DNA from: Octopus vulgaris
Taxonomy: Eukaryota
Direction: 5' to 3'
Length of the DNA: 64,000 nucleotides
Assembly: GCA_951406725.2 (NCBI GenBank)
Contig: OX597822.1
Location: 109,244,001 to 109,308,000 of the forward strand
Shown: in pieces, positions 1-64,000 of the stretch
Position numbering within the stretch: the stretch's first letter is position 1
How the letters are laid out: every line of letters starts with the position of its first letter
Notes under the pieces: model-generated
What the model saw: only the letters and a program-made list of their open reading frames with translations
Told to the model about the DNA's origin: nothing
Databases searched by the model: none
Made by a program: the position numbers and the translations under genes

Positions 1-949
1 AAACTATATTTTAATGTCGTTCGTAACCATTATACATGTATGCTGGAATGTAGATAATGCTACTTCAGTAACATTTCTTCCATGGGGGAACAAAACCAAA
101 GTATAAAATTAAGTATGGATTTAAAAAATGGAACTGGTACTAAAAGCCCAATGCAAAGTATATTAACGACAAATGTAAAGGGAATATAGCTGAAAGGTCA
201 CGCATATTGAAAACCCTAAATACATTTCCAAATTGTCTACATGGAATATCAAGCTTTGATGTCATACGAACATTTCATCAAAAATCTACAAGCAACTACG
301 CGATCATGTTTTCCACTTTGAACCGGGCGCTGTGACTATAATAATCTATGTTCCCATTGAATAAAAGTGAAGTTACTCGAATAGGCGAGTGTGCACGTAA
401 GTAAACTTTATGAACTCAGGAGCTCTATGTCTGTGTATATGGCTCCTGTAGAATCGCAGTTAAATGACTGACACAAGCAAAAGAATGAAAGAATATATAT
501 CTTTCTGCTTGTGTATGTGACCGTGATAAATTCTCAAAAACGATTCGTTCATGATTTGGATGTATTTCCTAACAGAGATTTTCGTTATATATGATATCGA
601 TTGCCGCTATCCAAAGTTGGGAAAATTTATCTAATTATTCCATATATATATAGTGCTTTAATAATTAAGTACCAACGAGGTCTAATATTATGTACTGCCT
701 ATTGAATCGCTGACCTACAAGTGAAAATGTCGATTTAATTCTTCATTTGCATTTTTTCTTCTTCTTTTTCTTTTACTCATAGATCACAATTCATTGAGTT
801 TAACTCTGATCAAAGCTATTCTTCTCATGGCGATATAATAATTAATAAGCATACTGTATTTAATTCTATTTTATCTGATACACCGTTGTGATTTGATAGC
901 TACTCGAGCAAAATGATGGTCATTTCTTCAATAGCTTAGACATTCGTAC

Positions 950-1320
950 ATTTGTAGATTTTATACTTACTTTTAGGAAAGTGCATTGCACTGACATGCC
1001 ATGGATATCTCTGAATAAACAGTTTTAGTAGTTTCCGTCATGATAATCACAATCATTACATTTATGCAAATGTGATTCATCAACTTGCTGTTGAAATGCA
1101 AAATAATCTTAATAATTGTTTACACTTACTCAAAACTCGCTGTTGACATAATTATCTTTACAAAAATGGCCACGTCAAAGATCCGAAGTCAATATACCGT
1201 AAAGCTTTCACTGCATTTCTGTTTTGTATCGTTTTATTCAGGTAGAAGAATTCTGTAAACGATTTACCTTTGTCCTAGTCTCCCACTTCGAAATAATACC
1301 ATTTCATTATGCTGTTTTCC
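950..1320 (-). pseudogene. Possible highly decayed hAT (Charlie/GTF2IRD2-like) transposase fragment
   Basis: Minus-strand pieces translate as YFEVGD*DKGKSFTEFFYL and RIFDVAIFVKI. These weakly recall the hAT motifs EVRWLSxGKxLxRF and WxxDLAFLVDI. Heavily disrupted. Confidence 0.25.
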
Positions 1321-1914
1321 AACCTTTACGTCTCAATTCGAGGTCGATACTATAATAGTATATGTATTGATTGTGCACTATGTTCGAAGTAGTCGCGTAG
1401 CCCCCACCTCATATGATTATAGTAGAAGTAAAAAAAGGTACTAATGTATTTTGTTTTCACTTAATATTAATTCATTTAATTAGGGTTCCATATAACCAAC
1501 GTATATACATGATCTTTTATATTACCAATCTACAAAATACATTACGCTCAACCATCTATTTTGTAGTTTCCATTTTTATTAAGAATATAAATGAGCTAGA
1601 AGAAGTATCTATAATAAAACCTGCATTCAAGCTTCAGGATAAAGTATATATGAAACTTTATCCTGAAGTTTTATATATATACTTCAGGATAAAGTTTATA
1701 TAAAACTTTTGTATATGCAAATGTTTTATATATACTTTTGCATATATAAAATTTTGATGGTTAAGTTTTATATATGCAAAAGTAAACATTCCGGATACTA
1801 TGCTGTTATTCATCTTCTCTGTACCTACATAATTTTCATTCGTATATCTATCTCTCTATCTATCCATGCATTCATCTATCTATCTATATTATTGCAACAA
1901 TCTCTCTCTCTTGA

Positions 1915-1920
1915 TATCTA

Positions 1921-1972
<52 letters not shown>

Positions 1973-1982
1973 CATGTATATG

Positions 1983-2063
<81 letters not shown>

Positions 2064-2190
2064 GCATATAGACACACACGCACGCACACACAGCAACACA
2101 TACACACACGTATAAATATACATATAGATATACATACACACACACAGATACACACACATATATGTATATATATATATGTATATATATGTA
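1915..2190. repeat. Compound (TA)n/(TG)n/(CA)n microsatellite, representative of dozens in the window
   Basis: Dinucleotide runs seen directly; they generate the [10 protein letters not shown] pseudo-ORFs. Confidence 0.98.
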
Positions 2191-2654
2191 CATCTGTAGG
2201 CGCGCGCATATATCCCACATTTCCAATGTTATATGTATTTAGTCTCACTTCAACTGTTAAAACGAGAAGTATTTGGAAAGCTGGGCACTCGTAATCAGGT
2301 GAGAATGGAGTTTCGATTATTTACGATGAAGACGAGTATCGTTCAGAGACGTTGGCATAGATTAATTTGCATAAGCCTACTATTCCAACGGTTGTGCTCT
2401 ATTTATTGGAGTAATAAACGAGCGTGCGTTTTGAATGAAAATATAAAGAGATCAATAATCTTATATATATACATATATATATATTCAAATAAGAAAATGG
2501 AGGAACAGATTCATTTCAATCATTGACTTACAGATATTACCAATTCATATAATTTATTAACTACATAAATAGGAACATCTAAATCCAACAAAACAAAACA
2601 ATATACATCAATATGTAAGATAATAATACCATAAGAATAATACACATAAAATGG

Positions 2655-2783
2655 ATCTTACAGCTGTTTCAGCCTGTAGATAAAGGTATCTCATTCTGCC
2701 TATATTAGTCAGATGTATTGAGCTAATATGCAGTTAAAAATGAGTTATATATATATATATATATATCAAGGCCTGTCAGAGAT
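2655..2783 (-). ncRNA. Degenerate type-I hammerhead-like motif with long stem II, in a PLE-type non-coding repeat
   Basis: Minus strand reads atct-CTGACA-ggcct...aggct-GAAAC-agct-GTA-agat. Stem I is atct/agat, loop 3 is palindromic AGCT, and the core lacks one base of CUGANGA. Confidence 0.5.
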
Positions 2784-2874
2784 TATAAAGTACAATTATA
2801 AAAATGCAAATATAAATATGAAAGAAAATGCACATACATAAGAATATATATATATATATATATATACATAAGTG

Positions 2875-2906
<32 letters not shown>

Positions 2907-3109
2907 TGTAAGTATATATATAATAATATACATAAACATAAGGTTACAGATAATCAAATATATATATATGGGGTATACATATACATCCACATCAATGGGT
3001 ATATATCCATTACATTACCAAAATTATTAATAACATTGTTATTATTATTAATAATAATAATAATACCAATATTAGATTACGTGCCATTTTCTACTATATA
3101 CATATATAT

Positions 3110-3280
3110 AATGAAGATCAAAACGAAGAGAAAACAAGAAGAAAAAAGCAACGTGAGCCCGTGCACATGCATATTATTAACAGACGCTGCTCAAGGAAGG
3201 AAAGAAAGTTAGTTTTATGTTTCGAGAAACAGGAGACAGAGGAATGTCCAAGAGTAATGGAAGATGGGGGATAAAAATCC
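3110..3280 (-). mobile_element. Decayed relative of the 8003/53389 PLE-type short element
   Basis: Shares caacgtgag...tattatt...acgct...gaaggaaagaa...gtttcgag with 8003-8185; the HHR centre is deleted; adjacent to (TA)n. Confidence 0.5.
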
Positions 3281-3281
3281 T

Positions 3282-3313
<32 letters not shown>

Positions 3314-5169
3314 TTACTGATAAACTGACCTGAGATTATTAACAATCGTTACTTAGAGCAGATATGAAAGTATTTTAGAACCTGTTTCTCCCATAAGATG
3401 CAAATGCATTGTTGCATTTTACATGATCATTTAACAGTGTTACAGAGCCTGGTTTCCTCGAAACTATTCTCTGTTACCCAACCCGATAATTCATCCTACC
3501 TTTTATATAAAGCAAAAGAAATTTTTATATTGATCAGTTAATTTTTCTCCAAAAGTTGTGAATTTTTGTATATTGTCACTTGTCGTGAGGAATGCGCTAG
3601 AAGCTGAAACTGTATCTAAGTGTTTATACTTAAATAAATCAAAATATTCCACTGGAAATATTTTTATGGATTTAGTTTTTATTAATATAACTTCAACTTC
3701 ATATAAAATAAATTCTATAAATTCACAGATATCACAATGCGTTGCTATTCATTTAGTATTACTAATTTATTAAAACAGATTCCAGTGGAACTAATGTGTC
3801 CAAATAACCATGCAAAAGAACCGCATTCATATTTAAGCTCTTTCAACCCAACTTAATGAAGATTTTATTTATGGTTTGTTTCTGTTGGCGCTATTGAATA
3901 TATTGCTGCTATCTCTAAGTGGGTTGATCCTGGATTTAACTGCAGGGCACATTTCAAATATTCAGAGCCTAATGAGACAATATATCAATAGAAAAGTTCA
4001 AATCGCCATATCATTGATGCGCAAACATATGATTACAGCAGCATCACATGATCTATACATGCTCTGTTGTGTATGAAGACAAATACCATATCAGCAAAAA
4101 GAAAATGGTGGATTTCAATACTTCAATCAAATCTTTTCATGTTATTTGGTATTTAGACTCAATTGGCAATCAGTAACTTCCGATTGGTACTCCGTGAACG
4201 ACACAAAGCTTCCATTTAGAAGTAGATTGTTTAAATATCATAATAAACAAATAAACCAATTGACCAGGAAATTTAGAAATTCCGTTTTTATTTTTCATTG
4301 TAGTGCAACGGTTGTATGCAGGCTAAATATAGCCTAAGATATGGCCGTATTGAATGTTACACAAAGACTGCCATTAGCTTAAATGCCAAACGTAACTTAG
4401 AAATATTTTAATAGCTTAGTTTATCGTCAATTTTAAACAGTATCTCATTCAACTGTTTTTTCTCAAATTCCGTTATTCAGAATAATCATTTCCTTTTCTT
4501 CCCCTAAATGCATGGTTTTCTATATTTTTTTCTGTTTTTAATCATTTTTATATCATTATCTGTTTGCATCATTTTTTTTTTTCAAATAAATGACAATTAT
4601 TTCTTTTGTTAGCGTATTTTGCGACATGGCCTCAGCATTAGTTATACCACTTAAATATATCGTAAGAAAAATTGTAAAGAAGCAATGAGGAATTACATTC
4701 GGAGATACATTAGCTGTGTGTGTATGAACGCCTATGAAAGCCTATACATGAATATTCTATGTATCATTAATGACTATATATACGTGTGTGTGTGTGTATG
4801 TGTGTGTGTGTTTGTGTGTGTATGTGTGTGCATATGTGATTGTATGTGTTTGAAATTATATGTTCCTGTATTTTATGGCATGCGTTCTCTATAAGAATGC
4901 TACTGTGTAAATATTAAATTCTGTTAAACTAGTTTTTAACATGATTTAGAACAGGTGGGAGAGAAATCCGAATGGAAAATGTGAAAGGTATAATCAGTTT
5001 TCTGAAATAAAACTGATTTTAGAGAATTCACAACAGTAGATATCCTACTATAGTTGACTAGATCAGAGAGTGTACACAATATACCATATTTTTAAAGACG
5101 AAGACATATACAATAAAACCTGTGGCTGTGTATGTATGTGCATGTATGTATATGTATATGTATATATAG

Positions 5170-5211
<42 letters not shown>

Positions 5212-5302
5212 TCTTCATTCCGTCGTGTATTATAAAATTACACGTACACTCTCACATACACTCAAACTCGAACATACATGTACACACACACATGTATACA
5301 TT

Positions 5303-5357
<55 letters not shown>

Positions 5358-5564
5358 GCATACACTAAAGTACATTTAACAAAAGCCAAATGCGCAGAAG
5401 GTAAGAAGCATTCATATATTGTAGACACGAATATAAATGCTAACATGTCATATTTTCTTTTGAGATACTACCTATATACTCATACAGCGGCACACGCATT
5501 CAGTCAGGCTGCAACATGTAAGAGAATAGAAGAGTGTATACATATGTATATTATACATATATGC

Positions 5565-5624
<60 letters not shown>

Positions 5625-5926
5625 GTATCATTGAGAGTGGGAGGGATGGAGATAAAGATTGGGAGATATATAGATATTTTGATATGTGTGCGAGCTATAT
5701 TTGTTTGTATGTAAGCATTGCTACGACGAATGTAAAATAGTAAGAAACATTATGTACGTTATGATGTCTCATTCAACCAGTTTATGACTAAACTCTATGA
5801 ACTCCAGTTGAAATATGGGCTTTTAGCATGACTTTTTATTTTTTTACAGTATTCTGCAACAAAGGACATATTGATGTTTTCAATATTTTTATTTTTCCTA
5901 CTTTCTTTTTATAACCGCATTTAAGC

Positions 5927-7670
<1,744 letters not shown>

Positions 7671-7679
7671 TAAATATGC

Positions 7680-7726
<47 letters not shown>

Positions 7727-7779
7727 GGTATGAACATATATGCATATATGCATATACTTAGATATGATTTATATCATGT

Positions 7780-7825
<46 letters not shown>

Positions 7826-7827
7826 TT

Positions 7828-7931
7828 CGTAACCGACCAGGCTATCAGATGTTGCTACACATCGCTAGCCACAATGCGGTTCGCATTGCTTTAGCCTTCA
7901 AATAACGCCACCCCGCTGGCTAAGCGAGCAG

Positions 7932-7934
<3 letters not shown>
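7828..7934. repeat. 107-bp interspersed-repeat fragment, copy 1 (possibly a LINE/SINE 3' end)
   Basis: About 95% identical direct copy at 8355-8461 with the same endpoints, each abutting (TA)n. Confidence 0.85.
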
Positions 7935-8002
<68 letters not shown>

Positions 8003-8005
<3 letters not shown>

Positions 8006-8185
8006 TTAATCCAAACAAGAAAGCACAAAATACACAACAACGTGAGGAAGTTGAACAAATATAGTATTATTGCACGCTCACGAAAGAAGGAAAGAAGGAG
8101 TGTTTAACGCTTCGAGCAGAGCTCTTCTTCGGAAACATAGGAGAAGGAAAGATCCAGAGAAGGGAAGACAGAGGAAAAGTATCCA
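8003..8185 (-). mobile_element. Short PLE-type element with minimal hammerhead motif (8101-8137)
   Basis: Minus strand reads tgttt-CCGAAGA-a-gagc-tct-gctc-GAAG-cg-TT-aaaca. Homologous to 53389-53613; lies between (TA)n tracts. Confidence 0.7.
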
Positions 8186-8206
8186 TATTTGCGTTTATAA
8201 ATGTAA

Positions 8207-8284
<78 letters not shown>

Positions 8285-8354
8285 CAGAAATATATACACA
8301 AACACATACGAATGTATAAACCTGTGTATATATTTATATATATATTTATTTTTC

Positions 8355-8461
8355 CGTGACCGACAAGGCTATCAGATGTTGCTACACATCGCTAGCCAAA
8401 ATGCGGTTCGCATTGTTTTAGCCTTCAAATAACGCCACCCTGCTGGCTAAGCGAGCAGGCC
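8355..8461. repeat. 107-bp interspersed-repeat fragment, copy 2
   Basis: Direct copy of 7828-7934. Confidence 0.85.
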
Positions 8462-8482
8462 ATATATATATATATATATATA

Positions 8483-8900
8483 CTCTTTTCTCTCTCTTTT
8501 TTACTCTTTTACTTGTTTCAGTCATTTGACTGCGGCCATGCTGGAGCGCCGCCTTAAATCGAGCAACTCGACCCCGGGACTTATTCTTTTGTAAGCCCAG
8601 TACTTATTCTATCGGTCTCTTTTGCAGAACCGCTAAGAAGCGGAGACATAAACACACCAGCATCTGTTGTCAAGCAATGCTAGGGAGACAATCACAGACA
8701 CACAAAGACACACACGCATGTATATATATACATATATACGACGGGCTTCGTTCAGTTTCCGTCTACCAAATCCACTCACAAGGCATTGGTCGGCCCGAGG
8801 CTATAGCAGAAGACACTTGCCCAAGTTGCCACGCAGTGGGACTGAACCCGGAACCATATGGTTGGTAAACAAGCTACTTACCACACAGCCACTCCTGCGC

Positions 8901-8901
<1 letters not shown>
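8483..8901 (-). mobile_element. tRNA-derived SINE, family A (long, with internal microsatellite)
   Basis: Minus-strand head ggcgcaggagtggctgtgtggtaag...ggttcagtccc has A/B-box-like motifs; conserved body; aaagagt-type tail; homologous to the copies at 14888 and 19565. Confidence 0.92.
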
Positions 8902-8936
<35 letters not shown>

Positions 8937-8940
<4 letters not shown>

Positions 8941-11900
8941 CAACAATTGAGGGTAAAATTAATTAATTATTAATCAATTTCACCAAGTATTCAGTATGTA
9001 AAGGGACCATTATAGGCGAATTCAAAATATTACATTATATATAAGGGCTTAGTAAAATAAATTACTTTGCCACATACTGAACTCATTAGAAATAGCAGCT
9101 AAAGAAATTTCTTCAGCTATTTCTAATACTTAAAGAAGATCTCTCTCAGATAGTGTTTGCCTAAACCAACTCACAAAAGTATGGGGGAAAAAAATATTAA
9201 AAAATCAAGTGCAAAGGTTATTTGAGAACGTACGTTTCTAGATTAGTCAATTCGACATTTCTTTCTTCAGCTCAGAATTCCTTGAATCGGATTTGGGAAC
9301 ACTGAAAGTCGGGAGCATACCCTTTCGGCTTCTAATCACCTCTAGAATTCTGCTCGAACTAAAAGTGCTATCAAATTCGAATATGCAAGCGAAGAATTTC
9401 TGCTCTCCCCTTTCCACCAGCGTGGGTTAAAATTGACAAACACCATGTATTAACGGTGAAAACCGCAGCATTTAACAGAGAGAGATGAATTATAATTTCA
9501 ACAATTGAGGGTAAAATTAATTAATTATTAATCAATTTCACCAAGTATTCAGTATGTAAAGGGACCATTATAGGCGAATTCAAAATATTACATTATATAT
9601 AAGGGCTTAGTAAAATAAATTACTTTGCCACATACTGAACTCATTAGAAATAGCAGCTAAAGAAATTTCTTCAGCTATTTCTAATACTTAAAGAAGATCT
9701 CTCTCAGATAGTGTTTGCCTAAACCAACTCACAAAAGGTATGGGGGAAAAAACATTAAAAAAAAAATCAAGTGCAAAGGTTATTTGAGAACGTACGTTTC
9801 TAGATTAGTCAATTCGACATTTCTTCTTCAGCTCAGAATTCCTTGAATCGGATTTGGGAACACTGAAAGTCGGGAGCATACCCTTTCGGCTTCTTAATCA
9901 CCTCTAGAATTCTGCTCGAACTAAAAGTGCTATCAAATTCGAATATGCAAGCGAAGAATTTCTGCTCTCCCCTTTCCACCAGCGTGGGTTAAAATTGACA
10001 AACACCATGTATTAACGGTGAAAACCGCAGCATTTAGCAGAGAGAGATGAATTATAATTTCAACAATTGAGGGTAAAATTAATTAATTATTAATCAATTT
10101 CACCAAGTATTCAGTATGTAAAGGGACCATTATAGGCGAATTCAAAATATTACATTATATATAAGGGCTTAGTAAAATAAATTACTTTGCCACATACTGA
10201 ACTCATTAGAAATAGCAGCTAAAGAAATTTCTTCAGCTATTTCTAATACTTAAAGAAGATCTCTCTCAGATAGTGCTTGCCTAAACCAACTCACAAAGTA
10301 TGGGGGAAAAAACATTAAAAAATCAAGTGCAAAGGTTATTTGAGAACGTACGTTTCTAGATTAGTCAATTCGACATTTCTTTCTTCAGCTCAGAATTCCT
10401 TGAATCGGATTTGGGAACACTGAAAGTCGGGAGCATACCCTTTCGGCTTCTAATCACCTCTAGAATTCTGCTCGAACTAAAAGTGCTATCAAATTCGAAT
10501 ATGCAAGCGAAGAATTTCTGCTCTCCCCTTTCCACCAGCGTGGGTTAAAATTGACAAACACCATGTATTAACGGTGAAAACCGCAGCATTTAGCAGAGAG
10601 AGATGAATTATAATTTCAACAATTGAGGGTAAAATTAATTAATTATTAATCAATTTCACCAAGTATTCAGTATGTAAAGGGACCATTATAGGCGAATTCA
10701 AAATATTACATTATATATAAGGGCTTAGTAAAATAAATTACTTTGCCACATACTGAACTCATTAGAAATAGCAGCTAAAGAAATTTCTTCAGCTATTTCT
10801 AATACTTAAAGAAGATCTCTCTCAGATAGTGCTTGCCTAAACCAACTCACAAAAGTATGGGGGAAAAAAAATTAAAAAATCAAGTGCAAAGGTTATTTGA
10901 GAACGTACGTTTCTAGATTAGTCAATTCGACATTTCTTTCTTCAGCTCAGAATTCCTTGAATCGGATTTGGGAACACTGAAAGTCGGGAGCATACCCTTT
11001 CGGCTTCTAATCACCTCTAGAATTCTGCTCGAACTAAAAGTGCTATCAAATTCGAATATGCAAGCGAAGAATTTCTGCTCTCCCCTTTCCACCAGCGTGG
11101 GTTAAAATTGACAAACACCATGTATTAACGGTGAAAACCGCAGCATTTAGCACAGAGAGATGAATTATAATTTCAACAATTGAGGGTAAAATTAATTAAT
11201 TATTAATCAATTTCACCAAGTATTCAGTATGTAAAGGGACCATTATAGGCGAATTCAAAATATTACATTATATATAAGGGCTTAGTAAAATAAATTACTT
11301 TGCCACATACTGAACTCATTAGAAATAGCAGCTAAAGAAATTTCTTCAGCTATTTCTAATACTTAAAGAAGATCTCTCTCAGATAGTGTTTGCCTAAACC
11401 AACTCACAAAAGTATGGGGAAAAAACATTAAAAATCAAGTGCAAAGGTTATTTGAGAACGTACGTTTCTAGATTAGTCAATTCGACATTTCTTTCTTCAG
11501 CTCAGAATTCCTTGAATCGGATTTGGGAACACTGAAAGTCGGGAGCATACCCTTTCGGCTTCTTATCACCTCTAGAATTCTGCTCGAACTAAAAGTGCTA
11601 TCAAATTCGAATATGCAAGCGAAGAATTTCTGCTCTCCCCTTTCCACCAGCGTGGGTTAAAATTGACAAACACCATGTATTAACGGTGAAAACCGCAGCA
11701 TTTAACAGAGAGAGATGAATTATAATTTCAACAATTGAGGGTAAAATTAATTAATTATTAATCAATTTCACCAAGTATTCAGTATGTAAAGGGACCATTA
11801 TAGGCGAATTCAAAATATTACATTATATATAAGGGCTTAGTAAATTAAATTACTTTGCCACATACTGAACTCATTAGAAATAGCAGCTAAAGAAATTTCT

Positions 11901-11959
11901 TCAGCTATTTCTAATACTTAAAGAATATCTCTCTCAGATAGTGCTTGCCTAAACCAACT
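8937..11959 (-). mobile_element. Tandem array of ~558-bp hammerhead-bearing non-coding units (5.4 copies); retrozyme-like/PLE-derived
   Basis: Units start atttcaacaattgaggg at 8937, 9495, 10057, 10613, 11170 and 11725 (periods 558, 562, 556, 557, 555). Units are near-identical, have no ORF, and carry an HHR-like motif on the minus strand; the array begins directly after (TA)n. Confidence 0.9.
9223..9274 (-). ncRNA. Type-I hammerhead-like motif (further copies at 9785-9835, 10341-10392, 10898-10949, 11453-11504)
   Basis: tgag-CTGAAGA-a aga aat gtc gaatt gac taa tct a-GAAAC-gtac-GTT-ctca. Stem I is tgag/ctca, stem II is imperfect, loop 3 is palindromic GTAC. Confidence 0.7.
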
Positions 11960-12683
11960 TTAATGTTTTTTCCCCCATACTTTTGTGAGTTGGTTTAGGC
12001 AAGCACTATCTGAGAGAGATCTTCTTTAAGTATTAGAAATAGCTGAAGAAATTTCTTTAGCTGCTATTTCTAATGAGTTCAGTATGTGGCAAAGTAATTT
12101 ATTTTACTAAGCCCTTATATATAATGTAATATTTTGAATTCGCCTATAATGGTCCCTTTACATACTGAATACTTGGTGAAATTGATTAATAATTAATTAA
12201 TTTTACCCTCAATTGTTGAAATTATAATTCATCTCTCTCTGCTAAATGCTGCGGTTTTCACCGTTAATACATGGTGTTTGTCAATTTTAACCCACGCTGG
12301 TGGAAAGGGGAGAGCAGAAATTCTTCTCTTGCATATTCGAATTTGATAGCACTTTTAGTTCGAGCAGAATTCTAGAGGTGATTAGAAGCCGAAAGGGTAT
12401 GCTCCCGACTTTCAGTGTTCCCAAATCCGATTCAAGGAATTCTGAGCTGAAGAAAGAAATGTCGAATTGACTAATCTAGAAACGTACGTTCTCAAATAAC
12501 CTTTGCACTTGATTTTTTAATGTTTTTTCCCCCATACTTTTGTGAGTTGGTTTAGGCAAGCACTATCTGAGAGAGATCTTCTTTAAGTATTAGAAATAGC
12601 TGAAGAAATTTCTTTAGCTGCTATTTCTAATGAGTTCAGTATGTGGCAAAGTAATTTATTTTACTAAGCCCTTATATATAATG

Positions 12684-12689
<6 letters not shown>
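11960..12689 (+). mobile_element. Inverted arm (~1.3 units) of the 558-bp array
   Basis: Reverse complement of the unit sequence, ending in (TA)n. It forms a ~700-bp-arm palindrome with a 28-nt spacer (11960-11987). Confidence 0.93.
12443..12494 (+). ncRNA. Type-I hammerhead-like motif, plus-strand copy
   Basis: tgagCTGAAGAaagaaatgtcgaattgactaatctaGAAACgtacGTTctca read directly on the + strand. Confidence 0.7.
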
Positions 12690-12742
<53 letters not shown>

Positions 12743-13667
12743 ATATATATATCTGTTAGTGTATACAAATTCGAGTAGATGATATATTAGTACCTGTGAG
12801 TTATATATTTATATTTGAATTTCATTTTTTATATTGCTTCAACTACTATAGCCACACTCCTGTTTTGTTTGCATCTAATTTTTTTTATTTCTGTAATTTT
12901 TTTGCGAAGAACATCAGTGATAATTGTCATATGTCATACTTTTACAAGTCATTAATCGTTAGGCTATCACGAAGATAATTCAGTAAATATAAATAACATT
13001 GTTATCCTGTTGAAATAACTATGAAAATATTGAAATGTTCTGCATTATCATTAGTTTATTCCACTGATAAATAAATCACATTCAATATTGAAAATAATTT
13101 GATGTTATTGACTCGTTGTTTATGATGTGGGTAAACGGTAGCTAACTTTCCAATAATTTTAATCCTCCCCGTAGGAATTTACTTCACTAATGTTGAAAAC
13201 AAATAATTTATTAATTTATTGACAGGAACCTTTGAAATGATTGTATACGTGCTACTGGTGGAAATATATAATAGAAACGTCTGTGTAATAAGCAGTACTT
13301 TATCTGGTCATAATACAATGACATATAAATATGTCAGCACCTTGGATAAATTTCTAGGTTTGATCATTGTTCTTTTTCATCATGCTTCCCTCAATTTGTA
13401 CACACATGCTTTATTCGCATATGACCACAACACCTCACAACAAATCTGCAATGACTTGAAGAAAGGGCATCTGAGATACAACCTGAAATTAAGCTCCACG
13501 AATCTTAACTGAATCACAATCAAACAACACTGTATCGAATTCAAGCAACCATTATTATGTACAGCATGCGTGTAGAACCTTACGTGTCACCAGAGGTTTG
13601 GGGCTCCGCCATATCGGATGGCTTCAGCAAGGAATTTTCAAGTATATATGCAATATTAACTAAACGA

Positions 13668-13885
13668 AAGGAGGTGATCTGGCAGAAATGCTGGCACGCC
13701 GGGTGAAATGCTTTGCAGCATTTCGTATGTCTTTACGTTCTGAGTTCAAAATCTCTCGGGGTCGACTTTGCATTTCATCTTTTCTGGGTCGATAAATTGA
13801 GTACCAGTTGCGTACTGGGGTCGATCAAATCGACTGACCCCCTTCCCCAAAATTTTAGGTCTTCTGTCTAAAGTAGAAAAGAATA
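13668..13885 (+). mobile_element. tRNA-derived SINE, family B (short)
   Basis: ggaggtgatctggcagaa...gagttcaaa...gtcgactttgc...agtaccagtt; homologous to the copies at 14329, 17346 and 19006. Confidence 0.88.
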
Positions 13886-14149
13886 TAATCTAAAGCATAT
13901 CATAAAGCGCTTTTCACCCCTTCGTTCCTAGAACATATTTCGTTCGACTCCCATTTCTATTGACCATGTATAAGGTGAGAGCCACAATACGATACGGATG
14001 CCTTCACTAATTATTGTACTGTATTGTCCGCCGCTACACTCAAACATTTTTGTATACAACATATACATTCGCTGTAAATCAATCGATACATTGGCAAGAA
14101 TTTTTCCAATCAGCACATTCCGAACAATAATCAAAGCGACCAGAGGAAC

Positions 14150-14885
14150 AAGGTAATATGTATCAATTCTCTAGCCCTCCCAATTATAATTTACAGCTAC
14201 AATATTTTAACTGGACTCTAAATAAGCTAATCAAAATAAACAAGAAAACAAGAAAAATAATGACAGTATTTAGGATGCGCCATCCAAAGTCTGACAGAAA
14301 GGTTATATACACAACGTATATATACAACAAGGCGGCGAGCTGGCAGAAACGGTAGGGCGCCGGGCGAAATGCTTAGCGGTATTTCGTCTGCGTTACGTTG
14401 TGAGTTCAAATTCCGCCGAGGGAGGTCGACTTTGCCTTTCATCCTTTCGGGGTCGATAAATTAAGTACCAGTTACGCACTGGTGTCGATGTAATCGACTT
14501 AATCCGTTTGTCTGTCCTTGTTTGTCTCCTCTATGTTTAGCCCCTTGTGGGTAGTAAAGAAATATATATACACAACGTATGAAAGGTGGAAAACTATTAC
14601 GAAATAACCATCATAGAACTATCGAAATACCTTGAGAAGCAAGGTAAACTAATACAAATAGCCACAAAACACGAACAAAGCAACACAAAACTGTTTTCAG
14701 TTTTTAATGAAGCTGACAAATACTAAAAAGTAATCATAGTATCCAACAACCATGAAGAAACGGAAGGAACAACAACATCTCTAAAACAACTAAAACTTCA
14801 ACAGCAATTGATCCTTATAAAATGATAGCAAGAAAATCCCGTTCATAGCAAATACTTGGTTAAATTAAACAGAAAAGAAACAGAG
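14150..14885 (+). pseudogene. Decayed non-LTR retrotransposon RT C-terminal fragment, R4/Dong-like, interrupted by a SINE
   Basis: NWTLNKLIKINKKTRKIMTVFRMRHPKSD, then R-MKGG after the SINE, then ENPVHSKY. These match the WTxxELxxIDRKTRK...HHPKSD..RLY..RxxGG and KPLHGxY motifs. Confidence 0.7.
14329..14564 (+). mobile_element. SINE family B with 16-bp target-site duplication
   Basis: Full head ggcggcgagctggcagaa; TSD tatatacacaacgtat at 14304-14319 and 14565-14580. Confidence 0.92.
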
Positions 14886-15063
14886 AGGAGGGGCTGAGTG
14901 GTAAGTAGCTTGCTAACCAACCACATGGTTCCGGGTTCAGTCCCACTGCGTGGCATCTTGGGCAAGTGTTTCTTCTATATCCCCGGGTCGACCAATGCCT
15001 TGTGAGTGGATTTGGTAGACGGAAACTGAAAGAAGCCTGTCGTATATATGTATATATATATAT

Positions 15064-15693
15064 ACTAAGTAATTAAGGGTTTAGCAACGAATTGCCTCAC
15101 CAACACACCGAATTTAGAAATAGCAGTCAAAGAGATATAGCTATTCATTCTACTAAAAGGGGGATCTCAGTAAAAACACAGCACTTGAAAGGCAAACACA
15201 GACAGGTAAGAAAGAAAGAATGAAATGACGGCAAGCTACCTACGGACGTACGTTTCGAGATCAAGTTTTAGGATAGCATAAGAATTAGAAAATTCTACTT
15301 TACCCAAACTTCTTCTCTCATCGGCGCAGGATACCACAATTGTGAATAATTGTATATTAAATTTTGAGATACTAGAATGCATCATCTCAACTCAGTGTCA
15401 GAGCGAGCCAAAGCATGACCAGTACCACGAAATTCAAAGTTTGAATGAAAGTTTGCGTCACCAGCCCCCTTCCACCCGCGTGTAGCCAAGAGATCCCCCT
15501 TTTAGTAGAAGGAATAGCTATATCTCTTTGACTGCTATTTCTAAATTCGGTGTGTTGGTGAGGCAATTCGTTGCTAAACCCTTAATTACTTAGTATTACT
15601 TAAATTTTCCTCGAATGGGGCTTTTACATGCCGAAATCTACTTGGTGTAATTGATAATTATCCCTAATTAATTAAGTTCACCCTTTATTATTA

Positions 15694-15697
<4 letters not shown>
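15064..15697. mobile_element. Two-armed hammerhead element homologous to the 558-bp unit
   Basis: Arm 15064-15490 plus inverted arm 15491-15697; about 105 bp shared in inverted orientation. Shares ttaattaatta, caccaagta, aaggg-ttag, ttagaaatagcag, acgtacgtttc and cccc-ttccacc blocks with the array unit. Confidence 0.88.
15239..15330 (-). ncRNA. Type-I hammerhead ribozyme with extended stem II
   Basis: cctgcg-CCGATGA-[gaga..aagttt gggta..agaatt ttct aattct..tatcc..aaactt..tctc]-GAAAC-gtac-GTC-cgtagg. 6-bp stem I, U4C core variant, GUC cleavage triplet. Confidence 0.85.
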
Positions 15698-15756
<59 letters not shown>

Positions 15757-16279
15757 TTGTCCCCTAGCATTGCTTGACAACCGATGCTCGTGTGTTTATG
15801 TCCCCGCTACTTAGCGGTTCGGCAAAAGAGGCCGATAGAATAAGTACTGGGCTTACAAAAAAAAAAAAAGAATAAGTCCCGGGGTCGATTTGCTCGATTA
15901 AAGGCGGTGCTCCAGCATGGCCGCAGTCAAATGACTGAAACAAGTAAAAGAGTAATCTGCTGGGGTTTTTTTGTTGTTTTTTCTTCCACTAGAATTGCAT
16001 CTGATCTTCGCCCCAGTCCCATTCTCTCTTGCCACACGAATTATGTCTTGCTGTCTGCACTCGTCATTTCATACACGACATATTGTGACGTGCATGCAAT
16101 GACTGGCATTCATTCCCTGCACAATTTCCTCCTGTTGCCATCAAATCTGGAAGGGCTTGCGTACATTATCAGTAGGAACAGTCGGTCGAAGATAAAGTAA
16201 TCAAAATGTGTAGTTCTCCAACTTTCATTTGTGAATTTCTATACTTGTGTTTTGTATTTTGTAACTTCTTTAATCCTGC

Positions 16280-16711
16280 AAACACAGACGCACAAACATA
16301 CATACACACACACAGAGACGCACAAACATACATATACACACACACAGACGCACAAACATACACAAACATACATACACACACACACACACACAGACGCACA
16401 AACATACATACACACACACAGACGCACAAACATACATACACACATACATACACACACACACAGACGCACAAACATACATACACACACACACACTCTCTCT
16501 CTCCTACTCACATACACACACACATATATATATATACATATATATATACGACGGGCTTCTTTCAGTTTCCGTCTACCAAATCCACTCACAAGGCTTTGGT
16601 CGGCCCGAGGCTATAGTAGAAGACACTTGCCCAAGTTGCCACGTAGAGGGACTGAACCCAGAACCATGTGGTTGGTAAGCAAGCTACCTACCACACAGCC
16701 ACTCCTGCGCA
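16280..16711 (-). mobile_element. SINE family A 5' half with expanded (cacacagacgcacaaacatacata)n minisatellite
   Basis: 16548-16711 matches the SINE head; about 6 imperfect repeats at 16280-16490. Confidence 0.88.
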
Positions 16712-17160
16712 TATTGATATTTTGTGCTGAATCTTGGACAAAATGAACGAATGTTGCGGTGGTTGTGCATTCGTTAAATATTAATTTAAGATTATTTTTG
16801 TAATTTTTATTCAATTTAATCTAGTTTAAGCTCACGAGCTGTGGCCATGCTGGGGTAAACAGTTATAGATATTGATGTCATTTGAACTATACAGTATCAA
16901 GTCTAACACGTTGCACAATTTAAACTTTTACGTCATAAATTCTGACATGTTACTGCAGTTTCTATCAATGATAATAAATGATGGAAATAAAGTTGAGCTA
17001 TATTGCAGTGAACAGGAATGAGCACATAATACAATATTACATTAAATACAATAGTGTTAATATATTTTAATGATGTAACCCGGGAATCAATACGACCTGT
17101 TAACGATAATGTAGTCAAAAGCATTATAACCTTTATAGAAGTGTAGTAGTAAGGGGGATA

Positions 17161-17582
17161 TACCTATTTCTTTACTACCCAAAAGGGGATAAACACGAAG
17201 AGGACAAACAAGGACAGACAAACGGATTAAGTCGATTACATCGATCCCAGTGCATAAACTAGTACTTATTTAATCGATCTCGAAAGGATGAAAGGCAAAG
17301 TCGATCTCGGCGGAATTTGAACTCAGAACGTAACGGCAGACGAAATACCTATTTCTTTATTACCCACAAGGGGACAAACAGAGAGGGGACAAACAAGGAC
17401 AGACAAACGGTTCAAGTCGATTATATCGGCCCCAGTGCGTAACTGGTACTTATTTTATCCATCCCGAAAGGATGAAAGGCAAAGTCGACCTCGGTGGAAT
17501 TTGAACTCAGAACGCAGTGGCAGACGAAATGCCGTCAAGTATTTCGCCTGGAGCACTAGCGTTTCTGCTAGCTCGCCACCTT
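17161..17582 (-). mobile_element. Tandem SINE family B (partial copy plus full copy)
   Basis: Two consecutive copies at about 17161-17345 and 17346-17582. Confidence 0.9.
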
Positions 17583-19005
17583 TAGGAGATATACCAACAA
17601 GATTGTAATGTCGACCGATTCTTAATGTATGCTCCGACGTTATATAGGACAGTATCCCAACCGAGTCCTTAGAACCACTAATCATTCATTATGTCAAATA
17701 TATTTACTTAACTTCGTTTTAAACAGATCATACAGAAATTGGTAAATAGTTGTTTCCTTATATATGTATGAATACAAGATCCACGTTTATCAATTTCAAA
17801 CCATAATTATGCTATCGCATCCAATCTACCTGCTAGATTTTACAATGTCGAAGGAGCCATAAAACTTAACTTCTTGCTGTGCACGACTAATATCATTTAA
17901 CAATCCCACAGACACTAAAAGTTATTTCTAATCACCGGCATGTGGAAGCAAGCTTCAAATTTCGTGTGTTTAAACATGTGATAATTATTTCTAACAACGC
18001 CTCTGGTGTAATTGTATAGATAAGTCTTACACAGTAGCAGCAAATGAATAATGAATTAAACTAAACCGTTTTGAGCAATAGTCTTACTATGTAGGCATCA
18101 TCAGCTGTTAGTGGAGACAATGATGATAGTAGAAACGATGGCAATGAAATACATAATGAGGAGGAGATGATTTCTGAGTATTATTAAAGTAATAAATAGG
18201 GTAGTTGTTGTGTCGATGCCCCCAGACGATGAAGAAGGCTAGCCCAATACGTAGATATAGAGGGAGAAGCGTAGACATCGGAGTTGAGTAGAGGACATAC
18301 GAACGTGCGATATAACAGTAGTACGTTTCAACATATTACATCCTGGTTGTATAATATTAAACAAAGAGGATTATAAATGTCACTTGCCTTAATTATGGAA
18401 ATGATTGATAATTAGTCAATATTCAATCACACACTTAATTTCTTAAATGTGCATTTATGTCTGGGTGTCAGACGACTGTCACTCTCTTACCAAATACGTT
18501 TAATATTTGGTAACTGATATGGCATTTCGTCCTGTGACATATTTAGTATATTATGAAAGCGAATGTACATCAAAAGTTATACGACTGAATTAATAATTAC
18601 TGAAGTAATCAATATAAGGTAATAATGCATAATGCTCCACATTATTGAGCACCTAACTTGAGACAATAAGATGTCCAGAAGTTAGAAAGGAATTGAGATA
18701 ATGATAGTTTACGCGAATAACCGATTAGTGACATAAAACTAAATTCTTCTTACATATGTATGTGTAGTGTAAAACTATATACATATACTTGTGTGAATAT
18801 ATATCTATATATGAATATGTACACACACACACATACACACAAACACCTCACCACTCACGCATATATAAATATATATAGTATACTCGGTACATAAAGCGAA
18901 AATGTATGGCCAACATAATTGGCATTAAATATTTATGAACTTCAATGCATTGAAGCCTCTGTTTTAACCGGTATCTACATTGCAATCAAAATATCTCTTA
19001 ACTCT

Positions 19006-19225
19006 AAGGCGTCGAGATGGCAGAACCGTTAGCATACCGGACAAAATGCTTAGCAGTATTTCGCCCGTAGCTACGTTCTGAGTTCAAATTCCGCCGGAGT
19101 TGAGTTTGCCTTTCATCCTTTCGGATTCGATGAAATAAATACCAGTTAAACACTAGAGTCTATTTAGTCGATTTATCCGATCCCCCGACATTTCAGGCCT
19201 TCTGCCAATAGTAAAAAAAAAAAAG
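19006..19225 (+). mobile_element. SINE family B
   Basis: aggcgtcgagatggcagaa...ctgagttcaaattccgcc...; A-rich tail. Confidence 0.85.
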
Positions 19226-19430
19226 TCAATACCTCTTATTTCTCTCTCTTTCTCTCACCTTTATGATACTTTTCTCACCCTGATCTTTCCTTATAAATAT
19301 AACAAATATAATAAAATAGAAAATCACATCTTTAATTGGTTATTACACCATATATTACCGACAGTCGTTTCGATTTTACCAGTATATGTGCATACAAAAT
19401 AAGGTATAACGTACCATTAAAATTAATATA

Positions 19431-20054
19431 GAGTAATTCCTCGCCATATCACTATTTACATATCGCAGTTTATTATTTAAGCTTATACTGATTCCTCCGT
19501 GGTGTTGTTTTGCATTTATAATGAACTAAATATATACAAATTAAAAATGATAATAGAATATACAGTGGCTGTGTGGTAAGTAGCTTTCTAACCTACCACA
19601 TGGTTCCGGGTTCAGTCCCACTGTGTGGCACCTTGGGCAAGTGTCTTCTGCTATAGCCACGGGCCGACCAATGCCTTGTGAGTGGATTTGGTAGACGGAA
19701 ACTGAAAGAAGCCTGTCGTATATATGTATATATATATGTGTGTGCGTGTATGTTTGTGTGTCTGTGTTTGTCCCCCTAGCATTGCTTGACAACCGATGCT
19801 GGTGTGCTTACGTCCCCGTTACTTAACGGTTCGGCAAAAGAGACCGATAGAATAAGTACTGGGCTTAGAAAAGAATAAGTCCCGGGGTCGAGTTGCTCGA
19901 TTAAAGGCGGTGCTCCAGCATGGCCACAGTCAAATGACTGAAACAAGTAAAAGAGTAAAAGAGTAAAAAAGAGGGTACTGTTTCTACTTCGCGGATTTTC
20001 ACCTATCGCGTCGGGTTTTGGAACGTAACACCTGCGATTGTGGAGGAATTACTG
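19431..20054. mobile_element. Tigger/pogo-like MITE with a nested SINE
   Basis: Imperfect TIRs ta|gagtaattcctcgccatatc and gcgattgtggaggaattactg|ta; internal cacctatcgcg-type subterminal motifs. Confidence 0.65.
19565..19970 (+). mobile_element. SINE family A, near full length
   Basis: gtggctgtgtggtaag head, conserved body, (aaaagagt)n tail. Confidence 0.93.
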
Positions 20055-20260
20055 TATACAAAAATATATGCTTAGACAAAGTTATTAAGGCAATCCGAAA
20101 GTGGTTAAAGTGAAGTAATAAAATTCCTCCAGCAGACGAACGCAAATAAGAAGACAACCAAAACGCTAAGAAGAGAGACAGTTGATAATGTCAGAAATAT
20201 TAAATTTCTAAATATCTCATAGAGATATGTACGGTGGTGGAACGATAGAGTGGTTGTATA

Positions 20261-20345
20261 ATGTCAACTTAACGTGATAGTACCGTGAGGGAATTGCACC
20301 ACCGCTGTTTAGCCCTAGGAAGCATCGACGCTTCCTGTCGGCCTT
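20261..20345. repeat. Unclassified interspersed repeat (second copy at 36712-36795)
   Basis: tgtcaacttaacgtg...caccaccgct...ggaagcat-gacgct-cctgtcggc is shared by both copies. Confidence 0.7.
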
Positions 20346-20569
20346 GACACATTTCCTGTGTCCTTATATATTTACGAGTTGATAATGAAAGAATAGAAAA
20401 TAAACAGGAATTCTACGTCACGGCATTTACACAAAAACCTTCTACGACTCAACCATTAGATATATATATATATATATGTGAAATTGGACTGGAGGTTGTT
20501 GGTGTTGCCAGCTACGGTTGTGTTCAGTGTAAGAGGTGGAGACAAAGAGAGTTTACAATGAAATAGAAA

Positions 20570-20750
20570 GGCCATGCTGAGACACCGCCTTGAGCAATTT
20601 CTTCTTAATCAAATTAATCAATCCCAGTACTTATTTTGTTGCTTTTGGTTGCTAATGTAGAGGACGTAAACACCACAACACCAGTTTTCAAGTGGTAGTG
20701 GCGGATAATCACAGACACACACATGTGTGCAAAGGACGGGTTCGTTTCCT
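20570..20750 (-). mobile_element. Decayed SINE family A fragment
   Basis: ggccatgctga..caccgcctt, cccagtacttatt and ggacgtaaacacc motifs. Confidence 0.65.
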
Positions 20751-20751
20751 A

Positions 20752-20849
<98 letters not shown>

Positions 20850-21042
20850 ATAATCAGATCAGATGGTTCATATTTGTAGATATTTATTTATATATTACAT
20901 TTTTACATATATATCATATCATTCGGATTAGCGCTTGCTCCCATTCTAGTGGGTTTTCAAATCAAATCAGTTGTGGGTAGTTTGAACCTTTTATAGTTTC
21001 GTAGTAGTGGGTGAGGAGGAAGTGAGACAGAGAGAAATATGT

Positions 21043-21112
<70 letters not shown>

Positions 21113-21320
21113 ATTTATATCTGAGAGTGAAGAAGTGTTATTTCCGTTGGTCTGCTGGACCCCCTGTGGTTTTATAAGAACTTTGGCTGTGCATTTCAAT
21201 GTCACTGAGTGTGTTGTGCATAGGTTGGCCTGGCAAATGTCATTTGGGGTCACACTTTCTATGATCATTCTGTGGAGGTGTGTGTGTGTGTGTGTCTCTC
21301 TGTGTGTCTGTGTGTGTTTT

Positions 21321-21381
<61 letters not shown>

Positions 21382-21427
21382 CTGTGTGTTTGGAGAAGGG
21401 GAGAGAGACAAAAAGAGAAAAGGGAAA

Positions 21428-21590
21428 ATAAAAATAATAATAATAAAAATAAAAAAATTAAAAAATTAAAAAAATAAATAAAATAAAATAAAAACAAAAA
21501 ATAAAAAATAAAATAAAAAAATATAAAGAATAAATAAAAATATAAAGAATAAAAAATAAAAAAATAAAAATAAAAATAAAAATAAAAATA
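21428..21590. repeat. A-rich (AAAAAT)n-like low-complexity tract
   Basis: Seen directly. Confidence 0.9.
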
Positions 21591-21828
21591 AGGGAGGAAG
21601 TGGAGAAGAAAAAATTTTTGTGTGTTGATATTTATACCAACACATATATATACACACACACAGACTTATACATAAAATATTTGAAAAAACCTTTTATCGG
21701 TTCAAAATGAACAACCAAATTATACCATCTTGAAAGTTGTATGTCATAGGAAAGTTAAAATTAAAGTGACAATTAAAGGGTAAAGATGGAAGTGAATTAT
21801 AAAGATAATAATATAATATGATGTATAT

Positions 21829-21864
<36 letters not shown>

Positions 21865-21866
<2 letters not shown>

Positions 21867-22195
21867 TAGCAGACGAACCCGTCCTTTGCACGGTTTAGGT
21901 TGCTTTGATGGTATCTTTTCACTAAATATTTGAATAAATAATTGAATAATGCCAATATACGATCATATTGATTAAAAACAGATGAAAGACCCTGCATACA
22001 GAAAACTATGTACATACAGCGTAGTAGAGAAAAACCCGTGTAAACCACATTTTTTCCACTTACTCCATTTACACGGGAGCTCTAGGCAAAATGTTATATT
22101 GCATGATCCTCCTTGGGATTTAAGTAATGTGTGTTTAAAGTTTGGTGAAAATCTGTTGGGAATTGTGGAAATGTATGTGTTAGTCACTATACACG
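21865..22195 (+). mobile_element. Probable Helentron/DINE-like non-autonomous element
   Basis: Start tactagcagacgaacccgtcctttgcacgg and distal aaagtttggtgaaaatc motif resemble DINE/HINE termini; follows (TA)n. Confidence 0.5.
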
Positions 22196-22204
22196 TATCC
22201 TGTT

Positions 22205-22520
22205 ATTTATATTTGTTGTTTTTGTTTCCTCCCGAGCCATGCCTGGCACATAAGGGCCTATTTCCCGGTTTCATTAGCGTAAAAGTATCCCACCTGGACG
22301 GAACACCGGTCCGTCGCAGGTGAGCTGCCACATGCAGGAGGAAAGAGTGAAAGAAATTTGTGGCGAGAGTCAGCAGAAGTTCGCCATTGCCTTATGCCGG
22401 AGCCGCGTGGAGCTCAGGTATTTAGCTCATAACTATACACATCGCCCGGTCTGAGATTCGAACCCGCGATACCTCGACCGCGCGTCCGCTGCTCGAATAA
22501 CTAAGCCATGTGCTTCCACG
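22205..22520 (-). mobile_element. tRNA-derived SINE, family C variant
   Basis: Minus-strand head tggcttagtt...gcgggttcgaatctcagaccgggcg is related to the copy at 27224; distinct 3' half with a caa-rich tail. Confidence 0.85.
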
Positions 22521-22534
22521 ATTTATATATAGAA

Positions 22535-22632
<98 letters not shown>

Positions 22633-24263
22633 CATATATATATACATATACCTACACATGCACGTGAACGCACACACATACTCACACACTCACATACGCA
22701 CACACATATGCACACACACATACACATAAACCAAATAGCTCGATTATGAGTTTGATATCGAACATGAAGATTATATATTATTTGGTCCTGTATATTATGC
22801 GACTTACTGAATCTTTTCCAAAACTCGGAATTGCTTAAATGGCGTGACTACATGCCTATAGGAAGCAGTTTCAAAATTTATGATATCTGATACAGATAAT
22901 GCATAGGATATCGTTTGCCGCATTTTGTTTTAATATTCTTTTATAATTGAGTACGATAGGTTCCTCATTTAAAATTTATTGACTCTAAATCATTTAGGAA
23001 TAAATCCATTATTTCGTCTTCAGTTTTATGAAGCAATGTTAAAACAGAAATTTCTAATGCGAGACGGAAACACAAAATCACCAAATAGAATGAAATTATA
23101 ATTTAGGATTTATAGATATTTTATAACTCATGTTAAATGTTAAACATTAGATGGATACCTATTGTGAAATAGTTTGTTTGCATTTTCTGTAAGGAAGTAA
23201 TATTTATATGAAAAGAAAAAGAAAACTATCACACGCAACAGATAAATATATATCATGGATACTGTAATCACTAGAAAACAATTTTTGTGAGTAAAGATTA
23301 GTAATGGGAAACTAAAACATTTTGTATAGAAACACTCATTGACTAATGATATTTGTCAATGATATTGCACATTAAGAGATTTAATAACATAGCTGAAATG
23401 AAACAAATTGTAAACTTAAATGTTATACAATATGAGGTTTGTACTCATAGCGACTTTTGCAGACACACTCGTCATGATATACATGGATACACACACGCAC
23501 ACAATCGTATGCCTGTGTGCAAAAAATTGTGTGTATGTGTGTGCGTGTGAGTGTGGCTGTATATACAATAATATTGATGACAAACCAGGACTGCGATGTA
23601 AAGTATTACACTTGACACGTAATCAACACTTAGATAAACCATCTCATTATTCCACTATTAATGTATCGTAGGAAAATTATACGTTGCAAATTAGGGCTTA
23701 TTATACGTACAAGTTTTTATCGCAAGCTTATTGAAGATATTCTGTTATTTGAAACACCATTATTTGTATTTATTCTTCATTGTCTTACCTACTCTGAGTT
23801 ATTCCTCTCCACGAATTTTCTGTTAGCTTTTTTAAATTACGGTAGTTAATAGATGTCTCTTCTTGTGTGTTTACGTTTAACTTTTTCTTTCACTAGATTT
23901 AAAATTGAATTGCTGCCCTCATGCAGGAACATTTCTCAAGTAAACCTTGCTAAGTGGCATGTCAATTTCAGGAAATCTTGATTCTTGAATTTATATTATC
24001 ATTCGATTCTGCTCGTAATTGTCAACCGATGTTTGTTTATTTTACTCTCCAAATTTATATGATTTCTATAAATGTAGAATTTTCCTTGTATACTATGTAA
24101 CATAAGCTTATCTTTACTGCGAATATATATGTAGATGGCCTTCCCTCATAATCTCTCTTTTATCGTTTTCTGAAATATATGATACCAACACACTTAAACA
24201 GGTGCACAGTTACTGACACATCCTGCAGCATAGAGAATTATATAGAAAGAAATGGAGACTGAT

Positions 24264-24303
<40 letters not shown>

Positions 24304-26076
24304 GGGGTGGGGGAGGAATACAGAGAAAAAATCGTTACTACGTTTAAATTTTCATACAGCAAACATTATATCCAGCGTTAGGAAATATCTTTGAAAAATG
24401 AAGAATATACGTACAATCAGAAGCAACATAAAAAATGGAAGAACTGCCTTGCTCAAAGATATATTAACCTACAGAGACGATGACAACACTAACAGGCATT
24501 CGTCTGCAGGATAAAAGAAAGATGATAGATTCTCTGTGAAAAAGACAGGTGCTTAATTAAATGGAAAAGATATAAAACAAATGGTGTTCTTGCAATGATT
24601 AAAGCAGATGCCCACATATACAGATGCTGCATGTATTCGTGTTCATAGAGGGAGAGAAAGAGAGAGAAAAGGAGAGAGAGAGAGACTCTTTACTGCCAGG
24701 GAACCTCATAATAAACTTGGGCTGTCAATGTTGTTTATTAACCAAGGGAATTTCAAATATAGAGTTAACACGGAAAATTTTATCGCAGACGAAATGCTTT
24801 TGTCCTTTTTTTTTTCTCACACTTTTCATGTACAATTCACAGCCGTTAACATTTCTACTTAATACTCAGGGAAGCACCATATCTATTAATGGGTAACTAA
24901 CGTTTGAAGACAATCTTATTCCACAAAAATACCTATGTTGTTGTAGAGAGATAGACATGTCAGCAGCTTAAAAAAACTATGCTCCAAATCAACCACTCAG
25001 ACTGAATTTAGATATAAGCGTAACATAGTTTAATGGTTTGTTATGGGTATCTTGAGGCTCTTTAGCGAAAAATCAAAACCAAAATTATAAACTGGTAGAG
25101 AGATGCACAGAAGTAAAAATACATGACTTTCATGACTGTTTTTAGTTGTAATAATATCTTCGATGCTATGTTATTTCTGCTGTTTTGAGGTGAATATTTC
25201 CGATGTAGAAAACTAAATATCAGCGATGAAGAGCCATGAAAATTGCGATTCAAGTAATCTTGGACCTAAACTACATAATACCAAATAAATCGACCAATCA
25301 AAACAGAACTTGGTAAATTGTCAGATATTGTAGAATAATTGCAACCAGCTGTCTTTCAGAGTGAAAGTTTCTTTGTGAAAGACATCTGCACACAAGCAAT
25401 TTTAAAAGTGATTTTCTATGAATGAAACCGATATTTTTTTTGTTTACTTTGCTAAACACTTTTATAGATATCCGGTCTCTGAAAGGATTTCTTTTATTAG
25501 GAAGTGCGAATCGAATTCTTCAGATCTATATTAATTCATTTATTCATGTTACATTTGATTTCTTATTTCGTATCACAAGTTAAATGCAGTCTACCGTTGG
25601 TGCAGCTGTCGTTGTCTTCCATGATATTCGTTTTTCCACCACCACAAAGATATATATAAGAACATATGTCTATTTTCGAAGATATATATAACGTATGTTC
25701 GAGGAAAGATATTTATAAATCGCTTATTATTTGCAAAAAATAAATATATGTATTTATTGAAAATATTTAGGGTATACACTGGTAGAGAGATGCACAAAAA
25801 TAAAAATAAAATGATACACGTAGACATCAATTTATGTATTTGTCATTCTCTCTCTTTCTCTCTGTCTGTCTCTCTCTATCTATCTCTCTCTCTCTATCTC
25901 ACACACACACACAAAATCACATGACCTTATAGACTGACATGTATGTGGAGTTGGATATATGTGAGGAGTTTGCCATTATTCATATTCTCTAGTTCATCAG
26001 AATTTTGAATATTATGATGTTTAAAGCTGAGACTATTGTTGCTTGAGTGCATAATGAGACAACCTCACGCATACAC

Positions 26077-26170
<94 letters not shown>

Positions 26171-27223
26171 CTATACTTTATTAAAAAGTAATAAGATACT
26201 TTTTTTGCGTAATAAGATAACAAAAAACAAGGTGTAAGTTCAACACATAGGCACACAACTATACACGCAAAAATACACAGACATATATACATGCCGTTTT
26301 AGTTTAATGACGCGGGGGCTACTAAATAAAAATCATTACGAATATTCCTTCACTGGTGTAGGGGCAGAAACGCTAGAAAAATCTAAAATAACATACCAAA
26401 CGGCCACCTTAAATGAATTATATAAGTGTATAGATATATATGTATATACGTCACACAAAGTCTATCTTACTCATGCACATACGCCTGCATCCACACACAC
26501 ATATATATAAATTTATGCATAAAAAAGTGATACATTTAAAACTTTCGTAACATGTGTATATGAGGTAAAGAAATATGCGATAATCATCATTTCTTTCAAG
26601 CTTGAACTGTTATATTGATGTCAAATAATTCTTTCAATTTCGCTATATTATAAAATGTTTTAAGCGAAGACGTACAATCATACAGAAGTCTGGCATCATT
26701 AGTCTGAATGTTGAACATAGAAATACATTTTTAGATAGAGAGATAAAAGGCAAATTATTTATAGATAAATTGCTGACTCTGAAATACGAACTTTAAAATA
26801 TAAAATTTACGTAATATTTTAATATACATTCAATAATTTAGTAGTAGTAAATATTATAAAACATCAACTTATGCTGTGTCAATTTCTCACGTAAATTGGA
26901 TAGAATATAAATCTCTTCTCATTAAGAAATTTACGACACATATCAACCCCCTTAGCTAAGCGAACCAGAACAACTCAAAATTAATTGAGGTATCTAGAGA
27001 GAAGTAAATAGCTATGCTGTAGCATTAAAATGGAACACCCAATGGAAGATAAAGGATGTATCAAGATAACATTTAGAGACCTATTTGACTAAATAATGCT
27101 ATGATCGAATAATTTTGATAAGCAATTCTGTCTAGTAACTACGTCACGTGTATGACAACAAAAGAATTTACCTAAAGTATTATATCTAGATAAATGCCGT
27201 TAATCATGTTGTTGTCAAGTTTG

Positions 27224-27622
27224 TGGAGGCGCAATGGCCCAGTGGTTAGGGCAGCTGACTCGCGGTCGTAGGATCGCGGTTTCGATTCCCGGACCGGGCG
27301 TTGTGAGTGTTTATTGAGCGAAAACACCTAAAGCTCCACGAGGCTCCGGCAGGGATGGTGATGATCCCTGCTGTACTCTTTCGCCACAACTTTCTCTCAT
27401 TCTTACTTCCTGTTTCTGTTGTACCTGTATTTCAAAGGGCCGGCCTTGTCACTCTCTGTGTCACGCTGAATATCCCCGAGAACTACGTTAAGGGTACACG
27501 TGTCTGTGGAGTGCTCAGCCACTTACACGTTAATTTCACGAGCAGGCTGTTCCGTTGATCGGATCAACCGGAACCCTCGTCGTCGGAACCGACGGAGTGC
27601 TTCCATCCATCCATCCATCCAT
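27224..27622 (+). mobile_element. tRNA-derived SINE, family C, young-looking copy
   Basis: ggaggcgcaatggcccagtggttagggcagctgactcgcggtcgtaggatcgcggtttcgattccc tRNA-like head; CpG-rich; (ccat)n tail. Confidence 0.92.
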
Positions 27623-28449
27623 GTGAAGTTTACGATAAAAGAATCTTAAAAAAAAAACACATTAGATTGCATCCGCTAATATATATTTGGCTTATTCAAG
27701 ATGATAACGTGGGATGTGATGGCAAGTTTGTTGCAATTTTTTAGCAAAAACGCCGGGAACTGCGTTAACTACTTCTTCGCGTCAAGCCAGTCATATGTAA
27801 GTTGATACAGTTTATAAAATTTACCTGTAATTTGATACTGCCTCCTAACAAAGTCGTTTTTTCTTATGAGGGGGTAACTTTCACAGGTATGTGTGTTATT
27901 TAAAGTTATATTTGATTCTAATCAATTGCCTTAGTTCTACTATTCTTAGTGTCTTTTACTATCATCTCCAAAATCAACAGATACATTTTAGAGAAAATAA
28001 GTTCATATGAGTAAAATTAGTATTGCATTTTCTGTGTTGCCTGAAATAGGATTCAACCGGTCAACTTATGACATTTGTCACCTGAATATATCATTCAGAT
28101 TGTTTTAAAACAATGATAAAAATAACCCAGCTAAATGGAGGAGGGGCGGTTTGTTCAGTGATCATGAATATTTATTAACTTTATTCTCATATATCAACAA
28201 CAAAATCGCATGCAATGGCAGATTTACGGCGCCTTGTTTATAACCAAAAAACTATATCAATAAATTCCAAATATACGCACTTGCATAAAGTATGCATACA
28301 CTCTCAGAGATATTAATACATAAGCACACACGTAAATATAAACTACCAGGCAAATATTCCAGGAACAAAAAAAAAATCATTACTTTTTTTATTGACACCA
28401 TCATATGGATAAGTCTTCAATGTCAAACTTCTAATTTCGCTGCAATGGG

Positions 28450-28737
28450 TAAGACGATAACATCGACTCCTGAGCTCGGCTGGTGCTTATTTCATCGGCC
28501 ACGAAAATATGAAGACAAACCGACCTCGGCAGAACATAAAGAATTTTGGCTGGCCTGCTAACGATTCTACCAGCTCAGCGACTTCACAAGACCTATTATC
28601 AATATCACCTAAACATTTGTATGGGTGCAGTAGGAAGGTTGCTCTTAACGACACGTTTCTGGGTTCAGTCTCACAGAATGAAACCTTGGTCAAGTGCCTT
28701 CTATTATAGTCCCCTTCAAAGACTTGTGAGTGGATCC

Positions 28738-28740
<3 letters not shown>
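28450..28740. mobile_element. Decayed SINE B (minus) and SINE A head (plus) fragments
   Basis: cgacctcggc..ctaacgattctaccagctc and ggttcagtctcac..ccttggtcaagtg..ttgtgagtggat. Confidence 0.6.
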
Positions 28741-28793
<53 letters not shown>

Positions 28794-29157
28794 CTCTGAA
28801 TATACCCCTTGAAATATACTGCCTGTATAAGCGCAAACTCCTTCATACCGGTGTCTACAAAAGCTTAATTAAAAAATGTAAGACTTCATAACATTAAGTA
28901 ATGATTAGCAAAGCAAAACCGGTCGACAATGCACGCAATCTAATGAATTTAATAATCTTCATGTACACAAACAAAATTTCCGGGTTTTTTTTACATCAAA
29001 TCTTATTTTATATATATCACGACGTGAAAACCCCTGGAATTTATATATACGTAAATATATACGAAAGAAGGTTTGACAATGCAACTTTAAAAGATGTTTA
29101 TTTACATATATATATATATATGTTTGTGTTTTCGTGTGTGTGTGTATATATACATGT

Positions 29158-29537
29158 TGAGGTGCAATAACCCAGTGGTTAAGGCAGTTGACTCGCGGTT
29201 GTAGGATCGCAGTGTCGACTCCTAGACCGATCGTTGTGATAGATTATTAAGCGATAACACCTAAAGCCCCACAAGGCTCCGGCAGAGGATGGTGGCAAAA
29301 CCTGCTCTATTGTTTCACCACAATTTTCCCTCATTCTTTCTTCCTGTTTCTTTTGTACATTTAGTTCAAAGAGCTAGCTTTGTCACACTCTGTGTCACGC
29401 TGAATGTCCCCGAGAACTACGTAAATGGTACTCGTGTCTGTGGCGCGATCAGTCACTTGCACGTTAATTTCACGAGCTGGCTGTTCTGTTGATCGGATCA
29501 ACTGTATTTCTCGTCGTAGTGACCGACGGTGTGCTAC
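29158..29537 (+). mobile_element. SINE family C, older copy
   Basis: Collinear with 27224-27600. Confidence 0.9.
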
Positions 29538-30708
29538 GTGTATATTCTCACACGCAGAGTCACATTCAGTCTCACGCTCACACCCAAATATCTATAAATT
29601 TTGCTTTCATTGATTATTTCTCGTGATCTAAATTTCCTCCTGGTTCAGTTGTTCTTCTCTTTCGATGGCAAGGATCACTAAAATATGCAGCACTCGTATA
29701 AAACAGATTTTAAAGAAACATGCGAAGAATTTTCTCTTTGAAGTCGTGACGCTGATTTTCTGATCTCGTGTCTTATGCGATATTCCTCTCCATGTTTTTC
29801 TCTTGACAAATAGAACTCAATTACAGAGTTGATTTAATTAAATTGCAAAGATTACTGACTTCTAACAACTATTTTTTTCTGTTAGTTCAGACTAAATTTT
29901 GATTTTGATTATCCCTAGCGTTTTTAACTACGGGAAAATTGTTCTAATGGCTTTTACATAGACAATTTCGCAGAAGATTATCAAAGAAGGGAAAGCCACT
30001 TCATTTGGTCGAATATCATACCGTATACTCGAGGCCGCTGTTTGATGACTGTAACTTCAATGCTGCGAGTTTTGATATATTTTAAGACGACAATATTGGT
30101 CATAATCTCCATCGACTTATTATAACATCTTGATATTATGTTCATATAAATACTCCATTTTGTTTTAATACAGGTTTCTAAACATTTTCATGAAACATAT
30201 GATAGTGTGTAAGCATGTATGAAAGCGATTATATAGACGTATCAGTTTGTTTACACATTTATATCTGTTCGTGTATTGTCAGCATGTAAGCATACACAGA
30301 TACATACATACATGCATACATACATTAATACTTAAGCTGTATTTTTAATTTATAATTCGGCATGCTTGTATATTTTTATGAGCTATGTAAATTACTTGCT
30401 AATAAATTCCATATAGAATTTGCAAAACTAAGTCTACATAAAACAAATGAAACGTTGACATTTAACTTGTAAAATCAGACACGTAATTTCATTTTGTGCA
30501 TTGAAGACTTAATTTACTTTCATTGTTATTCTTCGTTTAATGTTCGTGAAGCGATTACTTGAATCAAAGGATCCGTGTAGTACAAAGGCGATGAATTGTA
30601 AACATATCAACAATGGTGATATTGTAATATGAAGTGGTAAAATATGGAGTGCAGTAAACACAATGGAGATTCAGTACCAACATACATGTACGAGGGGGAG
30701 AGTGGGTG

Positions 30709-30745
<37 letters not shown>

Positions 30746-31123
30746 TGTGTGTATTTATGTATGTATGTGTATGTGTGTGTATATGTATATTTATATATAT
30801 TCACCGCACTGTATACATATACGCATATCTATATATGCAAATATGCTTCTTATATAATTACGTGTGTAAATTCTTTTTGCGCGTGTGTGTTTATTAAGAG
30901 GTTATTTCTCTTTGCGCTCATATCTACTATAATGCATAAATATTTATGATAAATTAAGTATGGCATTACTTTCATATGTTTATATTTCGTAAAATATATT
31001 CGCTCTAGAAACTTTTGCCGGTTTTCACTTTTCTTTCGGTATATCGTTTCGAAATTTGAAATTATCCAATTCATTTAATGTAACAACTTACTCGAATAGC
31101 ATATTAAAATTTCAGTAGAATGC

Positions 31124-31185
<62 letters not shown>

Positions 31186-31187
<2 letters not shown>

Positions 31188-31385
31188 CAGGAAGGTTTAC
31201 GAAAATAAACAATAGACGACGGCAGGAGGAGTACAAACAAATAATGTATTAGTATGGCGCTCAGGAATAGAAATAAAACAAGTCTTTTACGTTTCGAGCC
31301 TACGCTCTTCGACAGAAAGATACACAGAAACGAAACAAGGAGAGAAAAAAAATTGCGTGTAGGGGCTAACGATCCAACATGGCGT
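31186..31385 (-). mobile_element. Short PLE-type element with minimal hammerhead (31283-31320)
   Basis: Minus strand reads tcttt-CTGTCGA-a-gagc-gtag-gctc-GAAA-cg-TA-aaaga. Lies in (TA)n; relative at 59210-59322. Confidence 0.78.
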
Positions 31386-31699
31386 TATATATATATAAAC
31401 ATGTATGTATGTATGTATATATATACATTCACACACATGGACAATTTTTTTCCTAAATCAAATATATAGCATGATGTTATTTTAATCGACACGTCGTGAA
31501 GGCACCCTACACTCACTCTACTAATTTAGAGCAGCATAAAGAATAGTAAAATGCGACAACAGTTCAATGACCCTCCAACTGGATGTAGCAATCACACGCT
31601 TGTAAATACCAAATATGTTAGCCGTAAAGAAAAGCACCAAACACGGTCAAATTGTGGTAATAGAAATAATTATGTTATAGCTAACATGGTAACAACGCA

Positions 31700-32080
31700 T
31701 GAAAATGAACCCAGAACTGTCAGAACAAATAAACATAATAGTTCCGCATGCAGAGGAAAAACAATATGCCCATTGATGAAAATCTGTACGAGTGCAAATG
31801 CTGTTTATAAATTTACTGTGCACACCACGGAAGATTCGTATGTCTACATTGAGTAGACCGTTGATTCATTCAAGAATCGTTATCGTAACCATGTCGCCAG
31901 CTTCAAGAGAATCAATAAGAGACATTCAACATCTCTGGTCGATTTTGTATGGCGACTGAAGGAGGATAAATTTAGATATAACCTTACTTGTCCACATTAA
32001 AGCGTGCAAAACTATATAATATCACTTGCAGGAGATGCCGATCCTGCTCCGAGGAATCCCTGCCTATTCTGTTCTAGTTC
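31700..32080 (+). pseudogene. Penelope-like element GIY-YIG endonuclease remnant
   Basis: CRGKTICPLMKICTSANAVYKFTV..YVYIE*TVDSFKNRYRNHVASFK..HSTSLVDFVWRLKE..RAKLY..CRSCSEE. Matches the PLE Cys-rich/GIY-YIG pattern, with a stop and a frameshift. Confidence 0.88.
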
Positions 32081-32385
32081 TGTGGACCAATGGGAAGATG
32101 ATTCGTAGACATTTTGAAAGACTTTCAAGATTTCTACAGGCATAGAAACGTAATTTCGCACAATGCAGTATGAATGAATTTGAAAAAAAAACTGTTAACA
32201 ATATTTATTTTAAGGTATGGATTAATCAAGATTGCCTTTAACCTCCCTATTCTTATAAAGAGCAAGTAGCAATTTAGCTCGCTATTTGAGCGTGTGAGCC
32301 CCAAACTACACGTGCGCGTATGCCTACATCATCGTGGATACTTGCATGAGCGAATGTACATGCGCCATGGAGCTTGCGCGAAGGC

Positions 32386-32427
32386 GTTTATACATCCATA
32401 TCCGTTAATGGATATGGATGTATAAAC
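32386..32427. repeat. Perfect 18-bp-arm hairpin
   Basis: gtttatacatccatatcc-gttaat-ggatatggatgtataaac. Confidence 0.9.
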
Positions 32428-33512
32428 ACGCTGTATAGCGGGTTATTTTATTATTGATCTTCAATATAAATGAAGATATATCCTTTAATTTGCTGCTTTT
32501 CTTTATACGAAATGAGAAGATACATTGCGGAACTGTTATTTTAACGAGTTATATCAATGTTTAACCCGAAAAGACACATCTGCACCTTCGGATGCGCCTG
32601 AACCAGTTGTTAAGTATCCTCCCTATGAGTGTGTTCGTAGGTTTTTGCTTGTACGCATATAGCTATAGGGTTATGTTAAGTGAATAGGTTTAAAACATTT
32701 TGTATTGAGATTTATAATACATAAATGTAATAATTTCTTTACCACAAATGAAATTTGAATAGAATTTTTAAAATTTTATATGGTCGTAAAAAATCAATAA
32801 CCAAACATTTATCAAATGCATGATATATAATTAGTATGCCAAGAGTGTCATAATTCATAAAGAAATAACGTTTGAATTGCTCATAATGGTTACATCAATG
32901 TGTTAGTAATGAAATCAGAGCAACTTATATTAAACGCATGGATATAATAATTACTTTTAAACGACTGCGTAAGCTCTTTGCATCATACATGCTACACTAT
33001 TTATAATACCAAATCAGTAATGATATTCTACATGGGTACATACAAATGAATATATTTTCCAAATTAATCATGGACTTATGTTAGGATAAACGAAATTTAT
33101 TATACAAGCAGACAAGCAGCAACAAAAAATTATATTATTTCCTAGATATTAAAAGATATCAAACATTACAAATTCAACATATAATTTATTTGAAAGTAAC
33201 TATATTGATATTTTCATTTCAATTCCACTCATTTTAGTTCTAAATTAGCAATGTTGCCTTGTGACTTTTACCTTCTAGCTTGAAATATAGCACACTAATC
33301 GACGTATATTTAATATTTCTGACAGTACGCATTTCATTAATAGAATTCTACAAAACCCGATTTAAAATATGAATTGTAAGCATAGGAAATAGGTATATGC
33401 CAGTTTAGTTAATGTGTGAGTGAAGTTCCTACTGAAAAGGCATATGAAAATAAAGAGAGCACAGCACATGATGTTATGTCTTAAAAGTTAAAGTACTATT
33501 ACGAAGAAATAC

Positions 33513-33619
<107 letters not shown>

Positions 33620-33760
33620 TATTATTATTGACTTTCCTTGTTTGTTTTGCAAAATAGTGGTTTTGTCTCTAATAATATTTTATAATATTTTACTATAAAA
33701 TTGGATTTAATCCTAAATCTGATTTTTTTCCCTGTAAATTTGGATTTATTCCCTAATATT

Positions 33761-33862
<102 letters not shown>

Positions 33863-34142
33863 AAATGTATGTATATATACGAATAACATGCGTACCACCT
33901 GAGCGTATATCCGCAGAGTGTGTGTGAGTGTACGTATATATAAATACATGAATTTCTGAGACAGAGTGTCTATTGCAAATCCACCGTTAACGTGCCGCGA
34001 CAATTCTCAATAAATTATATGTATACATAATTTTAAGTCTGTCACTATCGGCTACTTCCACTTTCATAATTCTAGACAGAAATCATTTAACGATATGGAT
34101 ATTTGGTTATATATGTACTCATATATACGTATATATACATTC

Positions 34143-34237
<95 letters not shown>

Positions 34238-34280
34238 ATACATACACACACACTCACACACACATGCACACACACACACA

Positions 34281-34327
<47 letters not shown>

Positions 34328-34694
34328 TCGTACATATGTGTATACATACAGGTGGGAATGGTAGGAAAAAGAAAATTGCAAACACAAGCACATTAATGTA
34401 GAGACGTATAGATATATAGATATATATTTGTTTCAGTGTGTGCTGTGTACCCGTTTCGCATAGTTGACGTAGTGTCTCAGGACTCAAAGGTAATACATCA
34501 GTGACGTAAATAAGTGTATTGCAATAAAGGGTCTGTCCTTAATTGCTAGTGTTTCACTGCAACTGTCGAACCTAATTCATTTCATCATTCATCACTGGTT
34601 TCCTTTGGCACTGTAAATATCGTGCTCTTATAACTAACAATTTATGTAGTGCATGCATATATATGTATACACATACATATACATATATATACAT

Positions 34695-34725
<31 letters not shown>

Positions 34726-34753
34726 GATATATAGATATAGATATATATGTATG

Positions 34754-34818
<65 letters not shown>

Positions 34819-36043
34819 TATAGTGTGATTCTATATAAATCTGCACTTGCATGCATAAAAGTAAAACCTATGTGTACCATGTGCTATATCAGCATTTGTG
34901 TACTGAATATGTTCGAGTTGTTGCGTGTTACGTAAAAATATACAGATATATAAATAGATGAAAAGTGTACACGCGTGACAGAGCTATAAACATATATGTG
35001 TGTGTTTGTGTGTGTGTGTGTGTATGTGTGTTTGTTAGGGATGAAGGAAGTGAAAGTCGGGAGAAAGAGACAGGAATTTAGAGTGAGAAACAGAGAGATT
35101 CATACACACACAATTCATATAAATTCATATATGAATACTAGTATATCTAACGAAAGTTATGAGGAGAAAATATACCATAAAAAAAAAACGGAAAAGAGAG
35201 AGAAAGATACGTAGAGGTTGTATGTGGCATAGTTCAAAGTATTATTGTGAGACGAAGCAATGAAGAGTAAGTTTTACTGCTTAGCGTTTAGTCTGGCGTC
35301 ACTTGTGCTTCTTGAGGCTTTTTATGTCAGTTTTCATTAGCATCAGGAATGATATAAATGATATTGACAGCCGAAAGAGCGTGTCTGCAGAAGGAAGAAA
35401 CGTAAATAGTTAGTTATTGATAACGCTGTAATGTTGATATTTACCATACACCGACACACACATTCACACACATGGACTCACACGCAGATATTTGGCGTAA
35501 AGCAGCTTCTAACTCGTGGTGATCGTAATTGAGATGATTTGTTGACAATTAGCGATGCTATAACCAGCCGCTATATCATTTATAATCTTAAACAACCCAG
35601 AGTTTCACTGTTATTATGAATTGCGATTTCTTCTTTGTTTGGTGTAACAGTTTTCAGTAATAACATGGCTCACGACTAAAAACATTTGTGCCAGTATGTT
35701 GTCTACAAGGAATAAAAAATCTTATTAATGGTAAACAAATCGATTCTTCAACGGCATCAGACATTGCAATTTAAAAATGTATTCATAGGATTATTCATTC
35801 TAAGTAAAGTTTCCATCATTCAAATATTTTTTTATTCGTAGATTTACATCAATCCCTATACTGCGCCCATGCTAGAACATTGTGTATGAATGGATGTGTT
35901 TCATTATATTAAAGACACTACGAAATTCTACATGGTACTGACTTTACCTCTAGCTATCAAAATAATAACTTAGCATCTGAAATAAATGGAGTGTCTTTGT
36001 ACGTATGCATATATCTAGATAAGTCTGTTCATATATGTATATA

Positions 36044-36495
36044 CAAGGTCTGACCAATAAGTACCCTGATTGTTGTAATATTAAGGAAGCTAATGCACAC
36101 CTAGTAAAACCGTTTCGCAAACACTGGCCTTCAACTCTCCCGCATGCGCACTAACTTTCAACGACCAAAGCGACACTCGGGTTACAGTTGCACAAGATCT
36201 ACTTGATTGTATCGAGAATAGGGGCTTCTCAGCAGATATCGAAAAACTTTTGTCGAAATTTCACGCAGATTCAACTTTCTCTGTCTTGGTCAACATGACG
36301 ATCACACGCAAGCTCTTCTGTAAACAGTGGAATTGTTCCAAGCTCTTCTGTAAACAGTGGAATTGAGATAGAATGTTAAAATTTAGTGCGCATGCACAGC
36401 AGCGATGAATGTCAACTTCTGCCAAGCGTCGTTACACTGCGTGCTTTAGTTTCACTACTATGGCAACATTCCAGATACTTATTGGCCACACCATG
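36044..36495. mobile_element. Tc1/mariner-type MITE
   Basis: TA-flanked imperfect TIRs caaggtctgaccaataagta / tacttattggccacaccatg; inner inverted gcatgcgcactaa / ttagtgcgcatgc; internal 27-bp tandem duplication at 36309-36365. Confidence 0.75.
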
Positions 36496-36807
36496 TATAT
36501 ATATATATATATATATGTGAGTGTGTTGAAAAGATAAACTTCAATTTCTCCTTTAATTTAGAGGGTTCCAAAGGGGCGATCTCTAATAAAGATTCTTCAT
36601 ATTTCCTTGGTAGCTTCCTGGCAAAAGCAAGATTTTTTGGAATATGAAAGTATTTCATGTATATGATATGTATTGAGAATTTTATATTATATCATTTTAT
36701 ATCGGCTGTATACTGTCAACTTAACGTGGCAGTCCCGTAAAAGGAATCACACCACCGCTATTTCGCCCAAGGAAGCATTGACGCTACCTGTCGGCATGTG
36801 ACGAGAA

Positions 36808-37402
36808 TGTAGCATAATGCAGGCTTCCAAACGTTACAGTTTCCAATTTTCATTGAGTTGATATGGAATACACTTATCCAACTTTCTCACTTTACCGATT
36901 TGAACTAGGTGAGCCAATATTGTTTTCTTGCTAACACCAAACAACAACTATAATTCACGGGCACTTTGAGATGGATCTGACTCAACGGTGGCTTTATTTC
37001 GTTATTATTCACTTTTGTTTCTGGTCGACACCGTTTCTCATCTGTGTGGTCAAATTTATCAGAACGAAATTTTGCAAACCAATTCTGTATCTGTCTGCTG
37101 TGTAATAACATTAGAAAGAAATAATCCAATAATATTCCGAGCTGTCTGTGATGCTGTTTTTCCAAGAAAGAACTCATATTTTAAGGCTGTAGGAATTTCC
37201 GACTTATCCATCTCCGAACAAAAATGGCAAGAAAGATTTCTAAATACTTTGTAAAGCGCAAAATGAGATAGAATAAAGAAATAGATGTGCCAGCTTCCTA
37301 CCAAAAGATAAAGATTAGCAATATATAATAATGGCGCAAAACGAGCAGCTGTTAAATTTTACCATATACCTTACTACAAATTTGCTTGGCGACGTAATAT
37401 AT
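36808..37402 (-). pseudogene. Mariner transposon 5' remnant (transposase N-terminal HTH)
   Basis: MDKSEIPTALKYEFFLGKTASQTARNI...QNWFAKFRSDKFDHTDEKR; homologous to 45525-46093. Confidence 0.9.
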
Positions 37403-37679
37403 GGAAGCATTAAACAGTAAAGAAATTGTAGATAAAGAAATATAACATCACATATTGCACCTCCAATATATGTATTTATATGTTTATACAAATTCATTTA
37501 TATCAATGTCACTCTCTTCCCCTCTCTCTCTCCCTTTCTCCATTTCTCTCCCTTTCTCCCTCTCTCTCTAGATATAGATATATACATACATACATATATA
37601 TATATATATATGTGTGTAAAGATATAATATATATGTATGTATAAATATAAATACACATGTATATATACATACATACCCT

Positions 37680-37720
<41 letters not shown>

Positions 37721-38267
37721 CTTTATGTGTGCAATATAACGTATAGTTTTATATACCGTTAGATTTACTCGCCAATTTATGAACAGATCTCATTCTTACA
37801 TACTTTGATCAACCAATACTACGAATTATCCGAATTCATCATCTGACTGATTAAGTAATGTTGCTGCAAATACAGAACCGGATAACGATCAATGTAACTT
37901 TTATCGCTTAGTTATAAACTGGATTTGAATTGACGTATAGATTGCAAATATCTTTATCTTAGAATAATAAGTGTTTCTATCACTTTATATTCAGAATTAA
38001 ATATCTTGTAGAACAATGGTTTAGATTCTTCACTAGTTATTGTTTAACTTTAACGCGAATACTTAACGAGCACTTTATAAATAGTAATCACTATCACCGT
38101 AGTTTGACAATACGAAGACCATTTAGTGGTTAGCTAAACCAATACAGAGATCTTGATACAGACAAGCAGTTTGTAAGTATGTTAGAATTCTCATATCTAA
38201 GACATATCAATGCGGTGTTATATCTTTGCAAGTAAATGCGTATATTATATTTTTAATATAATGTATC

Positions 38268-38361
38268 TATATTTTCAATATGATATATAAATTCATAGTG
38301 TGTTATGTATGCGCGTGCGTATTAATATGCATATAAATGTGCATATATACATAAACATATT

Positions 38362-38399
<38 letters not shown>

Positions 38400-38434
38400 A
38401 TATATATATATATATAAACATATATATATATAAG

Positions 38435-38473
<39 letters not shown>

Positions 38474-38570
38474 ATAAATATGTTTATGTATATATGCACA
38501 TTTATATGCATATTAATACGCACGCGCATACATAACTCACTATGAATTTATATATCATATTGAAAATATA
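38268..38570. repeat. Near-perfect palindrome (~115-bp arms) centred on a microsatellite
   Basis: 38268-~38385 is the reverse complement of ~38455-38570, with one visible mismatch in the unique part. Confidence 0.96.
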
Positions 38571-38778
38571 CAGATCGTGTATCAATAGCTATCTTGATGG
38601 CGGTGGCCTCATGGAGCTATAAGAATGTCATATTAATATGGCGATAACAATTAATTTCCAGTAAACGTTGCCGTAATCTCTTTTATAGAGGCTTAGTAAT
38701 TTTAATATTTTTATAGAGACTTAGTAATTTTAATATTTCTATTAAGTATATATATATATATGTATATATATTTATGTA

Positions 38779-38830
<52 letters not shown>

Positions 38831-41800
38831 CACACATATGTGTGTGTGCTAATGGATCAAAAACGAATAGAGGACATTAAAAAGGTCCGGACAGATAGAC
38901 GACACAAACACGGACAAGAGAAACAACAATTAGAAGGACAGGCAAAAAAGACGGGTCATTCGTGGCTTTCTTCCTTCAGTCAAGTACCAGAAGTCACAAC
39001 CATGTCGGCCACTTACTCTTGAGAGTAAATCAAAATTCCATAAATACTATTTTAATTCTGTATTGACTAGAATGAGGAAATTTATCGCTCAAGAACGACT
39101 TCAGTTTGAATAATTTTCATGAGGTTTCATATTTTGATACTTGTACTAAATTCATTCAATTCTAGGAATTAAATGGTTTTGACTTACTGCCAGGTGCCTT
39201 ATGGCTAATCCTGTATATAATGATTAAATTATATTACATTACCATATCAGTAGTTTATAAAATGTGCTTTTCTATCAAGTTTATTCCCTTCTTCAATGTT
39301 GGTGTATCTCCCAGGCAGTAGACGTGGAATGCTGTCAAAGAGATCTCATGAAATGGCTACGATTGTAATTTTAGATATAAATATGTAGCGCTTATATAAA
39401 TGAAAATATATTACTTTACATATGTCACGTATTATAACTACGCCGCACCAAACAAACGTATATACAAATACACACCTGGGAGAAATGAATGCACTCATGT
39501 ATATCGCAGTGTTTCTTCGTTTGAGTTTTGTACATACAGATTTTATGTATATGTACTTATACATCTATAACTGCATGCATCTGTGTGCATATATTAAATA
39601 TCTATATATATATATATGGAAACAAGGTCATATACATGTAAGTATACATATATGCACACAAACACACACTCAGACATACACACACGTATTAAATACTTCT
39701 TTTTAGTTGTTAAATAAATAAAATCTTAGCACAAGACTTCATGGTTACTGTATGTATTTTTAGCAATGTAGATGTTTAACTTTCACAATGAAAATATTAA
39801 ATGCGCTTCTGAGGTTCCGGACTGCTCACTTTCTTCAGACTATGCATTTCTAATAAGAATTACTTCATTTATGATAACATTACATAGTATATGGCAAGTT
39901 ACTCCCTTTTGAGAATCGAAAGAATTACGTGAAATGATGCCCACTGACAATTAAGAGTGGCCTAGGCACCTCAGATATGCTCATTTGTTTTTGAGTGAGA
40001 ATTTAATTGATGTATTTGTAAATAGATGTAGCAACCTAACATCTCGTCATTCTTTGTGCAGGGATTTTTTTTTTTGCATTGGGTTCACAAATAAGTATTT
40101 GTAGATAATTTGGTCACCCCTATGTGTCAGCTGTTGTTGAATCGGTGTCCTCATTATTACGAAATTTTAAACTACATGTTTTGAGAAAAGAAAAAAAAAA
40201 GAGGGAAAAATAGGAGATAAAAAAGAAAGTTTAATGGGAACTAAGAGAAGATAAAAGGGGCGGGGAGAAAGGCTACGAATAATCCTTCCTCGTTTTTGCT
40301 TTCTGTCTTTGTATCCTCTATCTGTCCGTATGCTTTTTATTGCCATCGGTTACGTTCTTATTCCGTTTTTTTTACTTATATATAGCGGTGTATGTACACC
40401 TTTTTCTCACCCTGTAAGTAAGTTAATTTCGTTCGTTATCTCTTCGTAGTTGGCAGTAGCAGCTACGATCGAGAGCACGAGTGTGTGTGTCCGTGTGTTA
40501 TTGACGAGACGATTGGTGGACGGCCGACACGAGTTCTCAGTCGTCGGCAGTAAATCCTCGATGATAATCTTATCCAAGCATGTCTATGTGCGTGTGTGTG
40601 TTTTCATTTATCGAGCTCATTTGTTCACAAGCACAAAAAGTCTAAAACGCCCTTACCTCGTTGTTGATCAATTAAATCGCTTTTCTAGACTCTGTGGCAT
40701 AAATATTCCCTCCCGGACGCGACGCCGATCCGTCGCCGGCTATTTCATCTTTTCCTACTGGGTGCACAATAAAAAGTGAAATAGAGTGTTATGATGAAGA
40801 ATAAAACTCATTACTCGGTCCAGGAGTCGAAACCTCAGTTTACGCTGATAATGACAACACCCTAATCAGTAAGCCAATCACCTTCTCGTCATAGGTGTAT
40901 GCAAGTACACAAATACATACGGACACAAATACACATGTACATATATATGTACACAGACATAGATGCAGAACCACAAACACTCGTGATATATGTAAAAAGA
41001 TGTACATACACACTAACACACATATACACACAAACACACACAGACGTATACACAAATTCGCCTCACATTACCTATTTCCTGAAAACGCGTAAATTAAAAA
41101 GAATCTCGCACAGCCTGGAAGAAATATGTAGAAGTGGGAATTTTTTTTTTTGTATTATGTTCGTAGTTGATGATGTGAATCTAAGAATTTCATAATATAT
41201 AGAAATATCAATCATTATCAATGCCTTTCTTTATTTTTCTTTTGTTTTAGATGTGTATTGATTATAGCTTTATGGTGCAGTAAAATTACATTCATTGTTT
41301 CATTTTCTCCTTCTTTGAAGTTTGGTTAATTTCGATTCAAATATCTACGCTATATTTATATCAGTTTGCAGTTTAAATTTAGATATACTCTTCAGCAAAA
41401 TGGCATTTCCTGTGACTATGCATATGGAATATTTGATAAGCTAGAAGTTTTTGTCCGTTAAATTGAGAGTAATGCTTCAAGAGTACATAAGATATTGATC
41501 AAATCTTCGGGAACTGCAAATTTTCTTACCGCATTATTAAAAGTTACTTCGATACTGTTGATCATTGGTACGTATATATACTTGTCTGCTTCCACTGACC
41601 AGCCGACAATCAGTTATTATAATTATATCTTCATATATTCCATAATCATGTATGACTACTTGCGTATTATAGTTAGTTCTACATGCAGTAAGATCAGAAG
41701 AAAATGTATACCTACCAGGCCTTGGTTCAATGGGATTGTCGATAGGAAAGATTTTGGATTGGCCTCCGGCTAAACAAGAACATTAGCAAAATCAACAAGA

Positions 41801-42784
41801 ACATGTATATAATGTCTTTCTGTCGCATTTCCCTCATCGTAATTTTATTTTGTCCTTCCAAGCCATTTGACATTCTAAATGCCATGTACAACCTGGAACG
41901 TTAATTATCGAATTTCTTTGAGCTTTATCTTTAATAATGAGAAGTTACTGCTAATTATTATTGCATATAATAAAAGTAATATATAATACTGTGAGTAATA
42001 ATATTAACAGTATCAATGCGTGAAATTATATATTTTAAAACGTTATTACTATTCTCACATATTTTGTTTTCTTACTGCTTTCCTTATTACACATATAATG
42101 TTGATAATATTATTAGTATTTACGTATTATCACATTTAACATCTCAATGGTATACTGAATGTTTACTATCGAAGACATATCGAATGACTATGGCACTCTC
42201 AAGTTTCCATCCTTCCTTTCCATTGCAATATAATTCCCCAGAAACCAAACAGTTTCCAATAGCAACGTCTTCCACAGACTTTCTCAATGTATCTCCGTTA
42301 CAAACCTCGAAACCTACGACTATAATGTAGATTTTGCAGACTCCATGGCACCAAATAGTGCTGAGCTATAAAACAATTTCAATTGCCTACATTTCGGAAA
42401 CTTCTTCGACTTTTGACATCTGTCAATTATCTTTCTTTATCCTTTTCATATACTTTGTGAACCCTTGGCCGTACAACGCTAATTATCTGACAAAGTCTTT
42501 TCTCTTTTACATCGCTAATAATTTCAGCATCTTATGACGTGTATTTCAGAGTTATATTGGACATTGAAATCCCAAAATAGCTGCTACGAAATTAAAATAA
42601 TAGACATGCTACCTTTTCTCTTATATTTCTCCCACAATTTTCAGGACAAAGCACACGCAGTGCTCACATGCTTTAGAGAGTTGCATTCATAGTGTGTTTG
42701 TTATTTCTCCTTTATATGTGTTACGTTTCCATCATAATACCCCAAGGATTTGCCATATCTTATAATTTTATCGTTTATATTTTA

Positions 42785-42975
42785 ATTGTTTCAATCATTA
42801 GACTCCAGTCACTACTTTGAAGTATTCTTAGTCGATGATATCGACACCAATACACAGGTTTTCCGGGCTGGCATATTTTTTGTCGGTAATTTTTTGGGGT
42901 AATTTACACGGACTGAAATACACCAAAAGCGGTCGTCAACGGAGCGTTGAGTGAGAAACAATGATACAAAGACAC
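42785..42975 (-). mobile_element. Decayed SINE family A 3' fragment
   Basis: ttgtttcaatcattagact...tcgacacca...tacaccaaaagcggtcgtcaa. Confidence 0.55.
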
Positions 42976-43023
42976 ACATATACATACAAAAACATACTTA
43001 CATACGTGCGTGTATATATATAG

Positions 43024-43097
<74 letters not shown>

Positions 43098-43124
43098 ACA
43101 TATATATATATATATATATATATA

Positions 43125-43265
<141 letters not shown>

Positions 43266-44460
43266 GTACATATACATATATATGTACATATACATATATG
43301 TGTACATATACATATATATCTATCCGAATGAATTTATCTTCGTCTTTAATAGGAATCTTTTCTATAGATTTCTAATGTCGTTTCCTCATACGTTATTTAC
43401 GAATTTCTTCAAATACATTGTATAGGAATGAAAGTATGTAAAGAAATAATCAATATCAGACTCGATTTATTAAACAAAGTTTAATAAATTCCATCAAATA
43501 AATGAAATGAAGCAGATTGGATGTTAAAATGGATTATACTCTTCTTCCATATTCCCAGACAATTGTTTCGGACAAAAGGACCAACATTTCCATAAAGGGG
43601 AAATTCATAATAATTATATTGTCTATTGATAATTGACTTTTATGTAATAGACAAATAAATAACTATATAATCTATTAATCGATTTTACATGCTAATACTA
43701 GCAGCCTGATTACTTAAAATCATAGTACAAATGACGGAAGACGGATAGCAAATTTTTAAATATGAATAGAAAATAACATGTAGCTCCTTATTTGGTATTT
43801 CTGAACGTGCATACACATACGTCTTGACCATTATTTTCTATACAGAGAATTTTTTAATGAAATATATATTGAATCTAATAGCGAGAAAATCAAAAATTAA
43901 AAAAAATATGGATATTTAACCAGACAAGTCCATTAATGTTTTTAATCTCGATACAAATAATTATGTGTGTAAGAAATAATATAATAATAGCTAAATAAGA
44001 ATGATAACTTAGAAAATCATTTTCTTTTTGTGCCTTATAATGTAACACACTCATCGGTAAAATTTCCACTTATTTCTTATTTCTATTTTCCTATAAATTT
44101 TGCAAGACGCCACGAAACTTTTAGGAAAATAAAAATAGTAAACTTAGCGGTGGTGCCCCAGCATGGCCGCGGCATTCGGACTAAAACATTTTTAAGGATT
44201 TAAGGATTTAGGAAATATTGTGTGTATATTTTAAACGTAATTCTGTTTATTTTTATTCTACTTTAAATCTCACCTACCGAAGAGTACCAATTCGACCTTT
44301 ATGATCTCTCTAGGGAATTCTTGGTCCTTGTGTCCGAAACAATTGTCTTGAAGTATGAAATAAAAGCATAAATCATTTTAACCTCCGTCCTGCTTCATTT
44401 CATTTATTTCATGCAATTTATTAAATTTTGTTTACCACAGTTTGATATTGATTATATCTT

Positions 44461-44525
<65 letters not shown>

Positions 44526-44547
44526 GCACGAACACACACACACATAC

Positions 44548-44581
<34 letters not shown>

Positions 44582-44753
44582 GTTTGTTGAAATGGAAAGA
44601 TGAATTATCTTGTTACGGATTATTCAAAAGCTTAACCGATACCTGGGTAGCAAAAATCACAGCAGAAAAAACACGGTTGGAGATATGACCATATGGTGTT
44701 GCAACCGTGCGTTGGTGCGGATAATTGAAGTTTAATATAATTAGTGAATATAA

Positions 44754-44806
44754 TTAGTGAAAGGCCACAATTTTCCAAATTGTGGCCTTTGAAACATGTG
44801 TAGAAT
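44754..44806 (+). ncRNA. Degenerate hammerhead-like motif with perfect 13-bp stem II
   Basis: ttagtga-aaggccacaattt tcc aaattgtggcctt-t-GAAAC-atgt-GTA. Core and stem I are degenerate; sits in a ~280-bp insert between (TA)n tracts. Confidence 0.4.
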
Positions 44807-44859
44807 GTAATAAAAGGAATTCTGTACAATCTTCGTTCAACTCCATTTCTTCCATTCAC

Positions 44860-44935
<76 letters not shown>

Positions 44936-45094
44936 ATAGTTTCAAAATCTCTAAACGAGAGATACAGCAGCAGTACTGGGTATAAATATTTATTGCCAAA
45001 CTAACGTGGGAGTTCAGAGAAATAGCACGAGTGCTGCTAAGTTTGATTATGTTTTATAAATACAAGGAATAGGTTTATTCATCAAACCTTAACC

Positions 45095-46093
45095 CTAATT
45101 TTCCAGTCCGGAACTGTAAATGTCTGGCAATCTAGAGTCAATAAAATCTTCGAAGGCCTGTCTTCCACCCTCGTCGGAATTAAATCTTTTTCCTACCAAA
45201 ATGTTATCTAAATTCTGGATGAAATAGTAGTGAGTGGGAGCAAGATCAGGTGAGTGTGGTGGATGATGGAGAACTTCCAACTCCATCTCCTGTAGTTTTG
45301 TCAATGTCCTTTTGGCGATGTGTTGTCTGGTGCTGTTTTGCAATAAAATAGGAGTGGATCTGTTGACTAAAGTAGGCTGTTTTTCTTTAAGTTTCTGCAT
45401 CATGTGGTCCCGTTGTTTGCCGTATACTTCGCTGGCTCGTCTATGCCCAACCATTGTGCTGAAAGTTCCCAGTCATCACATGTCATAATTCGGTTCAAAA
45501 ATTATTCATGTTTGTGAGATAAATTAGCATAATGCAGGCTTCCAAACGTTGCTGTTTCTGATTTTCTTTGAGTTTATATGGAACCCACTTATCCAACTTT
45601 TTCACTTTACCGATCTGAACAAAGCTTGTCAATATTGTTTACTTACTTACACCAAATAACAACGATAATTCACGGGCACTTTGAGATGGATCTGACTCGA
45701 CGGGGGTTTTCATTCGTCATTATCCACCTTTGTTTCTGACCGATAGCGTTTCTCATCTGTGAGGTCAAATTTATGAGAACGAAATTTTGCAAATCAATTC
45801 TAAATCTAGCTGCTGTGTAATAACATTAGAATGAAATGCTCCATTAATATTCCAAGCTGTCTGTGATGCTGTGTTTCCAATAAAGAACCCATATTTCTGA
45901 ATTGTACGGCTTTCAGACTTGACCATCTCTAAAAAAATATCAAAAATTGATTTCAAAATACTTCATAAAGCGCAAAATGTGTCAGGTTTTTAACAAAAAG
46001 TATAGATTCTAAAAATATAATTATGACGCGAAATAAGAAGCTGTCAATTTTTACCCTATACCTTACTATAAATTTCATATATGACAACCTAAT
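45095..46093 (-). pseudogene. Internally deleted mariner transposon
   Basis: N-terminal KSE.RTIQKYGFFIGNTASQTAWNIN and C-terminal ILLQNSTRQH...LEVLHHPPHSPDLAPTHY (mariner HPPYSPDLAPxDY motif); TIR-like ttaggttgtc end. Confidence 0.93.
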
Positions 46094-46206
46094 ATTTATT
46101 GTCAGCAAGGGGTGGTTGATGACCCCCCACCACGTTCGAAGGTGTTTTGGACGCAGATTTTTGTTTACCACAGTTTGATATTGATTATATCTTTATACAC
46201 ACACAC

Positions 46207-46250
<44 letters not shown>

Positions 46251-46689
46251 GCACGAACACACACATAAAATGAGTTAGAGGCCATCGCCACTCGGAGCTA
46301 ATCAACAGCAGAATTCGTACTATATCTCTGGACTTCCACGTTAGTTTGGCAATAAATATTAATACCCAACACGTCTACTGTAAGTCTCTTTTAGAAAGGC
46401 TAAGTTTCTATAAAATTTCTATTTTTGAAAATCAGGGAATATGTTTCACTGAACATATATAGATAAAACCCTCGAACAGACGGTCAACAGCGGCTCCTAT
46501 TGGACTCAACTACTTCTCACTGAGAAGAAGAAACTACCCAGAAACTGGGCAGTAGTTGTCTAGCTAGCAAGTGGTAGTTGATGACCTCACCTACTCGATA
46601 GTTTTATGGACGCAGATTTGTGCGCCATATAGATAGCTAAAGGCGATCGTCTCTCGGAGCTAATAAGCAGCCACTGCCACCTTTTTTGT

Positions 46690-46724
<35 letters not shown>

Positions 46725-46726
<2 letters not shown>

Positions 46727-46880
46727 GTAGTACCACGCGCTTCTGTTCAGTTTCGGTGTATCAAATTTACTTGCAAGATTTTATTCGGGCCTCATTTAAA
46801 GTTGGAGACGCCCAATTCGGGGGATTGAACTCGGAACCATGTGTCTAGAACATTAACACCTTACCAGCCAACCGCGCCTA
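46725..46880 (-). mobile_element. Decayed SINE family A head
   Basis: ttcagtttcgg..caaattta..ggattgaactcggaaccatgtg..gcgcc. Confidence 0.6.
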
Positions 46881-47084
46881 TATAATACAATTAACTAATT
46901 TCTTAGCTATTACAACTCATGATATTATCTTGCTGTATCCATGTCGGTGTTACTAGCTAAAATACTCAAATTCTTATCTCTCAATCGATGGCGTTGTAAC
47001 GCATCAAGCACATAGTAAAATGTGGGAGAATCCGTGATGGCATATGCGAACGACGTGACCGTCATAATGTCGAAGACTAGGCAC

Positions 47085-47560
47085 TGCTTTAAAAGTACAC
47101 TTGGCAGTGACTGGAGCAAAAGTTAACCAAGAAAAGTCAGTGGCTTAGCACCTAGAGAGGCAGGTCCCTGTCATCCATCAACATTGTGTGACGCGGGGCG
47201 GTAAAACTGTTTTGGCCGGATCCCCAGGTGGTGAAGAATTGTGATGAAGTGAAGACCTACGTAGCCAATCTCACGCAGAAGTGGTGATGTATATATATTT
47301 CTTACCTTGTCCTAGTTTACATCTGACCAGAGTGGAGCGCATACACTTACGCTTTCTGTGGAAGGGACGTGTTTCACTGGTCAGGCGCTATATTCGCAGG
47401 CAACACTCGCTAAATGGAGGATTCTGCATGCCGGGGATGCTGATATGCAGGCATGCACCAAGGCTACTATATCTCGTAGTCTGCCTTGATGACAATCAAG
47501 TGTGGTCACTATTGGTCATAATCACTCTCCCACAGCTCGTCTTTTTGACTGCCCGCAGTC
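47085..47560 (+). pseudogene. Decayed L1/Tx1-clade LINE RT C-terminal fragment
   Basis: AVTGAKVNQEKS and LRFLWKGRVSLVRR...NGGFCMP match the GAKVNxxKS and FLW..GGLGxP motifs. Confidence 0.8.
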
Positions 47561-47934
47561 CTGAATGAAGCGTAGGACGAGAACGGGCACATGTCGCATA
47601 GAGTCATGTCAGGCCACAACAGTTCCCTGTCAGTCCGATAATGGACCTCATTATCGGACTGACAGCCGCACTTTGTCGTTCTGTGGAGAGTAAGCACCTT
47701 ACATGAGCAACGAACTTTTCGGGGGAAATCTGAACGCCGACAAGAATCAACTGGCATGTCTAGATATTTTTTCTTGCTATTGCTAGCAAAGAGATTTACA
47801 TTTTTGACATAAAGTCTACAAGCATTAAAGTGCTATCTGCTCGACTTGCCAGAGGTGCTTGCAGAACAACGAAATAGTTCTGCACCATCACGAGCACTGT
47901 TGATGCACTTCAAATTTTGCACAAAGCAAGCATG

Positions 47935-48105
47935 TTCGTAGCAGGGGATAAGTCGATTACATCGACCCTAGTACTCAACTGGTACTTATTTTATCGACCT
48001 AGAACGAATTGAGAGCAAAATCAAACTTGGCGGAGCTGGAACTCAGGTTGAAAAAAACGGACGAAATGCTGCTAAGGTTTTTGTCCAAAGTGCTAAACTC
48101 CGACA
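47935..48105 (-). mobile_element. Decayed SINE family B
   Basis: aagtcgattacatcgacc..aactggtacttattttatcgacc..gaactcag..gacgaaatgc. Confidence 0.8.
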
Positions 48106-48632
48106 CAGCTCGACATTCTTGTGACAATATTAATTTTATGATAAAACTGATAAGAAATGAATTATTAAAATTACTATTCGTATTATCCATATCAATTTCT
48201 TTTCATTTTATTTATGTTGATTTTACTAATATCATCATCGTATTATCACTCTTTAACAAGGCAACTGTTTGGCAATTATCTATGTTTAGCGATGGCGATA
48301 TTTTAAATGAGTGTGAAGCGATCAGGTTTCCATTCTTCTATTATATTGAAATACAAAAGAAATGATACAAATTCGGTAAAGAAAGAATCACTGATTTAAC
48401 CAACAAAAACGTCTAAAGCTAGGGAGGAGAAAATATCAATGTATTTTCAATAGAATATTTAAGAGTATATTGCAATTATCTCCCTAATTGAATATTTACC
48501 AGTCAATTTGACAAGAGATCTATTTACGTTCTTCAAGTAAGAGAGCAAATATAACATAATATCATTAGAGAACAAAAAAGATAATAATAATACAGAAGGT
48601 GAAAGAAAGCGAGATATGGGTGAGAGAGATAA

Positions 48633-48677
<45 letters not shown>

Positions 48678-48984
48678 AGCACATGAAGTAATTATCGCAA
48701 AGATCGCTGTTCTTGTTTGTCGGTTTTGTGTTTATACTCTCAAATTAAATGTTTACGACGAATTTTAAACAATATTTCTGTTGGGTTTGCTTTTTTTTGA
48801 GGGGGGCGCTATCAATCTAATTATTCTATCTAAAGAAACTCCATCGGAATTTTCAGATAAATAATTTCAACATTATTCACAATAATTTACTATTGGTTAA
48901 GAGTATAAACTAATTTTGCAAATATTTTGACCTAATTCTGTGCAAATACAATGCAACGTATATTCCAAATACATAACTTTTATC

Positions 48985-49158
48985 TTTTACCTGTTTCGGT
49001 GATTATACTAATGACGTGCTCGGGACAGCTTACAAATTTTAGTAAATTAGTTTTAAAGACTAGTAGGCCTTCTGTTGGTTTCTTTTCCTAGGCGCTAACT
49101 TAAGGGAATGCAAACACCAAAAACGGTTGTTAAATAGTTATGGGGGCACAAAACAGAC

Positions 49159-49228
<70 letters not shown>

Positions 49229-49345
49229 ACACACAAAAGGTTTTGGTCAGCTCCATGCTATGGTACAAAACACTTGTGCATTGTGTTACGCAGTGGGACT
49301 GATCCTGGAATCGCAAGACGAAAACAGGAACACTCATACACACAG
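48985..49345 (-). mobile_element. Highly decayed SINE family A
   Basis: cacttgtgc..acgcagtgggactga head remnant, (CA)n middle, caaacaccaaaaacggttgt. Confidence 0.55.
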
Positions 49346-49629
49346 ATGCGCACATACGCAGATATATTTGTGAGTGTAGTGTGTGTGTGTGTGTGTTTGG
49401 TGTAGGAGTGTCTATATCTGTGTGCGCGTGTATCTGTATGTGGGAGAAAGTGCATGTGTTTGTATGCGTCTACATTATAAAAATCCATTTCGATAATAAC
49501 ATTGTAAAATAACAATAAAAATCGAAATATTAGCATTCACATATGTCACTTCGAAATATTCTCTCAAGATATACCAAGAGACAGGATATACATAAACTAA
49601 TAATAATGAATATTGTTTATCACTTATCT

Positions 49630-49830
49630 TTTCTCTGATTCAGTCATTAGACTGCGGCCATGTTGGGCACCGCTCTGATTTTTTTTCTGTCGAACACATC
49701 GACCTTAAACTTGGTTTTGAAGCTTAGTACTTATCTTATTTATCACCTTTTTGCCGAACCCCTACAATACGGGCAACACCGGTTGTCAAGCTGTAAATGG
49801 GAGAAACAGAGACTCTGATACATACATAGA
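49630..49830 (-). mobile_element. Decayed SINE family A 3' half
   Basis: cagtcattagactgcggccatg..tttgccgaacc..caacaccggttgtcaagc. Confidence 0.75.
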
Positions 49831-50330
49831 TATATACACACACTTACAAATTGGAATATACGTGAATTTATTTATAATTACGACAATTGCATCGAGAAAT
49901 TTAACATCGATGCCTCAAATTTGAGACACTCAACAACTGGTTCAGGAGCATCGGGGTGGTGCAGATGTATCTCGTCGGGTGATAAATGGATACTAGTCGT
50001 TAAAAGTAACATTTATGCAATGTAACTTCTCGTTTTGTTGAAAGAAAAGAAATCAAACTGGGAAAATAACTTCATTTATAGAGAATATTAAAAATAAAAT
50101 CACGGTTGGCAAAAAGATAAAAGAACACGCAATCCATCGAGAAAAATATCTCAAATAACCGTTAACTACCATAGATGTATATACACGTTCGGGAAGCTGC
50201 ATCGCGCGAGAACATTCGATCATACAAGCATATGCAAAAACGAGAGTATACACGCACGTAGTTTGATGCACTCATGATCACAAAGCGAGATAGATCGATA
50301 GATAGGTAGAGATGTGTATATGTATATGTG

Positions 50331-50540
<210 letters not shown>

Positions 50541-50939
50541 CTTTATATTATTTCAATTAATCATCATTATCTAAAATACAATGAACATAGCTTATTGTAA
50601 GCTATATTTTAGATAGCTGTGAAAAAGATATCTTAACTTAAGTTTAATTAGTGTATGACTCTCAATTAGTTGGTCATAGAAGTTTTGGATGCCTTGAAGA
50701 AGGGCTATCTGCACTGTTGTGGAAGTAAATGCTTGCCTTAGACGCCTGCGTAATTTCATAAGCCAATAAAATTGAAAAATTGGAATGTCGTAAAAAAATA
50801 TATCGGTATATTCTGAGAAAATGTAATGCCTTTTTGTTAATAAGCTGTCATTTTATCAACTTAACACTCAGCAATTCTCGAAGAAATTCACCTTGACATT
50901 GTCGGATCTCATCCTTGTTTTATAAAAAAGTGTATTGTT

Positions 50940-51160
50940 TCCAAATTTTGGCACAAGGCCAGCAAGTTCTGAGGGGAGGATAAGTCGACACAAATTCTCA
51001 ATTTGCATTTATCGACACAAATTCTCATTTGCATTTATTTTATCGTCGCTCCCCATTGCACAAAAGGCAAAGTCGACCTCGAGGGAATCTGCGCTCAGAA
51101 TGTAAATTAGGACGAATGACACTAGACATGTTGCTCGGCATGCCAACGATTCTGCCACAA
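50940..51160 (-). mobile_element. Decayed SINE family B
   Basis: ggcacaaggccagc..aaggcaaagtcgacctcg..gctcagaa..gccaacgattctgcca. Confidence 0.75.
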
Positions 51161-53023
51161 AAATATTAATGATATTTTTGTCTTCATCTAAGCTCCATTA
51201 TAGCGAGTATTTCTATTGTTGAGCAGCAGACCGATCCTATTTCTCAATATTTGCACTGAGTTGCTTATGTTATACAATCAACACAACATTTCAAACACTA
51301 CATATAGTTATTGAGATAATTGGAACAAAAACTGATGACAAAGCTGAAAGTATTGTTTCCGCAATAAAAACATTAATAATGAGAGGTAAATGACGAAACT
51401 CCAAGGGATAATGATAATTAAAAATACATCATTTTCCAATCATTTTCAATATTTTCTAGCGTAAGTAAACTATACTCTTTCAGACACTTCACCTCATCTG
51501 CTGTATTAATGCTCTTGGGAATCATAATAATGTTAGAAAATATCTTAGAATATTAAGTGAACATTCTTTGTCTGAAAATGAAGGCAATAATTTCCAATAA
51601 TTAACGCCATATAATCACAGCTAATTCAGCAGAAATTCATCTAAAGAAAATTATTCCAACATTTTTTTTTCTGCAGGAATTTGCTAAATATATTTCTTTT
51701 CTTTTTTTTTAGCATCCGTTATAAATTAAGGCCGTTTATGTACAGTTTTTCAAAACTATATTTGATTGAGAGCACTATTTCGTAGTCATGATTTTCATGT
51801 GTCATACAGTATAAACTTCATAATTATGCTAAAGATATCAGATAAAAAGCCTAAAAAATACATGAAAATAAACATTTAAATAATTTCCAAATATTTTTCT
51901 CTTTGTTGTCCAGGAAAACATGTTCGGACATAATTGGTATTTTGCTTTATCTGACCTGATGTCAACTGCTACTATAAAAGTTTAGCGAGAACCAAACATA
52001 CTATAAATTTGACATACGCGCGTAACCATGCACATCTCACACAAGGGTAAACGCGGATTTATACTTATATGAAATCAGAAAAAAAACCAGGAGAAAGGAC
52101 AGATACACAAACAGAGAAAGAAATACGTTCAGGGTCTATAATAAATTAGGGAGGTTCTTGGCAGATAGACTGTCTGGTTGTATAAGAGATCTACTTAGTA
52201 AGATTGTCTAGACGTAATACAAAGTGATCGAGACTGAAAGCCAGCTGATGAATTCGTGTAAATGCATATATGAAATTAAAATAAATGGCTTTGTTTGCTT
52301 TTGATAAATAGAATATAATTGATGTTTCCACTTTCTTTCCTTTCACATTCTTTATTAAATTGAACAGTTTTGAACGACGTTTATACGCAATATACTCTAT
52401 ACAACATTAGCACAATAACTGCTTCTGATAATTTCGTGTGAGCGTGAGTGAGTGTGTATGTGTGTGTTGAGAAATCATTTGTGCGTAAATGTGTTTGTAT
52501 GTGAAAGAGAATAAATTAATGATTCTTAAAGTATATATAACTGAGTTTCAAGATATGTAAAGTTAATTCCGTGTAAGTGTCTTTGCACACATCATTTTAT
52601 CTTATATAACTGATTGTTTGTACATATACATATGCTACCAAGTGTAGCCGAGATGCAAGTACGTTTGAATGCGGAGGCGCATGTAGGAGAGTAAATATTT
52701 GTACGAATTCAAGTATTTAAGCGTGAGAGGTTGCGTGGGTATAATTACGATCTTTTATTAATGTTTGCGTGCTAATCGCTATTTATTTTGAACGAATCTA
52801 AAGTATGTTGTAATAGCGCAGACAATTGCGAAATTTGAGTCAATGATGTTCAATTGTTTGTGGTTTATCCTGCAAAGGAAGCGATATATGTCGGCTGCAC
52901 GTTTCAAATATCAGCATCAAAACTCTCTCACTCTTTATATGTATATACATGTATATATATATATATATATTTATATATATAAATCTAAATGTATATACAT
53001 ATATTTATGTATGTGCGAATATC

Positions 53024-53064
<41 letters not shown>

Positions 53065-53074
53065 TATATGTGAG

Positions 53075-53355
53075 TGTGTTTGAGTGTGTGTGTGTGTGTG
53101 TGTGTGTGTTTGTGTGTGTATACGCTTGTTTGGATGAATAGGCTTGCACATTTTCAGAAAATGATCTAATTTGGAAACGAATTTGACCTGAGACCGTACG
53201 TTGCAAAAGAGAAATGGCAAATTGAAGGTATAACGTTAAAAGATTTAGAGCCCAAAATATTAGATAACATTTATTTGTAAATTGAAAAATACCTAAAACT
53301 TATATATACACACATACACACACAAACACACATAAGCACAGATACGCACACACAC

Positions 53356-53394
<39 letters not shown>

Positions 53395-54861
53395 AATATG
53401 TGACCTCGTGAGTACCGCTGGCGATTTTCTTTTCCACTGTCTTCCCTTCTCGAGATCATTCCTTCTCCTATGTTTCCGACGAAGAGCTCCGCTCGAAACG
53501 TTAAAACCTCCTTCTTCCCTTCTTTCCTGTGCGTCCAATAATACTTTATTTGTTCCACGTCCTCGCGTTGCTGTGTTTTTTTGTTTTTTTGCGTTTTCTT
53601 TTTTGGATTAACTATATATATATATATATACACGCACACATACATACACATGTGTTTATACGTAACCGGTATGAACTTACTTCTCTTAATCCATTATACT
53701 CACATTTAAATCACAGATATTCTATCTGTTTCTCTATACAAACATGATGCAATACCCTTTTCTTTCTTGTATATGGGATAGTGTAAGTTATTTTCATGCT
53801 TATGTCTTCCTATGAAACCTGAAAGCATTCCGATAGTTGAAATACTGTCTTCGTGGAGAGAGAAAAGTGTATACTTTTATTGACTAACGTACCTTGTTCT
53901 CCTAACTGGATATTGGATTTTTACGTTGCGTTCATTAAATATAATAGCATCCACTTACAAAAATATATTACAGCGACTTATTAAATATTCATTATTGATA
54001 CTAATAGACCTATTATTCCTAATTTACAATGAAAAAAATAATATCCGTGCCATCATATAATTGACCTCCTGATAACAGTATCACAGGTAAGACTGTTAAC
54101 GTATTCAAGTTTAACTTAATGTGAGTATTTTATTGCTTTATATCATTATATGAAAGTGAAAAATAACCGAGTTTATTGCCGGTTTAATTGACGGAAAGTC
54201 AACAAATCCACCTCGGCTTCCTTTTATATTCATCTAATAATCGCTGTTAATGACGCGTATATAAATACTTCTACACTTCCACGCTTTTATAAATCTATAA
54301 ACACAACTAAACTACATCTCCGATTTATTTGTTCCATATGTCACTCTCTTCTTTTCTCTACCCTCCCCATCCGTCTCTCTTGCATATATATTACTGCATC
54401 TGTGAAAACGGACATACACATTGCCCCAAAATTGAGGCGCCATATATTAAGCAATCTATTAAGTACGTCATTAATTATCAGATGACAGGTATATATATTT
54501 AGATATCAATGTCTATCTCTATATTGGCATCAATACTCCACTTATATTTCACCGATTCTCTTATCGTCTTGTTTTCTTTTTCCATCTTAACCTCTCTTTA
54601 CTTGATAGTCTCACTATCTGTCTGTATACATGGGAAAATATAAGCTTATTAAATTTATATAGACACTCGCACATGCACCAAAATTACTGAACGGAAGGCA
54701 GATGAGTAGTGAGAAGAAGAAATAAGGTATATATATATATATATATATATATCGATGTGTGTGAGTGTATGTCCTTGTATATATACCAATACAAATAAAA
54801 TATCCATTTATTTGAGTACACTTAGGTGCATATGCATGTGGATATATGTGTGTGTGCTTGT

Positions 54862-54893
<32 letters not shown>

Positions 54894-55901
54894 GCTGTGT
54901 GTGTGTATGCACTTGTTTGGATGAGTATGCTTGCGCATACTCATCCAAGGAATTTAATTTGGAATGGAATCTGACTTAAGATCGCATGTTTTAAAAGAGG
55001 GATGGCAACTTGAAGGAACGATGCTAAAAGACTTAGAGGCAAACGTATTGAGTACATATCCATTCAAAAGTTGAAAAAAACACATAAAACATACACATAC
55101 ACAGATACACAAACATATACACACATACACGCACACACATACATATATATATATATATACTCACACATACATACACGCATATTTATGCATAACCGGTACG
55201 AAATTACTTTTCTTAATCTGTTATTTCCCAATATTCGAATAGGGTTTCTATGTTTAAAAATAATACAACAGACATTTCTTTCTTGTGTCTAGGATCGTAT
55301 AACTTAGTTTCAACATGAAATCTTCCTATGAAACCTGAAAATATACCAATACTTAAATTACTTTCTTCGTGGAGAAAGAAAAAGTGTATACTTTTATTGA
55401 CAAATGTGCATTGTTCTAACTGTATCTTAAATTTTTATGTTGCCTTCATTAAATGTAATAGCATCCTCTTTCAACAGTGCATAACATTGACTTACTAAAT
55501 ATCCAATATTTACACAAAATGTACCTATTATTCCTAATTTTCAATGAAAAAATAATATTCTTACTCTCATATAATTTCAGGTAAGTCTGTTAACGTAAGA
55601 CTGTAAAGGTATCACAGGTAAGACTGTTAACGTATTCAAGTTGCACGCAATGTGAGTATTAATTTGCTTTATGTCTTTATAAGAAAGTGCAAAAGAACCG
55701 AGTAGATTGCCGATTTAATTGATGTAAAGTCAACAAATCCACCTCAGTTACCTTTTATATGCACCTAATAATCGCTGTTAATGATGTGTATATAAATACT
55801 TCTAATCTTTCACGCTTTTATAAATCTATAAAACCAACTAATCTATATCTTTGATTTATTTATTTCATATACCACTCCTTTATTTTCTTTCTCTACTCTC
55901 C

Positions 55902-55941
<40 letters not shown>

Positions 55942-56270
55942 ATATCTTACTGTGAAAACGGACATACGCATAAGTCCTTAATTAAAGCACCATATATTCA
56001 GCAATCTATTAAGCACATCATTAATTTTCATATGACAGGCATATATTTAGATATCAATGACTATCAGTATTTTGGATCAATATCCCACTTATATTTCACT
56101 GATTCTCTTTTTCTCTTGCTTTCTTTTTCTATCTGTCCCTGTTTTTGTTTGATAATCGCACTATCTAACTGTACACATGAGCAAGTGAAAGTTTATTAAT
56201 TTATATAGACGCTCGCACATGCACCAAAACAGTGAACGGAAGACAGATGAGTAGTGGGAACAAAAGAATA
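53075..56270. repeat. Old tandem segmental duplication: copies ~53075-54725 and ~54860-56270
   Basis: Collinear similarity from cttgtttggatga to gaacggaag-cagatgagtagtg, roughly 80% by eye. Boundaries lie in microsatellites; the first copy carries an extra insertion. Confidence 0.92.
53389..53613 (+). mobile_element. Short PLE-type element with minimal hammerhead (53472-53507)
   Basis: gttt-CCGACGA-a-gagc-tcc-gctc-GAAACGTTA-aaac. Inserted in (TA)n and absent from the paralogous duplicate. Confidence 0.8.
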
Positions 56271-56280
56271 GGGTTTAATT

Positions 56281-56347
<67 letters not shown>

Positions 56348-56352
56348 GTCTG

Positions 56353-56397
<45 letters not shown>

Positions 56398-56398
56398 G

Positions 56399-56456
<58 letters not shown>

Positions 56457-56494
56457 AATCAATCAAACTCTCTCTCTCTCTCTCTCTCTCATAT

Positions 56495-56551
<57 letters not shown>

Positions 56552-56660
56552 ATAAACTTACTTGAAAATGGATGCATGGTGTTCAATCATATAATAATAT
56601 AAATAAATTATATATACATACATGTACATACTGAGACATATATGTATATACATATATATA

Positions 56661-57385
56661 TGGATACAGGACTTCACAAAACGTAAATAACATGAAATTC
56701 GAAATCATGAAATCCAAAATACGAAAAGCAACATGTTAGTATGTACATATATGTACGCATATATGTCTATATAATTTTGATTCGTCTATCCACTGTACTG
56801 TTTTCTCACTCTCTCCACCTTCGTTTTCTCTCTTTTCCTTTCTCTAATACTTTTTCTCCTCTTTCACATTTTCTATCTGTCCTTCTCTCCCTCATTTATT
56901 CTCTCATTGCTCACACATGGCCTTCGTCCAACTTTTTTCCCACACGTGTTCATCCTTCTTTTCTTCCGGTCTCTGACACTGACCAGATGCATTCTAGTCT
57001 CTCTCCTATCCTATCTTTTCTTTTGACTAAGAATGTTCTTCAGCGTTCGCCACCTTACCCCATCTGCTTTAGCATCCCTTACTATTTGTTTCACTGTCCT
57101 GCTTTTGTCACCAACTTTGATTCTCTGCTAAATCTCAAATTTTATTTTGATTTGCGGGAGCAACAGTTATCTCGATGGCACATATTGTCATGAATAGTTC
57201 GAAATGTGGAGTAGATAAACAGCTGACAACTGATTATGGATCGTTCTTTGTGTTACTTGCCTTGTTTTCCATATGCTGCTCTCGTTGTTCAGAAAAAAGC
57301 TAGTCTTCGTATTTCATGCTGTTTTTCGGATTTCGGATTTCATGTTCTCGTATTTCAAGGCGTTTACGTTTGAGACTTCCTGTAC

Positions 57386-57388
<3 letters not shown>
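56661..57388. mobile_element. Fold-back element with inverted termini in (TA)n (family of 7358-7670)
   Basis: tggatacaggac..aaacgtaaa..aacatgaaat-cgaaa versus the inverted tttcggatttcatgtt..tttacgttt..cctgtaccca. Confidence 0.65.
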
Positions 57389-57446
<58 letters not shown>

Positions 57447-57570
57447 CGTGCATCTATATGTCAGTATGTACATATATTTATGTATATATATATATAAATT
57501 TAACAATTTATAAATATTATATATATATAAGAGAAAAATATATATATTTATATATATATATATATACGTT

Positions 57571-57876
57571 AATGCACACTAGAGGACTCAAGTCAATACT
57601 ACCGAAAATAAACGGATCGTATGATTCTCAAGACATTTAGAAAAAATTTGTTCAGATCACCGTGATTTCGTTAACGTATTATCTACGTCTTTTGTTCATC
57701 AGTGAAACATATATATATATAACAAAACCTACCTATATAGTATATGGAAACGTTAATATATATATTTATGTATGGCCGGCTTTTCGAAATGCATTTCGGA
57801 GAACTATTCATCGAACAATTTTTTAAATATATATCCGTTTATTTTGTAGTATTGACTTTGTCCCTCTAGTGTGCAT
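57571..57876. mobile_element. Element with ~47-bp inverted termini enclosing hammerhead-like motifs
   Basis: atgcacactagagg..aagtcaatactac..aaataaacggat recurs inverted at ~57832-57876; HHR-like motif at 57651-57706 (minus). Confidence 0.7.
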
Positions 57877-59004
57877 ATATATACACATATATATATATAT
57901 ATATATAGATAGATAGATAGATAGATAGATATAGATATAGATATACATACATACAGTTATATACACATATAGGTATGCATGTATATATGTACTTATACAC
58001 ATTATTGTGAGTACACGTAGGTGCATGTGCATGTGGATATGTTTCTGTGTGTGTATGTGTGCGCATGCGTTTGTCTATGAATATGCGCGTTTGGACGGTT
58101 GCATGTTTCTACGTGTGTGTGTATATATACACCTGTGTACGTATGTGTTTCTATCATACACATAAGTACCGAAGCTCAACTACATAAACACGCACACATA
58201 TACAGACACAAACCCACCAATACACATGAAAACACACGCGTTCATATATACACGCACGCACACACATACACAAACACACACACACATACACAAACACACA
58301 CACACATACACACACAAATGCACATTGACAGGTGAGACTCAAAAATGGTAAAATTTCAATGCTGAAGACGAATATAGGAAATATCTGTCTTTCTAGTCGC
58401 TCTGCTCGAGGTAAAACAGCGCATAAATATTACTGACACTTTACAACCCATCTAATGAGACATTTATCAACGGAAAGTTAGTATCCAAATAACATATTTT
58501 CAACGACCTGATGAATCATTACGAGCTAATAAACTAGTCATAAAAATAAGCATCGACAAACGAGGAAGATAACTACTACGAAGAGTTGAAACAAATTTTG
58601 AGGAATCTACGCTAAGCATTCAAAGTCGTGCCATTTTCGAAATAATGAGTTCAGTCATAGAAAAAGAAAAAAAACTTACATTTAAACAAAAAAAATATTA
58701 CTAATTTCTAACATCATTTCGAGTAACCTTCGAATAAACTGGGTGACTATCCTAAGCAGACGAAATTAATAACCTAATTCTCACATACGGAGCGGAGAAT
58801 GCTATGTGGAACATTTTGGGAAAACAATTCAACGGAAAAATTACTTTCAGGCTACGCAAATTCATGAATATTTATACTTATGCTCCAAGAAAACTTAAGG
58901 AAATGAAAAAAAAAAAAATGAGACGCAAACGCTTAATCATGCATATTTTAATACACCAACATATTCAGATTCGGATATAGGTTTGCAACAATGCATGCAC
59001 ATAC

Positions 59005-59135
<131 letters not shown>

Positions 59136-59209
59136 ATTAGAGAGAGAGAGAGAAAGTGAGAGACATATATATATATATATATAAATGTATATATATATAT
59201 ATATATATT

Positions 59210-59322
59210 CTGTTGAAGAGCACACACACACACTTGTTTTACATTCTGGCGCCATACTAATACGATTGTTTGTTTGTATTCCACCTGCCTTCGTCTTTTG
59301 TTTATTTTCATAGCTTCCCGTT
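59210..59322 (+). mobile_element. Truncated copy of the 31186 element with the HHR centre replaced by (CA)n
   Basis: ctgttgaagagc(ac)n-ttgtttta..gcgccatactaatac..cctgcc-tcgtct-ttgtttattttc. Confidence 0.75.
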
Positions 59323-59402
59323 ATATTAATATACACACACACACACACACACACACAAATGTTTTAACACACACACAATGTATGTATATATATATCTATA
59401 TA

Positions 59403-59455
<53 letters not shown>

Positions 59456-59763
59456 ATGTGTGTGTGTGTATGTATGTATGTATATATATATTGTGTTGGT
59501 GCATGTTTATTGCGACTCACTCCAATTTAGAACTTACATCTAAACTGGAGTGAGGCAGCATGTTCTTTGTCCAACTCCTTAACTACTTGGATATTTTAGC
59601 AATAATTAAACTATTGTGTCCATCCGTTCTAATTTTATTGAACTCTACGTCTTTGTGCACCTCTGGATTGCTCTGCATTTTAAATTGATGTAATGATTGC
59701 ATTGTTAAAGTAAATAGATTTGCTTGAAACGATCGTACTGCATTGTCTTTGGATAACCTTTTT

Positions 59764-59835
<72 letters not shown>

Positions 59836-60280
59836 ATACATACAATCGTGCACACATATGTGTGTGTGTGTATTTGTATGTTTATGTGCATACACAAATT
59901 ATCAATAAAATGAATCATCTGCCGCTTCCTAATTAAAATGAATTCTACATCCTATATTGATTATTGTTATTGCCATAATGAAGAAAAACATATATATATA
60001 TTCATAATAGTGTCTGTGTTTGTTTTTGTTTTTCTTTTTGCGTATGTGGCATATTCATGTATTCATGTTTATACTTACAACATATGAAAACGTCCCTGTC
60101 GCTTTGATTTCCATACATGCTTCCTTATATTGTAATTGTTAAGAAAAGAAAGAAGGAAATTCAGTTCAGAAAACTGGAAATAACTATTTTAACAGAAGAT
60201 GAATAAATCATGTAAAGATATGCTGCAAATGACATACATACACGCATTTAAATATGAAGAAATGTGTATACACAACTATG

Positions 60281-60337
<57 letters not shown>

Positions 60338-60398
60338 CATAAATATATATATATCTGTATAAACATGTATAATTATATATACAGGCACACACAAACAT

Positions 60399-60465
<67 letters not shown>

Positions 60466-61031
60466 TACATATATATTTAGAGAAAATAGGTAATAAATTT
60501 GCTATCATATATAAGTGAATGCTTAAACGGTTGAGTCATGCACTGAAATATGAAATTACCTTAGATAAACATATCCACAAATGCACATCAAAACATTACA
60601 TCACGTGAGTCACTTCTATATTATTTCGAGATGATATTTTCCATTGCTTTTCTTATATTGGAATACCTAGTTATATTATATGTAGCTTGCATAAAAATAA
60701 ATAAATAAATAAATAAATAAAATACTTGACTCTATTGGAATTTTATATTGTGCATTTAACGTTATCTTGAAGTGGTTGCATTATTTCATACTTAATGGGC
60801 ATCTTGTTTAGATGGCATATTTACAATATCACAACGCTCAGTTTCTAGAAAGGAGGGAGATAATGATGCGGGCACAAACGCAAATACATGACTTAATGTA
60901 ACATTCTTAAACGACATAGTCATTAATCACAAATATTTCGGGCCACAGAACCTTTTAAAAGTTCATCAGGTATTCGCGAAAAGCATTTAATCATCCAGTA
61001 TGTCTATCTATCTACTTTATATATCTGTCTA

Positions 61032-61090
<59 letters not shown>

Positions 61091-61127
61091 GTACGTATGT
61101 AAAACTATCTGTCTTTCTATCTATTTA

Positions 61128-61198
<71 letters not shown>

Positions 61199-61214
61199 CC
61201 GTGTATCTATCTAT

Positions 61215-61800
61215 CATTCTGCTGGGGTCTCTTTCCATTAACATATTCTCCATATAGCATCAGTTTCAGGATCCTGCTATCCTTCATTTTAATAAGGTGC
61301 CCATTTCAACGTAATTGGTGTTTGTGCACCATCACCTCAATGCTCAACATCCTAGCTTTCATCAAGTTCTGTGTGTCTGGAGTTTTTAAAGTCCAGCCAA
61401 CATTCAGAATGTGTCTCAGATATCTCTGATGCAAGTGCTCGAACACCTTTACATGACGTTTGTAAAGGCTACATGTCTTAAATGTGTAATAGAATGACGT
61501 CAGTACATATGCGCTATACACAGCAATTTGTGCTTGACTTGTGATGCCATGTTGGGACCCGACAGGAGACTCAAAAGACTGGAGGGAATCAGCTGCTCTC
61601 TCCAACCTGAAAGGTATTTCATCATCTAGGTAGCAAGAACAGCTGGGTGTGCTGCCCAGGTAGACAACTTTTCTACCACTTTTAGAATTGTTTCTTCAAC
61701 CAAGATAGCTGGTTCCCTATATGTATTCCTGGTGCAGGCTGTGCCATTACAGCAGTGTTGTCCAGGCTAATGCTTAGTCCAAATGCCTTGCAAGAAAAAG
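61215..61800 (-). pseudogene. Decayed RTE-clade LINE RT fragment
   Basis: [66 protein letters not shown]. Confidence 0.92.
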
Positions 61801-62039
61801 AAATGCACAGATTGATACCTGTCATATATTCCCATATAATCTTTGTAAAAGCATGAATAATAGCAGCAGCAATCTAAAAAGAATTCATAACTTGGAATTT
61901 AGGAATTCACATAAATATAAAGCCTGCGTCCTCAACCAATTTAATCAAACCAAAAACTTTATATCTAGGAAACGTGAAATTATATGATTTGCCCCGCCCT
62001 TCTCTCTTCACGTCAAATCTTTACTTAACTTGTTTTAAG

Positions 62040-62620
62040 ATACTGAAGGAAATGTTCCTAAATTCATATCCTATTTTTAGTGAATCATCTGTGAAATTGT
62101 CCTACACAACTACTCGATCATAGCTTCCATCAATAGATTTAAACTCAGCCCTAAGAAATCTTCCCAGACAAATCTTTATAATGAACTCTATAACACCGAA
62201 ATTCACACTGGCTCTAAAGTACACATTACGCCAGGTCAACTCTTCAATGTCGGGGTCGACTTAATCTCTAATACCCGGAAAAGTAATACTGGTGGTGGTT
62301 GGAACATGTAATTGTTTAATAAGGAAGTCGTGTCCGTTAGCCGGATCCGGTTTACGTAACAACGTATTATATAGGTGTTGTGTTCCTGCTAAACAGAGTG
62401 TAGGAGTTTATATAGGAAGCTCTGTAGACCTTAAACGTAGTTATAAGGCCCATTTGCACTCTTTCACTAACGCAAAATATAAATCTTATAAAATGCTAGA
62501 TTCGTATACAAAGAACTAAAACTAGAAAAATATACAATACACATTATCTTTGTCAGTAATAGTAGAAGCACTTCTGTACAATACAATTACGCGTGTATGT
62601 AAATTGTGTATTAGAGAATC
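62040..62620 (+). pseudogene. Penelope-like linker plus GIY-YIG remnant
   Basis: VKLSYTT..; TCNCLIRKSCPLAGSGLRNNVLYRC..VYIGSSVDLKRSYKAHLHSF. Confidence 0.88.
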
Positions 62621-63149
62621 CATGAATAACGCAGCAGTTGACAACGATTAACATGAAGGAAAAGAGAAAGCGGCAGAAGAGAATGCACATCAGTGATGAT
62701 GACCCCCAGCCCGTTCCCGTCCTAACCACAACCTGTCCTTCCCTGGCAGTCACCATCCCTCAGCATGCCCCATGAAATGCTGACCCTGTCCCTACAAAAA
62801 AAGAAAACGAGCAAACCTCCCAATCAACGTGGGAGAAATAAAATCCTTTGTGGTATATAGAAAAGAGTACAAGAACTTAGTGATAAATATTGACATTTCT
62901 GGGGATTACCCCACTTCGTCTGTAATTGGTGCTCGTCGACAGTGAGCACATTCGAGAACTCAGAGAGTGATTTGGGATGGAAGACTGTGATTTGGAGGAC
63001 GTTGCGGACACAGCTGGACTAAACGATATGGTAAGGCCACATGATTTGTTTAAACGGTTCAGAGGAGAACTGTCTCATCCAAATTGGGCTATAAAATATT
63101 TAAAGATTTCAATGAGGTCTGTATTAGCAAAAACTAGAAAAAACATAAA

Positions 63150-64000
63150 TTCTTTAACCTATCTATCTCTTTTGAAAACACTTACAGGACAGCAAATTTG
63201 CTAGATATTACTTTAGATTTAGACTCTTCACTATACTTTCCATGTCATACACCTAATCAAGACCTTAAATACATCAACACAGAATCTAGCCACCATAATT
63301 CTACATTCGAGAGCATAATCAAAGGCATATCCATAAGAAAATCCGATGTATCCGCCGGTAAAAAAAATCTTCAATATCGACGACAACACCTATAGCCAAT
63401 CTCTAGCTGCTAGTGGTTCCTCCCAGAAAAATAAATTTATACCCGACACTAGACCTAAGGAACACGTCTCAAATCTTAGGTCTGGACAAACGCACACAAA
63501 TATTAGAAATCCAATCCCTCCAACTACGATCAGTCAAAATCGCTCACGTAGCACCCGCATGCACAACAATCGATCTACGAACTCTAATATTAACATTAGA
63601 CCTTCCAATTTTCCTCTTACATTCACTAAGAATTCCAGCTCCCCCAACTTGCCTAATGAAAGTGGGTGGAGATCTTTTTCTCTGGTATACACTTCCGTTC
63701 ACGTTAAACATTAAGAGCCACGCTAAAGCTTTCTTTAGAATAGTAGAATCCAATTTCCCACGTAACCATAACTACATTTCTATCATTAGCAGATCCAATT
63801 TAAAATTATCCTATTCAAATAAACCAAAGACAGAATCTATTATCATTTCATTTAATAAGCGTTGACTTAGCTCCTACGATCTAAATACATGCAACTCTAC
63901 TATAGACCTACACACTGGAAACACTAACACCGATCGCAGTAAAATATCTAACTCACCTGACTCGACCAATTTAAACAACTTAAACATATATAATACAATC
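63150..64000 (+). pseudogene. Penelope-like RT C-terminus/thumb and linker remnant, continuing beyond the window
   Basis: LLDITLDLDSSLYFPCHTPNQDLKYINTESSH..IKGISIR; FN..YSQSLAASG; WYTLPF..FFRIVESNFPRNH..LKLSYS. Frameshifted. Confidence 0.9.

Follow-up and report, generated by a model that had tools for sequence, protein, structure and literature searches.

The 3.75-kb block at positions 8938–12689 of the window, a 64,000-nucleotide stretch of Octopus vulgaris contig OX597822.1, is a single insertion of a 557-nt repeat within (TA)n that consists of two head-to-head arms. The insertion is probably a non-coding tandem retroelement whose arms were reverse transcribed from both 3′ ends of the target on one RNA, starting at two sites 94 nt apart, and were joined centrally. 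Within its abundant Penelope-type family, for which more than 1800 candidate copies were counted, the insertion is an ordinary member, and the event is an insertion of the type made by Penelope-like elements (PLEs) rather than the product of a new repair pathway.

The coordinates of the insertion and its flanks are listed in Table 1, and all unit positions (q) refer to the reference unit at 11960–12516. The tandem period was 555–562 nt across the 5.4 + 1.3 non-coding units, the GC content of the unit was low (34.5%), and the left-arm units were 99.1–99.6% identical to the reference. The left arm extends from an outer end in the TA-rich site q256–267 to an inner end at q29, and the segment 11959–12132 is 100% identical to 12516–12689. 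No stop-to-stop ORF of at least 130 aa, and thus neither a reverse transcriptase (RT) nor a GIY-YIG endonuclease, was found in 8938–12689, so that the element can at most be a non-autonomous passenger. The two window arms differ at q368; comparison of the units showed 0–5 differences per unit, which are too few to judge in-register matching from the outer ends. Along the left arm the family alleles form a mosaic, which sets the window copy apart from 38 of the 39 other loci and is unexplained by one homogeneous template.

Table 1. Features of the two-armed insertion and its flanks, in window positions
Feature	Position	Strand	Remarks
Left flanking (TA)n	8905..8937	.	Immediately preceded by the head of a tRNA-derived SINE copy; sequence reading
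Left arm	8938..11959	-	5.44 tandem 557-nt units, 3022 nt; motif-bearing (sense) strand is minus
Tail (q174–267)	8938..9026	-	At the outer end of the left arm only; right-arm outer end without tail
Left-arm hammerhead-like cores (five, one per unit, within 9227..11500)	11457–11500, 10902–10945, 10345–10388, 9789–9831, 9227–9270	-	1-nt deletion in 9789–9831
Head-to-head junction	11959..11960	.	Left-arm q29 against right-arm q1; 0 overlap, 0 filler
Right arm	11960..12689	+	1.31 units, 730 nt; sense strand is plus; outer end q173 (...TATATAATGTAATAT)
Right-arm helix I strands	~12434–12446 and 12491–12503	+	Motif-based
Right-arm hammerhead-like core	12447..12490	+	CTGAAGA, helix II, GAAAC-GTAC-GTT; motif match
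Predicted cleavage site of right-arm core	12490/12491 (q531/532)	+	Motif-based
Right flanking (TA)n	12690..12752	.	Sequence reading

Sequence comparison agreed with the first-pass annotation that the region is a large inverted repeat with arms meeting at 11959/11960, and that the right junction lies in AT-rich unit sequence (...cccttatataataatgtaatat|(TA)n at 12689/12690, with a (TA)n of ~41 units at 12673–12752). The left junction had been misplaced at 11725: the string found there, gaattataatttcaacaattgag, is internal unit sequence that recurs in every unit, and the arm continues through five units to 8938, where it adjoins (TA)n in the same unit phase as that string. The inverted repeat consists of the two unequal arms of Table 1 instead of a ~700-bp palindrome, and the proposed 28-nt spacer (11960–11987) is made up of unit positions 1–28 of the right arm, which look like a spacer because one arm stops at unit phase q29 and the other at q1.

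We surveyed 40 independent copies of the family, which were the best-scoring 40 of 1822 candidates and therefore a biased sample; they comprised the window, 22 of 30 loci (eight were removed as duplicate places), and 17 further loci. Additionally, we scored 18 loci of sister families, 82–97% identical to the unit and likewise biased, as they were chosen because a strand switch was present; a local autonomous PLE contributed another 46 loci. The family copies included 23 two-armed and 17 single-armed copies, with arms spanning 0.17–5.44 units. Joint counts below refer to 38 two-armed copies, namely these 23 and 15 interpretable sister-family copies.

Across the 40 family copies, the sense-3′ (outer) ends fell only in two TA-rich sites of the unit, at ~q173 (q164–174) and ~q267 (q256–267), which lie 94 nt apart. 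The outer junction was fuzzy inside each site (q160–177 and q256–267), and the sense-5′ (inner) ends were scattered from q13 to q540. Each unit has a single CTGANGA...GAAA motif, which in both window arms is found on the outward-reading strand, as the first-pass annotation had it, and the same orientation was found when further copies were collected: the motif-bearing strand pointed outward in 38/38 two-armed copies. Among the first 100 motif matches, adjacent strand switches were outward in 24 of 25 (probability 7.7 × 10^-7; hand count), these 25 switches overlapping with 14 loci selected from the same motif list.

The two classes of outer end were combined within copies in a nearly invariant manner. 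Ends at q173 and q267 were paired in 22/23 two-armed family copies, with no homotypic pair and one ambiguous copy (L022), and in 14/15 interpretable copies of the sister families. The total of 36/38 has a chance probability of 2.7 × 10^-9 even when p is given its most favourable value of 0.5, and the q174–267 tail was present at one outer end only in 36/38 copies. Exceptions include L082, a true q267/q267 copy, and L087, which has four arms. Single arms favoured q173 (15/17), and independent choice of the two sites would therefore predict mostly q173/q173 pairs. In a single case (L039), the q267 arm was exactly q174–267 and ended where a q173-primed duplex would begin.

The same architecture was found in the local PLE, an abundant family encoding a GIY-YIG endonuclease and RT, and the sole family followed from the 6136 candidates of a GIY-YIG search. 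It ends in (TA)n at one of two sites, A and B, of which B lies 35 nt beyond A, as compared with 94 nt between the two sites of the window family. Two-armed copies (L069, L098, L104, L123, and L131) paired A with B in 5/5, each with the 35-nt tail at one end only; in the exceptional locus L109, two site-A ends face each other across (TA)9. Both the extra 35 nt of the local PLE and the q174–267 segment of the window correspond to the PLE 'tail' as described by Craig et al. (2021; PMC8557442) and in PMC11167929. The local PLE showed neither BLAST similarity to the unit nor a match to the hammerhead-like motif. At L055 only, a 71–74% unit-like fragment was observed, which looks like a nested older copy.

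These end classes bear on the possibility that a single primed PLE cDNA acquired its inverted arm by self-priming, snap-back, or template switching. Self-priming has been proposed for palindromes at rotifer Penelope junctions (Arkhipova et al., 2013; PMC3846280), and symmetric inner junctions do exist (q18/q18 at L023 and q3915/q3915 at PLE locus L123). Snap-back, however, predicts the same terminal class at both ends together with an inverted copy of the same flank, whereas the observed ends differed in the 36/38 copies and in 5/5 copies of the local PLE, and the flanks were unrelated. Self-priming also fits poorly with the right arm of the window, which begins with q1–28, positions never reached by the 3′ end of the left-arm cDNA, and with arm lengths that were unequal in both directions, the q267 arm being the longer one in 13/22 two-armed copies (hand count). 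We consider such an origin of the second arm unlikely.

Both arms of a copy carried the same allele at family-polymorphic sites in all informative loci (19/19 at q44 and 12/12 at q283), indicating that the arms are not two independent insertions. The arms adjoined directly, with 0–13 nt between them and no TA run, in 23/23 family copies; their inner junctions showed overlaps of 0–6 nt or, in 4/23 copies, filler of 1–13 nt, and L021 showed an overlap of 21 nt located in the internal palindrome of the unit. Two separate insertions of opposite orientation into one (TA)n hot spot would leave this direct abutment, the 24:1 orientation bias, and the concordant alleles unaccounted for, and do not predict the q173/q267 pairing. 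Although (TA)n is a strong hot spot and compound loci occur, as at L087, where a short TA run lies between two of the four arms, and at L109, this reading is very improbable.

Outer ends adjoined (TA)≥4 in 74/80 cases for the family and 33/36 for the sister families (107/116 together), far above the (TA)n background of ~5% of flanking or window sequence, in line with the (TA)n flanks expected in the first-pass annotation. By hand reading, most of the 17 single-armed copies also adjoined (TA)n at their variable 5′ end, which suggests that (TA)n was the pre-existing target; alternatively, (TA)n may have been extended during insertion. No empty allele was seen, and contigs of public runs break within the (TA)n of the flanks. 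The suggestion of RNA-templated repair at microsatellites was not favoured over endonuclease-driven insertion, since the local GIY-YIG PLE family also ends in (TA)n.

That (TA)n tracts are fragile and, at ~5% of the sequence, abundant could also suit an origin at the DNA level. The block would then be a satellite or a DNA transposon of the fold-back type, or a broken (TA)n tract would have been repaired by DNA synthesis with a copy of the repeat, ectopic or extrachromosomal, as template. Long inverted arms of tandem sub-repeats with variable lengths are likewise found in fold-back DNA transposons and palindromic satellites, and DNA transposon derivatives also show internal deletions with microhomology and filler. 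The RNA template is suggested by features of genomic sequence, namely strict strand asymmetry and variable 5′ truncation, which leaves some room for such an origin. Unlike those of fold-back transposons, however, the termini q173 and q267 are not inverted repeats of each other and have unrelated sequences. Single-armed copies with one fixed and one variable end were common (17/40), a structure impossible by cut-and-paste. The strand polarity was strict: with a double-stranded template, a (TA)n 3′ end could anneal to both strands of the near-palindromic TA sites and prime there, whereas antisense-reading arms starting at a TA site numbered 0/63. The RT-encoding PLE also shares the architecture, and we regard a DNA-level origin as distinctly unlikely.

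Contigs of four DNA runs were only ~60-nt pieces, none of those listed spanned 11959/11960, and thus there is no independent read support for the junction. An assembly or chimeric-read artefact is nevertheless scarcely credible. Adapter-skipping would be symmetric, whereas the window arms are unequal (3022 versus 730 nt), stop at different phases, have different unique flanks, and differ at q368. Moreover, the same rule held elsewhere in the repeat superfamily (37 further loci) and in five PLE loci, all of which have junctions of their own, and the structure agrees with one published for PLEs.

In vitro, a purified Anolis PLE protein cleaved and extended both strands. Reverse transcription began inside the RNA, at a pair of adjacent sites separated by the genomic 'tail'; the sites lacked homology to the cut DNA, and no strand difference in their use was reported (Frangieh et al., 2024; PMC11167929). 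Both-strand extension, the q173/q267 pairing (36/38), and the concordance of arm alleles (19/19) together support the twin priming proposed in the first-pass annotation. In the mechanism that we propose, the template would be RNA in the form of a circle or of a multimeric read-through transcript, and the enzyme a PLE RT with GIY-YIG endonuclease, possibly a dimer on one RNA; an autonomous PLE would presumably act as the partner in trans. Once (TA)n is cut, each of its two 3′ ends would prime reverse transcription on the same RNA, with q173 as the start for one active site and q267 for the other. The two cDNAs would then be joined through microhomology at their 3′ ends, and second-strand synthesis of each would use the other as template. 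The hammerhead-like motif would mark the RNA strand and is not required by the model. The q173 and q267 sites are possibly coupled in one complex, as their pairing in genomic copies suggests. Because the in vitro start sites were non-homologous to the cut DNA (PMC11167929), TA microhomology may not be the determinant here.

A tentative generalization, which we place close to but short of an even balance, is that in every PLE-type integration the two target strands are extended from different neighbouring start sites on one RNA. Such coupled twin priming, of which a dimeric RT-endonuclease could be the agent, would also explain the one-ended tail, the inverted copy, and the partial tandems.

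Next to the arm architecture, we characterized the motif itself, which reads CTGANGA...GAAA or CTGANGA...GAAACGTACGTT and occurs once per unit. A search for the motif gave 2028 matches versus one in a reversed control. All core nucleotides were present, with N7 varying (A, C, or U), and the foot pair of helix II was A·A or U·U. The proposed helices were 98.9% paired versus 31–56% in slid controls, with two compensatory pairs, for a structure that was drawn from the same sequences. RNAalifold recovered helix II and the outer stem of helix I with the core paired differently, and the thermodynamic fold of the motif region (MFE -6.5 kcal/mol, z = +1.71) was no better than that of shuffled sequence. 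The hammerhead ribozyme label of the first-pass annotation was not borne out by Rfam, which returned no hammerhead match for the unit at the gathering score in the whole window, at E ≤ 10 in 8300–13000, or on a 181-nt stretch; at E ≤ 1, two sister-family loci (L082 and L076) and two PLE loci (L070 and L069) were negative as well. A distant relative at 15239–15330 matched the full Hammerhead_1 model with 18 bits (E = 0.061), below the gathering score of 34. The motif is hammerhead-like and the ribozyme putative; a literature search on octopus hammerhead ribozymes returned nothing relevant. Rfam miRNA-like matches at 11921–12027 merely reflected the hairpin formed by the inverted junction. A template RNA ending at the predicted ribozyme cut (q531/532) was also considered and rejected, as 5′ ends showed no enrichment there and only 2/17 single arms had 5′ ends nearby (q539 and q540).

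The units resemble metazoan non-LTR retrozymes in their low GC content, their non-coding tandem arrangement, and the type-I-hammerhead-like motif that each of them carries (PMC7229834; preprint 10.64898/2026.07.22.740005). The motif also has a 2-bp helix III capped by the palindromic loop GUAC and a helix II mismatched at its base, both as in axolotl retrozyme ribozymes (PMC7229834). Metazoan retrozymes carry a type I hammerhead ribozyme in each unit and are expressed as self-cleaved or circular RNA; the window motif was not recognised by Rfam. In the abstract of their preprint, Li, Clavereau and Pollet (2026; 10.64898/2026.07.22.740005) argued that retrozymes are non-autonomous PLE derivatives. 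The two-armed geometry embedded in (TA)n is absent from PMC7229834, in which neither 'inverted' nor 'microsatellite' occurs, and is not described in the preprint, where each word occurs once in an unrelated context.

The mechanism of PLE integration is still described as unresolved. The first biochemical study (2024; PMC11167929) reported both-strand extension and two start sites and left unsaid how they combine within a single event. The genomic copies supply this missing read-out, with one template variant per copy and almost always one start site per arm. This one-site-per-arm rule is a concrete and testable constraint on the integration complex; such near-obligatory pairing was not found in the PLE literature searched, and a search on twin priming in Penelope returned nothing on the subject. 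Elements of this kind confuse repeat annotation and assembly, and the rule for annotating them is two outward 3′ ends with the tail on one. If coupled twin priming is true, retrozyme-like repeats and PLEs would have colonised the (TA)n microsatellites of this genome on a large scale, and a single rule would join three long-unexplained signatures of PLEs and retrozymes.

In the twin priming that Ostertag and Kazazian are said to have described for human L1 in 2001, the 3′ end of the second target strand reportedly primes on the same RNA, and the two cDNAs are joined by microhomology to give an inverted segment; the inverted and the direct segment of the product reportedly cover different parts of one RNA, and poly(A) is present at a single end. 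The window family is alike in this working principle, and its geometry, allele identity, and junction microhomology fit priming from both ends. It differs from L1 in its enzyme family, in that both outer ends are 3′ ends, and in that the second start site is a defined neighbour of the first. Unlike in L1, the contents of the two arms overlap, which would follow from a repetitive or circular template.

The closest likeness is to PLE insertions themselves. PLEs have been described with a tail at one end only, inverted 5′-truncated copies, and a (TA)n bias (PMC8557442; PMC3846280), in agreement with the first-pass remark that inverted partial repeats are known for PLE insertions. The window family shares with known PLE insertions the 5′ truncation, the partial tandems, the head-to-head inverted copy, the one-ended tail, and the AT-rich or (TA)n targets (PMC11167929; PMC8557442; PMC3846280). 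It differs in its tail of 94 nt, as against 30–40 nt in the PLE literature, and in being a pure non-coding 557-nt tandem, whereas autonomous PLEs code for RT and endonuclease. The two start sites of the family are rich in TA and lie directly against (TA)n, whereas those of the Anolis PLE were reported as non-homologous to the cut DNA (PMC11167929). With the in vitro PLE reaction, it would have in common two adjacent start sites and two strands that are both cut and extended (PMC11167929).

The insertion consists of a 557-nt non-coding tandem repeat unit arranged in two inverted arms between (TA)n tracts. The first-pass annotation had described twin-primed inverted arms at 11725..12689; the meeting point of the arms was confirmed, and the boundaries were revised, the structure being larger than claimed. 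Position 11725, previously taken as the left junction, lies inside the unit (q~262-275; positions are numbered q1-q557 on a reference unit, window 11960-12516, plus strand) and is repeated in every unit; the true left end at 8937/8938 shares its unit phase, but adjoins genuine (TA)n. Repeat finders showed that 11959-12132 is 100% identical to 12516-12689 and, given this match, the "28-nt spacer" reported between the arms corresponds to q1-28 of the right arm. The inner stops of the arms are at q29 (left) and q1 (right). Among contigs from four DNA runs, only ~60 nt each, none bridged the arm junction. The unit has a GC content of 34.5%, and no ORF of at least 130 aa was found within the insertion block 8938-12689.

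Features of the two-armed insertion in the window
Feature	Position	Content	Basis
Left flanking (TA)n	8905-8937		
Left arm	8938-11959	5.44 head-to-tail ~557-nt units	Sequence read and repeat finders
Head-to-head arm junction	11959/11960		
Right arm, inverted relative to left arm	11960-12689	1.31 units	Sequence read and repeat finders
Right flanking (TA)n	12673-12752	About 41 repeats	

Each unit contains a single CTGANGA...GAAA motif, and the strand bearing it (the sense strand) reads outward in both window arms. The motif probably represents a type I hammerhead variant, here regarded as putative, and serves the insertion argument solely as a strand marker. It had no Rfam hammerhead match at any threshold tried, and its region folded no better than shuffled sequence. 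The pattern CTGANGA-N15-35-GAAACGTACGTY gave 2028 genome matches versus 1 for a reversed control; these matches fall in several sister families, and N7, the sole free core position, is A, C, or U. Across 21 aligned variants, a drawn three-helix structure was 98.9% paired versus 31-56% with slid partners and showed compensatory changes at two pairs, figures that derive from the same sequences from which the structure was drawn, with the core columns set by the search pattern. Axolotl retrozyme ribozymes, as described in the available part of PMC7229834, likewise show a mismatch at the base of helix II and a 2-bp helix III whose GUAC loop is palindromic. Elsewhere in the window, a distant relative carries a minus-strand motif at 15239-15330 with a U4-to-C change; against the whole Rfam Hammerhead_1 model it scored 18 bits (E=0.061), where the gathering score is 34.

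To survey the unit family, we searched the 2.8-Gb genome (227 contigs), which contained 1822 candidate matches, and scored the best 40 places. Eight of 30 loci were removed as duplicates (five from the array in the window itself, plus L007, L015, and L029, which duplicated L006, L013, and L022); the kept loci, 17 further fetched places, and the window constituted a sample of 40 independent copies, among which L026 and L043 are possibly non-independent (they share a left flank and are separated by 14 kb). Twenty-three copies were two-armed and 17 single-armed. The outward orientation of the sense strand in both arms, proposed from the window, was reproduced in 23/23 two-armed copies, and strand polarity was strict in 63/63 arms, at odds with a double-stranded DNA template, which would not produce it. 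An assembly artefact would likewise not account for the arms, as it would be symmetric and would lack rule-bound recurrence at more than 40 loci.

All sense-3' ends were located in two TA-rich sites, q164-174 (...CCCTTATATATAATGTAATAT) or q256-267 (...CAATTGTTGAAATTATA), the exact outer junction being fuzzy inside each; sense-5' ends were spread over q13 to q540 and directly abutted (TA)n in most single-armed copies. One ~q173 end was paired with one q267 end in 22/23 two-armed copies, with no homotypic pair; in the remaining copy (L022), one arm breaks off at q147 and adjoins non-TA sequence. Which arm is longer varies: in 13/22 it was the q267 arm. Inner junctions showed 0-6 nt of overlap or, in four cases, 1-13 nt of filler, and one had a 21-nt overlap within the unit's internal palindrome. 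Single arms ended at ~q173 in 15/17 copies and at q267 in 2/17; given this preference, independent site choice would yield mostly q173/q173 pairs. Snap-back or self-priming, the latter favored by Arkhipova et al. for PLEs (Penelope-like elements) in the available text of PMC3846280, cannot yield the differing terminal classes or unrelated flanks.

The same pairing was examined in 18 sister-family loci (75-98% identical to the unit), of which 14 were picked for a strand switch and four for divergent motif variants. A q143-176 end was paired with a q267 end in 14/15 interpretable two-armed copies, with L082 as a genuine q267/q267 exception; L087 is four-armed, and divergence prevented calls for L088 and L089. 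Heterotypic pairs thus accounted for 36/38 two-armed copies of the unit and sister families, with a probability of 2.7e-9 even at p=0.5. Among the first 100 motif matches, all on contig 1, 24/25 adjacent strand switches were minus-then-plus, that is, outward.

We then compared alleles between arms at three family-polymorphic positions, q44 (A/G), q283 (C/T), and q368 (G/T). All units were allele-identical in 38/39 loci other than the window (L031 was mixed at q368), and the two arms were concordant at q44 in 19/19 informative loci and at q283 in 12/12. This agreement is consistent with a single template, or a single homogeneous source, for each event. Two independent insertions per locus were ruled out by the same agreement. 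The window left arm is an exception: from inner to outer unit, its alleles are G,A,G,G,A,A for q44 and T,C,C,C,T for q283. This mosaic possibly reflects a multimeric template that was itself heterogeneous, a switch between templates, or subsequent conversion.

A (TA)n run of at least four repeats was present within 25 nt of 74/80 outer ends in the unit family and 33/36 in the sister families; some misses were boundary errors from looser BLAST settings, and clearly non-TA ends were L006 left, L018 right (SINE), and L022 right. As background, runs of at least five repeats occupied 5.4% of the window and, beyond 300 nt, 4.8% of 126,996 flank bases. The (TA)n tract was presumably present before insertion as the target.

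Such tracts, about 5% of sequence, seem to accumulate mobile elements from several unrelated families. A tRNA-derived SINE copy (8496-8905) adjoins the (TA)n beside the window insertion, similar sequence occurs in the flanks of L011, L020, L034, and L036, and the sister-family copy L077 carries a foreign SINE-like element ending in (GAT)n (1962-2146) within the q161-170 TA-rich site of its left arm. The window also contains an older, distant two-armed copy at 15066-15696 (68.5% identical to q56-258; arms 15062-15168 and 15490-15596, 99% complementary), with a q173-type left and a q267-type right outer end and TA runs at both; the minus-strand motif at 15239-15330 described above belongs to this copy. 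Another inverted pair, 6014-6326/6848-7160 (313 nt, 99% complementary), is separated by (TA)59 at 6664-6780 and belongs to a repeat different from the 557-nt unit. Public runs under six organism labels contained 38-77% of sampled words of window 11700-12700, in one sample within runs of only 29-51 million letters, so the family probably occurs in many copies in several related species.

A GIY-YIG search returned 6136 candidates, among them numerous copies of a 781-aa RT-GIY-YIG ORF preceded and overlapped by a 479-aa frame. These belong to an abundant local family (L070:1481-6272 and related loci), a canonical PLE with an endonuclease, about 4.7 kb long, whose partial tandem pLTRs contain repeated TGATGACGTC motifs. 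Neither Rfam nor the motif pattern detected a hammerhead in this PLE, and no sequence or motif shared with the 557-nt unit was detectable, so it is a candidate partner at most. Its two-armed architecture was the same as that of the 557-nt repeat. The 3' end lies against (TA)n at one of two sites, A (...TTTTTTACAAATATATA) or B (...CCTATTATAAATAT), the latter 35 nt beyond A, and tandem junctions showed that the extra 35 nt are the first bases of the element. Among 20 loci found with 3'-terminal DNA, single arms ended at A in 14 and at B in three, and one locus was uncalled. Over all PLE loci examined, A was paired with B, facing outward, in 5/5 two-armed copies readable at both ends (L069, L098, L104, L123, and L131). 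L109:855-3169 shows the usual layout inverted: the site-A 3' ends of two copies point inward with (TA)9 between them, and the truncated 5' ends adjoin (TA)n at the outer sides, probably through two separate hits in one microsatellite.

Outward arms, site pairing, and arm allele identity support the twin-priming interpretation of the first-pass annotation; from this observed pattern, we infer that the template was RNA, which enzyme acted, and that the two starts are coupled. In the simplest account, a PLE ribonucleoprotein would make cuts in each strand of a (TA)n tract, one 3' end would prime cDNA at the q173 site, and the other would prime at the neighboring q267 site of the same RNA, which may be a read-through multimer or a circle. 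Because both ends would prime on one RNA, both cDNAs would be antisense and attached at opposite sides of the break. Their 3' ends would meet by few-base annealing or filler joining, each then being copied with the other as template, giving outward arms, a one-end tail, variable inner junctions, and the same alleles in both arms. Heterotypic pairs could be explained by site alternation along repetitive or circular RNA or, alternatively, by a dimeric enzyme on one RNA. In a single case (L039:2380-2474), the q267 arm is exactly q174-267, stopping where a q173-primed duplex would begin and matching the remnant expected if the second polymerase ran into the first priming site.

The insertion in the window is nothing unusual within its abundant family, and the process is PLE-type integration, outlined biochemically in 2024, and not a new repair pathway. 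What is new is the near-obligatory pairing whereby each arm takes one of the two start sites on a single template, found in 36/38 two-armed copies of the non-coding repeat and 5/5 of the autonomous PLE, among best-scoring copies and sister-family loci chosen for strand switch, with L082, L087, L109, and the mosaic window array as exceptions. This pairing was absent from the literature searched: a search combining twin priming with Penelope returned nothing on the subject, and "inverted" and "microsatellite" are both absent from the retrozyme paper PMC7229834 and occur once each, in unrelated contexts, in the accessible text of Li, Clavereau and Pollet (2026, 10.64898/2026.07.22.740005), which makes the case that the retrozymes of animals derive from PLEs and are non-autonomous. 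In the accessible sections of Craig et al. (2021, PMC8557442), PLEs are described as 5'-truncated and partially tandem, with an inverted 5'-truncated copy next to them and a "tail" of 30-40 bp, often at one end only; a (TA)n bias is given for Naiad and Hydra, an insertion bias is hypothesized for Neptune, and the mechanism is termed undefined. The purified Anolis PLE protein, predicted to be dimeric, cleaves and extends both strands, and the ribozyme is dispensable in vitro (Frangieh et al. 2024, PMC11167929). In that system, start-site use showed no strand difference and the start sites no homology to the cut DNA; reverse transcription began from two adjacent internal RNA sites, and the tail was equated with the sequence between them.

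Follow-up and report, generated by a model that had tools for sequence, protein, structure and literature searches.

In a 64,000-nucleotide stretch of Octopus vulgaris DNA (hereafter, the window), we traced an insertion of a non-coding 588-bp repeat, denoted family E. The repeat has two fixed end sites as well as a hammerhead motif, and it is probably a non-autonomous Penelope-like element (PLE), or non-LTR retrozyme, that would rely on a Penelope-type RT/GIY-YIG protein for its copying in trans. The class itself appears very likely; that the second end arises by paired priming is a more modest proposition that we moderately favor. Across the distinct two-arm insertions that have both ends at the two sites, one of each site is used in 82 of 82 cases and the same site twice in none.

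The window belongs to a contig of a 2.8-Gb, 227-contig animal genome that is rich in SINEs and (TA)n. The E copy (15065-15697) is a head-to-head insertion of the 588-bp monomer with (TA)n on both sides. The first-pass annotation held that the element splits a SINE at its internal (TA)n, and this is indeed the case. The 5' half of the host SINE, which ends in the internal (TA)n and forms the target (14892..15064, + strand), is 93-95% identical to the first half of two intact window copies, and the (TA)n with the 3' half (15698..15955, + strand) shows 91% identity to their second half; the flanks 14892-15063 and 15710-15955 thus match consecutive halves of these copies (160/172 and 215/237 positions in one, 161/170 and 218/239 in the other). 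The ATA at 15062-15064 is common to the insertion and the target, and a target-site duplication is unreadable within the (TA)n flanks.

The long arm (15065..15491, + strand) begins at end site 2 and corresponds to positions 105-549 of the E monomer, of which 18 bp are missing between 15232 and 15233; the opposite, minus strand is taken as the RNA sense. The short arm (15490..15697, minus strand) begins at end site 1 and corresponds to inverted monomer positions 1-208, with the RNA sense on the + strand of the window. At the head-to-head junction (15490..15491), the arms overlap by 2 nt (GA), and an inverted repeat of 107 bp (15062-15168/15490-15596) is 99% complementary. A 104-nt tail (15594..15697, + strand), which is the stretch from end site 2 to end site 1, is present at one end only.

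The second insertion of this type in the window, an array of family A, starts after (TA)n with a site-1 arm of 5.4 head-to-tail 557-bp monomers (8939..11959, + strand, from monomer position 1), which contains hammerhead motifs at 9276, 10394, 10951, and 11506 on the minus strand. The site-2 arm (11959..12689, minus strand) consists of 1.3 inverted monomers starting at monomer position ~89-102 beside (TA)n and includes a hammerhead motif at 12441 (+ strand). The E copy had been described as a diverged sister of this array, and the alignments bear this out: 15489-15720 matches the array start at 70% identity (E 3e-22), the full E and A monomers have 357 of 511 aligned columns in common (score 376 vs 214+/-11 in 200 shuffles), and the region past monomer position 210 alone scores 186 vs 141+/-9 when shuffled. 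Both arm-start motifs quoted in that description are present and homologous in E and A. The insertion stands with small corrections, namely, a start at 15065 instead of 15064 and a unit consensus of 557 bp rather than 558. No ORF of at least 100 codons is found inside either window insertion, E or A, so that neither contains the RT and GIY-YIG ORF of an autonomous PLE, and the organization of both is tandem/inverted, not LTR-flanked.

Families E and A are both dispersed and young. An exact 25-mer of young E copies has 1,067 matches in the genome, and a degenerate motif of the common 3' domain has 8,454, with zero matches for the reversed control in each case. The arms of E/A-type insertions reach up to 11 laps, and several further diverged sister sequences among the fetched loci start at the same two positions whenever their ends are both preserved. 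Short-read contigs of three other large runs (X15, X16, X19) cover the E monomer, those of two of these also cover A, and in run X16, the contigs have (TA)n loose ends at both A end sites. Different sister families and PLEs are clustered in neighboring (TA)n tracts (L017 2628-3244; L104 5050-5336, 6160-6390; L279; L134), which suggests that such microsatellites act as insertion hotspots.

The outer ends of the insertions fall at two homologous monomer sites, at ~1 (site 1) and ~90-105 (site 2), 88-104 nt apart, as positioned by blastn with an uncertainty of several bases within TA-like sequence; base-exact mapping of site 1 is confounded by subfamily substitutions and was not used. The main counts come from a genome-order sample, that is, the first 60 E insertions from a pattern search, which was taken to remove the query bias of a score-ranked set and comprises 35 two-arm and 25 single-arm insertions. 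Among the 95 outer ends of this sample, 38 lie at positions 1-12, 52 at 93-116, and 5 elsewhere, a clearly non-uniform distribution with 90 ends at the two sites, in agreement with the first-pass annotation; 89 of the 95 adjoin (TA)n, consistent with the microsatellite or AT-rich targets of PLEs. Both ends are located at the sites in 30 of the 35 two-arm insertions, with one of each in all 30, and the 25 single-arm insertions start at site 1 in 6 cases and at site 2 in 19.

The score-ranked set, which is partly query-biased, includes 74 insertions after removal of one exact duplicate locus: 51 two-arm, 17 single-arm, and 6 that were set aside (5 ran off the locus and 1 was rearranged). Both ends are at the sites in 46 of the 51, one of each in 46/46. 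Among 20 further A-type loci, which were picked from earlier match tables, not blind, and the ends of which were read by eye, the corresponding values are 12 of 14 two-arm insertions and 12/12. Six insertions common to the score-ranked and genome-order sets are counted once in the 82. All 82 have the one-sided tail typical of PLEs, with a length of 88-104 nt, not 30-40, and the tandem and adjacent inverted, 5'-truncated copies with fixed 3' ends that characterize PLEs are present as well. In several PLE families (3' ends of L301, L106, L314, and L081) and at both E/A sites (window 15570-15697), a CC(C)T motif is located 7-17 nt inward from the end. Some sister families read AACCCTAA, which may resemble a telomerase template.

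The inner ends of the arms vary. The motif gatct had been proposed as a preferred endpoint at which the unit-start arm stops, and in the E copy, this arm indeed ends at position 208, with gatct at 203-207. The A arm of the array stops 29 nt past gatct, in the sixth lap, and gatct is found within 15 nt of the end in only 2/29 E and 0/23 A unit-start arms. We therefore reject gatct as a fixed inner end and regard its position in the E copy as a coincidence; the 6/19 ends near gatct in the first E set are a product of a query that contained this junction. The inner end is thus not supported as a shared endpoint. The companion proposal, preferred priming sites in the RNA, fits the two outer ends, which would be such sites and parallel the two internal in vitro RT start sites of a PLE described in PMC11167929.

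The predicted type I hammerhead motif of the E copy (15239..15330, minus strand; predicted cut after 15245) consists of helix I CCUGCG/CGUAGG, the core CCGAUGA (a U4C variant), stem II GAGA/UCUC with a 53-nt insert, GAAA, and stem III AC-GUAC-GU. The hammerhead descriptor scan gave 0 matches in 20 shuffled windows; Rfam scans yielded no hammerhead and chance hairpin matches only. The motif, which is expected of a retrozyme, is present in E, and of the 6 array units covering the site, 5 have it; unit 2 carries a deletion there. Across the sister families, sequence changes in helix I, stem II, and stem III preserve the pairing, loop 3 stays palindromic, and the stem II insert ranges from 17 to 62 nt; a short palindromic helix III is described for metazoan type I ribozymes (PMC4209133). 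The CCGAUGA core is found in 42/42 young E copies, and the A motif lacks the G10.1-C11.1 pair, which is called highly conserved in PMC4209133. Ribozyme activity is thus uncertain because the motif is non-canonical in the youngest families. The RNA-sense monomer folds with z of -5.6 (E) and -4.6 (A), and the opposite strand with -0.1 and -3.4, respectively (20 shuffles). Unrelated type I hammerhead motifs, most with stem II inserts of 49-52 nt, were detected in the flanking DNA of other loci (L228 at 1198 and 2102, L069 at 449, L037 at 2644, L238 at 3187, L255 at 2762), suggestive of more ribozyme-bearing families in the genome.

A conserved, structured 3' RNA domain of ~200 nt (15510..15697, + strand) was delineated from an alignment of 10 family representatives, pair counts, and a circular fold. 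In these representatives, 86% of the cells are paired, and two-sided changes occur in 9 of 34 pairs. None of 500 shuffles reached as high a percentage paired, a lenient control given that the structure was drawn from the same sequences that were counted. RNAalifold alone recovers two of the four helices of the domain and one pair of a third. Each end site is located ~13-15 nt 3' of a hairpin closing in GG/CC.

The genome also contains young elements with RT and GIY-YIG domains, a Cys-rich linker, and many intact 781-codon ORFs. This family appears to be Neptune-like, judging from its sequence and the description in PMC8557442. A second autonomous PLE family is 74% identical to it in the RT region. 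In two young PLE families (L095 268-4990; L301-L306), the RT + GIY-YIG ORFs of ~781-785 codons are intact, and the hammerhead-like motifs have a U3-A8 core. An overlapping upstream open frame of ~479 codons was observed in the 781-codon family, with a weak Pfam match below the cut-off. The autonomous PLEs end in (TA)n and carry tails of ~30-40 nt as well as hammerhead-like motifs; in all 5 of the inverted pairs seen, a tail is present at one end and absent from the other.

PLE candidates were sought by a genome GIY-YIG family search, with 150 of 6,136 matches scored, and an RT-region protein search. No homology was detected between the E/A monomers and the 3' ends of ~100 PLE loci (L061-L110, L171-L200, L301-L320), and a tblastn comparison of PLE proteins with 40 monomer-family loci found a monomer joined to a PLE ORF in 0/40. 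Monomers near PLE ORFs are separate insertions in shared (TA)n. In the consensus file of PMC8557442, three short 3'-domain motifs are absent, and two more gave no relevant match. Naiad and Hydra families that target (TA)n are recorded from Octopus in the same paper.

Metazoan non-LTR retrozymes, as described in PMC7229834 and in a preprint (bioRxiv 10.64898/2026.07.22.740005), resemble E and A in that their low-GC tandem monomers code for no protein and all carry a type I hammerhead motif, and thousands of monomers and multimers are dispersed in the genome. The monomers described here (588 and 557 bp) fall inside the 51-972 bp range given in these sources, which also propose that metazoan retrozymes depend on PLEs. 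Unlike the non-LTR retrozymes in these descriptions, the E/A insertions have all the end features of PLEs, namely, inverted arms, a one-sided tail, (TA)n, and two fixed ends. In the text available for the two sources, the word 'inverted' occurs 0 times in PMC7229834 and once, in a reference title, in the preprint, and 'tail' 0 times in the preprint. E and A further differ from the retrozymes in the 17-62 nt stem II insert and in that no pLTR homology was found.

The EN+ PLEs (Penelope/Poseidon, Neptune, Naiad, Hydra; PMC8557442, PMC3846280, PMC11167929) share with E and A partial tandems, an adjacent inverted 5'-truncated copy, a tail at one end, the (TA)n target, a hammerhead upstream of the 3' ends, and two internal start sites. 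In contrast to E and A, which have no ORF and a tail of 88-104 nt, the one-sided tail in PLEs with tandem and inverted copies and (TA)n targets is 30-40 bp long (PMC8557442, PMC3846280). The predicted ribozyme cut of E/A lies ~190 and ~290 nt upstream of the two ends, whereas in the autonomous family of this genome, the motif is ~70 nt from the untailed end. The Chlamys elements, such as MRC1 (PMC8557442), are likewise non-autonomous PLEs with multicopy head-to-tail insertions. However, as presented in that paper, their 3' ends are generally common with an autonomous family, and the clade is described as free of canonical hammerheads, whereas E and A have a hammerhead motif, and none of the ~100 PLE loci compared has a 3' end in common with them.

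Under the proposed mechanism, the arrays would give rise to multimeric RNA, possibly cut by the ribozyme and circularized. A PLE protein would bind the 3' domain and nick both strands of (TA)n, and the two nicks would prime cDNA synthesis at two internal RNA sites, one per strand, each ~13-15 nt 3' of the GG/CC-closed hairpin. The resulting cDNAs, from 40 to more than 6,000 nt, would be joined head-to-head at variable points; survival of only one cDNA would leave a single 5'-truncated arm, and a dimeric RT on one RNA would account for the one-of-each rule. There is a likeness to LINE-1 twin priming, in which two primers from one target yield an inverted structure with a variable junction. In LINE-1, the internal position of the second primer varies and the two cDNAs represent distinct portions of the RNA, whereas E and A have two fixed starts and arms of overlapping sequence. 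Direct precedent comes from the PAc protein, for which PMC11167929 reports in vitro extension of both strands, internal starts at two sites delimiting the tail, a predicted dimer, and no need for ribozyme cleavage. Strict pairing of strand and site is our reading of the genomic counts, as PMC11167929 saw no strand difference in the start site.

The two arms of one insertion derive from one template sequence because the arm-to-arm mismatch is far under the difference between insertions (32/6707, or 0.5%, vs 4.4% in E; 46/6653 vs 1.8% in A). This would also be expected, along with the one-of-each ends, under a rather unlikely alternative within the same class, in which RT priming produces just one of the ends. 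Here, the cDNA would fold back on a local palindrome and serve as its own template, and endonuclease cleavage of this intermediate at the other site would leave an inverted arm and a one-sided tail. Self-priming at palindromic junctions has been proposed in PMC3846280 and endonuclease resolution as the tail source in PMC8557442. Near-symmetric junctions, with both arms ending at most 30 nt from the same monomer position, fit fold-back and are found in 15/29 E insertions (shuffle mean 4.6) and in 2/23 A insertions. Against fold-back, many short arms extend to monomer positions past the end of the long arm, single-arm insertions begin at either site, and both tail ends were mapped to RT start sites in PMC11167929. 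Arm lengths are uncorrelated (Spearman -0.05 in E, 0.06 in A).

The laps of multi-lap two-arm arrays bear on the same choice, if weakly. Of 29 such arrays, 22 have no variant shared by only some laps and are therefore uninformative. In the 7 informative arrays, matches predicted by a same start of both arms are found at 12/19 sites vs 6/18 for fold-back; the same start fits better in 4 arrays, fold-back in 2, and there is one tie. In the four informative E arrays, which include one near-symmetric junction, the variants of the short arm agree with the outer laps of the long arm (11/13) rather than with the mirrored inner laps (3/12). The three informative A arrays do not favor a common start, and the array in the window fits neither scheme (same start 0/3, fold-back 1/3). 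The template evidence therefore leans toward paired priming over fold-back. A monomeric circle as the only template was rejected: it fits 22/29 arrays, and the other 7, with variants in some laps only, need a multimeric template, later conversion, or assembly error. Lap variants recur at period 3 and period 2 inside single arms (L219-L227, C1:50.43 Mb; L236), which suggests multimeric templates or higher-order source arrays.

It is far less plausible that E is a DNA-based repeat, such as a fold-back transposon, a MITE, a Helentron-type element, or a satellite spread by recombination, in which the hammerhead-like motif is incidental. The long inverted arms, the tandem units, the growth of which by unequal crossover is suggested in 10.64898/2026.07.22.740005, the negative Rfam scans, and the lack of an RT partner among the ~100 PLE loci compared would all suit such an element. 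However, outer ends that differ by a fixed tail together with variable inner ends show the polarity of 5'-truncated cDNA, the ribozyme helices covary, the fold is strand-specific in E, and the autonomous PLEs of the genome have the same end pattern. That the insertion is an assembly artefact or a palindromic read chimera at (TA)n can be practically dismissed, in accord with the first-pass annotation, which considered this a true insertion: near-perfect inverted arms beside low-complexity DNA, and the fact that no contig or read in the sequencing runs compared spans a whole insertion, are compatible with such an origin, but hundreds of dispersed copies on many chromosomes and in diverged families have the same two outer ends, the arms differ by 0.5-0.7%, the two halves of the SINE are correctly continued on either side of the insert, and both monomers are covered by short-read contigs from other runs.

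Paired priming can be extended, tentatively, to a retrozyme superfamily of about ten thousand monomers, in which the structured 3' domain might hold a PLE RT dimer on one multimeric RNA with its two active sites at two fixed positions, so that priming on the two target strands takes place at different sites. If this is so, the genome records an obligatory asymmetric double priming, the PLE tail and the inverted ends are explained in one step, and the spread of retrozymes is tied directly to PLE chemistry, with no need for pLTR sequence homology and perhaps none for an efficient ribozyme. Both the class and, in qualitative terms, the architecture have been described before; what differs is the tail, about three times the published length, and the counted one-of-each rule. 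In the open-access literature searched, we found no tail near 100 nt, no count of the pairing rule, and no inverted-arm retrozymes. The origin of the tandem/inverted insertions and the one-sided tail of PLEs is called open in PMC8557442, and PLE mobilization of retrozymes so far rests on shared ribozymes, co-occurrence, and phylogeny. The E and A families provide thousands of short, young, fully assembled insertions that follow a rule open to counting (one of each site, one template). Their conserved RNA domain of ~200 nt could be used directly in the in vitro assay published for PLEs, and the genome itself encodes intact candidate enzymes.

Several other features of the window are of note. 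A 460-bp inverted duplication (5927-6371 and 6788-7246, 95.7% identity) contains (TA)n in its spacer (6664-6780) and again at its right end (7245); it was considered as a third family and rejected as it is otherwise single-copy in the genome. Two open frames on the minus strand, 45095-45472 and 61306-61695, presumably correspond to a mariner transposase fragment and a C-terminal fragment of a LINE RT, respectively. At 17160-17530, two copies of a 184-bp SINE-like repeat are arranged in tandem.

What the first reader, a model, noticed from the sequence alone, without database searches (positions are those of the whole stretch)
15239..15330. Best-formed ribozyme: U4C-variant type-I hammerhead with a ~60-nt stem II and GUC site
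Seen: 6-bp stem I (cctgcg/cgtagg), CCGAUGA core, a multi-segment stem II, and GAAAC-GUAC-GUC. Stem I differs completely from the array's (tgag/ctca) while the core and GUAC palindrome are kept. This compensatory change supports selection on RNA structure. The one-to-two base-pair stem III with a palindromic loop implies dimeric cleavage, which tandem copies would supply.
Basis: partly seen in the sequence, partly recalled or inferred. Interest (0 to 1): 0.75.

Follow-up and report, generated by a model that had tools for sequence, protein, structure and literature searches.

The report
Variant hammerhead in a Penelope-type repeat
This 92-base stretch is a hammerhead-ribozyme-like motif with one changed core base, lying in a truncated copy of an abundant 587-bp mobile repeat, and it would likely cut its RNA only when two copies pair; this kind of element is already known from other animals.

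Summary
On the minus strand, 15330..15239 reads stem I CCUGCG/CGUAGG, core CCGAUGA, a 61-nt stem II rod, GAA, the 8-nt palindrome ACGUACGU and C17. The predicted cut lies between 15245 and 15244.

It is not a lone ribozyme. It belongs to one 5'-truncated copy of a ~587-bp non-coding repeat. An inverted partial copy lies beside it, and both outer ends sit in (TA)n. At least 251 exact-context copies in this 2.8-Gb genome carry the same C4 core, and 65 carry the canonical CUGAUGA.

Sibling U4 copies and an older ~70%-identical family match Rfam Hammerhead_1 end to end, at 21 and 24 bits. Both scores are below the gathering score of 34. The window copy gets no Rfam hit.

Across 36 independent loci the family shows Penelope-like insertion traits: variable 5' truncation, seamless tandems, head-to-head inverted copies and (TA)n targets.

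Two copies are predicted to co-fold into a double hammerhead. Whether the C4 core cleaves is untested, and no usable RNA reads were available.

Verdict: a real, hammerhead-derived motif of a retrozyme/Penelope-type element. It is a new variant of a known kind and of moderate interest.

The parts
15239..15330 (-). Hammerhead-like motif, type-I topology. Stem I 15330-15325/15244-15239; core CCGAUGA 15324-15318 (C4 at 15323); stem II 15317-15257; GAA 15256-15254; palindromic helix III ACGUACGU 15253-15246; C17 at 15245. Predicted cut between 15245 and 15244.
   Evidence: Sequence; fold; dimer co-fold; identical in 39 copies found in the fetched loci; sibling U4 copy aligns to RF00163 over the same 92 nt.
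15062..15491 (-). Direct, 5'-truncated copy of the ~587-bp repeat unit. Unit positions 341-587 lie at 15491..15245 and unit positions 25-200 at 15238..15062. An 18-bp deletion lies just 3' of stem I. The 3' end, at unit position 200, abuts (TA)n.
   Evidence: BLAST of the cleavage-to-cleavage unit from L004 against the window copy: 99.2% and 98.3% identity.
15490..15699 (+). Inverted 5'-truncated partial copy (unit positions 95-303), head-to-head with the direct copy. Together with 15062-15168 it produces the 107-nt inverted repeat. Its 3' end, at unit position 303, abuts (TA)n.
   Evidence: I12: arms 15062-15168 / 15490-15596, 99% complementary; 99.0% identity to unit 95-303, reverse orientation.
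15700..15760 (.). (TA)n microsatellite flanking the insertion on the right.
15040..15061 (.). TA-rich microsatellite remnant flanking the insertion on the left.
8937..12689 (.). Related family, ~557-562-bp unit. About 5.5 tandem units lie on the minus strand (to 11959) and 1.3 inverted units on the plus strand (11967-12689). Each unit has a less regular hammerhead-like motif (UGAG CUGAAGA ... GAAACGUACGUU CUCA). Both outer ends lie in (TA)n. This is context, not the finding itself.
   Evidence: no Rfam hit.

Best explanation
The stretch is the hammerhead-type motif, with C in place of the conserved U4, of one 5'-truncated copy of a ~587-bp non-coding repeat that is inserted in a (TA)n microsatellite with an inverted partial copy beside it; it is predicted to self-cleave its transcript after GUC (between 15245 and 15244, minus strand), likely only when two copies pair through their ACGUACGU helix III.

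Shown:
- The motif and its fold.
- Its identity across hundreds of copies.
- Homology to copies with the canonical CUGAUGA core, which match Rfam Hammerhead_1 end to end.
- The insertion architecture of the family: discrete 3' ends at TA-rich unit positions next to (TA)n, variable 5' truncation, seamless tandems of up to at least 6 units, and head-to-head inverted copies. This is the architecture described for Penelope-like elements (PLEs).
- Intact PLE ORFs (RT plus C-terminal GIY-YIG) in the same genome that also end in (TA)n.

Inferred:
- The family is a non-autonomous, PLE-mobilised 'retrozyme'.
- It would be transcribed in the hammerhead sense as multimers.
- These would be cut to unit length by double hammerheads, and possibly circularised by a host RNA ligase.
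- The RNA would then be copied into (TA)n sites by target-primed reverse transcription, primed at UA-rich spots 200-310 nt downstream of the cut site.
- The C4 core is probably a weakened but not dead catalyst.
- The window copy itself carries a single motif, so it could be cut only in trans-dimer with RNA from another copy.

The confidence given (0.6) is for the whole statement. Identity as a hammerhead-derived motif of a PLE-type repeat alone I put at about 0.9, and actual cleavage by the C4 core at about 0.45-0.5.
For: Motif and fold:
- Motif present and beyond chance.
- All 55 hammerhead instances picked up in L001-L030 carry CCGAUGA (some loci overlap).

Whole-genome exact counts:
- C4 context 251 and U4 context 65.
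- G5A 0, stem-I C>U 0, stem-I G>A 2. Random CpG decay is therefore rare, and U4 and C4 copies are propagated lineages.
- 567 sites lie within 2 mismatches of the 23-mer.

Rfam:
- U4 sibling L037:1501-1592 matches RF00163 model positions 1-45/45 at 21.1 bits, E 0.0068.
- Family B copy L049 scores 24.0 bits, E 0.00075.

Structure counts:
- The named hammerhead structure on 51 distinct homologues has 97.4% of cells paired, against 17-40% when partners are slid.
- 2 stem-II pairs change on both sides.
- Helix III states ACGUACGU, ACGUGCGU and ACGCGCGU are all self-complementary, allowing G.U.
- Unconstrained co-fold of two copies gives a double hammerhead at -59.2 kcal/mol.

Insertion architecture:
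- 36 independent loci, 18 with both orientations.
- 57 of 68 outer ends lie next to (TA)>=5.
- 46 of 50 3' ends fall at unit positions 196-200, 209, 292-303 or 310.
- 5' ends are scattered.

Other hammerhead families with a long stem II and 8-nt palindromes (ACAUAUGU, ACGAUCGU), plus PLE-type minimal hammerheads, occur in the same genome.

PLE ORFs:
- 6136 GIY-YIG candidates.
- L079 ORF has RVT_1 plus GIY-YIG.
- Its 3' end abuts (TA)n.

Literature, passages read:
- PLE hammerheads with long helix II, short or palindromic helix III and dimeric action (PMC4209133).
- Animal retrozymes (PMC7229834).
- PLE tandem/inverted insertions and (TA)n bias (PMC8557442).
- A U4C variant still viable in a viroid (PMC3088659).
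Against: - The window copy has no Rfam hammerhead hit, either at gathering score or at E<=10 in a 301-nt search. Its siblings stay below the gathering score of 34.
- U4 is a conserved core base. PMC3088659 (passage read) says U4C 'considerably decreases activity in vitro'.
- RNAalifold on the joint MAFFT alignment of 51 homologues finds no hammerhead stems (-0.2 kcal/mol). On family B alone it recovers stem II but not stem I. On family A it also predicts a competing pairing that buries G5-G8.
- Covariation rests on few events. The measure 'pairs with a change on both sides' is reached by 490 of 500 shuffles.
- No autonomous element sharing sequence with the repeat was found. Of 30 PLE loci, only L080 shows 65-166-nt similarity, on the wrong side of the EN domain.
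- Insertions run through the cut site, so templates were uncleaved or religated. No insertion arm starts cleanly at the cut site.
- No RNA evidence was obtained.
Confidence: 0.6

Rival explanations
1. Dead relic. The motif descends from a working hammerhead, but the U4C change has inactivated it. The C4 subfamily spreads purely through the retroelement machinery, by read-through or multimeric transcripts, and needs no self-cleavage.
For: - C4 is fixed in the most abundant lineage, 251 exact-context copies against 65 with U4. Loss of the canonical base was therefore no bar to spread.
- All insertions contain uncut cleavage sites, and none begins at the cut site.
- U4C lowers activity in vitro (PMC3088659, passage).
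- PLE hammerheads in general show low activity in vitro (PMC4209133, passage).
- The window copy gets no Rfam hit.
Against: - Apart from position 4, every other core base, both stems and the palindrome are intact in all 39 identical copies and nearly all variants.
- The G5A change, which is equally likely at the same CpG, is seen 0 times against 65 for C>U. The family is young, though, so this is weak evidence.
- A U4C hammerhead supports viroid infectivity (PMC3088659, passage).
Confidence: 0.3
2. Chance resemblance. This is an AT-rich repeat that happens to contain hammerhead-like words.
For: No Rfam hit for the window copy. RNAalifold on the joint alignment is blank.
Against: - The strict motif is expected 0.01 times per shuffled window.
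- Homologous copies match RF00163 over the whole model.
- At least four unrelated-looking families in this genome share the same layout.
Confidence: 0.02
3. A DNA transposon or MITE whose 107-nt terminal inverted repeats flank an incidental hairpin-rich core, or a satellite that spreads by recombination only.
For: 107-nt inverted arms with 99% complementarity at 15062-15168 / 15490-15596. Tandem arrays exist.
Against: - The inverted junction differs from locus to locus and half of the loci have none: 18 of 36 have both orientations.
- 3' ends are discrete while 5' ends vary, which is the signature of reverse transcription from the 3' end.
- Copies are dispersed over many contigs, each in its own (TA)n.
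Confidence: 0.03

Closest known systems
Hammerhead motifs of Penelope-like elements (Cervera & de la Pena 2014, PMC4209133, passages read; Lunse/Weinberg/Breaker 2017, recalled and not read here)
   Same: Type-I layout, longer than usual helix II, G10.1-C11.1 closing pair, palindromic helix III implying action as a dimer. Many sequence families per genome. Association with PLE-style tandem and inverted insertions.
   Different: - Stem II here is a ~61-nt rod, not 6-8 bp.
- Stem I is a full 6 bp.
- Helix III is an 8-nt palindrome, not the 4-nt minimum.
- The core has C4.
- The motif sits in a 587-bp non-coding unit, not in the pLTR of an ORF-bearing element.
Animal non-LTR retrozymes (Cervera & de la Pena 2020, PMC7229834, abstract and passages read; Li et al. 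2026 preprint 10.64898/2026.07.22.740005, abstract and outline read)
   Same: Non-coding, AT-rich tandem units with one type-I hammerhead each. Dimeric hammerheads in some lineages. Proposed mobilisation by PLE machinery. Known in a mollusc (mussel).
   Different: - The unit is 587 bp against the reported ~170-400 nt.
- Strong (TA)n targeting and frequent head-to-head inverted copies are documented here.
- Circular or linear RNAs were not examined here.
- No cephalopod case appeared in my searches.
Rfam Hammerhead_1 (RF00163); newt and schistosome satellite hammerheads acting as dimers (Forster et al. 1988, as cited in PMC4209133)
   Same: The Rfam consensus aUccagCUGAcGAG...CGAAACGcgCGUCcuggAu aligns column for column. 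Family B has the identical ACGCGCGU helix III.
   Different: The window copy scores too low to be reported. Siblings reach 21-24 bits against a gathering score of 34, because of the 57-58-nt insertion in stem II and, in the window copy, C4.
Natural U4C hammerhead core variant of a viroid (mentioned in Perreault et al. 2011, PMC3088659, passage read; original paper not read)
   Same: Same core substitution. Reported to cut poorly in vitro yet suffice in vivo.
   Different: That is an infectious plant RNA, with a different hammerhead type (recalled) and context. Here C4 is the consensus of a genomic repeat lineage.

Membership tests
Hammerhead ribozyme, type I (Rfam RF00163, clan CL00010) | Three helices around the core, with stem I open and stems II and III closed (type-I order) | tested here: met
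   Sequence. Stems I and II in the MFE. 97.4% of cells paired on 51 homologues. As a monomer, helix III is only 2-3 bp; it reaches 8 bp in the dimer.
Hammerhead ribozyme, type I (Rfam RF00163, clan CL00010) | Conserved core C3 U4 G5 A6 N7 G8 A9 / G12 A13 A14 / A15.1-U16.1 / H17 | tested here: not met
   All positions are present except U4, which is C in the window copy and in 251 exact-context copies. The full consensus is present in 65 sibling copies and in family B.
Hammerhead ribozyme, type I (Rfam RF00163, clan CL00010) | Score at or above the Rfam gathering threshold (34 bits) | tested here: not met
   Window copy: no hit at gathering score or at E<=10. Siblings: 21.1 bits and 24.0 bits, with the full model matched.
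Hammerhead ribozyme, type I (Rfam RF00163, clan CL00010) | Site-specific self-cleavage 3' of H17, giving 2',3'-cyclic phosphate and 5'-OH ends | not testable with these tools
   Only assembled contigs of runs of guessed kind were available. These cannot show RNA ends.
Animal non-LTR retrozyme | Non-coding tandem units, each with one type-I hammerhead | tested here: met
   Family level: seamless arrays with a 587-590-bp period, up to at least 6 units. No ORF of 130 aa or more at the locus. The window copy itself is a single truncated unit.
Animal non-LTR retrozyme | Unit-length linear and circular RNAs in tissues | not testable with these tools
   No RNA run on record.
Penelope-like element insertion (non-autonomous derivative) | 5' truncation, partial tandems, adjacent inverted 5'-truncated copy, microsatellite target (as described in PMC8557442) | tested here: met
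   36 independent loci: 18 with both orientations; 57 of 68 outer ends next to (TA)>=5; 3' ends clustered and 5' ends scattered. The window copy shows all of these traits except a tandem.
Penelope-like element insertion (non-autonomous derivative) | Sequence shared with, or shown dependence on, an autonomous RT+GIY-YIG element | tested here: inconclusive
   Intact PLE ORFs exist and also end in (TA)n. Of 30 EN loci scanned, none shares its 3' region with the repeat. Only 30 of 6136 candidates were looked at.

The most novel reading that the evidence does not exclude
The C4 hammerhead is not a defect but a working, perhaps deliberately attenuated, core variant. It has out-multiplied its canonical-U4 sister lineage in the same genome, 251 against 65 exact-context copies. 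This would be a natural paired experiment on how much self-cleavage a Penelope-mobilised RNA needs, and evidence that position 4 of the hammerhead core is less strictly constrained in dimeric, long-stem-II hammerheads than the textbook consensus says.
Probability: 0.3. Interest if true: 0.55.

Novelty: new variant of a known kind. Interest (0 to 1): 0.35.

Why it matters
Hammerheads in Penelope-like elements and animal retrozymes are established, so the class is not new. Four points are worth keeping.

1. This is a high-copy, young family whose consensus core breaks the U4 rule. A canonical sister lineage lies beside it in the same genome, so the effect of U4C on cleavage and on spread is directly testable with two natural sequences.
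2. The ~60-nt stem II and the 8-nt palindromic helix III recur in several unrelated families of this genome. This points to a lineage-specific hammerhead style that standard Rfam thresholds miss: no hit in the whole window.
3. The clean (TA)n targeting, the discrete 3' ends 200-310 nt past the cut site and the head-to-head copies give a well-defined substrate for studying how PLE reverse transcriptases prime and switch templates.
4. For genome annotation, these units would otherwise be labelled as unknown satellites or as MITE-like inverted repeats.

Tried and rejected
- **Rfam.** A gathering-score scan of the whole window gave 0 hits. The evalue scan of the whole window gave 297 hits, and the listed top rows are mostly microsatellite look-alikes of miRNA models, which I take as artefacts.
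- **RNA evidence.** The look-up of sequencing runs listed 24 runs. None is on record as RNA, so no RNA holder is listed, and all are Logan contigs. Laying X1, X2, X3 and X5 on L004:900-2500 gave fragmentary contigs, no joints and no start/end table. Contig breaks near 1568/1570 lie about 25 nt from the cut site, in a region that varies between copies. I draw nothing on expression or cleavage from this. Holders carry six coded organism labels at shares of 0.24-0.47. Only four runs of one label were laid, so I draw nothing on host range either.
- **Insertion arms starting at the cut site.** This would have been indirect evidence of cleavage in vivo. Five apparent cases in the BLAST layout (L006, L009, L011, L029, L031) dissolved on inspection into internal indels, a rearranged upstream unit, or junctions 7-9 nt away. 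Rejected.
- **Polarity of U4 versus C4.** In the ML tree of 57 copies, family B is all U4. Within family A, two C4 copies (L027, L030) are basal, and the U4 subfamily is sister to the main C4 clade. This needs 2 changes either way. So U4 is ancestral to A plus B, but whether the U4 sublineage of A is a CpG>TpG reversion stays open. Rows from overlapping loci were dropped before the tree: L004, L005, L023, L026, L038, L039, L043, L044, L055, L059.
- **RNAalifold.** The joint alignment gave no hammerhead. The per-family runs are partial.
- **Autonomous partner.** Not found among 30 GIY-YIG loci.
- **Earlier findings of this scan.** Three look-ups returned nothing.
- **ARAGORN.** It finds no tRNA in 8400-16200, so the tRNA-like look of the neighbouring SINE is unconfirmed.
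- **Literature.** The search 'CCGAUGA' returned 106 papers, and none of the 10 listed is about ribozymes. 'Hammerhead ribozyme' plus 'octopus' returned 5 papers; the 4 listed titles and abstracts describe no such element. A 2026 repeat annotation of an octopus genome (PMC13282606, passages read) lists Penelope-like families but does not contain the words hammerhead or retrozyme. Supplements of these papers were not opened and might list such families.

Full report
**1. What is in the sequence**

Read on the minus strand, 15330..15239 is CCUGCG-CCGAUGA-(61 nt)-GAA-ACGUACGU-C-CGUAGG. In hammerhead numbering the parts are:
- stem I, 6 bp with one G.U;
- core C3 C4 G5 A6 U7 G8 A9;
- stem II, opening G10.1-C11.1 as GAGA/UCUC;
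- G12 A13 A14;
- helix III from A15.1 to U16.1;
- C17 at 15245.

The single-strand MFE is -26.2 kcal/mol (z = -3.0, and 1 of 200 shuffles folds as well). It keeps stem I and a three-segment stem II rod. It also pairs part of the core with the helix III strand, which would be an inactive alternative fold.

A strict descriptor scan finds this one site in the 64-kb window. In 100 dinucleotide shuffles, 1 shuffle had a hit.

Helix III is better described as an 8-nt perfect palindrome than as a 1-2-bp stem with a palindromic loop.

**2. Rfam**

No family reaches its gathering score anywhere in the window. A 301-nt search around the motif at E<=10 gives no hammerhead hit. An array copy gives none either. 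The whole-window evalue scan mostly lists microsatellite artefacts. By the curated test, then, the window copy is not a Hammerhead_1 member.

**3. It is one copy of a large family**

A DNA search of the window's own genome (G000, 2.8 Gb, 227 contigs) with the 321 nt between the inverted arms found 1614 first-look candidates. Of these, 40 were scored and 49 matches were listed, most at 89-94% identity over 339 nt.

In the 30 loci fetched, 55 of 55 hammerhead instances read CCGAUGA. Some loci overlap.

Exact whole-genome counts of the 19-mer spanning stem I and the core:
- C4: 251.
- U4, CUGAUGA: 65.
- G5A: 0.
- Stem-I C>U: 0.
- Stem-I G>A: 2.
- 567 sites lie within two mismatches of a 23-mer.

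Sporadic CpG decay at neighbouring sites is almost absent. U4 copies also occur in their own tandem arrays with diagnostic stem-II changes. C4 and U4 are therefore two propagated lineages. C4 is not a lesion of the window copy.

**4. Anatomy of the unit and of the window copy**

Cut site to cut site, the unit is 587-588 bp. The window copy consists of:
- unit positions 341-587 at 15491..15245 (99.2% identity);
- unit positions 25-200 at 15238..15062 (98.3%), with an 18-bp deletion just after stem I;
- an upstream inverted copy of unit positions 95-303 at 15490..15699 (99.0%).

This explains the 107-nt inverted repeat found (I12). Both outer ends abut TA repeats. The locus holds one hammerhead motif only.

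**5. Insertion architecture of the family**

In 36 independent loci (6 overlapping loci dropped):
- 18 contain both orientations, head to head.
- 57 of 68 outer ends lie within 40 nt of (TA)>=5.
- Of 50 element 3' ends, 19 fall at unit positions 196-200, 9 at 209, 14 at 292-303 and 4 at 310.
- The 18 outer 5' ends are scattered between unit positions 1 and 487.
- Arrays are seamless across the cut site and reach at least 6 units (one search list).

The neighbouring 557-bp-unit array has the same layout. It runs 8937-11959 on the minus strand and 11967-12689 inverted, with (TA)n at both ends. Its unit is 68.7% identical to the 587 unit over about 214 nt.

Craig et al. (PMC8557442, passages read) describe this same set of traits for Penelope-like elements: 5' truncation, partial tandems, an adjacent inverted 5'-truncated copy, and microsatellite bias, with (TA)n bias noted for Naiads.

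No ORF of 130 aa or more lies at the locus, so the repeat is non-autonomous.

**6. Homologues with a canonical core**

The U4 sibling L037:1501-1592 aligns to RF00163 over model positions 1-45/45. It scores 21.1 bits (E 0.0068 in a 221-nt search), with a 57-nt insertion in stem II.

An older family, B, is about 70-73% identical in the hammerhead region, with copies 85-98% identical to one another. It reads CCUACG-CUGAUGA-GGAA...UUCC-GAA-ACGCGCGU-C-CGUAGG. It scores 24.0 bits, E 0.00075. Its helix III equals the Rfam consensus. Both scores are below the gathering score of 34.

**7. Structure tests**

On a MAFFT alignment of 51 distinct homologues (A1) I named the hammerhead pairs that are in register: stem I, the four proximal and two middle stem-II pairs, and three helix-III pairs.
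- 97.4% of 761 cells form standard pairs. With partners slid by 1-3 columns the figure is 17-40%, and 0 of 500 column shuffles reach it.
- Two stem-II pairs change on both sides (G-C/A-U and A-U/G-C), and one stem-I pair changes G.U/A-U.
- These reflect few events. The count 'pairs with a change on both sides' is reached by 490 of 500 shuffles, so covariation within this superfamily is modest.

Helix III occurs as ACGUACGU, ACGUGCGU and ACGCGCGU. All are self-complementary if G.U is allowed. That fits a dimeric helix, but it is only three states.

Results against:
- RNAalifold on A1 predicts essentially nothing (-0.2 kcal/mol).
- On family B alone it recovers stem II but replaces stem I with an alternative pairing.
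- On family A alone it recovers 5 of 6 stem-I pairs and stem II, plus a pairing that buries G5-G8.

Single-sequence folds of seven diverse copies all give stem I plus a 4-bp proximal stem II plus a distal rod.

Independent support comes from other, non-alignable hammerhead families in the fetched flanks:
- CUUUC/GGGAG with a 56-nt stem II and ACAUAUGU;
- UUGG/CCAA with ACGAUCGU;
- PLE-type minimal hammerheads, guuu-CUGACGA-A-GAGC...GCUC-GAAACGUA-aaac.

**8. Dimer**

As a monomer, the hammerhead-compatible fold (-23.3 kcal/mol) is less stable than the MFE (-26.2) and has no stable helix III.

Two copies co-folded without constraints give -59.2 kcal/mol. In that fold both cores are open, both stem II rods are formed, helix III is an intermolecular 8-bp helix, and the stem I strands are swapped. 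This is the double hammerhead. The ACGUACGU self-duplex alone is -9.8 kcal/mol.

This matches what Forster et al. proposed for newt and viroid hammerheads and what Cervera & de la Pena proposed for PLE hammerheads (PMC4209133, passages read).

**9. Possible mobiliser**

A Pfam GIY-YIG search of G000 gave 6136 candidates. Of these, 150 were scored and 148 reached E<=0.001, many with 781-aa open frames.

[quoted passage not shown] This element ends in '...ACAAATAT' directly followed by (TA)n, both in L079 and in a 5'-truncated copy in L081. A (TA)n-targeting autonomous PLE therefore exists.

None of 30 EN loci shares its 3' region with the repeat. The link is an inference.

**10. Mechanism proposed**

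Shown: sections 1-9 above.

Inferred:
- The family is transcribed in the hammerhead sense, since 3' ends and truncation polarity agree with that strand.
- Multimeric RNA is cut by double hammerheads to 587-nt units.
- Units are circularised by a host ligase, as shown for other animal retrozymes in PMC7229834.
- PLE RT copies multimeric or circular RNA from UA-rich internal sites into nicked (TA)n. This would yield seamless tandems, 5' truncation and snap-back inverted copies.

The fact that every insertion runs through an intact cut site fits either uncleaved or religated templates. It cannot distinguish between them. No arm starts at the cut site.

**11. The C4 question**

U4 is ancestral for families A plus B. 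Within A, the tree needs two changes either way.

Perreault et al. (PMC3088659, passage read) state that U4C considerably decreases activity in vitro yet permits viroid infectivity. That U4 contributes to the uridine turn of the core is my recollection, not a result of any call here.

I put about 45-50% on the C4 motif cleaving at a biologically useful rate as a dimer, and about 30% on it being a dead relic that rides on the retroelement machinery.

**12. Comparison and novelty**

It works like the hammerheads of PLEs and animal retrozymes.

As a member of Hammerhead_1, the window copy fails two tested criteria, U4 and the gathering score. I therefore file it as a hammerhead-derived core variant, while its siblings carry the full consensus.

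I found no description of such elements in cephalopod-like genomes in the searched library. Supplements were not opened.

Novelty: a new variant of a known kind. Interest is moderate.

Noticed in passing
window 8937-12689: Array of a related 557-562-bp unit: about 5.5 copies on the minus strand, then 1.3 inverted copies, with (TA)n at both ends. Its hammerhead-like motif (UGAG CUGAAGA ... A GAAACGUACGUU CUCA) has an extra A before G12 and a 10-nt palindrome (AACGUACGUU) that would pair A14 and U17 in a dimer. It gets no Rfam hit at E<=10.
   Followed up: partly
window 53476-53503 (+): Degenerate PLE-type minimal hammerhead, guuu-CCGACGA-A-GAGCUCCGCUC-GAAAC-GUUA-aaac. It also has C at position 4 and an extra U. 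Intact versions with CUGACGA and GAAACGUA occur in L013, L022 and L027.
   Followed up: partly
L081:131-208 (-) and 455-532 (+); L010 and L019: Two further hammerhead families with ~55-60-nt stem II rods and 8-nt palindromic helix III (ACGAUCGU; ACAUAUGU). The L081 pair is head-to-head and shares a (TA)n tract with a 5'-truncated PLE.
   Followed up: partly
L079:1-2880 and many places listed: [quoted passage not shown] Many copies have a 781-aa open frame. The ~1.1-kb 3' region contains repeated TGACGTC-type motifs, and the element ends directly in (TA)n. My scan found no canonical hammerhead in that 3' region.
   Followed up: partly
window 14886-15063 and 8718-8896 (inverted relative to each other); also 8501-8685 / 15762-15955: SINE-like repeats flank both hammerhead-bearing insertions in mirror order (inverted pairs I13-I16). 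ARAGORN calls no tRNA there. The mirrored flanks may mean a larger inverted duplication spanning about 8.5-16 kb.
   Followed up: no
window 17160-17530: Two copies of a 184-bp tandem repeat with 88% matches.
   Followed up: no
window, many sites (e.g. 30749-30839, 38373-38473): Dozens of sub-threshold 'miRNA' hits (mir-297, mir-3149, mir-466 and others). They are (TA)n/(CA)n microsatellites folding as hairpins, and I take them as artefacts.
   Followed up: no
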